NCBI GenBank assembly: GCA_965602015.1
Contig: OZ271918.1
Span: 1,824,001 to 1,888,000, forward strand
Length of the DNA: 64,000 nucleotides
Source of the DNA: Salinispira sp.
GTDB lineage: Bacteria; Spirochaetota; Spirochaetia; DSM-27196; Salinispiraceae
Reading direction: 5' to 3'
Shown: positions 1 through 64,000 of the stretch, piece after piece
How the letters are laid out: each line of letters begins with the position of its first letter
How positions within the stretch are numbered: position 1 is the stretch's first letter
The notes under the pieces: model-generated
The model's input: only the letters and a program-made list of their open reading frames with translations
Database searches by the model: none
Told to the model about the DNA's origin: nothing
Position numbers and translations under genes: made by a program

Positions 1-372
1 CGGAGGCAGATCCAACTGGTCCACCGCCGCAGCGAATTGAAGATTGTGACCGTAGCGCCTCAGCAAGTGGGGAATGATCTTTCCGCTGCGATTCATATAG
101 GTAAGGGGCTTCACCAGAAGTATGCACGAGAATCGAGGCGAATCGACTGGGCTGCCGGCCTGACCTGAGAGCTTTCCGTCTCGTTCATGCTCAAATACCA
201 GGGAAGCGGGCAGCTCGGCGATTTCATACGGGGCAAACCACGGACGACGGAGGCGCAGACGAAACCGGGAAGCCAGGACGTCGATAAGCCAAAAGCCCAC
301 ATTGTGTCGGGTCTTGCGGTACTCCCGTCCGGGGTTTCCCAGGCCTATTATGCAGAGAATATCGCGTTGCAC
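1..372 (-). CDS. pth: Peptidyl-tRNA hydrolase (3' end runs off the window; not in the ORF track)
   Basis: Manual translation from GTG at 372 gives ILCIIGLGNPGREYRKTRHNVGF...KPLTYMNRSG...VDQLDLP, the Pth signature motifs; lies downstream of rplY. Confidence 0.95.
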   Translation of the reverse strand, partial: MQRDILCIIGLGNPGREYRKTRHNVGFWLIDVLASRFRLRLRRPWFAPYEIAELPASLVFEHERDGKLSGQAGSPVDSPRFSCILLVKPLTYMNRSGKIIPHLLRRYGHNLQFAAAVDQLDLPP

Positions 373-400
373 TGTACTGTTATTTTTACTGATAGCGGCA

Positions 401-436
401 GAGTCATGACCTGACGCGTCGGCCGGGCCATGACTC
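401..436 (-). other. Intercistronic RNA hairpin between rplY and pth
   Basis: Minus strand GAGTCATGGCCCGGC-CGACGC-GTCAGGTCATGACTC forms a ~14 bp stem with G-U pairs; no U-tract. Confidence 0.55.
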
Positions 437-478
437 GGTGTAAAAGGAGCGTCGGGGGACGATTCATCCCCGGTAGGA

Positions 479-1093
479 TCATTCTTCAGAAGCTTCGGCT
501 TCCTCATCGACCATGCCTTCTTCTTCTTCACCCTCGGTTTCTTCAACTTCGGCGCGGGCGTGAGTAATAGCCGCAACCAGTTGATCTTCATTGGTGAGAA
601 TCTTTACCCCTGCCGGTGCAGTGACATCGCTGACATGCAGGGCTTCGACCAGACCGGCAATATCAATTTCAATAGAAGCGGGCAAATTCTTGGGAAGACA
701 CTCAATATCGAGCTCGTGAAGAGGAGCTTCAAGGATACCGCCTTCGCGAACACCTGCGGGAGTGCCGTGAAGGTGCAGAGGCACCCGGGTCTTGAGGGTC
801 TTACCCGCTTCGATTTCATAAAAATCGAGATGAATAAGCTCGCCCTTCATGATGTTCATCTGGTAGTCCTTGATAAGAACCTGAATATCATTCTTCCCGA
901 GCTTCAGCGTGATGATTTCACTTTCGGTAATATGCTTAAAAACCGCGTTGAACTCCCGGCGGTTAACTAAAACGTGCTGAGGTGCGTCATGACCGTATAC
1001 CACGGCAGGGACGAGCCCCTGAGCCCGGGCCCGGCGGCTGTTGCCGGTGCCCTTGGCACTTCGTTCTTCAACATGCAAAACTTTATCAGACAT
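479..1093 (-). CDS. rplY: 50S ribosomal protein L25 / general stress protein Ctc
   Basis: SRRARAQGLVPAVVYG, IHLDFYEI, TL5 C-terminal domain, acidic tail. Confidence 0.95.
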   Translation of the reverse strand: MSDKVLHVEERSAKGTGNSRRARAQGLVPAVVYGHDAPQHVLVNRREFNAVFKHITESEIITLKLGKNDIQVLIKDYQMNIMKGELIHLDFYEIEAGKTLKTRVPLHLHGTPAGVREGGILEAPLHELDIECLPKNLPASIEIDIAGLVEALHVSDVTAPAGVKILTNEDQLVAAITHARAEVEETEGEEEEGMVDEEAEASEE

Positions 1094-1135
1094 TAAATTC
1101 CTCCAGAAGGCTGCGCATAAACATCATACGCTGAA

Positions 1136-1208
1136 CTGGGATGGGAGGATTCGAACCTCCGCATGCCGGGATCAAAACCCGGTGCCTTAACCGCTTGGCT
1201 ACATCCCA
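1136..1208 (-). tRNA. tRNA-Gln (TTG), CCA not encoded
   Basis: TGGGATGTAGCCAAGCGGTTAAGGCACCGGGTTTTGATCCCGGCATGCGGAGGTTCGAATCCTCCCATCCCAG folds as a cloverleaf with anticodon TTG. Confidence 0.95.
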
Positions 1209-1228
1209 TAGATATTTTTAGAGTGGTT

Positions 1229-1258
1229 ACAATATCGTAAAATACCGATACGTGTCAA
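1229..1258 (-). promoter_or_regulatory. Sigma70-type promoter for tRNA-Gln/rplY
   Basis: TTGACA-N18-TATTGT on the minus strand, ~20 nt upstream of the tRNA. Confidence 0.6.
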
Positions 1259-1337
1259 ATGATTTCACCGGGGGAGAGCTGATTCGTAAAGTCTTTCAGG
1301 GCGGGAACATAGCTATGAAAGAAGAAGAGAGACTGCT

Positions 1338-1625
1338 TCAGTCCTCGTAATCCCCGTCAGACGCTCCGTCATCCGGCTGGGTATCGTAGGCCATGAGAAT
1401 TTTTTCCTGAAGTTCGTTCCGGAAATCCGAATTTATCGGATGGGCCACGTCTTTATATTCTCCGGTCTTGGTTTTTCTGCTGGGCATGGCGATAAAAATA
1501 CCGCTTTTGCCCTCGATTACTTTGACATTGTGAACGACAAAGCAGTCATCAAAGGTAACGGTCACATAGGCCTTGAGTTTTCCCTCTGAGCTCACCCGCC
1601 GTACTCGGATATCAGTGATCTGCAT
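1338..1625 (-). CDS. spoVG: SpoVG nucleic-acid-binding regulator
   Basis: MQITDIRVR...[24 protein letters not shown]...FIAMPSRK...YKDVAHPI. Confidence 0.97.
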
Positions 1626-1768
1626 TATCAGCTCCTTTCACTTGATGTAGGCGATCCGAACCGGACTGAAGTTTCGGCACGACGCACAGCGCCGTCAATT
1701 CAAGTATAGGTAATGGGATAATGCCTGTCCAATTAATTCACGAAAACCCGAACCGGTCCAATGTACCT

Positions 1769-3328
1769 TTATCCTCGGAAATGACAGCCGAGGGAACGGG
1801 TATTTGCCCGTGCAGACTGGGCGATGACTGCGGCGGTGAGCACCGCGTTGCGCAACTGTATAATGTCCCGCCCGGCCCTCGCCTGCTGATAAAACTTTTC
1901 AATGCGGTGGCTGTAGTAATTCAAATCTGAAAGGGCGCGGTCAAGCCGCCGTTCATTGCGCAGAATTCCCACGTAATTCCACATGGTCGTCTGAATGTTC
2001 TGCAGGTCATGGGCGATCAGAAGCGGATCGAAGTCCACTACCTGTTCGGGAAAGACCCAGTCGGGGATGCTGTCGATAAGTTCGGACCGCAATCGATACT
2101 CGGTTTTTTTGATGCTTTGGGCGGCCCGCACTCCGAACACCAGGCCCTCGAGCAGACTGACGCTTGCCAGACGATTTGCACCGTGAACCCCGGTACCCGC
2201 GCTTTCACCGACGGCATACAGACCCTTGATTTCAGTTTTGCCGTTGGCGTTAACCTTAATGCCTCCGCAGAAATAATGGGCCGAAGGCACCACCGGGATA
2301 AGATCCTTCCGGAGATCCAGGCCGAGCTCAGCGCATTTAGAATGAATGGCAGGAAAGCGCTCGGAGGGATCCACATCGATGCTTCGGGCGTCGAGATACA
2401 CAAATCCCGTGGAACTGTCCATTTCGCTATAGATGGCCCGGGCGACTTCGTCCCGAGGCGCCAGGTCCTTCAATTCGGGGTTGTAGCGCTCCATGAAATA
2501 CTGTCCGCGCCGGTTCATTAGCCGGGCGCCCTCACCTCTGAGGGCTTCGGTCATGAGAAAACGCTCGGCGTCCCGATGGTAGAGGGTGGTCGGATGGAAC
2601 TGGATGTACTCGCTGTTGATGATTTCGCAGCCCGCCCGATAGGCCATGGCGATGCCGTCTCCGGTGGCCGATGGGGGATTTGAGCTGTGGAGGTACAGGG
2701 AGCCCACCCCGCCGGTCGCCAGAATTACCGCTGGTGAGAACAGGGGAATGATGTCTCCGTTAGCCTCGTTGAGAACATAGGCTCCCAGGATTCTGCGCTT
2801 TTTGTATTTCTGCTGAGCATCGCTGCTATGGTGGGTATTGCTTATGAGGTCGATGGCCAGCATATCATCCAGGAAGCTGATATTACCGCTGCTTTTGGCC
2901 AGGTTCATCAGGCCTTCCTGGATGGCCTTTCCGGTTTGATCCTTGACATGAAGAATGCGGCGAACCGAGTGGGCGCCCTCGCGGGTAAAATCGAAGCTAC
3001 CGTCGGCGTTTTTCTCGAAGGGAATCGCCGCCCGGCGGAGAAGCAAATCCTCAACCACCGACGGACCTTCTTCGGAGACGATGCGCACCGCTTCCGCATT
3101 GTTGATATTGCTTCCGGCGGTGAAAATATCCCGGGCAAGCAGCTCGGGGGTGTCGTCTATGCCGCGGCTCACTATGCCCCCCTGGGCCCACCAGGTGTTG
3201 TTGCCGGAAAGTTCTCCGCTTTTGCTGAGGACCGTTACCTTCATTCCGGCATCCGCCGCGGTAACGGCGCTGGCAAGTCCGGCAATGCCGCTGCCGATGA
3301 TCAGAAGGTCGCAGGAGGCCCTATCCAT
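1769..3328 (-). CDS. nadB: L-aspartate oxidase
   Basis: GSGIAG FAD motif, WAQGGI, EGAHSVRRILH, QFHPT, TEALRGEG, GVHGANRLASVSLLE; adjacent to nadC. Confidence 0.93.
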   Translation of the reverse strand: MDRASCDLLIIGSGIAGLASAVTAADAGMKVTVLSKSGELSGNNTWWAQGGIVSRGIDDTPELLARDIFTAGSNINNAEAVRIVSEEGPSVVEDLLLRRAAIPFEKNADGSFDFTREGAHSVRRILHVKDQTGKAIQEGLMNLAKSSGNISFLDDMLAIDLISNTHHSSDAQQKYKKRRILGAYVLNEANGDIIPLFSPAVILATGGVGSLYLHSSNPPSATGDGIAMAYRAGCEIINSEYIQFHPTTLYHRDAERFLMTEALRGEGARLMNRRGQYFMERYNPELKDLAPRDEVARAIYSEMDSSTGFVYLDARSIDVDPSERFPAIHSKCAELGLDLRKDLIPVVPSAHYFCGGIKVNANGKTEIKGLYAVGESAGTGVHGANRLASVSLLEGLVFGVRAAQSIKKTEYRLRSELIDSIPDWVFPEQVVDFDPLLIAHDLQNIQTTMWNYVGILRNERRLDRALSDLNYYSHRIEKFYQQARAGRDIIQLRNAVLTAAVIAQSARANTRSLGCHFRG

Positions 3329-4211
3329 CGCTGCCCTCCTTCCGGGGGAAGCGCATTGAAAAATTATGGTTTTTTACCGAATGGGTCAGGCCGCCCACAG
3401 AAATAAAATCAAGCTCCAAATCCGCAAAGCGGGCGATTTTCTCGGGAGTAAAATCTCCCGAAGCTTCGAACGCGCAGCGCTTTTCCAGCCCCTTTTCCCG
3501 ACGAAGGGATACGGCGGCCCGGCAGTCCTCGTAGCTCATGTTGTCCAGCATGATGACATCGGCGTGCAGGTCCAGCCCTATGCTAACCTCATGGAGATTC
3601 CGGCACTCGAGCTCAATCTTGTAGCGGTCGCCCCAGGCTTTTCGAATCCGTTCAACCGCCGGGGCCGGCCCGCCTGCGGCGTCCACATGATTGTCTTTGA
3701 GCATAACCATATCGTACAGCCCCATCCTGTGGTTCCCGCCTCCGCCGTCGATGACCGCGGCCTTCGACAGCCTGCGCAGCCCTGGAAGGGTTTTACGGGT
3801 ATCGAGAATTTTCGTCGGTGAGCTTCCGAGGGCCATGACATGTTCACGCACAGTGCCCGCGATACCGGACAAAAAACCCAGGAAGTTCAGGGCAATTCGC
3901 TCCGCACGGAGAATCGCCGCCGCCGGACCGTTGATTTCAGCGATTAGCTGACCGTCGCTGATTTCTTCGCCGTCGGTCGCGTGAAAAACCAGTTGGAAAT
4001 CCGCCATCGGGGTGATGGCGGTAAAACACTCGGCGGCGAAGCCAAGACCCGAGAGAACCCCGCTCTGCCGGGAATACAGGCCGACGCGGACCCGTTGGTC
4101 GGTAAAGAGCACCGATGAGGTTACATCGCCGGACTCACCCAGGTCTTCCCGGATTGCCAGTTCAAGCAATTGTCTGAAGTCTTCCTGCAAATCGTGCCGG
4201 CTGATATCCAT
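3321..4211 (-). CDS. nadC: Quinolinate phosphoribosyltransferase
   Basis: EDL..GDVTS, AERIALNFL, DTRKTLPGLR, HRMGLYDMVMLKDNH, IMLDNM. Confidence 0.96.
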   Translation of the reverse strand: MDISRHDLQEDFRQLLELAIREDLGESGDVTSSVLFTDQRVRVGLYSRQSGVLSGLGFAAECFTAITPMADFQLVFHATDGEEISDGQLIAEINGPAAAILRAERIALNFLGFLSGIAGTVREHVMALGSSPTKILDTRKTLPGLRRLSKAAVIDGGGGNHRMGLYDMVMLKDNHVDAAGGPAPAVERIRKAWGDRYKIELECRNLHEVSIGLDLHADVIMLDNMSYEDCRAAVSLRREKGLEKRCAFEASGDFTPEKIARFADLELDFISVGGLTHSVKNHNFSMRFPRKEGSDG

Positions 4212-4230
4212 CTTGTTTCTCCAGTGAGTT

Positions 4231-4623
4231 CTATTGCGCGGCTATTTCCAGAACCGGAGCCTCGAACCAGAGTTTTTCCAGATCGTAAAACTTTCGGGCT
4301 TCTTCGGTCATGAGGTGAATGATAAAATAATCGCAGTCCAGAAGGGTCCAGTTGTCCTCCTGGGATTGCTTCTTGCCGCCCCTACAGTCGATTTTTTGCT
4401 GATAGAAATACTCATGAAGCTGCTTCACCGCCCCTTTCAGCTGACCGTAAGAGTTTACCGTCGCAATGAGGTAAAAGTCCGTAACGCTTGAACGGCCCCG
4501 CAAATCCAGGCCCTTTACATCGTTGAGTTTGATATCCCGCATGTGACCGGCGGTGGCGAGAACCTCATCCAATTCACTCTTGACCGCTTCGGTCTCTAGA
4601 TTTTTACGTGTTTCTGCTGCCAT
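4231..4623 (-). CDS. rsfS: Ribosome silencing factor
   Basis: TDFYLIAT, WTLLDCDYFIIHLMTEEARKFYDLEKLW. Confidence 0.93.
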   Translation of the reverse strand: MAAETRKNLETEAVKSELDEVLATAGHMRDIKLNDVKGLDLRGRSSVTDFYLIATVNSYGQLKGAVKQLHEYFYQQKIDCRGGKKQSQEDNWTLLDCDYFIIHLMTEEARKFYDLEKLWFEAPVLEIAAQ

Positions 4624-4688
4624 GTAGGCGCTCCTGTTTTTTTCATTGTACGATAAAACCGGCAGCTTGTACTGCCGATTTCACAGAG

Positions 4689-5894
4689 CTACTGTTCAGC
4701 GGTATTTACCTGCCAGCCGTCAAAGTCCTCTCCGAGAATTATGGTGATGTCAATTTCCGGATTATCCGCTAACGGAGTTCCATCGAGAATATTATCCGCG
4801 CTGATAAGCTCCCCCACTCTGCGGGCCACATCGGAGTTTCCCGCCCGGTCGATGATGATGGTGTTGATATAATCATTTCGATCGGCATTTCCAATCCGCA
4901 GGACCTCGAAACCGAAATTCTGGTACAGGTCCTGGGTACGGGCAGCCAGACCGTTCCGGTCCGTGCCGTTCAGCACCTCAATGGTGGTCGACAAGGCCGC
5001 GCTGTAGGCAGCCTCGGGGGCGCCGAGATTCCCCAGCACCTGGACTATTGAATCCCGAAGCAGCTGCCCCTCAAAATGGGGAAACAGTATGGGCTGCTGA
5101 CCTTGACTGGTTTCAACTTGCCGTTCATTTCCCAGAATTCGCTGGGTTATCATGTTATCGATTTCCAGACGGGGAAAGATTTCGATAAAAGCAGCCGACG
5201 CCTCGTTTTCGAAACTCGCAGACAGGTGCCGGATATAGCGGTTTCGAATCGAATCATTTTGATATAAAAGCTGATATTCCGAGCTGGAGCGTATCAGTTC
5301 CCGTAGAAATGTCCAGCGTCTGCTGATCCACTCGAGCTCCCGTTCATCCTCACCCTCATAAGCGATGTACGATCGGATGTTGTCGCCGTCGAGTAAAACG
5401 TTTCCCCCGGGGATGCGGATGACGGTATCTTCGCTAATCTCCTCTATCGGAAGGGGGAGGAAAACTGAAACTCCTTCAATGGTATCAACGAGCACCGAAA
5501 CATCATCCAAATCCAGATCGAGATAGAAGTCAATCTCCAGGTTCAGAATTGAGGAAAGGGTAAGGGCAAGTTGTTCAGCCCCGAGCTCGGCATATAAATT
5601 ATCGAGACGGTCCACCCTGCCAAGAGCAGGGATGATGGCCCCGAGCTTGCGGGGAATATCATACACCGCGAAGTTATTCGTATTACTGTCGATGAGCAAA
5701 AGCTGGCCGGAAATCAGCCGCTCTTCTTCGCTGAACAGTACCAACACCGGCACCTGGGGATTCTCGGCAATTCTGGCGGTGAAGCTGTCGGTTTGCACGC
5801 TGATCAGAATTACGGCGGTAACGCCGGCGAGAATAACGACTATTCCCAGAATAACGAATACCGCGGGATCCACCCGTTTTTGATTTCTAGGCAC
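4689..5894 (-). CDS. LCP (LytR-CpsA-Psr) family membrane protein with LytR C-terminal domain
   Basis: N-terminal TM helix, DIPR, VDTIEGV, VLLDG; C-terminal IEVLNGTDRNGLA...IGNAD...ITIILGED; GTG start at 5894 with GGAG SD chosen. Confidence 0.8.
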   Translation of the reverse strand: MPRNQKRVDPAVFVILGIVVILAGVTAVILISVQTDSFTARIAENPQVPVLVLFSEEERLISGQLLLIDSNTNNFAVYDIPRKLGAIIPALGRVDRLDNLYAELGAEQLALTLSSILNLEIDFYLDLDLDDVSVLVDTIEGVSVFLPLPIEEISEDTVIRIPGGNVLLDGDNIRSYIAYEGEDERELEWISRRWTFLRELIRSSSEYQLLYQNDSIRNRYIRHLSASFENEASAAFIEIFPRLEIDNMITQRILGNERQVETSQGQQPILFPHFEGQLLRDSIVQVLGNLGAPEAAYSAALSTTIEVLNGTDRNGLAARTQDLYQNFGFEVLRIGNADRNDYINTIIIDRAGNSDVARRVGELISADNILDGTPLADNPEIDITIILGEDFDGWQVNTAEQ

Positions 5895-6487
5895 GAAGCT
5901 CTCCTTGGGCACTGTACACTTCCGGAATCTGCAGGCCGGCCATTTTCCTGGCGTACACGTGAAGTTCATGGGTCTGGGGGCTTTTTTTCTTCCCCCGGGC
6001 CTTGGCGTGCTCGTTTACCGCAAGAACCATTTCCCACGGAGGCAGGGACTTCACCTTCTGACGAAATTCCCCGGTAGTGTACTTCCTGCCGGGCTCCAGA
6101 TAATCGCTCACAAAAAGCAGTATGCCGGTCATGTCCATTCCCGCCCGCCCCAGAGTGTGGTCCTCCAGGGCTGAAAGCATGGACTTGTTCCGAATTCCGA
6201 AATTCCTGTTGACCAGAATGGCGGCGCATCTCCCGTGTAGCAGCATCGGCTTTTCCAGTTCCATGGGATTCGGCGCATAGCCGACGGACCGAACCAGCTC
6301 GAGATACTGCTCGTCCCGCCATTCCCGGACCATGTCGTGGGACAGACCGAGGAATCGGGCCCTCACCGGGCTCACGGCAAAGGTGGGGGCCAATTCGACA
6401 CAGGTTGCGGTAACCCGGTGAATATGCTCATAACGCTCCGGCGAGCAGTTTGCGAGCAGGAAGCGATCCAGCCTCTTGATACGGGGT

Positions 6488-8234
<1,747 letters not shown>

Positions 8235-8296
8235 TCACGTGCGCTGTCCTTTTCGCCGTAACTCGGTTGAGTGAGGACGGGAACGGATGCAGGCGC

Positions 8297-8328
8297 AAAA
8301 AAGCCCGGCGGCATCTGCCATCCGGGCT
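8297..8328 (-). terminator. Rho-independent terminator after rpmA
   Basis: AGCCCGGATGGCAGATGCCGCCGGGC hairpin followed by T6 on the minus strand. Confidence 0.7.
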
Positions 8329-8378
8329 GGACAGTCCGGAGACAAGCTCCGGACGGGGTTTCGTTCGGCGGTATGCTG

Positions 8379-8633
8379 TTATTCGGCAGCGTTGATGCTG
8401 ACGAATTTACGTCCGCGCTTCTCGCTGAACTCAACGGTTCCCTGTGCGGTTGCGAACAGGGTGTCGTCCTTGCCCCGGCCGACATTAATGCCGGGATGGA
8501 TTTTGGTGCCCCGCTGGCGCACGATGATTTCGCCGGCTTTGACCAGCTGTCCGCCGTAGCGCTTTACGCCGAGGCGCTTACTTTGTGAATCGCGGCCGTT
8601 CTTCGTACTACCGCCACCCTTCTTATGAGCCAT
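8379..8633 (-). CDS. rpmA: 50S ribosomal protein L27
   Basis: [24 protein letters not shown]. Confidence 0.98.
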
Positions 8634-8985
8634 AGCTATCTCCCTTATGTTCTTCTGCGGTTCTCAAGAATTCGATTTGATCGGGATAATCCCGTCGAAC
8701 ATCCTCAAGCCCCTGGGCGAGCATGTCGGTGAGCCCCCGAAGCCACTCTTCGGCATTCTCATCCACATGCCCGACCCGCATCGCAATATCACCGGGCTGA
8801 AACCGTATCAGCTCGATGCTCACACAATCAGATTTTTCAACCAGCGTCCCCATGCTTCGAATAAGCGCGCTTACCGCCGCACAGGAAATGCTGACCCGGG
8901 CTTCCGGGTTGTCAACCGATCCGTGACCCGAGGATTCGAACCGGCTGATGATTCCGCGGATTGTGGCGAGCGTGCACCGAATCAC
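8623..8985 (-). CDS. prp: Ribosomal-processing cysteine protease Prp homolog
   Basis: Position between rplU and rpmA; SGH...SCAAVS His/Cys dyad motif; C-terminal [13 protein letters not shown]. Confidence 0.8.
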
Positions 8986-8998
8986 CGCGCTGTACTTC

Positions 8999-9358
8999 CT
9001 ACTCTTCGCCCTTTTCTTCGGTCTTCTTAGCAGACGCCTTTTTGGCGGCGGCTTTTACATCGGTAACCTTGATGATGGAATACTGCTGACGGTGCCCCTG
9101 CTTGCTCATGGAGTCCTTGCGGCGGCGGTACTTGAACACGATGACTTTTTTGTCCTTGCCGTGTTCAACGACCTCGGCAGCTACCTTAGCGCCGGAGACA
9201 TAAGGGGTACCGATTTTAACATCGCCTTCGGAGCCAACAAGCAGAACAGAGTCGAATTCTACTTTCTTGCCGGCTTCTTCTGCGAGTCTATCAACTTTTA
9301 GCAGGGCGTCTTTCTCAGCCTTGTACTGCTTGCCCTTGATTTCAACCATTGCGTACAT
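8999..9358 (-). CDS. rplU: 50S ribosomal protein L21
   Basis: MYAMVEIKGKQYK...IGTPYV...GHRQQYS. Confidence 0.97.
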   Translation of the reverse strand: MYAMVEIKGKQYKAEKDALLKVDRLAEEAGKKVEFDSVLLVGSEGDVKIGTPYVSGAKVAAEVVEHGKDKKVIVFKYRRRKDSMSKQGHRQQYSIIKVTDVKAAAKKASAKKTEEKGEE

Positions 9359-9451
9359 ATTTTGGTCCCTTACAATTTAAATATTTTGAGGAACAATATT
9401 TAGCAGATCGGGGAGCATAAGTCAATAGAAAGCAAAAATTAAAAAGAGTGC

Positions 9452-9478
9452 GCAACCGGATCGGCCGGTCAGACGTAT
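9452..9478 (+). promoter_or_regulatory. Probable autoregulatory ECF-sigma promoter
   Basis: GCAAC-N17-CGTAT directly upstream of the ECF gene; AAC/CGT is the typical ECF -35/-10 core. Confidence 0.5.
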
Positions 9479-9489
9479 ACTACCAGCAG

Positions 9490-9978
9490 ATGGACAACTT
9501 TGAGACGGTCTGGAAAACATACTATCCAAAACTCCGGGTGTACGGAAAGAGCTTTTCCGGGCTCACGGAGTCCGATATTGAGGATTGCATTCAGGATATT
9601 TTTATGACGCTGCATGAAAAAAGGGATGGGTATAATCCCCGCTATGCGTTTTCAACCTGGCTGTACCGAATTGCTCGAAACCGCTTTATTGATTACACCA
9701 GAAGCGCTGCAAGGCGGGTGCCCCTTGAAGTTCCGCAGTGCCTCCACACCGGTCCTGATGCCGCAGCTTCCCGGGACGCAGCCATCGATCTCACCCGCGC
9801 TATGGCCAAGCTGAGCGATACCCAGCGGGAGCTGTTTTACTGGCATTATGCGGAAAACTACAGCTTGGCAGAAATTTCTGCCATATGCGGGCGAAGCATG
9901 TCCGGCATAAAAAGCCAATTATTTCGGGGAAGAAAGTTGCTCGCGTCCGAGTTGGAGGATGACTATGGATATAAATAA
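9490..9978 (+). CDS. ECF RNA polymerase sigma factor
   Basis: EDCIQDIF, FSTWLYRIARNRFID (region 2); YSLAEISAICG...IKSQLFRGRKLL (region 4); ATG at 9490. Confidence 0.92.
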   Translation: MDNFETVWKTYYPKLRVYGKSFSGLTESDIEDCIQDIFMTLHEKRDGYNPRYAFSTWLYRIARNRFIDYTRSAARRVPLEVPQCLHTGPDAAASRDAAIDLTRAMAKLSDTQRELFYWHYAENYSLAEISAICGRSMSGIKSQLFRGRKLLASELEDDYGYK

Positions 9979-10351
9979 ACGCCTTTCCGACTATTACCGC
10001 AATGAAATCAAGCGCGCCGGTCCCGCCCCCGCCATGCCTCCGGATTTTGCGGAAACACCCGACAAGGGTGCATTTGAGCGGCGCCGATTACAAAGCCGCA
10101 GGCATCCGTCGGTGGCTCGGTTACGGCCGGGAGGAAAATCCCGGACCGACGGGATTCTCGCTGCTGCCGCCGCAATCCTTTTATTTGCAGTGGGCATTGG
10201 CGAATGGGAAATGAGCCCTCCCCCGTGGGCAGTCGATGCCAGCCGGCAGCGATTACATATTTACGAGGTCAATAAAACGGTTAACTCTGCGCTTGAGCTT
10301 GCGGCCGAAGCCTGGCAAAGCAGGGTAATCAAAAGGAGCAATAAAAAATGA
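9965..10351 (+). CDS. Putative single-pass anti-sigma factor
   Basis: Overlaps the ECF stop, has GGAGG SD, one TM helix (GILAAAAAILLFAVGIG). Confidence 0.6.
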   Translation: MDINKRLSDYYRNEIKRAGPAPAMPPDFAETPDKGAFERRRLQSRRHPSVARLRPGGKSRTDGILAAAAAILLFAVGIGEWEMSPPPWAVDASRQRLHIYEVNKTVNSALELAAEAWQSRVIKRSNKK

Positions 10352-10809
10352 AGGTTTCACAATGGATTTTTGGAGCCCTGGTGGTCGCCCTGGTTTTTGG
10401 CACCGTGTGGGTAACGGGCGTGGGAATCGCCTACTACATTGATATTCCCAGTGCGATAATTATTTTTGTCGGGGGCTACTGCATCAGTCTCATGAGCCAC
10501 GGCGCTGCGGGCCTGTCACAGGGATACCGACTCGGAGCAGGTAAGAAACTCACCAGTATATCATCCGGGGAGATTGCCCGGGCGGCCTCGGTACTGCGGG
10601 GCTTGGGGAGGAATTTTATCTATCTGGCGATATTCGGCATGCTCATGGGACTCATCGCAATTCTGACCCATCTCGCGCCGAGCGAACAGATGGCAAAAGG
10701 GCTGGCGACACTGATTATCGTCTCATTGTATGCCTCGGCGGGAAACTTTCTCTTGGTCCTGCCGTTCAGACACCGGCTCGAGGCGGAGCTGGAGGGCAGA
10801 AGAAGCTAA
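10348..10809 (+). CDS. Short MotA/TolQ/ExbB-like four-TM membrane protein
   Basis: YYIDIPSAIIIFVGG resembles MotA TM2; IFGMLMGLIAILTHL...MAKGLA...SLYA...NFLLVLP resembles MotA TM3-4. Confidence 0.6.
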   Translation: MKVSQWIFGALVVALVFGTVWVTGVGIAYYIDIPSAIIIFVGGYCISLMSHGAAGLSQGYRLGAGKKLTSISSGEIARAASVLRGLGRNFIYLAIFGMLMGLIAILTHLAPSEQMAKGLATLIIVSLYASAGNFLLVLPFRHRLEAELEGRRS

Positions 10810-10848
10810 AAAAAACGCCGGGGCTGACAGCCCCGGCGGTTCTCCTTT
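10808..10848. terminator. Terminator between convergent ECF operon and gltD, probably bidirectional
   Basis: A8-CGCCGGGGCT-GAC-AGCCCCGGCG-GTTCTCCTTT. Confidence 0.85.
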
Positions 10849-10857
10849 GTGAGCAGC

Positions 10858-12324
10858 TTATCCCCGCAGGTTGCTGGAACCATTGAGGTAGATATCAATG
10901 GCCTTCGCAGCCCCGCGCCCTTCATTTATCGCCCATACGATCAGACTTTGTCCGCGCCGTGCATCCCCTGCAGCGAATACCTTGTCGATGCTCGTGGCAT
11001 ACTGACCGTACTCTGCCTTGAAATTACTGCGTTGATCGGTTTCCAGTTCGAGTTCCTCGGCCAGGTACTGTTCCGGACCGAGGAATCCAAGGGCAAGGAA
11101 AACAAGATCTGCTTCCCAGGTTTCTTCGCTCCCGGGAATTTCCTCGAAGCTTGGCCGCTCGCCGGGTTTTTTGCTCCACTTCACCCGGACAGTTTTTAAG
11201 GCTTTTAGATTGCCCTCTTCATCACCGACAAATTCCTTGGTGAGGATATCGTACTCCCTGGGGTCCCGGCCGAAGGCATTTTCCGCCTCCTGATGTCCGT
11301 AATCCGACTTTTCAAGCCTCGGATAGGTCGGCCAGGGCTGAGACGCATCGCGGAGCTTGGGCGGACGGCTGAGCAGCTCAAAGTTTATCACGCTGATGGC
11401 GCCATGCCGGACAGAGGTTCCAATGCAGTCGTTGCCCGTATCCCCGCCGCCGATGACAACGACTTTTTTGCCCTTGGCGGATATGTACTGTCCGTCGGAA
11501 AGCCGGGAGTTCAAAAGACTCTTGGTGTTCGCAGTGAGAAAATCCATGGCGAAGTGCACGCCGTTCAATTCCCTGCCGGGGACCGGCAGGTCCCGGGGTT
11601 TTGTCGCCCCGGCGGCAAGCAACACTGCGTCATGGTTTTCCCGAAGTTCGGATGACGAAATGTCAACGCCCACATTCACTCCGGTACGAAATTCAACGCC
11701 TTCCTCGGCCATCAGATTGACCCGCCGTTCTACAACGGTTTTATCGAGCTTCATGTTGGGTATGCCGTACATTAGAAGGCCCCCGATTCTGTCTGCCCGC
11801 TCGTATACTGTTACGGTATATCCGGCCTGATTTAACTCATCTGCAGCGGCCAGACCCGCGGGTCCCGAACCGACAACCGCCACAGTTTTCCCGTTGCGAT
11901 AGCGCGGCGGCCGGGGCTGAACGAGCCCTGAAGTCCATGCCCGGTCGATTATTGCGGCTTCATTGTCCTTGATGGTCACCGCGGGCTCGTTTATGCCCAG
12001 CACGCATGCGGTTTCGCAGGGTGCGGGGCAGACTCTCCCGGTGAACTCCGGGAAGTTATTGGTGAGTCTGAGCCGCCAGTATGCCTCTTCCCAACGGCCG
12101 TGATACACCAAATCGTTCCACTCGGGAATCAGGTTGTGAACGGGGCAGCCGTAACTGGATTGACAGAAGGGCACGCCGCAGTCCATGCAGCGGGCCCCCT
12201 GCTCCTGACGCTTTTTATCATCGTGCTCTATCTGGAATTCATCAAAGTCCCGGGAGCGCTCCTCAGGATTTCTCCATCGGACCTTGTCGCGTTCTATTTC
12301 TAAAAAACCGGTGGGCTTACCCAT
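10858..12324 (-). CDS. gltD: Glutamate synthase small subunit
   Basis: MGKPTGF start; [56 protein letters not shown]. Confidence 0.97.
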
Positions 12325-15300
12325 GAACGGCCTCCTTGCTCGCTGTTTTCGCCGTCGCCGATACCTGGGACGCATCCCGTTGGACGCGCATCTCCAGGAC
12401 CCGACGGTATGCCGGACTGATCACCTTGACGAACCGGGCGGTCTCTGTTTCCCAGTTATCGAGGATTTCCTGTGCCCGGGCGGAACCGGTCCAATCCAGG
12501 TGTTCCTCAATAAGGGCCCGCACCTGAGCTATTTCGTCCTTGTCCTGATCGGCCAAGGAGAATAGCTCGATCATGCCGGGATTGATGTTTTGCTCAAACT
12601 CGCCCTCGGGGTTCCAGATATATGCGATTCCCCCTGACATGCCGGCGCCGAAATTCCGTCCGGTTTTTCCGAGAATTACTGCCCGGCCTCCGGTCATGTA
12701 CTCACATCCGTGGTCTCCCACGCCCTCGATAACAACCTCGGCGCCGGAGTTCCTCACACAGAAGCGCTCGGCGGCCATGCCCCGGATAAAGGCCTTGCCC
12801 CTGATGGCGCCGTACAGCGCCACATTTCCGATGATGATGTTGTCTTCGGCCTTAAAAACCGAGTGTTTCGGCGGATAGATGCTGACGGTTCCCCCCGAAA
12901 GGCCCTTGCCGACATAGTCGTTGGCGTCGCCTTCCAGCTCAAGAGTTACGCCGTGAGCGAGCCAGGCGGCAAAGCTCTGCCCCGCATGGCCCTTGAGCTT
13001 GATGTCCAGGGTGTTGTCTGGTAATCCGGCCAAACCGTAGCGCCTGGCGATTTCGTGGCTGAGCATGGTTCCCGCTGCCCGGTCGGTGTTGCGGATGCTC
13101 AGCTCGAGGTTCGTTTTGCGCTTTAAATTGATGGCGAGCTTTGAGAGCTCGATCAGACGGCGGTCAAGCACATGCTCTATGCCGTGCTCCTGGGGGATGC
13201 AGCAGATTGTGCCGCTCTTTGCCCGTTGGTTCATGGGCGGATTAAGCACTGCGGACAGATCGATGCCCTGGCTCTTCCAGTTTCGGACCGCCTCGTCTGA
13301 TTCGACCAAATCAACCCGGCCTACCAGCTCGTCAATGCTTCGAACGCCGAGGCTGGCCATCAACTCCCGGGTCTCCTCCGCGATGAAACGGAAAAAATTA
13401 ACCACGTGCTGGGGGTCGCCGGCGAATTTTTTTCGAAGCCTCTCGTCCTGAGTGGCCACGCCGACGGGACAGGTGTTTTTCTGACACTTGCGCATCATGA
13501 TGCAGCCCATGGTAATTAAGGCGCTGGTCGCAAAGCCGAACTCCTCGGCGCCAAGAATTGCAGCAATGACCACGTCCCGTCCGGTTTTGAGCTGACCGTC
13601 GGTCTGCAGCACTACCCGGCTTCTGAGGTCATTCATCACCAGCGTCTGGTGGGTCTCCGCAATGCCCAGTTCCCATGGCAGACCGGCGTGTTTTATGCCG
13701 GTCAAGGGGCTGGCGCCGGTTCCGCCGTCATGCCCGGAGATGAGAATATGGTCCGCGTGGCCTTTGGCAACTCCCGCAGCTATGGTTCCCACCCCGACTT
13801 TTGAAACCAGCTTAACGCTGATCCGCGCCTTGGGATTTGAGTTTTTCAAATCGAAGATGAGCTGGGCCAGGTCTTCGATGGAGTAAATATCGTGATGAGG
13901 CGGCGGACTTATCAGACCGACACCGGGAGTGGTGTGCCGGGTATTGGCGATTACTTCGAATACCTTATGTCCCGGAAGTTCCCCGCCCTCGCCGGGCTTC
14001 GCGCCCTGAGCCATTTTTATCTGAATTTCATCGGCATTTGCCAGGTACTCGTTGGTTACCCCGAAACGGCCCGAAGCCACCTGTTTAATGGCCGATCGCT
14101 TGCTGTCGCCGTTCGGCAACGGCGTGAAGCGGCTGGTCATTTCACCGCCCTCGCCGGTATTCGATTTCCCGCCGATTCGGTTCATGGCGATTGCCAGCGT
14201 TTCATGGGCCTCCTGGCTGATGGAACCAAAACTCATTGCACCGCTGGCAAAGCGCGTGAGAATTTCTTCAACAGGCTGCACTTCATCCAGCGGAATGGGC
14301 TCGAGACCGTCCTTGAATTTTAACATACCCCGCAGGGTGTACTGATTTTTGCTGCGCTGATTCTGCCGTTGGCTGAACTGGCTGAACATCGCCCGGTCAT
14401 TATTGCGCACCGCAATCTGCAGGCTGGCGATGGATTCGGCGTCCCACATATGTCCTTCGCCGCCGTGCCGGACCGAATAGTCACCGGGATTCAAATACTC
14501 ATCTCCGACGGTCGGATTTCCGCTTGGAAAGGCCAAATCATGTCGGCGTTGGCATTCCTCGGCTATTTGGCCGAATCCCGCCCCTTCTATACGGCTTGAG
14601 GTTCCGGTAAAGCATTTTTCTACGACTTCAGTGGCCAGTCCAACTGCTTCGAATATTTGGGCCCCTTTATAGGATTCCAGGGTGGAGATGCCCATTTTGC
14701 CAAATACCTTTTGCATGCCGTACTCAATGGCCCTCAGGTAATCGTCTGCGATTTTTTCCCGGCTCAACTCTCCGTCCAGGAGTTCGTCATCCTGCATTTT
14801 CCACATGGCCTCGAAGGCCAAATAGGGGTTAATCGCGTCGGCGCCGAAACCAGTGAGGGTACAAAAATGATGTACCTCCCGGGGCTCGGCGGATTCGAGA
14901 ACCAGGCCGATCTGGGTGCGTTTATGCTGATTTACCAGATACTGATGCACAGCTCCAACCGCCAGGAGGGCGGGAATAGGAATTGCGCTGCGGCCGGCTT
15001 CCCTGTCGGATAATATAACCAGCGAATACCCCTCTCTGATGGCCTGTTCGGCCTCGTTGCAGATTCTGTCCAGAGCACTGATCAGGCCGGATTTTCCAGA
15101 GCGCACAGGATAGCTAATGTCTATGGTGCGGCTTTTCCAGCCGCGGTAATCGATGGATTTGAGGGCCGCAAGCTGATCGTTTGTGATCACCGGCTCTTCG
15201 AGCATAAGACGGTGGGCATGGGCCTCGCCGGGCTCCAGGATGTTCCCCTCCGGTCCGATATAACTCTTCAGGCTCATAATTACCGACTCCCGTACCGAGT

Positions 15301-16897
15301 CGATAGGCGGATTGGTGACTTGAGCAAAGAGCTGCTTGAAATAATCGTACAGCATCCTCGGGTTATCACTGAGAACCGCCAAAGGAGCGTCATTACCCAT
15401 GGAACCCAGGGGCTCCTTGGCCAATTCAGCCATAGGCTTGAGCACTTCCAGCAGATGTTCCCAGGTGAAGCCGTTGAGCTTCAGCCGTTGAAGCAGGCTG
15501 CGCTCATCCAGGTCGGCCACCTCTTGGGGAACGGGAATCTCTCCTATGGTAAGACGCTGGGACTCAAGCCATTGGCCGTAGGGCTTGGCCGCGCTGTAAC
15601 GGGCTTTTAATTCTTCATCGTCGATTATCCGGCCTTCATCGAAATTTACCAGGAACATCCGGCCGGGCTGCAGCCTGCCCTTTGCGGTGATCTTCTCTTC
15701 GGGGATATCGAGAACACCGACCTCGGAGGCCATGACGACCACATCGTCGTCGGTGACGTAGTAGCGGCTCGGCCTCAGGCCGTTTCTGTCCAGGGTGGCG
15801 CCGATGTAGCTTCCGTCGGTAAATACAATAGAAGCCGGCCCGTCCCAGGGTTCCATCATGGTTGAGAAGTACTCGTACATGGCCTTTTTCTTCTGGTCCA
15901 TGGTGGGATGGCGCTGCCAGGCTTCAGGGATCATCATCATGACTGCTTCGGGCAACTCTCTGCCCGTCATGATAAGCAGTTCGAGCACGTTGTCGAAATT
16001 CCCCGAGTCCGATAGGTCAGGTTCATTCACCGGAAAACTGCTTTCCAGGCGTTCTCCGAAATCACTGCTTCGCAGAGTGCCCTCCCGGCTCCGCATTTTG
16101 TTCACATTGCCGCGAAGCGTGTTTATTTCGCCGTTATGGCTCATATAGCGCAGAGGTTGGGCCCGGTCCCAGCTGGGAAACGTATTGGTGGAGAACCGGC
16201 TATGAACCATCGCCAGGTGGGAGGCAAAGCCCTCATCCTCCAGGTCGGGAAAGTAATGGAAGAGCTGTTCGGGCATGAGCATACCCTTGTACACCAAAAC
16301 CCTGGTAGAAAGACTGCATACGTAAAAGAAGTCTTCGGGATCAAACTCTTCGCTTCCCCGTACGAGATGGGTAATCCGTTTGCGCAGGAGAAAGAGGGCT
16401 TTTTCCAGATCATCCTGGCTGAGTCCCTCTGCGCTGATAAACGCAGTTTTAATAACCGGCTCCGAGGCCAGGGCCGACGGGCCGATCAGGGAATTGTCGG
16501 TGGGCACATCGCGCCACCCGAGCAGTTTTACCCCTTCCTCCTTCGCAATGAGCTCGAATTCACGAATACATTTGGCCCTGAGGGTATCTTCCTGGGGAAG
16601 AAAGATGAGGCCTGCACCGTAGCTGCCCGGTGCCGGCAGGCTTATGCCGGACTTTTTAGCGGCCCTGTGAAGAAAATCATGGGGCATAGCAGTCAGGATT
16701 CCCGCCCCGTCACCGGTATTTTTTTCAGAACCGACAGCTCCCCGGTGAGTCATTCGAATGAGGATTTCTTCGGCGTCTTTTACTATTTTATGGCTTGCCT
16801 TCCCGTTGATATGGGCAATAAAACCCACACCGCAGGCATCGTGCTCAAATTGAGGATCGTACAGCCCCTGCTTTTTCGGACGTTGTCTGAATACCAT
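12317..16897 (-). CDS. gltB: Glutamate synthase large subunit
   Basis: [46 protein letters not shown]-terminal domain; 1526 aa. Confidence 0.98.
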
Positions 16898-16979
16898 GTC
16901 TACTCCTATATTCCGCAGCCATCGGATTCATGACATTTTCGTAGGCCGCAGACAGGTTTTTGGCTAAGTAGTTTAAAGA

Positions 16980-16995
16980 TGCAAAAATAATGCCA
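16980..16995 (-). promoter_or_regulatory. Sigma54 (-24/-12) promoter of gltBD
   Basis: TGGCAT-TATTT-TTGCA, ~80 nt upstream of the gltB ATG, correct GG-N10-GC spacing. Confidence 0.75.
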
Positions 16996-17072
16996 AACAG
17001 ATGTTGACCGCGATAATATCCGAAAATACTCTTCGAGGTAAACAATTTCTCCCTGAAAAATCGATAAATATG

Positions 17073-17167
17073 CAAATAGTCGTCTATTTGTGCGAATTCT
17101 TACCGAAGTCGCGGGATTTTCCACAAATTCGTACTACATTTTGGTAGGCAAGACTACCATTTGGTAG
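17073..17167. promoter_or_regulatory. Palindromic candidate transcription-factor / enhancer sites
   Basis: CAAATAG-N4-CTATTTG (17073-90); CTACAT-TT-TGGTAG (17134-47) and CTACCA-TT-TGGTAG (17154-67), starts 20 bp apart. Confidence 0.55.
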
Positions 17168-17280
17168 ATTTTATAGCCATTGCCGGATAAAATAATATAA
17201 TTACTATATTTGCGCCAATTTATTTAGCACGATTAGTAAAATTGCGTAATGTTTTCTGTGTACATTGAGAATAAAAATAC

Positions 17281-17315
17281 AAAAAAAGCGGTGCATCGTA
17301 CATACGATGCACCGC
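17281..17315 (-). terminator. Rho-independent terminator of argS
   Basis: GCGGTGCATCGTA-N2-TACGATGCACCGC perfect inverted repeat followed by T7 on the minus strand. Confidence 0.9.
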
Positions 17316-17345
17316 CCTCTCTACAATACTGTTTTTTTATTGCGC

Positions 17346-19091
17346 TTACATCACTTCAAGAAAGGGTACATTTATCAGGTCGAATCCCGAGCGGAGGACC
17401 GCCCTTACCCCCCAAGCCAGATATAAGCGGGCATAACGCAAAGATTCATCGGGACAGTTAAGCACCGGGTGGTCGTGGTAAAAACGGGAAAAGGTCTTCC
17501 CCAGGTCGTAGAGGTATGCGGCGATTTGAGATGGATCGTAATCCGCTCCGGCGCTCTCCACCACCTCGGGGTAGCGCGCGAGGAGCTTCACCAACTCCCA
17601 CTCCTCGGGTTGCGTCAGGGACTCCCAACGGATTTCCTTTACGGGCGGAAGCTCGCTGTTGTACTTGCGAAACATGCTGGATATTCTCGCTCCAACGTAC
17701 TGAAGATAGGGACCGGTGTTTCCGTTGAACGAGAGGGATTCCCGGGGATTAAAAGTCATATCCTTTGCAGGGCTAATCTGCAGCAAGTAATAGTGGACGG
17801 CCGCCAAAGCAACCGCTTCAGCCGTTGCATCGGGATTCTCCAAGTCGGCGTCCCTGCCCTTTTCCCGGATTTCTTCCAGGGCCCCGTCATGCAGCTCGTC
17901 GAGAAGATTATCCGCATCCACAACCGTACCTTCGCGGCTCTTCATGCGTCCGTCGGGCAGGCTCACCATGCCGTAGGACAGATGGTATAGATTCTCAGCC
18001 CATTCGTAACCGAGTTTCTTCATTATGTGAAAAAGCACCCGGAAGTGATAATTCTGCTCGGACATAACCACATACACGAGTCTGGTAAAGGGCCAATCGC
18101 TGTGCCTGCTGATGGCGGTGCCGATGTCCTGTGTCATGTACACGCTGGTACCGTCTTTTCTCAGCAGCACTTTTTTATCGAGCTTAATGTCCTCCAGGTC
18201 GATCCAGATGGTGCCCTCTTCATCTTTATAAAAAGCTCCGTCACGCAGGCCCTGGAGCACGTTGTCCTTGCCAAGTTTATAAGTTTGATGCTCATAGTAA
18301 ATGTCGTCGAAGTGAATCCCCGTTCGTTTGTAGGTTTCTCCGATTCCGTCCAAGGCCCAGCGGTTCATTTTTTCCCAGAGCTCCAGGGTTGCCGGGTCTC
18401 CGGCCTCCCACTTCCCGAGCATTTCCTGGGACCGCCTCTCCGCATCCGGGTCGGAGGCAGCCATCTCGTTGTACTTAACATAGAAGTCGCCAACAAAGTG
18501 GTCGGACTTCCTCCCCTCGGATTCAGGGGTTTTCCCATCGCCGTGTTCGGCGTAGGCCAGCATGGAGCGGCAGATGTGAACACCACGGTCGTTTACCAGA
18601 TTGACTTTTTTTACCTCAGCGCCGTTCGCCTTCAGGATGCGGGCCACCGATTCCCCCAAGGCATTATTCCGCAGATGACCGAGATGAAGGGGTTTGTTGG
18701 TATTAGGCGAAGAAAACTCCACCATTATTTTTTCACCGGCAAATGATGATCCCCGGCCGTAGGCATCTCCCTGAACGCTCATGGCATCCAGGGTATCTTT
18801 GGCCAGGGCGGCGCGGTCAAGGCGCACATTTACATAGGGCCCGGCGGAAGCCGCCTCCATACCGTTCTCGCTCAGAGTTCGGGCGAGCTCAGCGGCGATT
18901 ACCGGAGGACCCATCCGCAAAATCTTGGCAAAAGGAAACATGGGAAATGCCAAATCCCCCAGCTGGGGATTCGGTGGGGTCTCCACCGCTATGAGCTCAA
19001 TAGGGACCGGGGTCTCGACATTCTTACTGTGGGCAAACTCGCTTATCGCCGCATGAACTGCGCCGATCATCGCTTCTTTGAAGGCTTTCAT
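17346..19091 (-). CDS. argS: Arginine--tRNA ligase
   Basis: VEFSSPNTNKPLHLGHLRN, MKSREGTVV, GNTGPYLQY, DALR anticodon-binding domain. Confidence 0.97.
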   Translation of the reverse strand: MKAFKEAMIGAVHAAISEFAHSKNVETPVPIELIAVETPPNPQLGDLAFPMFPFAKILRMGPPVIAAELARTLSENGMEAASAGPYVNVRLDRAALAKDTLDAMSVQGDAYGRGSSFAGEKIMVEFSSPNTNKPLHLGHLRNNALGESVARILKANGAEVKKVNLVNDRGVHICRSMLAYAEHGDGKTPESEGRKSDHFVGDFYVKYNEMAASDPDAERRSQEMLGKWEAGDPATLELWEKMNRWALDGIGETYKRTGIHFDDIYYEHQTYKLGKDNVLQGLRDGAFYKDEEGTIWIDLEDIKLDKKVLLRKDGTSVYMTQDIGTAISRHSDWPFTRLVYVVMSEQNYHFRVLFHIMKKLGYEWAENLYHLSYGMVSLPDGRMKSREGTVVDADNLLDELHDGALEEIREKGRDADLENPDATAEAVALAAVHYYLLQISPAKDMTFNPRESLSFNGNTGPYLQYVGARISSMFRKYNSELPPVKEIRWESLTQPEEWELVKLLARYPEVVESAGADYDPSQIAAYLYDLGKTFSRFYHDHPVLNCPDESLRYARLYLAWGVRAVLRSGFDLINVPFLEVM

Positions 19092-19126
19092 TTTGCAATC
19101 CTTTGGGTTATCTCCGCGTAGCTACA

Positions 19127-19969
19127 CTAGGGAGCCGCATAAACGGCAAGCATGCGTGAGTAATTCTCGCTGCCGTCCTGCCGGTATGAAAATAAACCAG
19201 AATGGGAGACTGTGCAACTGTCCCAGATATCCAGGCGCTCCAGGCCAATCTCCGTCGCCAGGGCAGTATTTGCCGCCCGTAGATCGAGATAACGGCCCTG
19301 CGCGGCAACCAGGCCGAATCTCCGAGAAAAAAGGCCTGCGCGATCCTGGGAGACCTGGTATTTTTGTGCGGAAATACAGGGTCCGAGAACCACCCGGGCT
19401 CCTATCCGCCTCAGTCCGGCGGTACCGAACAGGCGGCGGAGAATGCCCGTGCCCGCCCAGCCCGAGTGCAATAAGGCCCGGGAATCGCCCTGAGTCGCAA
19501 ATATGGGCATACAGTCGGCTACGGTTACCGCCAGATGAAGAGTCGGATCATTCGTTACAATGCCGTCGGCCTCTATGCTGAGAAGATCAGCCCAGTTTTG
19601 GCGAAACTCCCGGGCATTCCAGCTAAAGAGCGGAACCGGGAGATGTTCAATATACTCGTTCTCCTTCCATGCCGCCCCCAAGAGGCTGATCTGCCGATTG
19701 CCTTCTGAGTCGAGTTCGATGGAAAGGATATTCATGCTGTGAATTTGCATTGTGGAAATAAGGGGAAACCTTCCGGAGGGTCGGGTATGAGGGAGAAAAT
19801 CCCCCAGAATCTCTTGTCTCCGCGGGGCTCCGGAAATGCCTGAAGGGCCGGCGTCGCCGATTTTTCTGCCCGAAAGAATCATTGTCGGACGGCGGTATCT
19901 GTCTGTCCGGTTATCGAGTATGTACCAACCGGCGAGGTCAATCAGTTTATTACTGCGATGTATCTCCAC
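19127..19969 (-). CDS. pgeF: YfiH/PgeF (DUF152) purine nucleoside phosphorylase / polyphenol oxidase family
   Basis: QIHS, ADGIVT, VADCMPI, HSGWAG, GPCIS, CT...LFSYR; GTG at 19969 with GGAGG SD. Confidence 0.85.
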   Translation of the reverse strand: MEIHRSNKLIDLAGWYILDNRTDRYRRPTMILSGRKIGDAGPSGISGAPRRQEILGDFLPHTRPSGRFPLISTMQIHSMNILSIELDSEGNRQISLLGAAWKENEYIEHLPVPLFSWNAREFRQNWADLLSIEADGIVTNDPTLHLAVTVADCMPIFATQGDSRALLHSGWAGTGILRRLFGTAGLRRIGARVVLGPCISAQKYQVSQDRAGLFSRRFGLVAAQGRYLDLRAANTALATEIGLERLDIWDSCTVSHSGLFSYRQDGSENYSRMLAVYAAP

Positions 19970-20010
19970 CTTGCCTCCAGCCCCGCAATGGGTAAACTCC
20001 GAGGATAGCC

Positions 20011-20039
20011 TTGACAAAGACTGTCCATCCAGCGATTGT
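20011..20039 (+). promoter_or_regulatory. Probable sigma70 promoter of the cimA leader
   Basis: TTGACA-N17-GATTGT, perfect -35 and weak -10, just upstream of the leader ATG. Confidence 0.45.
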
Positions 20040-20049
20040 ATATACATAC

Positions 20050-20136
20050 ATGAATACGAATATTTTTGCATCAGCTTCCCGCAGCATCTCAACAATAATT
20101 GCCATTGCTCTCATTATTATTGACCGAAGCAGCTAA
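20050..20136 (+). CDS. Ile-rich attenuator leader peptide MNTNIFASASRSISTIIAIALIIIDRSS (28 aa)
   Basis: Manual translation; 8 Ile codons, 6 of them in a 9-codon run; followed by a terminator and then cimA. Confidence 0.85.
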   Translation: MNTNIFASASRSISTIIAIALIIIDRSS

Positions 20137-20156
20137 GCGGGGGCACATGCAGCGAG

Positions 20157-20187
20157 AAGCCGCTTCCCCGGGAAGCGGCTTTTTTTT
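20157..20187 (+). terminator. Attenuator terminator upstream of cimA
   Basis: AAGCCGCTTCC-CCG-GGAAGCGGCTT with an 8-T run, ~50 nt before the cimA ATG. Confidence 0.9.
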
Positions 20188-20239
20188 GGAAAAAATATTT
20201 CTGCAGCCGGAACTATGTTAAACCCGGCGAGGAGGAACC

Positions 20240-21808
20240 ATGGGCAGGAAAATAGCGATTTTTGATACAACGCTTCGCGACGGCATGCAGGGAATCGAAA
20301 TCAATTATACCCTGGAAGACAAACTTGAAATCGCCCAGCGATTGGATGCACTGGGAATTGATTACATCGAGGGCGGCTTCCCCATGAGCAATGAAAAGGA
20401 AGCAGAGTTTTTTCGCAGAGTGAAAACAATGAATTTCCGCCACTCGTCGATTGCAAGTTTCGGGTCCACCCGTAAAGCCGGGGGGTCGGCGGACAGCGAT
20501 GGCCACATCCGAGCCCTTCTCGAAGCGGAAACGCCAACGGTAGTGGTGGTGGGCAAGACCTGGACAGAACACGTCACCAAGGTCATCGGCACAGACCTGG
20601 AAGAAAACCTGAGGATGATTGCCGATTCCATCGGCTTTCTGAAAAAACAGGACCGCGAGGTGGTATTCGATCTGGAACATTTTTTTGATGGCTACAAGGC
20701 AAACCCCGATTATGCCATAAAAGTGCTTTCCGCCGGACGGGATGCCGGCGCCGACGTTTTGGTTCCCTGCGACACCAACGGGGGAACCCTTCCCCACGAA
20801 GTCCAGCAGATCTATCGGGACCTGGTGAGCGCCGGATTTGAAAATCTCGGCGGACATTTCCACAACGACTGCGGTACCGCGGTGGCGAATAGTCTCGCCG
20901 CTGTAAACGAAGGCGCGAACCACATACAGGGCACCATCAACGGCTGGGGCGAGCGCTGCGGAAACGCCAATCTCTGCGCCATTATGCCGAATCTCACCCT
21001 GAAAATGGATTACGAGGCCAACTGCAAACCTCACATGATGCACCTCACTTCAATGAGCCGATTCGTCGCCGAAAAAGCAAACATCATCCCGGACAAACGT
21101 CAGGCCTTCGTCGGCGTGGCGGCATTCTCCCACAAGGCCGGGCAGCATGCCGACGTCATAATAAAGGCCCCCCACCTCATGGAGCAATTGGACGGAAAGC
21201 TGGTTGGAAACTCCCGGCAGGTGCTGCTCAGCGAGCTGGCGGGCAAATCCACCATAATGGAAAAACTTAAAAAGTACGGTGATTTTTCTAAAAACGACGA
21301 TGTGGTTAAGCAGCTCATCGAGGAATTAAAGCGAAGGGAAAATGACGGCTATGAGTACGAGGCAGCCGAGGCGAGCTTCGATCTTCTAATGCGCAAGGCT
21401 CTCGGCAAATACACTTCTCTTGTTCAACTTAAGAATTATCATCTTGAAAGCTACAAAACCGCCAGCGCGCAGAGCCACACTGTCGGTCGGATGTTCCTCG
21501 ACGATGACGGAACCGAGGTGATGGGAGCCGCGGTAGGAGTGGGACCGGTGGAAACCCTGGACGGCGCCCTTCGAAACGCCCTGTATCCCCACTATCCCCT
21601 TTTGAAAAATGTCAAACTCATCGACTACCGCGTGAGGGTTCTCAACCCCGAGAGCGCATCGGCAGCGAAGGTCAGGGTTTTTATAACCAGTTCGGACGGA
21701 ACAAGGGACTGGGGTACCGTGGGGGTGAATGAAAACATCGTCGAGGCCAGCTGGGAAGCTCTTCTGGACAGTTTTGAATACTACCTCAACAACGACGTCG
21801 AGCCGTAA
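20240..21808 (+). CDS. cimA: Citramalate synthase (LeuA/CimA DRE-TIM family)
   Basis: DTTLRDGMQG, IEGGFPMSN, FGSTR, VVGKTW..HV, FDLEHFFDG, CDTNGG, HFHNDCG, YEYEAAEASF, WGTVGV..NIVEASW, typical of the bacterial CimA subfamily. Confidence 0.88.
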   Translation: MGRKIAIFDTTLRDGMQGIEINYTLEDKLEIAQRLDALGIDYIEGGFPMSNEKEAEFFRRVKTMNFRHSSIASFGSTRKAGGSADSDGHIRALLEAETPTVVVVGKTWTEHVTKVIGTDLEENLRMIADSIGFLKKQDREVVFDLEHFFDGYKANPDYAIKVLSAGRDAGADVLVPCDTNGGTLPHEVQQIYRDLVSAGFENLGGHFHNDCGTAVANSLAAVNEGANHIQGTINGWGERCGNANLCAIMPNLTLKMDYEANCKPHMMHLTSMSRFVAEKANIIPDKRQAFVGVAAFSHKAGQHADVIIKAPHLMEQLDGKLVGNSRQVLLSELAGKSTIMEKLKKYGDFSKNDDVVKQLIEELKRRENDGYEYEAAEASFDLLMRKALGKYTSLVQLKNYHLESYKTASAQSHTVGRMFLDDDGTEVMGAAVGVGPVETLDGALRNALYPHYPLLKNVKLIDYRVRVLNPESASAAKVRVFITSSDGTRDWGTVGVNENIVEASWEALLDSFEYYLNNDVEP

Positions 21809-21811
21809 TCT

Positions 21812-23113
21812 GTGCAGGGCGGCGGCAATTCTCCAGGGCCAGCCTGGAGGAAAAAGAACTCAATCGAGATTTTGCTGCTGTCGCCCTATCACGCCGCAAG
21901 CCACGCGTATTGGGCAGATCAGTTGATTTCGGGCATTCGAGAAATCCGGGGCGTTGCGGTAACATGGAATCTGCGTTCCCTGCCTCCCCGCCACTTCGCA
22001 TTTCGGCTCAAAGCAGCGCCCTTGAGCCTCTGGGATTATTTTTCAGAAAGCGGCCTTTGTGTTCCGGACTTGCTCATAGCCACCAGCAGCACTGACCTCA
22101 CTTCCCTTCGGTCCTGGTTCCCCGCTATGAGGGCTGTGCCATGCCTTTTATATTTCCACGAGAACCAGTTCGTCTATCCGCCCGGGGCCTACCGGAGCCG
22201 TGAGCAGCAGCGGGATTTTTGCCTTACTCAGCTCTATTCAGCACTGGCCGCCGACTGCATCGCTTTTAACTCCCGCTGGAACCGGGAAAGCTTTTTGGAG
22301 GGAGTCAACGGCCTGTTGAACGCCCTCCCGGAAGCCATGAGTCCCGGCATTTCGAAGATTCTCGAAGAAAAAAGCAGGGTCATATACCTGCCGGTTGCTG
22401 ACCCCCGCCTTGTGCCCGGGGAAAATGAGGCAGGCTCGGCTACCCGGCATGGAGATCGGCGGGATTCGGGCACCGCCGTACTGCAGATCCGGCCGCCAAC
22501 GCAGTTAACAGCTCGCACCAATTCCGTCCCCCATTTTATTTGGCCTCATCGCTGGGAATACGACAAGGGGCCGGGCACATTGCAGGAGTTTTGCCGAACC
22601 ATGGATGAGCAGGGGCATGATTTTCGCTTGAGTCTGCTCGGCCGCAAATTCCGCACTGTTCCCGGGGAAATCTCCGAGATACTTGAGGCCTATGCCCGCC
22701 AGATTGTGCGTGCCGTGCCGTTTGCCGATACGGCGGAGTATTACGGCTTTTTACGACACTGGGGCGAAACAGACAACAGCTGGGTAATTTCCACGGCCGA
22801 CCATGAATTTTTCGGGATTTCTGTGGTCGAGGCCGTACTTGCGGGATGTACTCCCCTGGTTCCCGACGGGCTTTCCTACCGGGAACTCATTGCCGAGCGT
22901 TGGAGATACGAATACCGCCGCGGCCAGAGTGAGAAAAGCCGGGCTCAGGCCATGTATAATCATTGGAAGAATCTCGAAATAACCCAGAGGTCCAAATCCG
23001 ACCCGCTGAGCGATCTGCTCATGGATCCCCGACCCTCCGCACGGCTTGAGGACTATCGCCTAATCATCGCGGATTTGCTGGACAGGGATTGTAATCATCA
23101 CCCTGAGCATTGA
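21812..23113 (+). CDS. DUF3524 GT-B glycosyltransferase (GTDC1-like)
   Basis: LLLSPYHAASHAYW, LPPRHF, LYFHENQFVYP, FNSRWNRESF, WPHRWEYDKGP, STADHEFFGISVVEA. Confidence 0.8.
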   Translation: MQGGGNSPGPAWRKKNSIEILLLSPYHAASHAYWADQLISGIREIRGVAVTWNLRSLPPRHFAFRLKAAPLSLWDYFSESGLCVPDLLIATSSTDLTSLRSWFPAMRAVPCLLYFHENQFVYPPGAYRSREQQRDFCLTQLYSALAADCIAFNSRWNRESFLEGVNGLLNALPEAMSPGISKILEEKSRVIYLPVADPRLVPGENEAGSATRHGDRRDSGTAVLQIRPPTQLTARTNSVPHFIWPHRWEYDKGPGTLQEFCRTMDEQGHDFRLSLLGRKFRTVPGEISEILEAYARQIVRAVPFADTAEYYGFLRHWGETDNSWVISTADHEFFGISVVEAVLAGCTPLVPDGLSYRELIAERWRYEYRRGQSEKSRAQAMYNHWKNLEITQRSKSDPLSDLLMDPRPSARLEDYRLIIADLLDRDCNHHPEH

Positions 23114-23202
23114 GCTTGATATCCATGGCCAGAGAGTTTAAATCGAGTACTCGAAGCGACGGCTCAGCTCAAGCCCGGGCATAAACCCCGGCAAACTCTG
23201 TG

Positions 23203-26200
23203 TCACAGGGCTTGAACCCGAAGCTCACCGCTGACCAGATAGCGGATACCTTCGACCGCAGCCCTGGCTGCGGAAATGGTTGTGGTATAGGGTACCTTGT
23301 ATCGCAGAGTGTGGATTCTCAGGTATCCGTCATCCATCTGGGTAAAGCGGCCCCGGGGAGTATTGATTACCAGATCCACCCGTCCGGCTTCCAGGTGATC
23401 GACTACATTGGGATTCCCCTCATGAACCTTGAGAACCACCTCGCTCATGATGCCCTGATCAAAGAGATATTGAGCGGTGCCCCGGGTAGCCATTATTTCG
23501 AATCCCATCTCCACAAGGTCCTTCACGATCGGCAGGACCGCTTCCTTGTCGAAGTGGTTCACTGAAACGAACACCCTTCCAGCAGTCGGAAGCCTGGTTC
23601 CGGTGGCGCTGGAAGCCTTGGCGAAGGCCTCTCCAAAACTCTGCCCCAGGCCTATGGCCTCGCCGGTGGATTTCATTTCCGGACCCAACATGGGATCGGT
23701 GTCCTGGAATCGGTCGAAGCTGAACATTGCTTCCTTTACTGCCCACCCGGTCCTGCACTCGCCCATACCCACGGCTTTTAGCGCCTTTCCGTCGCTGCCA
23801 AGCGCAGGATTTTCCAGAAGACCCTGCTGGGCAAGATCAACACCTTCCCAAAGCTTCACTGCCGCATCAACCAGATCGACCCCGCTGGCCTTGGAGATAA
23901 AGGGAACCGTGCGGCTCGCCCGGGGATTCACCTCCAGGACGTACAAAACGTCGTCCTTGACGGCGAACTGGATATTCAAAAATCCCCGGACCCCTACCTC
24001 AAGGGCGATTTTCGCCGTGGCTTCGGCAATCTCAGCCTGGATATACGGGGTGGTTTTATAGGCGGGAAATACGCAGGCCGAATCTCCGGAGTGGACCCCG
24101 GCGGCTTCGATATGCTGCATAATTCCGGCGACATACACGTTCTGCCCGTCGCACAGGGCATCAACATCGTATTCAAAGGCGTCATCGAGGAACTGGTCGA
24201 CGAGAATGGGTTTTTTCTCGCTGACCTCCACATTCCGCTTGATGAACTCTTCCAGTTCCTCGCGGTTGAAGGCGATCATCATGCTGCGCCCGCCGAGGAC
24301 ATAGCTGGGGCGAAGCAGCACCGGATAGCCGATTTCGTTGGCGTACTTCTCGACTTGAGCAAGGGTTACGGCGCTGCGGTTGTCGGGCTGCGTGAGACCG
24401 AGCTTGCCCAACAGCTCGGCAAACTGACGCCGATCCTCGGCGCCTTCAATGCTCGCCACCGGCGTGCCGATGATGTTCGCGCCCCATTCGGTTAACTGCT
24501 TGGCCATATTCAGCGGGGTCTGACCCCCGAGCTGAACCACCACATCCCGGATGCCCTCGGTTTTCATGACTTCAGTCACATCTTCAAAGGTCAGCGGCTC
24601 GAGATACAGCCGGTCGGATACGTTAAAATCCGTCGACACGGTTTCGGGATTCGAATTGATGATAACGGTTTTCCGTCCCTGCCGCCGGTACGCCAAGGAT
24701 GAAAGGGTGCAGCAGGTGTCAAACTCAAGACCCTGTCCGATGCGGTTGGGGCCCGAACCGAGTATGATTACCCCCCTCCCTTCCATGGGACGGGACTCGT
24801 TTATCTCCCCCCACGTGGAATAGAAATACGGCGTGGAGGCTTCGAACTCCCCGGAGCAGGTATCCACAAAGTGATATCCCGCCTGAATCCCCATGGAGCT
24901 GCGGAAGGCAGCAATCTCTTCTGCACCAATCTGGGCTCCGGTTTTTCGACCGACGAGCTCAGCGATTCGAATATCCGACAATCCGGCCCGTTTAGCTTCG
25001 AGCAGCAGATATGGATCCCAGCCCGAGCGGACGTCAGCCGGCAGTCCGGCAATCCGGCTTTCCAGTTCGGCCAGCTCGAGCATATTGTAGAGAAACCACC
25101 GGTCGTAGCCCGTTTTGCCGTGGATGTCCTCAATGGCCTCAAGACCCCGACCGCCTTCAAATGCCCGTTTAATGGCGGTGTAACAGGCGAATATTCTCTT
25201 GGGATGTAGGGTGGCGATCATGGGAGCCAACTCTTCATCGCTGCTGGAATACTGGTCCTCAAGACCCTGCACACCCAGCTCGCAGGAGCGCAGCGCCTTG
25301 TTGAGCGCTTCGTTGTAGGTCCGGCCCAATGCCAGGGATTCGCCGACACTTTTCATTTGCGTGCCCAGGGTGGCGTAGCCCTTGGGAAATTTTTCCAATT
25401 CGAATCGCGGAACCTTTACCGCCACATAATCGAGGCTCGGTTCGAAGCAGCTGACGGTTTTTCCGGTGATGTCGTTTATTATCTCGTCGAGGGTATAGCC
25501 GACGGCGAGTTTGGCCGAACTCCTGGCGATGGGAAATCCCGTGGCCTTCGACGCCAGAGCCGAGGACCGACTGACCCGGGGATTCATCTCGATGACGATC
25601 ATACGGCCGTCTTCGGGGTTGTAGGCGAACTGGACATTAGATCCACCGCAGTCAACTCCCACCGCCCGCAGGATATCGATAGATGCGCTGCGCATTTTTT
25701 GATACTCCACATCCGAGAGGGTCTGGATGGGAGCAACGGTGATGGAATCGCCGGTATGAACGCCCATGGGATCGACATTTTCAATGGAGCAAATTATCAC
25801 CGCATTGTCGGCCTTGTCCCGCATGACCTCCATCTCGAATTCCTTCCATCCGAGGAGGCTTTCTTCAATAAGGGCCTGATGCACCGGAGATTCATCCAGG
25901 GCTCGACGGATTTTCGGAGCAACTTCCTCCCAGGTCTCGGCTATGGAACCTCCCCGGCCACCCAGGGTGAAACTCGGCCTGATAATCAGGGGCACGCCCT
26001 GTTTCTCAGCGAAGGCCATGGCGGAATCAAAGTCATTGGCTATGATGCTCTTGGCGCTCTGAAGACCGATTTTGGTCATCAGTTCCTTGAATTCTCCCCG
26101 GTCCTCGGCGACCCGTATGCTTTCTAACCCCGCGCCGAGCAGCTCGAGCTTATACTTCTCAAAAATACCCGCTTCTCCGAGCTCAAGCGCCAGGTTTAGG

Positions 26201-26484
26201 GCGGTTTGCCCTCCCATGGTCGGCAGGACGGCGTCGGGCTTTTCCTTTTTTATGATTTCTTCCACATATGGAACCTCAAGGGGATCCATGTAAATCACAT
26301 CCGCCGTTCCGGGGGTGGTCATGATTGTTGCGGGATTCGGATTGACCAGAACAACCTCATAGCCCTCTTCCTTTAATGCCTTGACCGCCTGGTTCCCCGA
26401 ATAGTCGAACTCACAAGCCTGGCCTATGACGATGGGACCCGAACCAAAGAGCAGTATTTTCTTGATATCTTTCCGTGCCGGCAT
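23203..26484 (-). CDS. carB: Carbamoyl-phosphate synthase large subunit
   Basis: [28 protein letters not shown], duplicated ATP-grasp domains, MGS domain. Confidence 0.98.
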
Positions 26485-26485
26485 C

Positions 26486-27721
26486 TTATGCTCCCCGCTT
26501 TTTACTGCTGTTGTCTCTGTCGCCACGCTCTACGGCTCTCAGAAATTCCTCAAAAATCCAGTGGGAATCATAGGGACCCGGAGCGCTCTCCGGGTGAAAC
26601 TGGGCCGAAAGCACCGGAAGCTCGTCGTTCCTCAGCCCTTCTATGCTGCGGTCATTCGCATTGCGGAACCACACTTCTGTTCCCGAAGGCAGACTTTCTT
26701 CATCCACTGCAAAGCCGTGATTCTGACTGGTAACAAAAACCCTTTTGCTGCGCTCATCCCGGACCGGATGATTTATGCCGTGGTGACCGAACTTCATTTT
26801 GTACGTCCTGGCTCCCAGGGCCTCGGCGATGAGCTGGTGTCCGAGGCAAATGCCGAAGACCGGCAGCGTGCCGATGAGATCCCTGACGGTGGCGATCTGA
26901 TCCTGAAGAACCTCCGGGTCTCCCGGACCGTTTGACAGCATCACGGCGTCATGTCCGCCTCCGAGGATGGTTGAGGCCGTGCTGGTGGAAGGGTAGACCG
27001 TAACGTCGCATCCGAGTTTTTCGAACTCGCGGATTATGTTTGCTTTGGTTCCGCAGTCGTAGAGGGCCAGGCGAAGTCCTTTGTAGGGTCCATCGCTGCC
27101 GGCCAGATTTATGGTTTCAACGCTGCCCACATCCGCCACCAGATTCCTGCCCTGCATTTTCGGGAATGCCTGCAGGTAGGCGGTGGCGGCCTGTATCTCG
27201 TCGGGGCTCAGTCCGAGTTCGGGGTTTTCTGCGCGAATCATAACGCCGTTGCCCGAGCCCTTATCCCGGAGTTCAAGGGTGAGACGCCGGGTATCGACCT
27301 CGGTCAGCCCGGGTACTTCATGGCGCTTGAGATATTCGTCGAGGGTGATGCGTCCAGTGGGAACCGGTCCTCGGTAGAGACTTCGAAGCACAAAGCCCGC
27401 TACCTTAACCGGCCGGGTATCGCAGCTTGTGGAGCTGGCTCCGCCGTCTGCGGATTTTATGGGCCCGGATTCGTTCCACTGGTCGAGATGTCCGTAGTTT
27501 CCCATATGTGGATAGGTCATTGAGACAATCTGACCGGTGTAGGAGGGATCGGTGAGAACTTCATGGTATCCCACCATAGCGGTATTAAAAACCACTTCGC
27601 CGGCATTGCTAAAGCTGGGAACGCCAGGCTGCAAATCCCGGGCAAGGGGAGCGGGATACCCGAACCCCCTTCCATCGTAGATGGAGCCGTTCTCCAGTAC
27701 CAGATAGGTCCGTTCCGTCAT
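26486..27721 (-). CDS. carA: Carbamoyl-phosphate synthase small subunit
   Basis: [52 protein letters not shown]. Confidence 0.97.
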
Positions 27722-27792
27722 GAGAAACCTCCTCTGCCCATATAACGCAGCCGGACTGAGGCCGTTTCCCGGTGCGGCCTGAGGCTGCACCT

Positions 27793-27817
27793 AAAAAAAA
27801 ACCGGCCTCAAGCCGGA
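27793..27817 (-). terminator. Terminator after tRNA-Gln(CTG)
   Basis: TCCGGCT-TGA-GGCCGG followed by T9 on the minus strand. Confidence 0.75.
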
Positions 27818-27831
27818 TTTGAAACAAGGTA

Positions 27832-27903
27832 CTTCCCGGGGAGGATTTGAACCCCCAACAACAGAGCCAGAATCTGCCGTGTTACCAATTACACCACCGG
27901 GAA
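27832..27903 (-). tRNA. tRNA-Gln (CTG), CCA not encoded
   Basis: TTCCCGGTGGTGTAATTGGTAACACGGCAGATTCTGGCTCTGTTGTTGGGGGTTCAAATCCTCCCCGGGAAG; upstream TTGACA-N18-TACCTT promoter. Confidence 0.93.
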
Positions 27904-28014
27904 ATGATCGAAAAGGAAGGTACCAGACTCAGCCCTGGCTTGTCAATAATAACGGAGTTTTTTTAGCTCTGGGGATAGTAAGGGAAGCGCGATGTGCAGC
28001 GGCTTCCCACAGCC

Positions 28015-28548
28015 CTACTCTCCCTGATAGTTGATGATCGTTTTAATCGGGGCGGAGCTGAGTATTTCCTCGTAGCCCAAAAAAGGCAATCCGATTACCG
28101 CGGCAAAACCAGCCACTTCCGCCGACGCCTGTTCAGTAATAATTTGGGCCGCTGCCTTCAACGTACCGCCGGTAGCTATGAGGTCATCCACAAGCAGAAC
28201 CCGGGAGCCGGCGCTGAGGTCGGCCTTGTGAACGCAAACCGTGTCGGTACCATACTCCAGGCTGTATTCCTGGCACCAGGTTTCTCCCGGAAGCTTTCCC
28301 TTTTTTCTCGCAAGGACCAGGGGCAGGCCTCGTTTCTGAGCAAGGGGCGCGGCGAAAATAAATCCCCTGGCTTCCACCGCCATCAGGCAGTCTACCTTAA
28401 GTTCGTCGATCCAACGGTCCATTTCTTCGAGACTGTAGGAGAACGCCCGGGGGTTACTCAATATGCTTGTAATGTCATAAAAATTGATTCCCGGCTTGGG
28501 AAAGTTCGGCACCCGGCGGATAGCCTGGTCAAATTCATTGATGTTCAT
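28015..28548 (-). CDS. apt: Adenine phosphoribosyltransferase
   Basis: PNFPKPGINFYDI, EARGF, RKKGKLP, YSLEYG, VLLVDDLIATGGT. Confidence 0.97.
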   Translation of the reverse strand: MNINEFDQAIRRVPNFPKPGINFYDITSILSNPRAFSYSLEEMDRWIDELKVDCLMAVEARGFIFAAPLAQKRGLPLVLARKKGKLPGETWCQEYSLEYGTDTVCVHKADLSAGSRVLLVDDLIATGGTLKAAAQIITEQASAEVAGFAAVIGLPFLGYEEILSSAPIKTIINYQGE

Positions 28549-28615
28549 GTGTTCTCCTTCCGTACTAGCGCATTCCTGCTGAGCCGGTTCGTTTCTCTAT
28601 ACCTTGAGCAGTATA

Positions 28616-29632
28616 TCAGATTTTTCTGAACCCCTTAACCCGGGCGGAGACTCCCAGCTCCAAAGGGCTGCTTTTGCCGTCTTTTAAATACTGATAGGCA
28701 ATTCCGGCAATCATCGCCCCGTTATCCGTGCAGAGCTCCATGGCGGGGAAAAAGACCTGATAATCCGGATGCTCGCCCAGACGGGAACGAAGGTAGCTGT
28801 TGGCCGCCACCCCTCCGCCGGCAACTATGGTCCTTATGCCCGTATCTTCCGCTGCCTTCTCCAGTTTTTTTATCAGGCTGTCGATTGCGACCCTCTCGAA
28901 GCTGGCGCAAATGTTTTCTAAACTCTGCTCGCTTTTGCCGTCCCAAAATTTTTCGAGCTGATTGATTGCGGCGTTTTTTAGCCCCGAATAGGACACATCG
29001 TAGTCATGTCCGCCCTTGTAGAGGTTTGAAAAGGGAAAATCGTAGGCTCTGGCATTGCCTTTGCGTGCCAACTCGTCAATTATCCGGCCGCCGGGATACC
29101 CCAATCCGTGATGTTTGGCGACCTTATCAAATGCTTCTCCGCAGGCGTCGTCAATGCTCGCCCCGAGCACCTCGATATCGTCATAGTGTTTGACCAGGGT
29201 GATCATGGTATGCCCGCCGGATACAAGAAGCCCGATGTAGGGATAGGGAATCTCCGCCTCCAACTGGGGAGCATATAAATGAGCGAGGATGTGGTTTACT
29301 CCGGCATAGGGCACGCCGAGAGCCAATGAGAGGGCCTTGGCGAAATTAAGTCCCACCACAAGGGATCCCGTGAGACCCGGATGGGTGGACACGCCGATTC
29401 CATCGATGTCTGCGGGGCCAATGCCCTTTGCGGCGGCGTCGGCCATGCACTGCCGGTAGACCGGGGTAATCATTTCGATGTGCTTGCGTGAAGCGATTTC
29501 CGGTACCACTCCGTCATATGGCTTGTGAAAATCTATTTGTGTGGCCACGATGTGGGAGATAATGTGGGTGCCGTCCCGTACAAGAGCAAAAGAGCACTCG
29601 TCGCAGGAGCTTTCTATTCCGAGGATCAGCAT
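28616..29632 (-). CDS. tsaD: tRNA t6A37 threonylcarbamoyltransferase
   Basis: GIESSCDE, GVVPEIASRKH, HILAH, LLVSGGHT, DDACGEAFDKVA, CTDNGAMI. Confidence 0.97.
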   Translation of the reverse strand: MLILGIESSCDECSFALVRDGTHIISHIVATQIDFHKPYDGVVPEIASRKHIEMITPVYRQCMADAAAKGIGPADIDGIGVSTHPGLTGSLVVGLNFAKALSLALGVPYAGVNHILAHLYAPQLEAEIPYPYIGLLVSGGHTMITLVKHYDDIEVLGASIDDACGEAFDKVAKHHGLGYPGGRIIDELARKGNARAYDFPFSNLYKGGHDYDVSYSGLKNAAINQLEKFWDGKSEQSLENICASFERVAIDSLIKKLEKAAEDTGIRTIVAGGGVAANSYLRSRLGEHPDYQVFFPAMELCTDNGAMIAGIAYQYLKDGKSSPLELGVSARVKGFRKI

Positions 29633-30720
29633 TACTCGCCCTTAAAAATTACCGTGGAGAGAGTGGCAAAGTCATAACCTTCATCGAGAATGAAATCGTA
29701 ATTTTCCAGCAGCACTTCGGCCAGCTCCTCGGTCCACACATGCCCGATTAGCACTGCATGTCCTTTCTGCCGGGCGACAGCTTTTCCCTGCTCGATGGCA
29801 TCCATGATGTAGGCCTTTTCCTTTTGGTTGTCCAAAAACACATCCCTCTCAATAAACGGTATTTCAACGGCCTCAGCCATGAGCGGCACCACTGACTGGG
29901 CGGTGGTGCGCGAGTCGAGAAACAGCATGGAACGCTCGCTGGCGAACTGGAGCACTTCCCGTACAATCCTCACATCTTCAGTGCCCCGGCTTCCCATATG
30001 ATTGTTCATGCCGACCAGACCGGGAACCGAGTCTACATTGCGCTCCAGTTCCCTGCGCAAGTCGCGGTTCGACATATCCGAGCGCAGGGTACCCGGTCCG
30101 GGATTCTGTCCGCTTTGACTTTCCAGCGGCAGATGGAGAATAATCTCCTGACCGGCCTCGGCTATGAGTCGAGCGCTCTCTTTAGAATAATCCAGCTGGG
30201 GAAGAACGGCAAAGGTTATCGGAACGGGAATATCCAAAAACGGCTTTAGCCCGTCAAGGTTGTATCCCACATCGTCAATAACCAAAACCAGGCTGGGTCG
30301 TCTGCCGGCTGCTGCGCCCCGGTCTCCGGTTTCCGGATCTTTTTCCGTCATGCCTGCGGAATCCGGTCCCTCCTGCGAACCGTTTTCTGCCGGCGTCCCC
30401 GCCTGCCCCTCGTCTGATCGAGATCCCATGCTCCCTGGCGAATCAGGGGCATCCCGGTACTCGGGCTCAAAATCCGGAACGCTGCGGTCCTGCGTCGACC
30501 CGCTGCCCCGGGGACTGCTATCCCCCGCCCTCCTGTCCACGGCAATCTGCCCGGACTGGGAAACGCCCCCTGAGGGAGGTAAAAGCAGGAAGATGACAAT
30601 AAGGCTGAAGGAGATGACGCTTAACAGGATTGTCAGGCGGCGCAGGTACTCCGCCCGCCGTTGTGCCGGCGTTTTTTCCGATGCGGATGTTTTTTCAGGA
30701 TGAGCTTTTCTCGACGCCAT
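29632..30720 (-). CDS. Divergent polysaccharide deacetylase (YibQ-like), membrane anchored
   Basis: TM helix, linker, LVIDDVG, LHLPLE, GMNNHMGS, FLDSRT, RDVFLDN, IGH. Confidence 0.9.
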   Translation of the reverse strand: MASRKAHPEKTSASEKTPAQRRAEYLRRLTILLSVISFSLIVIFLLLPPSGGVSQSGQIAVDRRAGDSSPRGSGSTQDRSVPDFEPEYRDAPDSPGSMGSRSDEGQAGTPAENGSQEGPDSAGMTEKDPETGDRGAAAGRRPSLVLVIDDVGYNLDGLKPFLDIPVPITFAVLPQLDYSKESARLIAEAGQEIILHLPLESQSGQNPGPGTLRSDMSNRDLRRELERNVDSVPGLVGMNNHMGSRGTEDVRIVREVLQFASERSMLFLDSRTTAQSVVPLMAEAVEIPFIERDVFLDNQKEKAYIMDAIEQGKAVARQKGHAVLIGHVWTEELAEVLLENYDFILDEGYDFATLSTVIFKGE

Positions 30721-30851
30721 AGGTTTTATTGAAACTACTCCGGCTAAGTGAATGAGGTCAAGCCGGGTCGCACCGCTTCGGACGCCCTATAAAGCTGCGG
30801 ATATTAGGCAGTGAACTGCGAGCACGTTCCACCCCGATCCGCAATAGCGGA

Positions 30852-31715
30852 TCAGGCGTCGATGAAGTCCTGTAAGGAGCTGGCATGCTGGCGGAGTTTT
30901 CTGATGGATCGCATTTCAATTTGCCGGACAGTTTCCGGGCTGACCTCGAGGATGACGGCGATTTCCTTCAGGGTAAGCTTTTCCTGCCCCCAGAGCCCGT
31001 AGCGGTTGATCACTACGAACTGCTCCCGGTCTTCCAAATTGGAAAGCAGCTCGCGCATGGTATCGTTCATGGAGTGGTCGAGCAGCTCTTTTTCCGGGGC
31101 ATAGGAATAATCCTCATACAAGTCGTACATGGTCCCCGCCTCGTTGGAGAGCTGGCTGTCGAGGCTGACCAGGCGCTCGGAAATATTGAGGATATCTACA
31201 ACTTCTTCCCGGGTAATGTGCAGGTATTCGGCGATTTCTTCAGTGGTGGGGGTGCGCATCATTTTCTGGGAAAGAGCATTAAACGCCGCCTGCACCTTTT
31301 TCAAAACATCTTCTTTTCTGTGAGGGATGCGGATTGAACGCCGCTTGTTGCTGATTGCCCGGCTTATGGACTGCTTGATCCACCAGGAGGCGTAGGTTGA
31401 AAATCGCACCTTCTTTCGGTAATCATATTTACTCACCGCGTGCAACAGTCCCAGGTTGCCTTCCTGAACCAGATCGAGCAATCCGATGCCGGAGGACAGG
31501 TACTGTCGGGCGATTTTAACAACCAGCCGCAGATTTGATTCGACCAGACGCTGGCGCGCCTGAGCATCGCCGCCCATTATACGACGGGAAAGATCCAGCT
31601 CTTCCTCGAACTCCAGCAAGGGGTTATCCTTGATCTGCGTAAAATACGCCTGGAGTACGTCGTCGGCGTTTGCTCGTCGAGAGCTTTTAGCTACTGGTGC
31701 AACGGTATCTGACAT
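30852..31715 (-). CDS. rpoS: Group-2 sigma70-family factor, RpoS-like
   Basis: Regions 1.2-4 present (LVESNLRLVVKIA, DLVQEGNLGL, FSTYASWWIKQ, ETVRQIE) with no region 1.1; sigma54 promoter and flgJ neighbour as in Borrelia. Confidence 0.75.
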   Translation of the reverse strand: MSDTVAPVAKSSRRANADDVLQAYFTQIKDNPLLEFEEELDLSRRIMGGDAQARQRLVESNLRLVVKIARQYLSSGIGLLDLVQEGNLGLLHAVSKYDYRKKVRFSTYASWWIKQSISRAISNKRRSIRIPHRKEDVLKKVQAAFNALSQKMMRTPTTEEIAEYLHITREEVVDILNISERLVSLDSQLSNEAGTMYDLYEDYSYAPEKELLDHSMNDTMRELLSNLEDREQFVVINRYGLWGQEKLTLKEIAVILEVSPETVRQIEMRSIRKLRQHASSLQDFIDA

Positions 31716-31736
31716 AATGTCCTCCGAGGACTATAA

Positions 31737-31752
31737 TGCAATTTCCGTGCCA
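31737..31752 (-). promoter_or_regulatory. Sigma54 (-24/-12) promoter of the rpoS-like gene
   Basis: TGGCAC-GGAAA-TTGCA, a full consensus match, 21 nt upstream of the ATG. Confidence 0.88.
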
Positions 31753-31800
31753 GTTTTTGACTATTTTTTCAAGAGATGTAATTCTATATCCTGTAAAGAC

Positions 31801-31827
31801 ATAAATAAAACCGGGCGCTTAACCCGG
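31801..31827 (-). terminator. Probable terminator after flgJ
   Basis: CCGGG-TTAAGCG-CCCGG followed by TTTTATTTAT on the minus strand. Confidence 0.55.
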
Positions 31828-31883
31828 CTATATCGAATTAAATTGTATACTATTTTATACAGTGCTGGTGATTATATTCTTAT

Positions 31884-32207
31884 TTATGAATTCTCTCCGC
31901 CGTCAATGGACCCGGAAAACTGGTTGATAATCATGTCGGCAATCCCAAAGTCTCCCCGTCTGGCGATGTCCCTCGAATATTCAGTATATAGCATGTCTTC
32001 GAATATATCCTCCGCCATGCCCCCGTATGTGAAATTATCTTCCTGATTCCTGGTGTCCCGCATTGAATCGAGCATCATCTTCACAAAAAGTGATTCAAAT
32101 TCCTGGGCAACTTCTTCAAGTTGTTCGCGGTTTCCCGCCGACTCAATGCGCGGCAGATTTGTATTGCTGTTGAGGGCGTCTAACCGGCTTAAGGCTATAT
32201 CAGACAT
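31884..32207 (-). CDS. flgJ: Single-domain FlgJ rod-binding protein (no muramidase domain)
   Basis: LEEVAQEFESLFVKMMLDSMR...EDIFEDMLYTEY...GIADMI. Confidence 0.88.
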   Translation of the reverse strand: MSDIALSRLDALNSNTNLPRIESAGNREQLEEVAQEFESLFVKMMLDSMRDTRNQEDNFTYGGMAEDIFEDMLYTEYSRDIARRGDFGIADMIINQFSGSIDGGENS

Positions 32208-32221
32208 TGTTCGATCCTATC

Positions 32222-33016
32222 CTATCTCTTAAGATTCGCGGCTATGCCCAGCATGGTGTCCGAGGTTTGAATCGCCTTGGAATTGAACTCGTATGCCCGC
32301 TGTGCCACGATCATGTTAACCATTTCCTGGACGGTCTGTACGTTGGACATTTCCAAAAACTTGTGGATGGTCTTTCCCATACCATCGAAACCCGGTTGGC
32401 CTCCGATGGGGTCACCCGACGCATTGCTGACCCGGAAAAGATTTTCTCCAATGGCCTGAAGGCCGGCGGGGTTTACAAAGCGGTAGAGCTCCAGCTGCCC
32501 CACATCAAGGGGGTCATCCTGACCGGGGACCCGTACGGTCACCAGGCCGTCGGCGGATATGGCGATGCTGTCCCGAATAAATCCCTCGGGCATAATAATC
32601 TCGGGAAGAACCCGGTAGCCGTTGCTGGTTACCAGTTGACCGTTGCTATCGATTTTAAATGCTCCGTCCCGGGTATAACCGAAGCTGCCGTCATACTGCA
32701 GCGTTCGAAAAAAGCCCTCGCCCTCTATGGCGATGTCGCTGACATTCCCGGTATTCTGGAGAGAGCCCTGGGTAAAAATCTTCTGGGTTGCCGCAACCCG
32801 CACCCCGTGTCCAACCTGGACGCCCACAGGCACCAGGGTCTGTTCGGTTGCCGGAGTGCCGGCGGTGCGCTGGGTCTGGTACAGCAAGTCCTCAAAATCC
32901 GGACGGTTCTGTTTAAAACCCGTGGTGTTGACGTTTGAAAGGTTGTTCGAGATGGTGTCGATGTTAAACTGCTGGCCGATCATTCCTGACGCCGCAGTCC
33001 ATAGTGATCTCATCAT
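32222..33016 (-). CDS. flgG: Flagellar distal rod protein FlgG
   Basis: MMRSLWTAASGM, SNNLSNVNTTGFK, YTRDG, LEMSNV..VQEMVNMIVAQRAYE. Confidence 0.95.
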   Translation of the reverse strand: MMRSLWTAASGMIGQQFNIDTISNNLSNVNTTGFKQNRPDFEDLLYQTQRTAGTPATEQTLVPVGVQVGHGVRVAATQKIFTQGSLQNTGNVSDIAIEGEGFFRTLQYDGSFGYTRDGAFKIDSNGQLVTSNGYRVLPEIIMPEGFIRDSIAISADGLVTVRVPGQDDPLDVGQLELYRFVNPAGLQAIGENLFRVSNASGDPIGGQPGFDGMGKTIHKFLEMSNVQTVQEMVNMIVAQRAYEFNSKAIQTSDTMLGIAANLKR

Positions 33017-33060
33017 ACCCTATCGCTCCCCTATGTATTCAGCGCGCGCACGCGCGCCTC

Positions 33061-33927
33061 TTAGAATCTCATTGCCTGATTTATTAGTTTATCGGTGGCC
33101 TGATCGTGGGACTGAATCACCTTTTGATTGGCTTCGTAGGCCCGGTTGACCTCGATCATTTTCACCATTTGCTTGATGGCATTTACATTGCTTGTTTCCA
33201 GGAAGCCCTGGCGAACCAGCGCCCTGTCTTCCCCCTCGGCGACAAAGGCGTCGCCGCTATCCCAGGTGGTTCGGTACAGACTTGATCCCTGTTTTTCAAG
33301 ATAGCGTTCGCGATCCACATGCACGATGCGTAGGCGATCGACCTGAACGGTATTCGCCCAATCGTTCTCGGTGATGGACACCAGCCGCCGGGGATCTTCA
33401 GCGAAGTCATCGTTCTGAAAAATTCTCCCCGACTGATCCACGATGAAGTTATTCAGTTTTACGCTTACCGGACCGTTTTCGCCGAGGACCGGGTAGCCTT
33501 CTTTGGTAACCAAAAGCCCCTCGGGACCAATGTGAAAGCTGCCGTTGCGGGTGAGCCGCTCGCCGTATGGGGTCTGAACGGTAAAGAATCCGTCGCCTTC
33601 CAATGCGAGATCAAAGGGATTGGTGGTTTCTTTGAACGAGCCCTGGGAAAAGACCGTATAGACCTCATTTTGTTCCACGCCGGTTCCCAGGGTTCCCACA
33701 ACCGGAGCCCGGTCCACCGAACCCAGGTGAGGCGCGGTCCTGCTTATCGGCAGATGGGTTTCCTCCACCTGCATTCTGCGCAGAAGGAGTTCGGGAAACG
33801 CCTTGTGAACCGAAAGGTCTTCCTTGTATCCGGTGGTATCCACATTGGCCAGGTTGTTTGAAATCGTATCCATGCTGTGCTGTTGAACCACCATACCGGC
33901 GGCTCCGGTATACATTCCGCGTATCAT
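33061..33927 (-). CDS. flgF: Flagellar rod protein FlgF/FlhO
   Basis: MIRGMYTGAAGM, SNNLANVDTTGYK, TRNGSF, QGFLETSNVN...RAYEANQK. Confidence 0.85.
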   Translation of the reverse strand: MIRGMYTGAAGMVVQQHSMDTISNNLANVDTTGYKEDLSVHKAFPELLLRRMQVEETHLPISRTAPHLGSVDRAPVVGTLGTGVEQNEVYTVFSQGSFKETTNPFDLALEGDGFFTVQTPYGERLTRNGSFHIGPEGLLVTKEGYPVLGENGPVSVKLNNFIVDQSGRIFQNDDFAEDPRRLVSITENDWANTVQVDRLRIVHVDRERYLEKQGSSLYRTTWDSGDAFVAEGEDRALVRQGFLETSNVNAIKQMVKMIEVNRAYEANQKVIQSHDQATDKLINQAMRF

Positions 33928-33934
33928 ACTCCGA

Positions 33935-33962
33935 ATATCGGCGGGAATGGATTTTTATGTAG
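33935..33962 (-). promoter_or_regulatory. Sigma28 (FliA/SigD)-like promoter of flgFGJ
   Basis: CTACA-N16-CCGATAT versus the SigD consensus CTAAA-N16-CCGATAT. Confidence 0.7.
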
Positions 33963-33982
33963 CTTATTGCTACTATAATTAC

Positions 33983-35107
33983 ATGATAGTTCATCACATC
34001 CGCCGCACATCGACCGGCGCCGCAATGCTATTCACCGCAATTTTGGTATTCGGAGGCTGCAACCTGCTCACCGAGCTCGGGGTCCCCGGGCTTCAGGGGC
34101 CGCAGGCGCCGGTGGCCGTGGTAACTGCCAGCCAGGGTATAGCATTCGCCAGCCTCATCGACCCGGGAGTTCCGGTCATTGTGGATTTGAGCTCGAGCTT
34201 TGACCCCAATGAAGACCCCTTCGGAATAAGCTGGCAGCTGACGGTACCCGAGGGGTCCTCCTCACAGCTCGTGACCTCGGCGGGAAGCCGCGGCGAGTTT
34301 ACTCCCGTGGTCGGCGTGGAGGGAACATATGTTCTGTCGGCGACCCTGAGCGACGGCCGCCTCAGCAGCGAATACAGCATTACCCTGAATACCCCCGCGA
34401 GCGGGAACGTAAGCGGCAGCCTCGCTCAAGCGGAGGCCGGCTGGAACTTTGACGGCAACACCGCGGACCTGTTTAGCGAAGGAGTCCCCCGCAGCGAATT
34501 AAACGGTGGAGGCGGAGTATACGATGAAGACCGCTACGGTCTTGCTTCGTCGGCCCTCCTACTCTCAACAGCCAACAGCTATTTTTACGGCGGCAGCCCG
34601 GGAGAACTGATTCTCTCCCCCGCCGATGCGACCAACGGCGACTTCAGCCTGTCAGTATGGATATACTTTTCCGTCTTACCAGCTGACGGCAGCGCGATTG
34701 TATCTTTTGATGACGGTGATGCCGCTACAGCTCCGGGCTGGCGCCTGGGCAGCGATTCCAGCGGCAGACTCGGAGTCGTGGCGGACAGCGATCAGTTCAT
34801 CGGCGGCATCGCCGATCCGGCGGCGACATTTGAGGTCAACAGCTGGTATCACCTGGCCATTGCCTACGATCAGGACGTCAGCCAGCTGGATATATACCTG
34901 GATGGAGAACCTGTCGCCGAAAATGTGAGCGTAGGCACCGCTCTTGGCGCCATACACAATACCGCCGGTCAGATGCAGATAAACGGCCAGGGTGCGGCGG
35001 TGCCGGGTTTTACCGGACGACTCGATGATCTGGTTATTTTTAATGCGGTGCTGTCGCAGGAAGAGATAGATCTTCTGGCGGCCTACGAAGCCCCCCCGCA
35101 GAACTGA
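33983..35107 (+). CDS. Lipoprotein with PKD/Ig-like and LamG-like jellyroll domains
   Basis: Signal peptide with FGGC lipobox; DLSSSFDPN..W..VPEGS Ig-like segment; FSLSVWI, WYHLAIAY, IYLDG, FTGRLDDLVIFN.VLS.EEI. Confidence 0.8.
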   Translation: MIVHHIRRTSTGAAMLFTAILVFGGCNLLTELGVPGLQGPQAPVAVVTASQGIAFASLIDPGVPVIVDLSSSFDPNEDPFGISWQLTVPEGSSSQLVTSAGSRGEFTPVVGVEGTYVLSATLSDGRLSSEYSITLNTPASGNVSGSLAQAEAGWNFDGNTADLFSEGVPRSELNGGGGVYDEDRYGLASSALLLSTANSYFYGGSPGELILSPADATNGDFSLSVWIYFSVLPADGSAIVSFDDGDAATAPGWRLGSDSSGRLGVVADSDQFIGGIADPAATFEVNSWYHLAIAYDQDVSQLDIYLDGEPVAENVSVGTALGAIHNTAGQMQINGQGAAVPGFTGRLDDLVIFNAVLSQEEIDLLAAYEAPPQN

Positions 35108-35749
35108 TTAGCGCTCCCGGCGGCGGCTTTGAACAAATCTCTTGAGATCGTGAATATTTCGCACCATGATGCGACCGGGGGTTACCTCGATTTTATTCTG
35201 GGTAATAAGCTGATTGATGATGTCACGGGTTTTTTCCGGGGAGATACCCGCCCAATGTGCCACGTCATCGATTGACACCTCAAAGACCTGCTGATTCCGT
35301 TCAGCCTGATCGGCGGGAAGCTGTTCGCTGAGCATGAGAAACACATCGGCGATCCGGGCCTGGTTGTCGTCCAGGGTGAGTATCTGAAAACGCCGACGCT
35401 GATCGTAAATCCGTTTGGTAAAGAGCTTCAACAGCTTGGTGGCAATCTGAGGATTGCCCTGCAGCAGAATCTCAAAATTCTCCCGGTTGAACTCCAGGGC
35501 CTTGACCCGGTCGAGGGCGATGGCGCTTGCAGAGCGGGGAGCTTCTTCCAGAATCGCCATCTCTCCGAAAATTTCCCCGGGGTAGAGAACGTCGATGGTT
35601 TTTTCGATGTCCCCCATAATTTTTGAGATTCGTACCCGGCCTTCCTGTATCAAGTAGAAAGCGTCGCCGGGCTCGTACTCGCAAAATATGATGTCGCTTT
35701 TTTGAAAATTCACTGCGAAACGCTCGAAGGCCGCGGTGTTGAAATTCAT
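35108..35749 (-). CDS. Crp/Fnr-family cNMP-binding regulator
   Basis: FYLIQEGRV, GEIFGEMAILEEAPRSASA, C-terminal HTH-like segment. Confidence 0.88.
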   Translation of the reverse strand: MNFNTAAFERFAVNFQKSDIIFCEYEPGDAFYLIQEGRVRISKIMGDIEKTIDVLYPGEIFGEMAILEEAPRSASAIALDRVKALEFNRENFEILLQGNPQIATKLLKLFTKRIYDQRRRFQILTLDDNQARIADVFLMLSEQLPADQAERNQQVFEVSIDDVAHWAGISPEKTRDIINQLITQNKIEVTPGRIMVRNIHDLKRFVQSRRRER

Positions 35750-36759
35750 GCCTTGCCCTCCAGTTTGCGGATGGCCGCGTTGGCTTTTCGACGGTTTGCT
35801 TCGTCGATGGACGGCAGCTGCAGCGCCCGTTGATATACCTTGGCTGCCTGGGCCCGGTCGCCTGAGTGGGCATATGCTTCGCCGAGATACACCAGAGCTT
35901 CGGGCACCCGGCGGTTATCCGAATTATTCTGGATGTATGCCGACAGGTGTTTCACGCAGGTCTCGCTTTTTCCCAGTCCCAATAACGCCTTCGCCATTTC
36001 GATATTAGCATCGTGAAAGTTACCGTGCTTTGGACCTTTTTTAATGATGTCCGCAAGGATTTCCGCCGCCCTGAGGTAATCCTGCTGACCGAGAAAGCTT
36101 TCGGCCTTGTAGTACTCCTGCTCTTCCTCGCTGAGTTGAGGCTTTTCCTTCGGCGCAAGGTTTGGATTATTTCCCGCGGCCTGCGCTCCGGCGATAATCG
36201 CCGGCCCCCTGCCCCGTCCGTACTGCTGGGCATACTCTTCTGCAGTCTTTAAGTAGCCCGCAGCCCGGGAAACATAGGCTCCTGAGGGAAAGTGTTCCAG
36301 GTATTTTCTCAACGTGTAGATGGCTTCGGGATACGCCTGCTTCTTCAGGTAGTACTCCGCGATTTTATACAGCCCGTCCTCGGGAACTTCCCGCTTTCCC
36401 ATCGCCAAAAGATTGCGAACCTTCCCGTGTATTCTCCGCAACTGATTGCTAAAAACCTTGAGCATTTTCATGATAATGCGGGTATTTTTACTGACGAGGA
36501 TTTCAAATTCCGGCACGGTGAACATGAGGCATTCGCTGTCCGACAGTACAATGGCGTCTTCCTCCCGGGGATAATGGCCCAGGGCCGACTTCACTCCGAA
36601 AAACTCGCCGGTGCGAATCAGATCGGTAAGCTCTTCACCGGTTTCGATGTCAACGGATTTGAGAATGATCTTTCCGGATTGGAGGATGTAGATCTTATCG
36701 CCCATATCCCCGGTGAAATACACCACCGAGTTGGCATTGTAGCGCATCGCTTTCGGCAC
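35746..36759 (-). CDS. cNMP-binding domain plus TPR-repeat protein
   Basis: IYILQSG, GEFFGVKSALGHYPREEDA, followed by TPR-like helices. Confidence 0.85.
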   Translation of the reverse strand: MPKAMRYNANSVVYFTGDMGDKIYILQSGKIILKSVDIETGEELTDLIRTGEFFGVKSALGHYPREEDAIVLSDSECLMFTVPEFEILVSKNTRIIMKMLKVFSNQLRRIHGKVRNLLAMGKREVPEDGLYKIAEYYLKKQAYPEAIYTLRKYLEHFPSGAYVSRAAGYLKTAEEYAQQYGRGRGPAIIAGAQAAGNNPNLAPKEKPQLSEEEQEYYKAESFLGQQDYLRAAEILADIIKKGPKHGNFHDANIEMAKALLGLGKSETCVKHLSAYIQNNSDNRRVPEALVYLGEAYAHSGDRAQAAKVYQRALQLPSIDEANRRKANAAIRKLEGKA

Positions 36760-36849
36760 AGAAACTCCTAAAATCTACAATAATTGCTCGGCATGCTAAA
36801 ATCAAGCGTTTGTTGCCAATGCGGCGTATTGAGAATATGCTGACCTTAC

Positions 36850-37680
36850 ATGGCCATCCACGAACTACATTGTCACAGCACCGCATCCGACGGCAGCCTT
36901 AGTCCCGCGCAACTGGTCACCCGGGCTTCGCAGGAAGGTTTGGCGAGCATTTGCATAACCGATCACGATACCATTGCGGGAATCGAAGAAGCCGAGAATG
37001 CCGCAGCCACCCTCGATCTTGAGGTGATCCCCGGCATCGAGATTGAGATTTCTCATCCCTCAGGGGCATTTCACCTGCTGGGACTCGGAGTTCGTTTTCA
37101 CAAGGGAATTTTGGATGATATCCTTCCCCGCATCATACAAGACCGGGAAATGAGGAACCGGACAATAGCAAAAAAGATGGGGCGCATCGGCGTTCCCGGC
37201 TCGTACGCCGATGTGGTCAAACTTGCCCGGGGAACTGTGGTCGGCCGCCCGCATTTTGCCGAATATCTCATTCTGAAGGGATTCGCCGTCGATACCGCCG
37301 ATGCCTTTGAGCGCTTTTTGGGACCCGGCCAGCCCCTGTACACGCCCCGGGAAGGCATTCCCCTGGATGAAGCCATCGAAAAAATCCATCTGGCAGGGGG
37401 GAAGGCCGTAATAGCCCATCCATCGAGTCTCCATTTGAGCTGGTCAAAGCTACGGCGGGAGCTGGCCGAATGGGTAACCCTGGGCCTTGACGGACTGGAG
37501 GCATTTCATTCCTCCACAAAATACCGGGACGGCCTGAAGTTTCAGGCCATCGCAAGAGATTTTGGTATCCTGGCCACGGCGGGAAGCGATTTTCACCATC
37601 CCGATCAGCCCCACAAGCGCTTAGGGCACCACAGCATTGAGCAGATGGAGATCGGCGATGAGTTTCTGGAGGGATTGTGA
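36850..37680 (+). CDS. PHP-domain phosphoesterase (TrpH/YciV-like)
   Basis: LHCHSTASDG, ITDHDT, PGIE, GRPH, AHP, GSDFH; upstream TTGCCA-N17-TATGCT promoter. Confidence 0.9.
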   Translation: MAIHELHCHSTASDGSLSPAQLVTRASQEGLASICITDHDTIAGIEEAENAAATLDLEVIPGIEIEISHPSGAFHLLGLGVRFHKGILDDILPRIIQDREMRNRTIAKKMGRIGVPGSYADVVKLARGTVVGRPHFAEYLILKGFAVDTADAFERFLGPGQPLYTPREGIPLDEAIEKIHLAGGKAVIAHPSSLHLSWSKLRRELAEWVTLGLDGLEAFHSSTKYRDGLKFQAIARDFGILATAGSDFHHPDQPHKRLGHHSIEQMEIGDEFLEGL

Positions 37681-38624
37681 CAGGCTCCCGGGAGAGGTCA
37701 TGGGCAAACAGATTTCGAGCTTCCGTTTTTACACTGCTGCTTCAAAGTCTATTTATCATTCTCCCCGTTAACGGACAGAGTTTTCCCGAACTGGAAAGCC
37801 TTACCAACAGCGATCCCATCTTCCTTCAGATAATAGATGACATTCAGGCCTTTTACCGCTGGGAGGCCGGGGTTGAAGAGTCGCCGCGGCTGAGCATCTA
37901 TCACTACCGGATCGCAGAATCCGACACCCTGTTTTCCCTGGCCGCGCGATTAAATCTTCCTCAGGCAAGTCTGGCGACCATTAACCGGCTGGACAACCCT
38001 GACCTGCCTCCCCCGGGAAGCCTCATACGCGTACCGAATATCCCCGGCATTTTTATCCCCGAGACCGCGGTAAGCGATTTCGAGCGGATACTCAGTTCCC
38101 GAATACGGGAGGACGGAAGCTTCGAGCTGAGCGAGGTCTTCCGCATTCCCGGCAAGGACGGAACCACCGAAGCCTGGCGATTTATTGTGGCCGGTGATTT
38201 TACATCCCTTGAGCGCCGGGCCTTCCTTCAGGTGCTGTTCCGCGATCCCCTACCGGGAAGCCGGATTTCATCACCTTACGGTACCCGGCTGAGCCCCATA
38301 ACCGGCCGTCCCCAGTTTCACATGGGAATCGATATGGTTGCGCCGGCGGGCACCGAGGTCGGGGCCAGCGCGGAGGGATCGATAATCGACCGGGGTTTTG
38401 ATCCGATTTATGGAAACTACCTCAGCATCGGGCATCCCGGGGGCTACGAGACCACCTATGCTCATTTGGATGAAATGTTTCCGGTTATCGGGCAGACCGT
38501 GAGGAGCGGAGAGCGTATCGGGACGGTGGGCTCCTCCGGGCTTTCCACGGGATACCATCTTCACTTCGAAATACGATATTTAAAGCGGAATCGCGATCCC
38601 CAGGACTACATTCGTCGGGATTAG
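37677..38624 (+). CDS. LysM / M23 family peptidase
   Basis: Signal peptide, LysM (DTLFSLAAR...LATIN), HMGIDM, YAHL, STGYHLHFEI. Confidence 0.9.
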   Translation: MTGSRERSWANRFRASVFTLLLQSLFIILPVNGQSFPELESLTNSDPIFLQIIDDIQAFYRWEAGVEESPRLSIYHYRIAESDTLFSLAARLNLPQASLATINRLDNPDLPPPGSLIRVPNIPGIFIPETAVSDFERILSSRIREDGSFELSEVFRIPGKDGTTEAWRFIVAGDFTSLERRAFLQVLFRDPLPGSRISSPYGTRLSPITGRPQFHMGIDMVAPAGTEVGASAEGSIIDRGFDPIYGNYLSIGHPGGYETTYAHLDEMFPVIGQTVRSGERIGTVGSSGLSTGYHLHFEIRYLKRNRDPQDYIRRD

Positions 38625-38654
38625 GATTTTTTTTGCTATTGCGTGCTTTTCTAT

Positions 38655-38681
38655 TAACGTTTTGGCGGGAATTTACGATAA
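38655..38681 (+). promoter_or_regulatory. Sigma28-like promoter of the candidate sRNA
   Basis: TAACGTTT-N11-TACGATAA versus the consensus TAAAGTTT-N11-GCCGATAA. Confidence 0.55.
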
Positions 38682-38686
38682 TAGCA

Positions 38687-38781
38687 GTGTCGGCCGGGGT
38701 ATAGTTCCCCTCCCAGTTTGCTATATTTCCTGGTCGATACCCTTAAGGGTTGGCCGGTTCTAACGAACCGGCCTTTTTTTT
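38687..38781 (+). ncRNA. Candidate small regulatory RNA with C-rich loop
   Basis: ~19 bp stem 38687-38740 with loop UCCCCUCCCAGUUU, palindrome ACCCTTAAGGGT, terminator GGCCGGTTC-TAAC-GAACCGGCC-T8; no ORF. Confidence 0.65.
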
Positions 38782-38813
38782 ACTGCTGTCCCTTTCCTGC
38801 CGCCCAATCCCGA

Positions 38814-38843
38814 TTGACATTCCTTCGGGGAACGGCGTAATCT
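38814..38843 (+). promoter_or_regulatory. Sigma70 promoter of the PBP1A gene
   Basis: TTGACA-N18-TAATCT, 9 nt before the ATG. Confidence 0.65.
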
Positions 38844-38852
38844 CTACCCTGT

Positions 38853-41489
38853 ATGGCTTTATCTCAAAAAGGAAAAACCCGAATAAAAATTATCGCCGGA
38901 GTACTGGCGTTTTTTGTTGTGGCTTTTGCCGCCGTAATCGGCATCGCCATCGGTTCGACATATAACCTCGAAGGACTCAGCGATTTTAATGAATCCAGCG
39001 CCGCCCTGCCGACTCAGGTCTACGACCGGGACGGGCGCCTGATTACGGAATTCTTCTCCGATGAAAAGCGCGAGTTGATATCCATCGAAGAACTCCCCCG
39101 CCACCTTATATACGCGGTAATTACCCGGGAGGACCGGAACTTCTTCGAGCACTGGGGCGTCAGCATTACCGGCACCACCCGGGCGGCCATCGGTTATTTC
39201 ACCGACAATTTTGTCGGCGGCGGTTCAACCTTGACCCAGCAGCTGGCCACCATGCTCTATCTCGATAAAAGCGATGTGAGCGTCAGTCGGAAACTGCGGG
39301 AAATATGGATAGCCCTTCAGCTTGAGCGGAACTGGTCGAAGAACGAGATTCTCGAGGAATACCTCAATAAATCATGGTTCGGTCACAACACCTACGGGGT
39401 GGAAGCCGCCAGCCAGTTTTTCTTCGGACATTCGGCCCGGGACCTGACAATCGCCGAGAGCATGATGCTGGCGATCCAGCTTTCTTCCACCAGGCGATAC
39501 AGCCCCCTTGTTAACCCCAATGTGGCCCGGGAGCGCCAACGGGAAATGCTCAATGAGATGGTGGTCCAGGGCTATGCGACGCAGGAAGAGGTGGACCGTT
39601 CCTTCGATGAATTCTGGGCGAACTACGATTATACCCGCTCGGGGACCACGACAGCCTTTTTCGAACGCCAGGACCGGGCACCGTACTTCAGCGAACATGT
39701 GCGCTTCCTCCTGGAAAACGAAATTCTCCTGGGAAGTTCGGACATTTATCGGGACGGATACAGCGTCTACACCACGCTGGACCTGGAGTATCAGGACATC
39801 GCCCGGGAAGAACTTCAACAAGGCATAGCCAGCGCCAACGAAATCTACGACCGCAACACCGCCGCCAGGGCGAGTTTTGCCACCGAGGTGTTCGTTCCGG
39901 TTATAGACCTGCTGTCCTTGGGTTTTGATGTAGAGCAGCTTAGGGTCGCCGGTGAAAAACAGCTGCAGGGAGCCAAGCAGTATTTTCAAAATGAACTGAC
40001 TCCCATGGTCGATATGCTCACCCTGCTTACCGACAGCACAAATGTCGGCGGCCTGCGGGAGCTCACCGCCGTAAGTTATGAGTCCAAGGAAGAGAACCAG
40101 AAGCAAAATACCGTCGAAGGGGCCATAATTTCCCTCGAGAACGACACTGGTCACGTTGTCGCCATGATAGGCGGCAACCGCTTCGAGCAGACGAACCAGT
40201 TTAACCGGGCCCTCCAGGCATCGGTTCAACCGGGGAGTTCCTTCAAGCCGCTGTACTACGCAGCGGCCATCGAAGAGGAAGTGGTCACCCCGGCGACCAT
40301 GATCTACGACAGCCCGGTTGTGTTCTGGAACGATGACGGAACTCCCTACACTCCCACAAATTACCGGGGAGAATGGGACGGTCCGGTGCTCACCCGATAC
40401 GCTTTGGCAACAAGTATGAATGTTCCTTCCTTGAGGATCTTGAGCAGGCTCGGATTTGACGACGCCATCGACATTACCTCCCGGCTTTTAAACATCGACG
40501 AGCGGGACCAGGTTGGTCACGGGCTGGTACGCAAGTATCCCATTGGCCTCGGGGTTATTTCCGTGTCGCCGATTATGATGGCCCAGGCCTTCGCCACCTT
40601 TCCCAATGAGGGGCGCAGGGTTACTCCGCTGTTTGTCCGCTACGTCGAAGACCGGACAGGCCGGATAATCGCCGAGCCTGAGAGGCAGCTACGGGAAGAA
40701 CAGGCAAGAATGGGGCGGGAGCTTCAAATAATCAGTCCCCAGACCGCGTACATGATGACAAACATGCTCGAATCAACCATCGATTACGGCACCCTGGCGA
40801 ATCGTCGCCGTCTTGTCGGCGGATTCGACGACATGCCCATTGCCGGAAAGACCGGCACCACCCAGAACTGGTCTGCCCTATGGACCGTCGGCTTCACTCC
40901 CTATTACACCACCGCGGTGTGGATAGGCTTCGATGAGGGTAACAATTCCCTCGGCGTTAACCAAACGGGAGCCGTCACCGCCGGTCCGATTTGGGCGTGG
41001 TACATGAAACGGGTACACGAGGGCATGCAGCCCCGGCCGTTTGTCAGACCCTCCAGTGGCTTGGTCGAACTGGAAGTCACCAGCCGAAACGGACTCCTGC
41101 CTCCGGCGGGATTCCAGGGCTCGACCTACACGGAAATTTTCAGGGAGGGTACCGAACCCCGGGTCTTCGACAGCAGCGAGCAGTTTTACCAAAATGTCGC
41201 CGAGAGCGGAACCCAGAAACTGGAAGTGAATATTCAGGAAGGCCGCCTTGATATCAGCACCATAAACGGGCGGAATATCGGTTCGGCGAACTTCGGCCTG
41301 GAACTCAACCTGGATCTCTCCTTGACACTCGATCCGCTGGTCTTTCCTGATCAGGCGGAGAGCTCCCAATCGCTGAGTTTTGACGATGATTTTTCAAATC
41401 CGTTTTTTGATGACGAGGAAGACCGGGATCTTATTCCGCCCGAGGGCGGCAGTACCAGTGACGACGGTTTTAACCCGTATTTGGACTGA
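38853..41489 (+). CDS. Class A penicillin-binding protein (PBP1A)
   Basis: TM anchor; transglycosylase motifs EDRNFFEHWG, GGSTLTQQL, RKLRE; transpeptidase motifs GSSFKP, SMN, KTG. Confidence 0.95.
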   Translation: MALSQKGKTRIKIIAGVLAFFVVAFAAVIGIAIGSTYNLEGLSDFNESSAALPTQVYDRDGRLITEFFSDEKRELISIEELPRHLIYAVITREDRNFFEHWGVSITGTTRAAIGYFTDNFVGGGSTLTQQLATMLYLDKSDVSVSRKLREIWIALQLERNWSKNEILEEYLNKSWFGHNTYGVEAASQFFFGHSARDLTIAESMMLAIQLSSTRRYSPLVNPNVARERQREMLNEMVVQGYATQEEVDRSFDEFWANYDYTRSGTTTAFFERQDRAPYFSEHVRFLLENEILLGSSDIYRDGYSVYTTLDLEYQDIAREELQQGIASANEIYDRNTAARASFATEVFVPVIDLLSLGFDVEQLRVAGEKQLQGAKQYFQNELTPMVDMLTLLTDSTNVGGLRELTAVSYESKEENQKQNTVEGAIISLENDTGHVVAMIGGNRFEQTNQFNRALQASVQPGSSFKPLYYAAAIEEEVVTPATMIYDSPVVFWNDDGTPYTPTNYRGEWDGPVLTRYALATSMNVPSLRILSRLGFDDAIDITSRLLNIDERDQVGHGLVRKYPIGLGVISVSPIMMAQAFATFPNEGRRVTPLFVRYVEDRTGRIIAEPERQLREEQARMGRELQIISPQTAYMMTNMLESTIDYGTLANRRRLVGGFDDMPIAGKTGTTQNWSALWTVGFTPYYTTAVWIGFDEGNNSLGVNQTGAVTAGPIWAWYMKRVHEGMQPRPFVRPSSGLVELEVTSRNGLLPPAGFQGSTYTEIFREGTEPRVFDSSEQFYQNVAESGTQKLEVNIQEGRLDISTINGRNIGSANFGLELNLDLSLTLDPLVFPDQAESSQSLSFDDDFSNPFFDDEEDRDLIPPEGGSTSDDGFNPYLD

Positions 41490-41525
41490 TATAGCCCGGC
41501 GGCGGGGAGTAACGAGGAGCGAGTT

Positions 41526-41921
41526 GTGCAGATTCCGATTCAGGACATCCTGGTAAAAAACCGGATCAGGAAAAATCTCGGCGACATCGGCGGCTTGAAG
41601 GAGTCTATCCACCGCCACGGCATACTCAATCCGATTGTCATTAATGGAAAGAACGAGCTGATAGCCGGCCACCGCCGACTGGAGTCCGCCCGCCAACTGG
41701 GATGGACCCTGGTGCCGGTGAGGATAATCGATGAAGAGGATTCCGCCCAGAAACTCGAAATGGAGATCGATGAAAATCTCTACCGGAAAAATCTAAGCGC
41801 TGATGAATTGGCGGACGCCTACGAGCAGCTTGAAAAAATGCGCAACCCCGGATGGTTTTCCAAAATCCTGCGCGCCATTGCGGAATTTTTTAAGCGACTG
41901 TTTACGAGAAAAAAGCGCTAA
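41526..41921 (+). CDS. Stand-alone ParB/Srx N-terminal domain protein
   Basis: LKESIHRHGILNPIVI, LIAGHRRLESA, EIDENLYRKNL; only 131 aa. Confidence 0.85.
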   Translation: MQIPIQDILVKNRIRKNLGDIGGLKESIHRHGILNPIVINGKNELIAGHRRLESARQLGWTLVPVRIIDEEDSAQKLEMEIDENLYRKNLSADELADAYEQLEKMRNPGWFSKILRAIAEFFKRLFTRKKR

Positions 41922-41967
41922 GTACCGCAATCGCAATGCGGCTGCCGAACCCGTCACCGTCTGTCTG

Positions 41968-43542
41968 TCACTGGTCCCAGATTTCACTGAATAAATGGGG
42001 GGTTTCGCAGTAACGGCAGGTGAACCGGTTCTCCCCTGAGCGCACGAAATCCGCAAAAATCGGTTCGTGGTTGTCCGGATTGCTGACGCAGGCCTCGTTC
42101 TTGCAGCGCAGCCCCGGCAATCGGTATACCCTCGGCGGAGTGCTCAGGCGGTATTTCTCAATCACCTCATGATCGGAAATAACGTTGAGGGTAACTCCCG
42201 GCGAGATTGCAGAAAGCATCTTCATCTTTTTTTCACCGGGCATGGCCTGGTCGGGAAGCGAAATGATTCCCTTATAGGCACCCTCTTTGAAGCTGGGAAA
42301 TACTCCATGGGAGCCCATGGTGTTCAAGTCTATAATCCGACGTATCTTGGTGATCTGCTCCCAAATATCGCCGGGCTCCTTGTTTTTGGCGATGTGATCG
42401 ATGACGATACCCTTCTCCACCGGTTTTATCCCCACCTTAAAATCGGGCTTGGATGATGAGCTGCGGGTCGCCTGCTTGATGAAGTCATCGGTATACTTTT
42501 CGCTCTCCCGACTCTCCCCCTGGTAATCCTCCCCGAGCCTTCCGCCGACCATTGCCAGTTCGATAATCCTCGTCAGATAGCCGTTCATGCTTTGCTCGTC
42601 CCATCGGTTCAATGGAAGGGTATCGAGGAAGGTTGGTATGGTTGGCGTTTCGGAATGCCGCGGCAGGGGATGATAGAAGCGCAGATTTTCATCTACCACA
42701 TCGAGCTGCTCCCGGCGGAACGTCACCGAGCGGCGAAGCCGTTCAGCCTTATTCAGCAGTTTTTCTCCCATGCGCTCCAACTGAAGTCGGGTGAAGTACC
42801 ATATAGGAGCCTGCTTCTTCTGGGCGAGATACTCATCGATCGATGCAAAAATTCGGATTTCAAAACCCTTAGCCTTCATGGCATGTATGTAATGCTCGGG
42901 CATGGCAAGCTCGGGCGGAGCGATCAGGTCGACCTCCACCTCCCGGAATACTTCGAGACCGTCCACTTTGGAGTGAACCGTCCGGCCGTGAAAAAGATCA
43001 CCGACCAGGGCGATGTGGATGTGCTCCCGTTTCCAATCAAGCTGTTCGAGAAAACTGAACTCATCGAGAAATTCCTGGGTCGGATGCTCGTGACGGCCGT
43101 CCCCGGCATTAATGAAGGCCGGGCGCGGCACGCCGATTTTCTCGGCGTATTCGCTCATGCTGCCTTCAAGCCAGCGGCATACTCCTTCGATGCGGCTCCT
43201 GACAACAAAAACACTTGCTGAGGTTGAATAACCCACGAGCATCTTGATGGTGTCGGTGATGCTTTCCTTTTTCTGGAAGCTGGAGTTTTTCGCATCAAAA
43301 TCGTTGAGCTTCACCCCATGGAATTTGCCGGCATTGCGAAAAGACTCCTTGGTGCGGGTGGAATCCTCCATAAAAAATAAATACATGCCCAAATCCGGAT
43401 TATTGAGCCTGAAGTGCTCCAGGTCTCCGCCGGTTCTCAGTGCATCCTTCAGCTGGCGGGTTTTCTGATACAGGTACCATTGTTCATCGGAATGCAGATC
43501 CCGGACGATCTGAATTGTCCGGCCGGCAAAAACTGAGCTCAT
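41968..43542 (-). CDS. pyrB: Fused aspartate carbamoyltransferase catalytic and regulatory subunits (PyrBI)
   Basis: EDSTRT, HEHPTQ, GDLFHGRTVHS, HPLPR, followed by PyrI-like GIVIDHI and Zn motifs CKNEAC...CRYCE. Confidence 0.93.
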   Translation of the reverse strand: MSSVFAGRTIQIVRDLHSDEQWYLYQKTRQLKDALRTGGDLEHFRLNNPDLGMYLFFMEDSTRTKESFRNAGKFHGVKLNDFDAKNSSFQKKESITDTIKMLVGYSTSASVFVVRSRIEGVCRWLEGSMSEYAEKIGVPRPAFINAGDGRHEHPTQEFLDEFSFLEQLDWKREHIHIALVGDLFHGRTVHSKVDGLEVFREVEVDLIAPPELAMPEHYIHAMKAKGFEIRIFASIDEYLAQKKQAPIWYFTRLQLERMGEKLLNKAERLRRSVTFRREQLDVVDENLRFYHPLPRHSETPTIPTFLDTLPLNRWDEQSMNGYLTRIIELAMVGGRLGEDYQGESRESEKYTDDFIKQATRSSSSKPDFKVGIKPVEKGIVIDHIAKNKEPGDIWEQITKIRRIIDLNTMGSHGVFPSFKEGAYKGIISLPDQAMPGEKKMKMLSAISPGVTLNVISDHEVIEKYRLSTPPRVYRLPGLRCKNEACVSNPDNHEPIFADFVRSGENRFTCRYCETPHLFSEIWDQ

Positions 43543-43605
43543 GGGCATTTCTCCGTAAGAATAAGGTGGGCGGCAGACCGATTTCTGCCGCATATCTGGG
43601 CTATC

Positions 43606-45141
43606 TTATTGACCTACTCTCAGTTCGTCCAGATCAAGGGCAGTAAATCTTCCGTCCTTGCGCTGAACCAGCAGGGCGCCGCCTTCGATGACCAGGTCGC
43701 TTGCCTGATCCACGGGGATCACCGAACGGAAGAGCAGATTGAGATTCGCATCGAAGCGCCCGGCGTACCATTCGCCACCGTCGCGGATAACCGCATACAG
43801 GTCATCTCCGCTTCCGGCGATCACCGGGCTGTATACGCTCACTTCAGCATTACCCGCGAGCACAAAGCTCAGGTCTTCGCTGTCGAACAACACAAGGGCC
43901 GGGCTCCCGCCCTCCTCGCTTATCGCGACGATTCCCTGTCGGGTGGCCACGTAGTCCCTGCCGATAATCTCCCGTTCTCCGCTGGTGATAACATCACCGT
44001 CGTTGGCGTCAACCATGACGATGGTGCTGAACAACCGGTCTCCGGACACCCGTGCCCGGGTAAGCCGAACGGGATTCGGATTGACGACGGTTTGGGTAGA
44101 TGCCTGTTCTATGTCCTCGGCCACCTCTTCACGGATTTCCTGTGCCCGCTCGTCTGCGGCTTCGGTTTGCGCTTCCCGTTGCTCGTTGGCCGTCTCCCGC
44201 TCATCCAGATCTTCCTGTTGCTGCCGGATTTCCTCCTGCCTCTCCTGCTCCTGTTCGAGCTGTTCTTCAAGCTCTTCTCTTTCAGGGCTTTCTTCGGGCA
44301 GCTGGGCTATCTCTTCTTCGAGTTCTTCCACCGCCTGCTCGGTTTCCCGTTCCTGCTGAGCCAGCTCCTGCCGCTCATCGGCGATCTGCTGCTCTTCTTC
44401 CTCAATCTCGGTCGTTTCTTCATCGACTGTGCGGTCTATGAGGTCAGCGGCCTCCATTCGGTCCTCGAGGCCCTGGTCCTCGGCATCGGAGAGGGTCTCT
44501 TCCACCGCCTCGTCGAGCAGCTCATCCGCGGGAACCGAAGAAAGTTGCCCCGGAGCCGCATCAGATGCCAGAGGAATAACGATCTGTGAGGCGCCGGCCC
44601 ATTCGCTCCAGATGAGGGAGAGACCTGCGCTTTCGGGCCTCAGGAGGCTGACGAGCTCGGGTACATAGGCTTCAGAAAACTTGGTGAGATTTCCCCGATG
44701 AACCGCGTTGTATATGGTGACCAGGCGGCCGAGAAGTTCGGCATCCTCCCGGGTGTAGGCGTATCTGCTTTCCAAATAGGCTGAAATAATTCTCCTCAGG
44801 TTGTCGATATGATCGACCCGGGCGCCGGGAAGAAGCTCAAGAAGATCGGCACCCCGAAGAGGCGAATCCGGTGAAGGCAGAATGTGGGTAATCCGGTATT
44901 TCCCGGCGAAATCCCGGCTCTCGCCTGAGGCAATTTCGAAAGACAAACTCACCCCGATGCCGCGGATTTCATCTATGGTATCGATATCTTCGTAGGGCCC
45001 TGTATAATTGATAAAATTCACCGTATCGGTGACAGTGCTTTCCAATTCCTCAACATCGACCTCGAGGGCGAAAAGTCCGGACACAAAAAAGCCCATGGCT
45101 ACGAGCAGGAAAAAACACAGCTTATGCGAGAAATACTTCAT
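43606..45141 (-). CDS. P83/P100 family spirochete protein
   Basis: ALEVD..EL, FINYTGP, IRGIG, ADLL...ARVDHIDNLRRIISAYL, YNAVHRG, acidic coiled coil. Confidence 0.8.
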   Translation of the reverse strand: MKYFSHKLCFFLLVAMGFFVSGLFALEVDVEELESTVTDTVNFINYTGPYEDIDTIDEIRGIGVSLSFEIASGESRDFAGKYRITHILPSPDSPLRGADLLELLPGARVDHIDNLRRIISAYLESRYAYTREDAELLGRLVTIYNAVHRGNLTKFSEAYVPELVSLLRPESAGLSLIWSEWAGASQIVIPLASDAAPGQLSSVPADELLDEAVEETLSDAEDQGLEDRMEAADLIDRTVDEETTEIEEEEQQIADERQELAQQERETEQAVEELEEEIAQLPEESPEREELEEQLEQEQERQEEIRQQQEDLDERETANEQREAQTEAADERAQEIREEVAEDIEQASTQTVVNPNPVRLTRARVSGDRLFSTIVMVDANDGDVITSGEREIIGRDYVATRQGIVAISEEGGSPALVLFDSEDLSFVLAGNAEVSVYSPVIAGSGDDLYAVIRDGGEWYAGRFDANLNLLFRSVIPVDQASDLVIEGGALLVQRKDGRFTALDLDELRVGQ

Positions 45142-45143
45142 GA

Positions 45144-46898
45144 TCACCCCTTTACTATAGATAATAGCGTGTCATCGCGTACATTGCGAGAGGAATTCAT
45201 GCGCAGGATGCGCCGGCGGGCCTGTGGGTCATCGAGAAACGTAAAAAGAAGCTCCAGGGCGTCGACAACCTGCCGCCGATACTCGGCCGAGCGAACTACC
45301 CCGGATTCCCCGTCCGCCAGGTCCATAAGGTAGCGGTAATAGCTCTCGAGCAAATACCCCGGACGCTGCCATTCCTGTGATGAAAGAAGAAATCCCTCGA
45401 CAAACTCTACCAGGCGCAGCTCAGCGGGATGGGTCCGTCCTGTCAGCCCATCAAGAACCGCACTTATCACCTCTGGGCTGACTTCCCTACGAATCCCTTC
45501 GACGACGGCCGCAGCGAGACCGTCTCCTCCCAGGCTCAGACTGGCATTGATCACTTTTAACCGGAGAGCGGGATCGCTTAGCTGATACGCCCCTCCTTCT
45601 GCAGGCCGGTAGGACCAGGTGAGGAAATTCTCCAGGGCTTTTTGGTAGGAGAAAAGTCTTCCCCTCAGAGCCCCCCGCCGGGCGGACAGGATGATGGAGT
45701 CGAGCTGACGTTCGAGCTCGGTACCATCGGCTGAACTGCTTATCAAAAGGTTGTAAAGAAAGCGCCAGTGTTGCGCCTCAGGGATATTTCTCTCGCCAAT
45801 AACCAGACGCGCATCAAAAAAATCCAATGCGGTCTGCTCGAGATCGATCCGGTGAACCCGCCATGCGCTGTCAGCCAGGTATAACCAGGACCCCTTGATG
45901 ACCACATGAGTAAGGGTCCATTGCTCCTCGAGCCGCAAAAGTTCAACTTCGTTGCCCAGACCGTCACTGAGCCAGACACTATTGGCATCGTAGGATATAT
46001 AAAGGCCGTACCGGTCCCGCCCGGTCAGAAGCGGCTGGAAGAGCAGCCCTGAGCCGGTGAAAATGCCGCTGTCTACCTCGCTGAGGTCAGGGCTGTAGCC
46101 GGACCACAATCTCGATTCATCGTCGTGAAGAAAAAGCCGGTTGGATGACACAAAACTCCGGTCCGGGGTGAATGGCAGAGCAACCTCGCCGAGTAACGCT
46201 CCGTCAGCAGAAAATCTGCTGATTTTTTCGGCACTTATTGCATACACATCATTGACCTCTCCAGCGATGATGTGAGAATCGCCGGAGATCTGTAGTGCAA
46301 AGACCAGGTCCCCTCCCCTTCGCCCGCCGGCATCAAAACTGAGGTGCAGCTGTCCGTTTTGCAAAATCCGCAGCAATCGGCCGTCGGCCAGGGAGCGAAA
46401 CAGCTCAGGCGAACCTCCCTCTCCCAGGGGGAGTTCCTCATAGCGGTACCGCGGTTCTCCGTCCCGAATGGATACAACCTGAACATCGCCGCTGCGCATG
46501 GGTACATGAAGCATGCCCCCGGGACTGGCATACCATCTTTCCGCCGCTAAGCGCGGGAGGCGGTACTCCCACAGCGCTCCCCGCTCGAAATCCTGAAGGA
46601 GAATGCGCCGGTCTTCGGTGAGAAGTAAAAGGAGCTGCCTTCCCGACCCGTCAATCATCACCTCCGGGGTCTGCAGAAGCCGGCCGGTAAGAACCAGGTT
46701 GTCGTACCAGCTTTGGCCGTCCCGGTTCGCCGGCGTCGGAATAGTCGATTCCGTGGGAATGGTCTCCAGGGCTTGATCATTTTGGGCGGACAGAAAGGGA
46801 GCGAATACAATAGAAAAAAAGAAAAACAGGATAAAAAGCGCGCCCTGTATTGTGCGCAATACGCTAGAGTTCAACAAGCTTCGGGGCACTGCGCTCAC
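45144..46898 (-). CDS. Exported hypothetical protein, possible beta-propeller followed by a helical domain
   Basis: 584 aa ORF, N-terminal hydrophobic segment, 4-nt overlap with upstream gene. Confidence 0.6.
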   Translation of the reverse strand: MSAVPRSLLNSSVLRTIQGALFILFFFFSIVFAPFLSAQNDQALETIPTESTIPTPANRDGQSWYDNLVLTGRLLQTPEVMIDGSGRQLLLLLTEDRRILLQDFERGALWEYRLPRLAAERWYASPGGMLHVPMRSGDVQVVSIRDGEPRYRYEELPLGEGGSPELFRSLADGRLLRILQNGQLHLSFDAGGRRGGDLVFALQISGDSHIIAGEVNDVYAISAEKISRFSADGALLGEVALPFTPDRSFVSSNRLFLHDDESRLWSGYSPDLSEVDSGIFTGSGLLFQPLLTGRDRYGLYISYDANSVWLSDGLGNEVELLRLEEQWTLTHVVIKGSWLYLADSAWRVHRIDLEQTALDFFDARLVIGERNIPEAQHWRFLYNLLISSSADGTELERQLDSIILSARRGALRGRLFSYQKALENFLTWSYRPAEGGAYQLSDPALRLKVINASLSLGGDGLAAAVVEGIRREVSPEVISAVLDGLTGRTHPAELRLVEFVEGFLLSSQEWQRPGYLLESYYRYLMDLADGESGVVRSAEYRRQVVDALELLFTFLDDPQARRRILRMNSSRNVRDDTLLSIVKG

Positions 46899-48076
46899 CT
46901 CAAAGGCTCCAGGGTAACCAGGCTTTCGACATGGTGGTTTTGGGGAGAAAGGTCGAAACCCCGGATAGCCGTCACCCGATACGCGGCTTTTAATGTTGCC
47001 AGGTCACGGGCGAGAGTGACCGGATCGCATGATACGTAGACCAGGCTTCCGGGCCTGTGCCGGACAAGCAGGTCCTTCAGTGGCGAGTCGAGGCCGCTCC
47101 GGGGAGGATCGACAATTACCAGGTCTATATCATTGAAATTCGGCGTTTTACGAGCCGCAATCCATTTTTCCACTGACAGCGAATGGCAGCGACCCCTGGC
47201 GCCGATATTTTTCCTGGCATACTCAAGACTTTTTGGGTTTCTCTCAACAGCGTGCACCTCGCTGTAGGATTCCGGAAGAACAGCGGCGAATAATCCCGCG
47301 CCGCAGTATATATCGACGGCTTTTGCACCGCGCAGCGGAATTTGCGTCAAAAAATACTCCAGCAGTTTTTCAAGGCCGATAAGATTGCTCTGAAAAAAAC
47401 CCCGGACATCGAAGCGCAATTTCACCCCGGCGATAAAGAGCTCTATCTCCCCTTTCCCGGCAATGGTCCTCCCGGCTTGGGGAGTGAGCCCATAGGGTCC
47501 GGGGCTAAAAAGCGGAAGCCTTACGCCCTCCTCCTTTAAGTGGACCGGAAGGGATTTCCAGCCGCCGTCGAGAAATTCCTGAACAGCTTTTTCGGATACC
47601 GGACAGCGTTGTATCGGCACGATTTCATCACTGCCGGCCCGCATAAAACCGGGGCCGGACGCGGTCATATGGAACTGAAGACGGTTTCTGCTGTTCCATG
47701 CCTCACTGGGTACCACCATGAGGTCCGTGATTAAGGGGTCACCGGAGTCAAACCCGCCCTGTCTGACCAGGGCGTCGCGGAGAATTTCTTCCTTTATGCT
47801 TAGCTGCTGTTCATAGCGGATGTGCTGAAAGTCGCAGCCCCCGCAAATTCCGTAGTGCTCACAAAGCGGCTCTGTGCGATCCGGGGAGGCAGTGATTATC
47901 TGAGCCACCTCTGCCCTGCGGGCACCTTTTTTCTTTCGAATGGGCCCGAGTCGCACCAGGTCTCCCGGCGCGGCACCGGAAACAAGCACAACGCCATTGT
48001 CATCCCTGCTTAACCCGACTCCGCCGGGAAGGATTTTCTCAATATGGTATTCGTTCTGCACAGGATCAGCGTTCAT
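46895..48076 (-). CDS. RlmD/TrmA-family RNA m5U methyltransferase with TRAM domain
   Basis: CEHYGICGGCDFQH, FFQSN, DIYCGAG, VDPPRSG, YVSCDPVTLARD, HVE. Confidence 0.9.
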   Translation of the reverse strand: MNADPVQNEYHIEKILPGGVGLSRDDNGVVLVSGAAPGDLVRLGPIRKKKGARRAEVAQIITASPDRTEPLCEHYGICGGCDFQHIRYEQQLSIKEEILRDALVRQGGFDSGDPLITDLMVVPSEAWNSRNRLQFHMTASGPGFMRAGSDEIVPIQRCPVSEKAVQEFLDGGWKSLPVHLKEEGVRLPLFSPGPYGLTPQAGRTIAGKGEIELFIAGVKLRFDVRGFFQSNLIGLEKLLEYFLTQIPLRGAKAVDIYCGAGLFAAVLPESYSEVHAVERNPKSLEYARKNIGARGRCHSLSVEKWIAARKTPNFNDIDLVIVDPPRSGLDSPLKDLLVRHRPGSLVYVSCDPVTLARDLATLKAAYRVTAIRGFDLSPQNHHVESLVTLEPLR

Positions 48077-48229
48077 TGAGGGTATTGTACATTGGCCGAC
48101 CGGCTGAGGAAAAGAGCTGCCTGTCACCAGGGGGTAATAGCTGGCGAAATCACCGGATTCCCTTGTGAACCGCGGGTCATTAGGGATATACTGCGGAATA
48201 CCGTTCACTTATACTAATTGAGGTAAGCC

Positions 48230-48877
48230 ATGCCCAGTGTGAAATTAGCTAGCCTGCCGACTATAAAGCGGCTGCCTTCATATCTCCATGTTGTGGAAAG
48301 CGCCCTGAAAGAGGGCCGGGAATTTATATCGGGAACGATTATTGCCGAGGAACTCGAACTTGAACCCATCCAGGTGAGAAAAGACCTGGCGATTACCGGA
48401 ATCGTCGGCAAGCCCCGTATCGGCTTTCCCGTAGCGGACCTCATTGACGCAATCAACGCCTTCCTGGAATGGAACAAGACGCACCGGGCAATTATCGTCG
48501 GAGCCGGTCATCTCGGAACCGCGCTTATGGGGTACTCGGAGTTCAAGCGGCATGGCATGAGCATCCTGGCTGCCTTCGATCCGGACAGCACAAAAATCGG
48601 CGACACCATCAATGGTATTCCGGTGTTCAGCCTTAATCAAATGGTGAACAAGATCAGGGAACTGGAGGTGGAAATCGCCATCCTCACGGTTCCATCGGAC
48701 CAATCACAGGCCGTCGCCGAACTGCTGGTAAAGGCGGGAATCCGGGCAATCTGGAACTTCACCAATGTAAAGCTCAAGGTGCCCAATCACATCGTCGTCC
48801 AGAAAGAGGACCTCTCCTCGGGCTATGCCGTCCTGGCGGTCAAGATGGCCCGCATTCCTAAAGCAGTAACAAGCTGA
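48230..48877 (+). CDS. rex: Redox-sensing transcriptional repressor Rex
   Basis: TIKRLPSY, IQVRKDL, VGAGHLGTAL, AAFD, GIRAIWNFT. Confidence 0.95.
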   Translation: MPSVKLASLPTIKRLPSYLHVVESALKEGREFISGTIIAEELELEPIQVRKDLAITGIVGKPRIGFPVADLIDAINAFLEWNKTHRAIIVGAGHLGTALMGYSEFKRHGMSILAAFDPDSTKIGDTINGIPVFSLNQMVNKIRELEVEIAILTVPSDQSQAVAELLVKAGIRAIWNFTNVKLKVPNHIVVQKEDLSSGYAVLAVKMARIPKAVTS

Positions 48878-48880
48878 CCC

Positions 48881-48922
48881 ATGTCAGACGATACCACCTC
48901 TATGTCAGACGATACTACCATT
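48881..48922 (+). repeat. 21-nt imperfect tandem duplication of the start region
   Basis: ATGTCAGACGATACCACCTCT / ATGTCAGACGATACTACCATT (MSDDTTS / MSDDTTI). Confidence 0.85.
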
Positions 48923-49885
48923 GACACAAAGACTTCGGAGCAGGCTTCCATGCTCGCCAACCGGGTGAAGAAACGTCACCAACACCTAAGAAAGTGGGCG
49001 AAGCGCGAAGGGGTCGAAGCCTTCCGTATTTACGACAAGGACATCCCCGAAGTTCCCCTGCAGATCGATATATACGGAAAATATCTGCACATCGCCGAGC
49101 TGATCAAATTCAAGGATAAGGATGAATTCCAGCAGGAAAAATGGACGGTGCTGATGGCCGAAAACGCCGCCCGCGCCCTTGGAATTCCCGAGGAAAACGT
49201 ATTTATTAAAACCCGTAGAAAGCAAAAAGGCTGCAACCAGTATGAAAAATTTGCCAGGGACGGGTTTACAACCGTCGTTCATGAGGGCGGGCTTGAGTTT
49301 GAATTAAATCTTACAGATTATCTTGATACCGGACTTTTTCTGGATCATAGAACGACCCGCTCATTGGTACGGGATATCGCCGAGGGTGCGCGGATGCTCA
49401 ATCTCTTTTGCTACACCGGGAGCTTCAGCGTGTACGCCGCCCACGGAGGCGCTTTAAGCACCACGAGCGTCGATATGTCCAACACCTATTGCGCCTGGGC
49501 GGAGCGCAATCTGGAGCGGAACGGTTTCCCAACGGGAAATCTCCACAGGCTGGTAAACGCAAACGCACTGGAATGGCTGGATCAGGCAGTATCGAGAAAG
49601 GATCAGTACGATCTCATTGTCTGCGATCCGCCGACCTTCTCAAACAGCAAAAAGATGGACGGCGTTTTGGATATTCAGAAAGATCACCCCCGCATCATCG
49701 AACAGTGCGTCAGCTTGCTCTCCAAGCGGGGTATACTGGTGTTCAGCAATAATTTCCGCCGTTTTAAGCTCTATCAGGATTTGCTCGATAAATTCGCTTT
49801 GGTGGATGAAATCACAAACAAAACCATCCCCGAAGATTTTATCAAACGCAAACCCCACCGCTGCTGGATAATCCAGAAGCGCTGA
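48881..49885 (+). CDS. SAM-dependent rRNA methyltransferase (stand-alone RlmK-like domain)
   Basis: FRIYDKDIPE, NLTDYLDTGLFLDHR, LNLFCYTG, VDMSNTY, DPPTFSNSKKM, FSNN. Confidence 0.88.
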   Translation: MSDDTTSMSDDTTIDTKTSEQASMLANRVKKRHQHLRKWAKREGVEAFRIYDKDIPEVPLQIDIYGKYLHIAELIKFKDKDEFQQEKWTVLMAENAARALGIPEENVFIKTRRKQKGCNQYEKFARDGFTTVVHEGGLEFELNLTDYLDTGLFLDHRTTRSLVRDIAEGARMLNLFCYTGSFSVYAAHGGALSTTSVDMSNTYCAWAERNLERNGFPTGNLHRLVNANALEWLDQAVSRKDQYDLIVCDPPTFSNSKKMDGVLDIQKDHPRIIEQCVSLLSKRGILVFSNNFRRFKLYQDLLDKFALVDEITNKTIPEDFIKRKPHRCWIIQKR

Positions 49886-49895
49886 GCATCTGTCA

Positions 49896-50573
49896 CTAAT
49901 CGTCCCTTCCATCCCGGGCATCCAGGAACAGCAATATCGCGATACATATTGCGAGAATTAAGGCGTAGTGACACATAAGCGAGGGCATGGCCCGCTGCAG
50001 CCGGCTAAAAATCAAGGCGGTCACTGCGCTGGGAAGCATAAATCCCAATACTCCAAGCTGAAACAGGCTTAGAGAGCGACCCTCAGCCGGGGAAAGCGCC
50101 AGACCTTTCCTGAACAGCGGCAAGAGCATCAGCAGGAGGACGCCGGACTGGTAGTAGATGCCGTAAAGAGCCCGTCCGGGTTGGGGGCTGGTGTAAAGGG
50201 CGATAACCGTGTCGCAGTGGCGGAGCATCACCGACTGATTAAAAAAGGCGTACCACAGGCTGAAGGCAGCGGCCGCGAGAATATAGAGAAAAGCCGTTAT
50301 GCGGTAGCCCTTTCTGGGCATCATCAGCGCAATGTACACCAGGCCCAGGGGAGGCAGCCAGGTAATATCAATAAAGGCAGCCCGGGCGAAGCGGCCCAAG
50401 GTGGCAGGGCTGCAGTTCAGAGCTTCGAAAATCTGATACCCCCCAAGCAGAATGAGAATTCCGATTAACACCCAAAATGTCCCGCCCTTCTTTTTATGAA
50501 GAATCAGTGCGGCGATGATGATGCCTATTTCAATTCCTGCGGTAATCCAGGACAGTAGCGGTGAATACTCCAT
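49896..50573 (-). CDS. Hypothetical ~7-TM membrane protein
   Basis: 225 aa with about seven hydrophobic segments; starts 7 nt after the tyrS stop. Confidence 0.7.
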   Translation of the reverse strand: MEYSPLLSWITAGIEIGIIIAALILHKKKGGTFWVLIGILILLGGYQIFEALNCSPATLGRFARAAFIDITWLPPLGLVYIALMMPRKGYRITAFLYILAAAAFSLWYAFFNQSVMLRHCDTVIALYTSPQPGRALYGIYYQSGVLLLMLLPLFRKGLALSPAEGRSLSLFQLGVLGFMLPSAVTALIFSRLQRAMPSLMCHYALILAICIAILLFLDARDGRDD

Positions 50574-50580
50574 AGCTCAA

Positions 50581-51990
50581 TTACTCCAGGACGAGGCGGG
50601 CGTAGCGCTTTTTCCCGGCCTTAAGCACGATGCCGTTTTCCGTCATATCGGCTTTTCCAACCAGATGATCCGGGCTATCAATTTTGACATCGTTGACCCG
50701 TGCCCCGCCCTGCTGGACAAGGCGGCGGGCTTCCCCGTTTGAGCTGCAGAGACCGGCGATTTTAAACAGTTCAAGTACGCCTATCCCCTGCTGCAAAACC
50801 TCAGCGCTGATAGTAGCCGTCGGCATGGAATCAATACTGGCAGAACCGGCGCCGTAGGAAAACGCTGAGCGAACAGACTCCAGCACACTGTCTGCGGTCT
50901 CCTTTCCATGAACCAGGGCAGTGAACTCATAAGCCAATCGCTCTTTGGCCTGGTTGATTTTCTGGTCCTTCCATTCTGCCATCTCGTTGATTTCATCCAT
51001 GGGCAAAAATGTGAACAGTTTCAGGAAGGAAATCACGTCGGCATCGGCTACGTTTCTCCAGTACTGAAAGAAATCAAAGGGAGTGAACATCTCGGCGTCA
51101 AGAAATACCGCACCTTTTTCGGTCTTGCCCATTTTCTTCCCGTCGGAGCGGGTTACCAGGGGAAAGGTCAGGGCGTAGCTTTCCGCCTCGGATCCCTCCA
51201 CCCGGCGAATCAGGTCGATTCCCGACACGATATTACCCCACTGATCGTCGCCGCCGATTTGCAGCTGACAATTGTGCTTTCTGTAGAGTTCGAGGAAATC
51301 AAAGCTCTGCAGCAGCTGATAATTGAATTCAATAAAAGAAAGTCCGGTTTCCATTCGCATTTTGTACGCTTCGAAGCTGAGCATGCGGTTTACCGAGAAA
51401 TGCCGGCCGATGTCCCGAAGGAAATCAATGTAGTTCAGGTTGGCAAGCCAGTCGGCATTGTTGACGAATTGCACGTCTTCGGTAACGCCCGCCCGGGCAA
51501 AAAACGAACTGAGCTGCTTTTCAAAGCGTTTGCCGTTAGCCTCGATGTCATCGCTGCTTATCATCTTGCGCATTTCGGTTTTGCCGCTCGGGTCTCCGAC
51601 CATCGCCGTGCCTCCGCCTATAAGAACCGTCGGACGGTGACCTGCACGGGCGAGATGGGCAACGGCGAACATGGGAACCATATGGCCGGCATGCAGACTC
51701 GGCCCGGTAGGATCGGTCCCCACATAGAGGGTCACGGGTCCCTGGCTCATCCGTTTTTCCAGCCCTTCGAGGTCTGAGCACTGCTTGAGAAAACCCCGTT
51801 CGGCCAAAACCTTGAGGGCTTCGTTATGTACCCTTTTATCAGAAATATGCGTTCCCGGAGCGGTCCAATCTCCGTCAGAGGAGGGAGCCGCGGCCTGTGA
51901 GCCGGTCTCGGAAATGCCTGCGCTGGAGACTTCCGGGGGGCCTGAAGGTCCCCCGGCGGCCATTTTGAGTCGTTTTTTTGATTGCATCAT
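50581..51990 (-). CDS. tyrS: Tyrosine--tRNA ligase (start 51990 or 51963)
   Basis: YVGTDPTGPSLHAGH, DPSGK, QIGGDDQWGNI, KMGKT, C-terminal S4 domain. Confidence 0.95.
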   Translation of the reverse strand: MMQSKKRLKMAAGGPSGPPEVSSAGISETGSQAAAPSSDGDWTAPGTHISDKRVHNEALKVLAERGFLKQCSDLEGLEKRMSQGPVTLYVGTDPTGPSLHAGHMVPMFAVAHLARAGHRPTVLIGGGTAMVGDPSGKTEMRKMISSDDIEANGKRFEKQLSSFFARAGVTEDVQFVNNADWLANLNYIDFLRDIGRHFSVNRMLSFEAYKMRMETGLSFIEFNYQLLQSFDFLELYRKHNCQLQIGGDDQWGNIVSGIDLIRRVEGSEAESYALTFPLVTRSDGKKMGKTEKGAVFLDAEMFTPFDFFQYWRNVADADVISFLKLFTFLPMDEINEMAEWKDQKINQAKERLAYEFTALVHGKETADSVLESVRSAFSYGAGSASIDSMPTATISAEVLQQGIGVLELFKIAGLCSSNGEARRLVQQGGARVNDVKIDSPDHLVGKADMTENGIVLKAGKKRYARLVLE

Positions 51991-52072
51991 GCGTTGTACC
52001 TGTAGGTTTACCTTTTGCGGATTCCCTGAAAGCATTCCGCGGCCGCCGGAATAAGCGGCCTGCGGTATGGGG

Positions 52073-53404
52073 CTAAACCCGCTTGTATTCTTTGACGGCC
52101 TTCCTAATAAAGGCCGACAATTCGCTCACCGGTACCCTGACCTGCTCCATACTGTCCCGGTAGCGCAGGGTCACGGTGTTATCTTCCTTGCTGTCGTAAT
52201 CGACGGTCACGCAAAACGGCGTGCCGATTTCATCCTGACGGCGATACCGGCGGCCGATGGCACCGGATTGATCGTAGAAGGTAGAGAAATCCTCTCGCAG
52301 TTCCTTCTCGATGCTCCGGGCCAGTTCGGCAAGACCATCCTTTTTTACCAAGGGAAAAACGCCGACGGTAACCGGCGCGAGATCGGGGTGGAAGCGCAGA
52401 ACGGTTCGCACATCTCCTTCGGAGACCTCTTCTTCCTCATACGCGTCCGCCAAAACCATAAGAAGAGATCGACTGAGCCCCGCACTTGTTTCGATAATGT
52501 AGGGAACAAAGCGCTCCCGGGTCTGATCATCGAGGTAGCTCATATCCTTGCCGGAAAACTCCGCATGGCGCTTCAAGTCAAAATCTGTGCGGTTGTGTAT
52601 ACCCTCCAGTTCCTGCCAGCCGAAAGGAAACTCGTATTCGATATCGAATGCGGCCTTGGCGTAGTGGGCCAGTTCGTCAGGTCCGTGCTCGGCAAAGCGC
52701 AGCTTGTCCATCCGGATACCGATTTTTTCGTAATAGGCCATACGGGCTGCTTTCCAGGTTTCGAAAACCTGGTCGTCTTCTTCGGGATTGATAAAATACT
52801 GCATTTCCATCTGCTCGAATTCACAGGTTCGGAAAATAAAATTCTTGGTGACGATTTCGTTCCGGAAGGCCTTGCCGACCTGGGCGATACCGAAAGGAAT
52901 CTTGACGCGACCGGACTGCAGCACGTTCTTATAATTTACGTAAATGCCCTGGGCGGTCTCGGGACGCAGGTACACAGTAGTGCCCCCTTCGTCGGTGGGG
53001 CCCATGGTGGTTTTGAACATAAGATTGAACTGACGGGGTTCGGTAAAACTCTCCTTGGCGCCACAGTTCGGGCATGCCTTGGCCAAATCGATGTGGTCAG
53101 CCCGAAACCGCGCCTTGCAGTTTTTACAGTCGACCATGGGATCGTGAAAATTTTCCACATGACCCGAAGCTTCCCACACCCGGGGGTGCATAAGTATGGA
53201 TGCGTCGATCCCCACAATGTTGTCGTGAAGCTGGGTCATTTCCTTCCACCAGCGCTTTTGAATGTTGTTTTTGAGTTCTATTCCAAGGGGACCGTAGTCC
53301 CAGGCCGATGAAAGACCGCCGTAGATTTCCGAGCTTTGAAATACAAAGCCCCGCCTTTTGGACAGAGATACTATTTTTTCAAGGGTCACGTCATTTTTTG
53401 CCAT
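52073..53404 (-). CDS. glyQS: Glycine--tRNA ligase (homodimeric type)
   Basis: KRRGFVFQSSEIYGG, LRPETAQG, FRNEI, GAIGRRYRRQDEIGTP. Confidence 0.97.
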   Translation of the reverse strand: MAKNDVTLEKIVSLSKRRGFVFQSSEIYGGLSSAWDYGPLGIELKNNIQKRWWKEMTQLHDNIVGIDASILMHPRVWEASGHVENFHDPMVDCKNCKARFRADHIDLAKACPNCGAKESFTEPRQFNLMFKTTMGPTDEGGTTVYLRPETAQGIYVNYKNVLQSGRVKIPFGIAQVGKAFRNEIVTKNFIFRTCEFEQMEMQYFINPEEDDQVFETWKAARMAYYEKIGIRMDKLRFAEHGPDELAHYAKAAFDIEYEFPFGWQELEGIHNRTDFDLKRHAEFSGKDMSYLDDQTRERFVPYIIETSAGLSRSLLMVLADAYEEEEVSEGDVRTVLRFHPDLAPVTVGVFPLVKKDGLAELARSIEKELREDFSTFYDQSGAIGRRYRRQDEIGTPFCVTVDYDSKEDNTVTLRYRDSMEQVRVPVSELSAFIRKAVKEYKRV

Positions 53405-53479
53405 TGCTAAACTCCTGAGTAGTTGGGCCGGAATATTCCAGCATGGTAAACTCCGGCGGCTGCCGGATTTATACGGTGA

Positions 53480-54958
53480 TTAATCCTGAAGCAACTCGAT
53501 AGCCGCAGTAAGACGCCGCAGGGCGGTCTCCCGGCCCATCAGGCGAATAGAATCCGAGAGCGGCGGACTGGCCTTGCTTCCGGTTATCGCCATGCGAAGG
53601 GGCATCATGACCTTCCCCATGCCGGTCGAAAAGGCCTCGGCCATCCGCTCAAAATAAGCATGGAAGGCCTGTTCATCGAGATTCGCTATTTTATCGAAAT
53701 CATCCCGGATTGCTTTAAGAATATCAAGGGTTTGAGAGGGTTCCTGTTTTTTTTGTACCAGATCTTCGGGTCCCGAAAGGGTCACTTCGGAGAAGAGAAA
53801 GCCCACCACCGATGAGATATCGGACAAGAGCCTCATCCTTTCCTTTGCAAGGGGCATGACCTGGAGCAAAAGTCCGCTCTTGTCACCGGGAGCGTCAATT
53901 TCAGAGCTGTCCATCAGTCCATCGGCGATGAGAAACGGTTTGCACAGTTCAACAAGGCGGGCATCGTCCGCCCTGGCGATATACTGTCCGTTATACCATT
54001 GGAGCTTTTTGTAATCGAAGATTCCCGGAGCCTTGTTGATCTTGCCGTCGGCAAAAACCCGCTCGAAATCCTCCTTGCTGAAGAATTCCGTCGTTTCATC
54101 GTAACCCCAGCCAAGCATGGTTACATAGTTCATCAATGCTTCGGGCAGGTACCCGTCTTTTCTGAACTCAATGACGCTGGTGGAGCCGTGACGTTTTGAG
54201 AGTTTCGAGCCGTCCTTTCCCATGACCATAGGCAGATGGACGAACTTGGGCACCTCCCAGCCAAATGCCTCATAGAGGAGCACATGAAGGGCAGCGGAGC
54301 TGACCCATTCCTGTGCCCGCAGCACGTGACTAATTTCCATAAGGTGATCGTCGATCACCACTGCCAAATGATATGTTGGAAAACCGTCTCTTTTTAAGAG
54401 GACAGGATCGGGATTGATATCAACGTGCTTACGCCGGGTAGAACCGAGTATTTCATCGGCGACCACTGTTTCTCCCTCCAAGGGCACTGCGAAGCGCACA
54501 ACGAAGGGCTCGCCGGCGGCTTCTTTTTCGGCCCTCTCGGCCTCAGTCAAGTTCCGGCACTTTCTGTCATAACCCTGATGGCTGTCTTTAGATTTTGCCT
54601 GTTCTTCCCGGAGGGCTGCCAGACGCTCTTCTGTACAGAAACATTTGTAGGCCTTGCCCTCGTCGATGAGCTGCCGGGCAAACTTTCGGTACAAATCCAC
54701 CCGCTCGCTTTGGATATAGGGGCCGTAGCTGCCCCCCACGTCGGGACCTTCATCCCAATGGATGCCAAGCCATTCGTAGGTATCGTAAATATCCTGGAGG
54801 GCCCGTTCGTCAAAGCGATTTTGATCGGTATCTTCGATGCGGAGAATGAATTTCCCGCCCCTGCTTTTAGCCAGGAAATAATCAAATAGAGCCGTTCTCA
54901 GACTCCCAATGTGCTGCAACCCCGTTGGACTCGGGGCATAGCGGACTCGGACGCTCAT
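53480..54958 (-). CDS. gltX: Glutamate--tRNA ligase
   Basis: RYAPSPTGLQHIG, LRIEDTD, PTYHLAVVIDD, KLSKR. Confidence 0.97.
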   Translation of the reverse strand: MSVRVRYAPSPTGLQHIGSLRTALFDYFLAKSRGGKFILRIEDTDQNRFDERALQDIYDTYEWLGIHWDEGPDVGGSYGPYIQSERVDLYRKFARQLIDEGKAYKCFCTEERLAALREEQAKSKDSHQGYDRKCRNLTEAERAEKEAAGEPFVVRFAVPLEGETVVADEILGSTRRKHVDINPDPVLLKRDGFPTYHLAVVIDDHLMEISHVLRAQEWVSSAALHVLLYEAFGWEVPKFVHLPMVMGKDGSKLSKRHGSTSVIEFRKDGYLPEALMNYVTMLGWGYDETTEFFSKEDFERVFADGKINKAPGIFDYKKLQWYNGQYIARADDARLVELCKPFLIADGLMDSSEIDAPGDKSGLLLQVMPLAKERMRLLSDISSVVGFLFSEVTLSGPEDLVQKKQEPSQTLDILKAIRDDFDKIANLDEQAFHAYFERMAEAFSTGMGKVMMPLRMAITGSKASPPLSDSIRLMGRETALRRLTAAIELLQD

Positions 54959-55029
54959 TGAGTGCTCCGTTTACGTGGGTTATCCCGCCGCAGGCAGGAC
55001 ATCGCTCTGACTCAGAGCAATAGGCGGCC

Positions 55030-55058
55030 ATTATACGCAGCGGGGAATTCGCGGTCAA
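55030..55058 (-). promoter_or_regulatory. Sigma70 promoter of gltX(-glyQS-tyrS)
   Basis: TTGACC-N17-TATAAT. Confidence 0.75.
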
Positions 55059-55170
55059 GGACAGCTGGTTTTTCTGCCCTCGTAGACCGGCGAGCTGTCG
55101 CGCCGCCAAAAGGTCTGTCCGGCGGATATGCGGGGCGGAAAACCGTCGAGAACTCGGATCGGCGAACTGG

Positions 55171-55743
55171 CTAGAGATTCAGTGATTCCCAGTCCCGGCG
55201 AAAAAGTGCCATCTGGATAATGTCGTGATACTCGCCGTGTCGGTAAATGTCCTGCTGTAACACGCCTTCCCGGGAGAAGCCCAGTTTTTCATAGACCCTG
55301 ATCGCCCGGGGATTAAAGGAGTACACTTCGAGCTTGATTTTGTTGAGGTTCATTTCCCAAAAACCGAAGTTAAGGAGCAGCTTCATGGCTTCACTTCCGA
55401 AACCCTGTCCGGTAAAGCGCTCTCCGAGAAATATCCCCAGTTTACCGTGGCGGCTTTTCCAGTCAACGCCGACGAACCCGCACCCCCCCATATAATCTCC
55501 GGTTTTGGGGTTTTCGATGGCAAAGGAATAACTTTCGGGGTTCATGGCGCTTTGCCGGTCCACGAAACCTTCCTCGTCCTTCCGGGTGAACAGCATGGCC
55601 ACCCCGGGCATGAGAAACTGTTTTACCGATTCATCGTTTATTAACCCGAGAATGGCATCGATGTCGCTGCGGTCATAGGGTCGCAGGCGCACGGTTTCAC
55701 TTGAAAACCGCAGTTTCCGCCTGTGGTCAATATTTTCGTTCAT
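55171..55743 (-). CDS. GNAT N-acetyltransferase (RimJ/SpeG-like)
   Basis: GQGFGSEA, FNPRAIRVYEKLGFSREG. Confidence 0.9.
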   Translation of the reverse strand: MNENIDHRRKLRFSSETVRLRPYDRSDIDAILGLINDESVKQFLMPGVAMLFTRKDEEGFVDRQSAMNPESYSFAIENPKTGDYMGGCGFVGVDWKSRHGKLGIFLGERFTGQGFGSEAMKLLLNFGFWEMNLNKIKLEVYSFNPRAIRVYEKLGFSREGVLQQDIYRHGEYHDIIQMALFRRDWESLNL

Positions 55744-55761
55744 CGTGACAAACCCCCTGCG

Positions 55762-57069
55762 CTATTGCCGGTACCAGCTGAAAAAGTCGGCCATGTCTGC
55801 AATAACCTTTTTGAGAACATCTTTTTCCGGGAGGAAAACCAGACGGAAGTGATCCGGCCGGGGCCAGTTAAACCCGGTGCCCTGCACCAACAGGATCTTT
55901 TTTTCGATAAGGAGGTCGAGAATAAGCTTTTGGTCGTTGGAGATATTGAACTTATTCTGGTCAACCCTGGGGAACAGATAGAGAGCGCCTTTGGGCTTTA
56001 CGCAGCTGAGGCCGGGGATTTCATTGATCATCTGATAGGCGATGCTGCGCTGTTCCTCAAGCCGGCCGCCGGCGGCGGTCAAATCGGCGATGCTCTGGTA
56101 GCCCCCAAGGCTCGCCTGTACCGCATACTGGGCCGGCACATTCGCGCATAGTCTCATGGACGCGAGTATGTCGATGCCTTCCTGATAATCACGGGCCGAG
56201 TTGAGCCGGCCGCTGAACAGCATCCAGCCGCTGCGAAAGCCCGCCGCCCGGTAGCTTTTAGACAGACCGTTAAAGGTGACGCAGAGAATGTCTGTACAAA
56301 TAGAGCCCATGGCGATGTGCTCATGACCGTCATAGGTTATTTTGTCATAGATTTCGTCGGCAAACACGATGAGCTGATGCTCCGCGGCGATTTCATGAAT
56401 GGCTTCCAATACTTCCCGTGGGTAGACAGCGCCGGTGGGATTGTTCGGATTGATGACAACGATCGCCTTGGTGCGGGAGCTGACCTTCGAGCGAATATCG
56501 CGTATATCGGGATTCCATTCCGAGGATTCATCGCACATATAATGCACAGCCCGTCCGCCGGAGAGGTTTACCGCCGCGGTCCACAGAGGATAATCCGGCG
56601 AGGGAATAAGCACCTCATCCCCGTCGTTAACCAGGCCCTGCATGGCCATAACGATAAGTTCGCTCACTCCGTTGCCCAGGTAGATGTTTTCTAAATCTGC
56701 GTCGGGAATGCCCCGGGTCTGATAGTACTGCATAATGGCTTTGCGGGCGCTAAAAAGCCCCTTGCTCTCGATGTACCCCTGGGCATTTCTCAGATTATAT
56801 ATAACGTCGTGGATGAGCTCATCAGGGGCTTCGAAACCGAATGGGGCGGGGTTCCCGGTATTGAGCTGAATGATTTTGGTGCCCTCTTCCTCCATTCGCT
56901 TGGCCTCTTTGAGAACCGGTCCGCGGATGTCGTAGAGAACGTCGGCGAGCTTGCCGCTTTTCACATGAAGCCGCTGGCCCGCCTCGGGTTCGCTGGAGTA
57001 GAGCCTGGAGAGCTGCTGATCTAATACATCCTCCGAATTGGGGTTATTTTTTGCCGCTTCGTCACTCAT
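55762..57069 (-). CDS. alaA: Alanine transaminase AlaA family (PLP class I/II)
   Basis: YDIRGPV, LNTGNPAPFGF, GNGVSELI, DYPLWTAA, NGLSKSYRAAGFRSGW. Confidence 0.9.
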   Translation of the reverse strand: MSDEAAKNNPNSEDVLDQQLSRLYSSEPEAGQRLHVKSGKLADVLYDIRGPVLKEAKRMEEEGTKIIQLNTGNPAPFGFEAPDELIHDVIYNLRNAQGYIESKGLFSARKAIMQYYQTRGIPDADLENIYLGNGVSELIVMAMQGLVNDGDEVLIPSPDYPLWTAAVNLSGGRAVHYMCDESSEWNPDIRDIRSKVSSRTKAIVVINPNNPTGAVYPREVLEAIHEIAAEHQLIVFADEIYDKITYDGHEHIAMGSICTDILCVTFNGLSKSYRAAGFRSGWMLFSGRLNSARDYQEGIDILASMRLCANVPAQYAVQASLGGYQSIADLTAAGGRLEEQRSIAYQMINEIPGLSCVKPKGALYLFPRVDQNKFNISNDQKLILDLLIEKKILLVQGTGFNWPRPDHFRLVFLPEKDVLKKVIADMADFFSWYRQ

Positions 57070-57920
57070 GGTGATTCTTCCATCGGCTCAGCGCTGGCAA
57101 CCGCCGTGGATTGCCCTTCATAATCTTTAATCAGCCAGTCGCCCGCCTGCTGCAATACCGCGCTGAGAGTGAGGATATAGAGCCGGTCCTTGCGGGAATC
57201 AATTTTTTTTGCCCACAGGGCCGGGCTGTATTTCTTTTTTACCGCTGCTATTTGCCCGCGGTGTTTCTCTGCAGATTGGCTGTCCCCGACTACGGAAATC
57301 AGCATGTACAAACTGAGCACAAGCAGCAGATCATCACGGCTCTGCTCGGCAATGCGCCTGAGCACAGCGATTCCCTCTTCCTGGAATCCACTGCGCAGCC
57401 GGGCGAAGGCCCAATACCAGTCAATCCATCCGCCCAGTGAAATGCGGTTTTCATTGACCGCCGGTGCGAGAAATTCACCGAGGCCATTGTAATCCTCCCT
57501 GAGAAGGTAAGCGAGAGAGAAATTCAAGAGCTGTTTAGTGTGCAGCCTGGGCCGGATTTCCCGGACCAGTTCGCCCAGGCGCTGAATTTCATCCGGACGG
57601 TTAGACTGAACATACACGGTCAACAGTATCTGAACCGCCTGCTCTCCTACTTTTTTTTCCTCGAATACCCGGGTCTCCAAATAATCCCGAATATCGTCCC
57701 AATTCTGGGTTTCCAGTAGGGAGAAAAATTTCCAGTTTCTGATGAAGTACCAGTCCAGCCCCCCGAGAATTACCAGGAAGAGCAGCAATAAGTACCAGGA
57801 CCGCTGCCAAAACGGCGCCGCGTAATCCCAGCCGAGCATAAAAATGGGGAGCAGAGCTATGAACAGAAAGGAAAAGAGCACGATGGCGTTAAAAATGATA
57901 AAAATCAGCTTAAATTTCAT
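57066..57920 (-). CDS. Hypothetical membrane protein (two TM helices plus helical domain)
   Basis: AGGAG SD before MKFKLIF; two hydrophobic helices. Confidence 0.7.
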   Translation of the reverse strand: MKFKLIFIIFNAIVLFSFLFIALLPIFMLGWDYAAPFWQRSWYLLLLFLVILGGLDWYFIRNWKFFSLLETQNWDDIRDYLETRVFEEKKVGEQAVQILLTVYVQSNRPDEIQRLGELVREIRPRLHTKQLLNFSLAYLLREDYNGLGEFLAPAVNENRISLGGWIDWYWAFARLRSGFQEEGIAVLRRIAEQSRDDLLLVLSLYMLISVVGDSQSAEKHRGQIAAVKKKYSPALWAKKIDSRKDRLYILTLSAVLQQAGDWLIKDYEGQSTAVASAEPMEESP

Positions 57921-58030
57921 AGCTATTGCTCCTATAATATATTTAGGGAGTATAATTTTATTAGCTTTTTGATACAAGAGATATTACTTCCGGCCACCGC
58001 GGCCTGCAGGGCGGCGCCGAAAGGATTACG

Positions 58031-59203
58031 ATGAACGATTTTCTATTGAGCCAGATTGAGGAGGGAAAGTACTTCAATCTCGGAGCATTTCTGGATGAAA
58101 ACTACATCCTGCTCTCCCCCGAGACTCCCGTTAGCGAACCCTTGCTTGAGCGGCTAAAGCGATGGGATTACAACTACCTCTATTCCAATGGCGACATGAC
58201 CGACCGGCCGGGCAGCGCAACTTCTACCGCAAAGGGCGATGATGTCGAGGTAGCAAATCTCAACTCCCAGTTTAAAGAAAAGGAAGAGCTGGAGAGCGCG
58301 GAAAAAGAGTTTCGAAGCATGGTGGAGTATACCGAGAGAACGTTTACCCAATTCGTCACCCGGGGCGACCTTCCCCACGGCGCTATCTCCAAGAGGGTAA
58401 AGGAATTCGCCGAGGTCATACGCCAGTCCCGCCCCTATATGCTTCGCTACAATGAATTTGACAGCAACATTAACTACATCGTGGTTCAATCAGTCAAGAC
58501 AACCATAATCGGCATCATACTCGCCATGGAGTTAAAGCTCCCGCCCTTCAAGCTCATCGAGCTTGGAACCACCTGTCTTCTCCATGAAATCGGAATGATC
58601 AAGCTTCCCAGCCAGCTGTACATGACAGATAAAATCCTCAGTGAACAGGAGCGCCGAGCCATATCCGCCCATCCGGCGCTTGGATTCAAAATATTAAGAA
58701 ATCACGACTACCCCATGGCAATATGCCTTGGAGTCCTCGAGAGCCACGAGCATATAGACGGCAGCGGGTATCCCCGAAACCTCACGGGCGAACGAATCAG
58801 CATGTATGCCAAAATCGTCGCGGTGGCCTCGTCTTATGCGGCAATGAATTCCGACAGACCCTTCAGATTGGCGCTGGACGGACACCACGCGGTGCTCGAA
58901 CTCCTGAAGCACGGCCGAAGCCGCTACGATGAGCTCGTTCTCAAGGCTCTGATAAAGGCCTTTTCGGTGTACCCCATCGGCACCTTTGTGAATGTGCAAA
59001 ACGGAGCCCAGGGGATGGTCGTCCAAACCTTCCAGGAAAACCCCAAGACTCCCCATGTCAAGCTGCTCTTGGGACCAAACGGAGAACGATATCTGGAAAA
59101 CCCCATAGTCAATACAAACAACAACGACTACCGTATAATTTCCGTCCTTGCTCCAAGCAAGGCGAAAAAACTCCGGGAGGCCCTGCAGCTGGCCACATCC
59201 TGA
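58031..59203 (+). CDS. HD-GYP domain protein with variant motifs
   Basis: LLHEIG, HPALG, SHEHIDGSGYP, YPIGTFV. Confidence 0.85.
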   Translation: MNDFLLSQIEEGKYFNLGAFLDENYILLSPETPVSEPLLERLKRWDYNYLYSNGDMTDRPGSATSTAKGDDVEVANLNSQFKEKEELESAEKEFRSMVEYTERTFTQFVTRGDLPHGAISKRVKEFAEVIRQSRPYMLRYNEFDSNINYIVVQSVKTTIIGIILAMELKLPPFKLIELGTTCLLHEIGMIKLPSQLYMTDKILSEQERRAISAHPALGFKILRNHDYPMAICLGVLESHEHIDGSGYPRNLTGERISMYAKIVAVASSYAAMNSDRPFRLALDGHHAVLELLKHGRSRYDELVLKALIKAFSVYPIGTFVNVQNGAQGMVVQTFQENPKTPHVKLLLGPNGERYLENPIVNTNNNDYRIISVLAPSKAKKLREALQLATS

Positions 59204-59224
59204 TCCGCCGCCCAGGAGGTTTTG

Positions 59225-60904
59225 ATGGACATTCTCATCCACAGCCCCGACGGAAGACAGCATCAGCTAAAAAAGGGTATTTCCGGCGGTGAAGCCCTCG
59301 CCTCCCTGCCGATGTATAGCCATCTGTTTTCCGATCCTCCCCTCGGGGATACGCCGGTGGGCATCGTATTCGATAATGAAATCCGCTGCCTGACCGGACC
59401 GCTGATGAGCGACGGTACAATCGCCCCGATCCTGTTGAAGGATCCCGAGGGAGTGCGGATTTACCGGCGAACGCTCAATTTCCTCCTTGCCATGGCCTCG
59501 CTTCGATGCTTCCCGGACCGCCGTCTGATAATCGGACATTCCATCGGGGACAGCATGTTTTTCTCTTACCGGGGAAGCAATCAGGTGGAAGAACGCGATC
59601 TTCAGGAACTCCAGATAATCCTCGCGAAGCTCATCGAGGAAGGTCCGGCAATTGAGCAAAAGCTGGTCAAGCATCAGCAATTTGAGCAGTACTTTCAACG
59701 CAATTTCCGGGAGAACAGCCTGTTGCTTCTTCAGCATTACACCGATGCCATGATTAGCGCCTACCAATGTGCCGAGTATATGGACCTGGACTTCGGGCCC
59801 CTTCTTCCCTCGGCCTCATTGGCGAAGAACTATGAAATCCGGCGACACCGCGAGGGATTTGTCCTGGTTTACCCGCCTGGGGAAAATATCGAAGATAAGC
59901 CGCAGTTCGCGGATATCCGGGTGTTATCGAGAACCTACAGCGAATATCATCGATGGGCGGAAATTCTCGAAGTGGATACCGTCGGCAAGCTCAATTCACA
60001 GGTTGAAAAGAAACAGATCCGCGAATTTATCTGGGTGGCTGAAGCTCTTCAGAACCAGAAGCTGGCTGCCATTGCGCATCTCATCGCCGAACGCGATACA
60101 ATACCCAGGCTGGTGCTCATTGCCGGCCCCTCCTCCAGCGGAAAAACAACCTTCGCCAAGCGCTTAAACATTTATCTGCGGAGCCTGGGATTCAAACCCC
60201 TTACCCTTTCTCTGGATGATTATTTCGTCAGCCGCGACAGGACGCCTCTCGATGAGGAAGGAAACTACGATTTCGAGAGTCTGCATGCAATCGACGTCGA
60301 TCTGCTCAACAAACAGCTGGTAAACATCATAGCCGGCGAAGCGGTGGAGATTCCCAGTTTCAATTTCAAAACCGGGCGCAGCGAATACAAGGGAAGGACA
60401 TTGCAGCTTAGCCCCGACGGAGTGCTGATAATCGAAGGCATACACGGCTTAAACGATGCCCTCACACCCCTCATTCCCGAGGAGCAAAAATATAAAATTT
60501 ACATCTCCGCACTCACCCAAATCAACCTGGACGAGGCGAATCGCATCAGCACCACTGACAACCGCCTCATCCGCCGAATCGTCAGGGATTATCGATACCG
60601 GGGCTACTCCGCCGGGGAAACCCTGATGCGCTGGCCGTCGGTGAGACGGGGGGAAGAACGGAATATTTTCCCCTTCCAGGACCGGGCGGACAGCGCATTC
60701 AACTCCGCCCTGGATTATGAGCTCGCCGTGCTCAAACAACAGGCCGAATCGGTGCTCCGGCAAATCAAACCGGGGTCCGAACATTACGGGGAAGCCCGAA
60801 GGCTGATAAAGATCCTCCAGTCGTTTCTGCCGGTTCCCCGGGACTTTGTACCTGATAATTCCATTCTCCGGGAATTTGTGGGCGGAAGCGTTTTTCAGTA
60901 CTAA
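59225..60904 (+). CDS. Uridine/PRK-family nucleoside kinase with ThrRS-like N-terminal domains
   Basis: GPSSSGKTT, LSLDDYF, IEGIHGLN, TTDNRLIRRIVRD, FNSALDYE. Confidence 0.85.
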   Translation: MDILIHSPDGRQHQLKKGISGGEALASLPMYSHLFSDPPLGDTPVGIVFDNEIRCLTGPLMSDGTIAPILLKDPEGVRIYRRTLNFLLAMASLRCFPDRRLIIGHSIGDSMFFSYRGSNQVEERDLQELQIILAKLIEEGPAIEQKLVKHQQFEQYFQRNFRENSLLLLQHYTDAMISAYQCAEYMDLDFGPLLPSASLAKNYEIRRHREGFVLVYPPGENIEDKPQFADIRVLSRTYSEYHRWAEILEVDTVGKLNSQVEKKQIREFIWVAEALQNQKLAAIAHLIAERDTIPRLVLIAGPSSSGKTTFAKRLNIYLRSLGFKPLTLSLDDYFVSRDRTPLDEEGNYDFESLHAIDVDLLNKQLVNIIAGEAVEIPSFNFKTGRSEYKGRTLQLSPDGVLIIEGIHGLNDALTPLIPEEQKYKIYISALTQINLDEANRISTTDNRLIRRIVRDYRYRGYSAGETLMRWPSVRRGEERNIFPFQDRADSAFNSALDYELAVLKQQAESVLRQIKPGSEHYGEARRLIKILQSFLPVPRDFVPDNSILREFVGGSVFQY

Positions 60905-61665
60905 GCTTTTCTCTGCAGATTAAAATCACGGTACCATTCAGCCAGTTCTCCCGAGCTCCAGCACAGGTCTTCCCACCCGTGTAAATCGTCCCTGGCGACG
61001 GAACGCGACAGCTCTTCAAGATAGTCTTGGCGGGGTATTTCCCTGCCGCCTAGCCGCTCCATATGCGGATTCTTGATTTGGGAATCGATAAAATGAGACC
61101 CCTGCCTGGGCAGAAGCCAGCGAACCAGTCCGGCAAGGGCGAGCTTTGAGGCTCCGGGCTCTGTACTGAACATAGACTCACCGCAGAACATGCCACCCCT
61201 GTTGACGCCGTACAGGCCGCCGACGAGCCGGGATTCCCCGTCGAAAACTTCCACTGAGTGCGCTGCGCCGAGCTCGTGCAGGCTGCAGTACGCTTTTATC
61301 ATGTCCTCGCTGATCCATGTCCCGTTCTCTCCGGGGCGGTAGATTTCTGCGCAGCGGCGAATTACCGAAGAAAAAATGGAATCGCAGCGCAGTATCAGGG
61401 AATCTGTTTTCCACTCCCGAAGAGTGCGACGGGATATATGAAGTTCGGCGAGATACAACACAAATCGGGGGTCGGGAGACCACCAGATTATCGGATCGCC
61501 GGGAGAAAACCAGGGGAAATACCCCTGCTCATAGGCCGACAATAGAACTCCCTGGGAAAGATTGCCTCCGAACCCGATAATCCCCTCATCGTTACATTCT
61601 TCGGGGTCAGGTAAGGGTACGCGGTAGTCCTGGGAAAGAACGGGTATTCCGTCAAAATTATACAT
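60901..61665 (-). CDS. aat: Leucyl/phenylalanyl-tRNA--protein transferase
   Basis: GGNL...AYEQGYFPW, WWSPDPR, TWI, AHSVE, GGLYG, FCGESMFS. Confidence 0.95.
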   Translation of the reverse strand: MYNFDGIPVLSQDYRVPLPDPEECNDEGIIGFGGNLSQGVLLSAYEQGYFPWFSPGDPIIWWSPDPRFVLYLAELHISRRTLREWKTDSLILRCDSIFSSVIRRCAEIYRPGENGTWISEDMIKAYCSLHELGAAHSVEVFDGESRLVGGLYGVNRGGMFCGESMFSTEPGASKLALAGLVRWLLPRQGSHFIDSQIKNPHMERLGGREIPRQDYLEELSRSVARDDLHGWEDLCWSSGELAEWYRDFNLQRKA

Positions 61666-61751
61666 GGGGATTGCTCAGCGTTGGATGCGGCATATGCCGC
61701 CTCACAAGTAGATTTACGCGCCGGCACCGGGGACCCCGGCGCCGGCCTGTC

Positions 61752-64000
61752 TTACGCATCGACCAGCTGCTCGCCCTTTGAAGCCTTTCCTTTACCGCTC
61801 TTTTTTTTGCGTGAACGGCTAAAGGTAAACTTGAGCCGTTCTTCAGGCGCCAGGTCTTCTGATTTGAGGGTAATTTTCGCCCGGCCGCCGTTTTCCAGCT
61901 TTCCAAAGAGCACCTCATCAATGAACCGTCCGCGGATGAGGTCGTCCACCGTACGGCTGATATTTCTGGCGCCGAATTCCTCGGAATAGCCGACACGAGC
62001 TATGTATCGGATTACCTCGCGGCTCACATCAATTTCCACGGACTTATCGACCAGCTGATCGCGGAATTCGTTGATCTCCTTCTCGACGATTTCAACTATG
62101 GCCCGTTCGCTTAGTCCGTTAAACACCACGATTTTATCCAAGCGGTTGCGGAATTCCGGGCTGAACGCCTTGTCCACCGCTTCCTTGATTGCGCTGCGGT
62201 CGGTGACCCGGTTGCCGAATCCGATGAGGCTTTTACCGATATTCCTGGCACCGGCATTGCTGGTCATAATTAATATGATATTCCTGAAATCCGCCTTTCT
62301 TCCGGAATTATCCGTGAGAGTGGCATAATCCATAATCTGCAGAAGAATGTTATAAATGTCGGGGTGGGCCTTTTCGACCTCATCCAGGAGCAGAACCGCG
62401 TGGGGATTACGCCGTACTGCTTCGGTAAGCATGCCACCCTCCTCATACCCAACGTATCCCGGAGGTGAGCCGATCAGCCTGCTCACCGAATGGCGCTCCT
62501 GATATTCGGTCATATCGAATCTCAGGAGCTGTACTCCAGTCTGATCCGCTAGCTGTCGAGCCAGTTCGGTTTTACCGACCCCGGTGGGTCCGACGAACAA
62601 AAAGTTGGCAACCGGCTTGGTTCCCTTGCGAAAACCGGCGCGGCTTCGCTTGATTGATTCCACCACCGATTTGACCGCTTCATCCTGGCCGTACAGAGAA
62701 CCGAGTATCGACGGCTCGAGGGTTTTGAGCTTATCCCGTTCATTTCCGTATACCCGTTTGCGGGGAACACGGGCGATCTTCGAGATTACCGTTTCAATAT
62801 CTTCAACACTCACTTCCGGCCACTGATCCCGGTCCGCAGCGCTTGTATTATCCGCACTGTCCTCAGCCTCTGCGTCCTTCTCCCCTGCCTGATGTTCCCG
62901 GCCGTCGGTCAATAGGGCGGCTGGGGCTTCCCCGCCGACAGGCGCCGACTCCGGGGTTGCTTTCTCTTCCGGTTCCGGAGGCAGTTTAAAGGTCTTTAGA
63001 CGGATCAACGCGCCGATTTCATCTATGACATCGATGGCCTTGTCGGGAAGAAAGCGCTCATTGATGTACTGCGACGATAACTCAACGGCCTGTCTCAGGG
63101 CATCGTCAGAGTAGCGGACTTGATGATGCTCTTCGTAGTGCTTGCGCAGGCCCTTCAGGATTTCGAAGGCGTCATCGATGTTTGGCTCATCGACCTCGAT
63201 GCTCTGAAACCGCCGGGCAAGGGCATGGTCCCTCTCGATAAACCGTCGGTATTCCTCGGGAGTTGTGGCGCCGACAATACGGATTTTCCCCGAGGCCAGG
63301 GCCGGCTTGAGCATGTTCGATGCATCCATGGTTCCGCCCGAGGCGGCACCGGTGCCAACGACGGTGTGGAGCTCATCGATGAATAAAATGATTTTATCCT
63401 CGGACTCCACTTCTTTCATAAGCAGTTTCATCCGCTCTTCGAAATCACCCCGGTATCGGGTTCCGGCAACAAGGGCCCCCATGTCCAGGGCCAGCAGCTT
63501 GTATCCCTTCAGAAGATCGGGGACATCGTTTTCTCCGATGGCAAGGGCCAAACCCTCGATAATTGCGGTTTTTCCCACACCGGGCTTTCCGATGAGGACC
63601 GGATTGTTCTTTATGCGGCGCATAAGCACCTGCATGGTGCGCTCCAGCTCTGATGCACGGCCGATTATGGGGTCGATCTCGCCGTTTTTGGCGGCGCTCA
63701 CCAGGTCGCGGGTGAAGGCTTCGAGGGCTTTTTTCTTTTTCTTTCGTCCGCTTTGCTGCCCATCTTCCGATGCCTGAAACTCCCCTTCTTCCGGCTCTTC
63801 CTCGCCGGAGAAAAAACCGTCGTCATCTTCATCGCCCTCCGGACCTTCATCATCGTTCATGTCCTGTTCGCTGCGGCCGAGAACGTGACTGATCACTTCC
63901 AAAAGCGCAAGGCGGTTTATGCCCGCCTGCTCGAGGAAATAGCGGCCGTGACTTTCGGGCTCTTCAAATAACGACACCAGAATGTCGCCGGGCTCAATGG
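61752..64000 (-). CDS. clpA: ATP-dependent Clp protease ATPase subunit ClpA (5' end beyond the window)
   Basis: Two AAA+ modules (GKPGVGKT, GPTGVGKTE), IGF ClpP-docking loop, no ClpB/C middle domain, aat downstream. Confidence 0.9.
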   Translation of the reverse strand, partial: IEPGDILVSLFEEPESHGRYFLEQAGINRLALLEVISHVLGRSEQDMNDDEGPEGDEDDDGFFSGEEEPEEGEFQASEDGQQSGRKKKKKALEAFTRDLVSAAKNGEIDPIIGRASELERTMQVLMRRIKNNPVLIGKPGVGKTAIIEGLALAIGENDVPDLLKGYKLLALDMGALVAGTRYRGDFEERMKLLMKEVESEDKIILFIDELHTVVGTGAASGGTMDASNMLKPALASGKIRIVGATTPEEYRRFIERDHALARRFQSIEVDEPNIDDAFEILKGLRKHYEEHHQVRYSDDALRQAVELSSQYINERFLPDKAIDVIDEIGALIRLKTFKLPPEPEEKATPESAPVGGEAPAALLTDGREHQAGEKDAEAEDSADNTSAADRDQWPEVSVEDIETVISKIARVPRKRVYGNERDKLKTLEPSILGSLYGQDEAVKSVVESIKRSRAGFRKGTKPVANFLFVGPTGVGKTELARQLADQTGVQLLRFDMTEYQERHSVSRLIGSPPGYVGYEEGGMLTEAVRRNPHAVLLLDEVEKAHPDIYNILLQIMDYATLTDNSGRKADFRNIILIMTSNAGARNIGKSLIGFGNRVTDRSAIKEAVDKAFSPEFRNRLDKIVVFNGLSERAIVEIVEKEINEFRDQLVDKSVEIDVSREVIRYIARVGYSEEFGARNISRTVDDLIRGRFIDEVLFGKLENGGRAKITLKSEDLAPEERLKFTFSRSRKKKSGKGKASKGEQLVDA

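Follow-up and report, generated by a model that had tools for sequence, protein, structure and literature searches.

The region between a LysM/M23 peptidase gene and a PBP1A gene in a Salinispira genome raises the question of whether it encodes a small RNA of its own and, if so, what transcribes that RNA and which messages its loop could pair with. The region lies in the window, which here refers to the whole stretch of 64,000 nucleotides analysed. A preliminary description made from the letters had proposed a motility-linked, trans-acting RNA with an exposed anti-Shine-Dalgarno (anti-SD) loop, a proposal now backed by conservation, covariation, the promoter, mobility of the unit and sites at flagellar genes. 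The element is real, with support well beyond what a sequence-only reading could show.

When the window letters were re-read, all the features that had been listed were found in place on the + strand. A sigma-28 (FliA)-type promoter motif, TAAC-N15-TACGATAA (38655..38681), consists of the boxes TAACGTTT (38655-38662) and TACGATAA (38674-38681), which are separated by an 11-nt spacer, and the stem begins 5 nt later. The predicted small RNA of ~95 nt (38687..38781), supported by fold and covariation and with its 5′ end inferred from the promoter, starts with a long covarying stem, P1 (38687..38740), that presents the loop and has 13 bp and 6 bp with a 2-nt bulge. In the 13-bp part, GTGTCGGCCGGGG (38687-38699) pairs with TCCTGGTCGATAC (38728-38740), and in the 6-bp extension, TATAGT (38700-38705) pairs with GCTATA (38720-38725). 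The 14-nt loop (38706..38719), predicted to be unpaired, reads TCCCCTCCCAGTTT in DNA and is listed as UCCCCUCCCAGUUU. Its near-invariant 9-nt core, CCCCUCCCA (38707-38715), is the predicted seed. A small variable hairpin seen in the fold, P2 (CCCUUAAGGG, 38740..38749), had not been described before and is absent from some relatives. The unit is closed by an intrinsic terminator (38752..38781), found by terminator scan and supported by covariation, with 9 bp (38752-38773) followed by T8 (38774-38781).

The + strand folds at −44.6 kcal/mol (z = −5.5), and none of 200 shuffles was as good. On the − strand, the long stem fails to form. At the 5′ end, the sole frame that opens with a start codon runs for 5 codons. 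Neither a tRNA nor a tmRNA was detected in the window, and no Rfam 15 family, SRP and 6S RNA included, reached its gathering threshold there (best 24 bits vs 41). Rfam 15 covariance models likewise gave nothing at gathering threshold on 7 homolog loci. No second copy was found in this genome, making the element single-copy.

The structure is conserved in related genomes, and its stems covary. Among the order-level relatives, 57 of 60 were matched by blastn with a 161-nt query (E < 1e-3), and the three misses (G023, G042 and G045) are assemblies that are 74-88% complete. All 30 order-level copies compared, from the window and the 29 best loci, share 16 loop bases without change, with the stems varying. 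Two-sided changes occur in 11 of 26 stem pairs among these 30 sequences, a count reached in 0 of 500 shuffles, the sequences being kin and hence not independent. They extend to 25 of 26 pairs among 92 model-aligned sequences, again a count reached in 0 of 500 shuffles; that alignment was fitted to the model, and one spurious reverse row is among its sequences.

A first covariance model matched 40 of 151 genomes of the phylum at E ≤ 0.1, this genome included, and had no match in the other 111. The best 29-30 of the 40 matches were inspected, and all have the CCCCUCCCA core, the stem and the terminator. Among the weaker matches, G140 was confirmed and G111 and G117 were false, and the 40 also include G180, G194 and G208 on score alone. 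A second model gained G062, G066, G072, G080, G087 and G177, gave short or atypical forms in G065, G069, G081, G084 and G098, and found the RNA in 21 of 24 additional f12-family genomes. When about one third of the named genome collection was scanned by pattern, 120 loci were returned, with ~390 estimated overall. Spirochete titles are borne by 109 of the 120, including Treponema putidum, T. pectinovorum, T. vincentii, Alkalispirochaeta, Salinispira and Rectinemataceae, and all 109 fold into a loop-presenting hairpin. The covariance model matched 93 of 93 spirochete-titled pattern loci and 0 of 7 non-spirochete ones.

The RNA is thus present in other classes of spirochetes too, and its range across the phylum is wide, not universal. 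No copy was found by pattern or targeted search in G071, G074, G076, G079, G086, G089, G091, G094 and G099. Some RNA-negative calls are sensitivity misses, because G064 and G092, which carry a fliF site of the kind described below and were first scored negative, each gave a divergent copy by targeted search. Taken with the fold and the covariation, the element is almost certainly a genuine RNA gene.

Several loci depart from the common form. The copy in G140 (L138:1501-1603), ~1 kb downstream of fliG, has a hairpin inserted in its loop that begins with UGGGAG, complementary to its own seed. Short forms in G098, G069 and G084 (L143, L146 and L147, respectively) have the promoter motif, the CCCCUCCCA core and the terminator without a presenting stem, and are still located upstream of PBP1A. 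In G081 (L149) and G065 (L150), the loop is present and a clear sigma-28 motif is absent, and the fliF gene of G081 lacks a matching site. Under a record title of Mesorhizobium, L205:97-190 has a similar anatomy, with a hairpin carrying a UUCCUCCCCUCCCAC loop, a second hairpin and a terminator; this alphaproteobacterial locus has no sigma-28 motif and is unmatched by the covariance model. Good copies also stand under the titles Desulfovibrionaceae (L167) and ‘bacterium’ (L282), and the former is probably a mis-binned contig, being near-identical to a treponemal copy. Nine exact 17-mer matches in viral contigs (L038-L046) are not RNA copies. In six of the nine, the opposite strand reads as an SD right before an ATG, a number close to a rough chance estimate.

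The assignment of the promoter to the sigma-28 type is supported by conservation of the motif, as a −35 plus −10 motif of this type is found upstream of 66 of 71 copies vs 67 of 5000 random positions. With a stricter promoter pattern, 84 of the 109 spirochete-titled copies pass and 25 fail. In the promoter scan, a sigma-70-like TTAACG-N17-GATAAT overlaps the sigma-28 site of the window. A similar site, TAAC-N15-GGCCGATAC, is located at the flgM gene of this genome (Pfam FlgM), which is the only internal promoter comparator because no sigma-28 motif was found within 450 nt of the three flagellin genes by the pattern used. The mapped sigma-28 promoter PflaB2 of T. denticola is reported as TTAA...CCGATAA (PMC9481697).

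FliA was present in 33 of 33 other genomes tested, with or without detected RNA, and G184 has no FliA above cut-off, no RNA, and neither the fliF site nor other target sites. Co-occurrence of the RNA with FliA thus depends on G184 and adds little. Borrelia is reported to be without sigma-28 (PMC11607428). Both marks of the sigma-28 flagellar sRNA class, a sigma-28 consensus at the RNA and FliA in the genome, are found here. The RNA is very probably sigma-28-driven, and the conserved structured element likely encodes a sigma-28-transcribed small RNA. Elsewhere in this genome, a gene for an 840-aa acidic protein without a Pfam or NCBIfam match (G000:C1:1167276-1169798, L538) has a sigma-28-like promoter (TAAC...GCCGATAC) 44 nt upstream, and is a possible unrecognised member of the sigma-28 regulon.

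Target sites were defined as the loop complement GGGAGGGG (8-mer) at ribosome-binding sites (RBSs), and a 7-mer was scored too. In this genome, only 3 of 28 TGGGAGGGG sites are at a likely RBS, namely those of fliF, fliO and an FHA-domain gene. When RBS duplex energies were ranked over 3363 genes from crude gene calls, fliO ranked 2, fliF 4 and ftsZ 5. On the other hand, flgG, which had been suggested as a target, ranked 620 of 3363 and is not upheld. The stand-alone FHA-domain gene (116 aa; G000:C1:1239967-1240317, L528) has the best predicted loop pairing in this genome.

Across related genomes, which are not independent in these counts, GGGAGGGG precedes fliF in 41 of 50 RNA carriers (for six of the 50, the RNA copy is known from the search match alone) vs 14 of 574 other flagellar starts. 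In 19 more f12 genomes, fliF has GGGAGGGG in 9 and GGGAGG in 18. At the fliO position, after fliY and before fliP, the site is found in 19 of 19 carriers, a count from which three rows with non-adjacent fliY were dropped, the site being seen there too, and in which the identity of fliO was checked by Pfam for this genome. The fliP gene has the site in 8 of 22. For ftsZ, the 8-mer is found in 15 of 25 carriers and the 7-mer in 19 of 25, vs 0 of 5 genomes where the RNA was not found. A conserved complementary site is thus present at target RBSs above background, which is one mark of anti-SD pairing repressors. At most lineage-specific sites are seen at fliI (6/44), fliE (4/45), flgB (2/43) and fliM (1/23), which were rejected as targets. 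G170 was rejected as an RNA carrier without fliF, as a contig end truncates its fliF.

The genes at the fliO position (G000:C1:2110212-2110928, L529; L078-L117) sit behind a GGGAGGGGAA site and mostly have near-cognate starts (CTG, TTG, GTG and apparently ATC). These starts make the gene easy to mis-annotate, and its translation rate is probably low and tightly set.

The seed, being short and SD-like, could pair with many RBSs, and in G090 the 9-mer is common genome-wide. As a pairing RNA, the element might act on SDs broadly and generically, or its main targets might be neither flagellar nor division genes, and the sites at fliF, fliO and ftsZ would be strong-SD conventions maintained for separate reasons. 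Comparable ranks occur elsewhere in this genome, where the FHA-domain gene is first and murF sixth, and the genome-wide site lists cover a few genomes, with at least 30 loci for some of them. However, the conserved bases do not match the 16S tail. Next to the GGAGG of fliF, position −1 is G in 44 of 45 and position +5 is G in 45 of 45, vs 52 of 161 and 41 of 161 control RBSs, respectively. By complementarity, the bases flanking GGAGG follow the RNA loop, not the 16S tail, and the predicted fliF duplex has −22.4 kcal/mol with the loop vs −12.7 kcal/mol with the tail, a gap of ~10 kcal/mol. Moreover, candidates from this genome fail in relatives, as the site is found at zapB in 0 of 22, the 8-mer at murF in 2 of 20 despite its rank, and the 8-mer at other division-cluster genes in 0-1 of 20, and all of these were rejected as targets. 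We consider generic or displaced action unlikely.

The loop and a candidate target also appear to vary together. Most lineages have a loop whose 3′ end is AGUU, and in family f12 this end is ACCC. The RBS of the SpiroCoCo coiled-coil gene (NF047514) contains GGTGG in 22 of 29 f12 genomes vs 0 of 18 AG(U)-loop genomes, and CTGGG in 10 of 18 AG(U)-loop genomes vs 1 of 29 f12 genomes, where 3 of the 29 are without an RNA copy found and 2 of the 18 loops were not read. The flagellar-gene background for the CTGGG/GGTGG comparison is 18/627 and 3/59. Judged from these motifs, the SpiroCoCo RBS changes together with the loop 3′ end, the co-change being one lineage split. At fliF, the ACC end of the loop is matched by two f12 sites that extend as far as GGTGGGAGG. 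G223 has a loop minus two Cs and a fliF site of GGGAGGA, and G215 and G233 have lost one loop C with no matching fliF change.

Action through a protein was considered as well. The RNA would still be real and sigma-28-driven, with its C-rich loop either luring away a nuclease or RNA-binding protein as a decoy or competing with a protein that reads GGGAGGGG sites; translation of these genes might then be raised, not lowered. Consistent with a protein reader, the fliF 8-mer is retained in 5 of 17 genomes without a detected RNA copy (G074, G076, G089, G091 and G094), two of which, G076 and G091, are complete, single-contig genomes. The fliF 7-mer is also found in G071 and G099, where no RNA copy was found. 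G075 and G102 have TGGGGGGAA as their fliF site, which would pair only via G-U wobble. CsrA binds GGA-containing SDs and is reported to do so near the flaB SDs of T. denticola (PMC9481697). Stem ends and the CCGG of a terminator arm are conserved beyond pairing needs, which is also in favour of a protein. Against it, what the RNA bears is complementary to the mRNA site and does not mimic it, and the SpiroCoCo RBS shifts with the loop 3′ end as pairing predicts. In addition, RNA pairing across an SD is established to block ribosomes. Action through a protein is improbable on these grounds, slightly more so than generic anti-SD action.

The unit is independent of its neighbours. Upstream is the LysM/M23 peptidase gene (37677..38624, + strand, by domain search), and downstream is the PBP1A gene (38853..41489, + strand, TIGR02074 above cut-off). 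Several relatives have another gene in place of M23 or carry M23 on the other strand. In L070, the unit is inverted between the same M23 and PBP1A genes, and other neighbours flank it in six loci (L049, L059, L060, L063, L075 and L076). Being flipped or relocated in some genomes, it is not an M23 3′ UTR and not a PBP1A leader. The preliminary description of a self-contained unit holds accordingly, as position and orientation relative to M23 and PBP1A are not fixed, and the unit has its own promoter and terminator, as an sRNA gene does. For the separate PBP1A promoter that had been described, TTGACA-N18-TAATCT is found at 38814-38843, but its −10 is weak and it is absent from the promoter scan list. 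A cis element, either an M23 3′ UTR with terminator or a PBP1A leader or attenuator, would account for the same-strand PBP1A gene that is usually, not obligatorily, downstream (51 of 59 loci) and for a terminator that could also end M23-operon transcripts, but it is largely refuted by the flip in L070 and by unrelated neighbours at six or more loci, the unit keeping its promoter, loop and terminator, and is hardly credible. Elsewhere in the window, at 30852-33927 on the − strand, an RpoS/RpoD-like sigma factor gene has rod genes, presumably flgF/flgG-like and rod-binding-like, directly upstream.

The best explanation is a feedback repressor that pairs over the RBSs of fliF and fliO independently of Hfq, and we regard direct repression of these two genes as probable. 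Hfq (TIGR02383) was found in 0 of 10 genomes. For ftsZ, the site counts tip the balance slightly towards repression, and the SpiroCoCo gene, by virtue of its co-varying RBS, is about equally a marginally favoured target.

In model bacteria, completion of the hook-basal body leads to export of FlgM. Activity of sigma-28 is described as following that completion (PMC11607428). The proposed course is as follows. First, with the hook-basal body complete and FlgM exported, FliA would transcribe the RNA. Second, its 14-nt loop would pair over 10-11 nt across the SD with no chaperone, as the CCCCUCCCA core covers the RBSs of fliF and of fliO (or fliP), and probably those of ftsZ and the SpiroCoCo gene, and translation would be repressed. 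Third, lower FliF and FliO/FliP, for the MS ring and the export gate, would mean fewer new basal bodies, capping flagellar number, and via FtsZ, division would be kept in step with filament building. That all of this amounts to an ancient spirochete checkpoint RNA, in which motor completion shuts off FliF, FliO/FliP and FtsZ plus SpiroCoCo, is a tentative reading that may well prove too broad.

Loops with UCCC are known from RNAIII and RsaE of S. aureus. In Rfam, SorX (RF02784), MmgR/suhB (RF00519) and anti-hemB (RF02837) similarly have a C-rich anti-SD motif followed by a terminator; they are proteobacterial, and their scores, which the terminator drives, are 19-24 bits where the gathering cut-offs are 41-50. 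The closest working model, a likeness by description with no homology claimed, is CJnc170/FlmR of C. jejuni and its paralog (CjNC1/CjNC4), which are reported as sigma-28-dependent and Hfq-independent, with a terminator and predicted RBS pairing on earlier flagellar genes (PMC11187230, PMC4626219). FlmR overexpression is reported to give shorter flagella and less motility. According to the same sources, however, these RNAs have 47 nt compared with ~95 nt here, are confined to thermophilic Campylobacter whereas the spirochete RNA spans many families, and have the sigma-54 genes flgE, flaB and flgP as predicted targets, not the MS ring, export gate or ftsZ. The E. coli RNAs UhpU, MotR, FliX and FlgO are also described as sigma-28-controlled and as tuning flagellar number, FliX, the looser parallel, negatively (PMC10578931). 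Unlike the spirochete RNA, they are UTR-derived and Hfq-bound, and MotR and FliX pair inside coding regions (in fliC and in the S10 operon). The text searched of that paper has no mention of fliF or spirochetes.

A literature search, with subscription journals and some supplements outside its reach, found no description of this RNA and no regulatory small RNA described for treponemes. Term searches in the accessible text of motif-discovery papers (PMC1950547, PMC8632094, PMC11109978, PMC5737381, PMC7160235 and bioRxiv 10.64898/2026.09.22.753630) returned nothing, and one in the accessible parts of PMC8040213 and its supplements gave no match, where the RNA may be present as an unnamed candidate.

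The question addressed is how spirochetes fix their periplasmic flagellar number and tie flagella to division, and work on the link between flagellar building and division has been called for (PMC11607428). The analysis puts forward one conserved RNA, with FliA as its predicted activator, a seed of 9 nt and target sites at four named genes. To our knowledge, it is unusual for a bacterial pairing RNA to persist, together with its target sites and without Hfq, in several classes of one phylum. If the checkpoint reading is true, the RNA would determine, in treponemes and in free-living spirochetes, how many periplasmic flagella are built and when cells divide. The co-evolving site would also place the uncharacterised, spirochete-wide SpiroCoCo protein in a pole/division module, giving a first functional lead for it.
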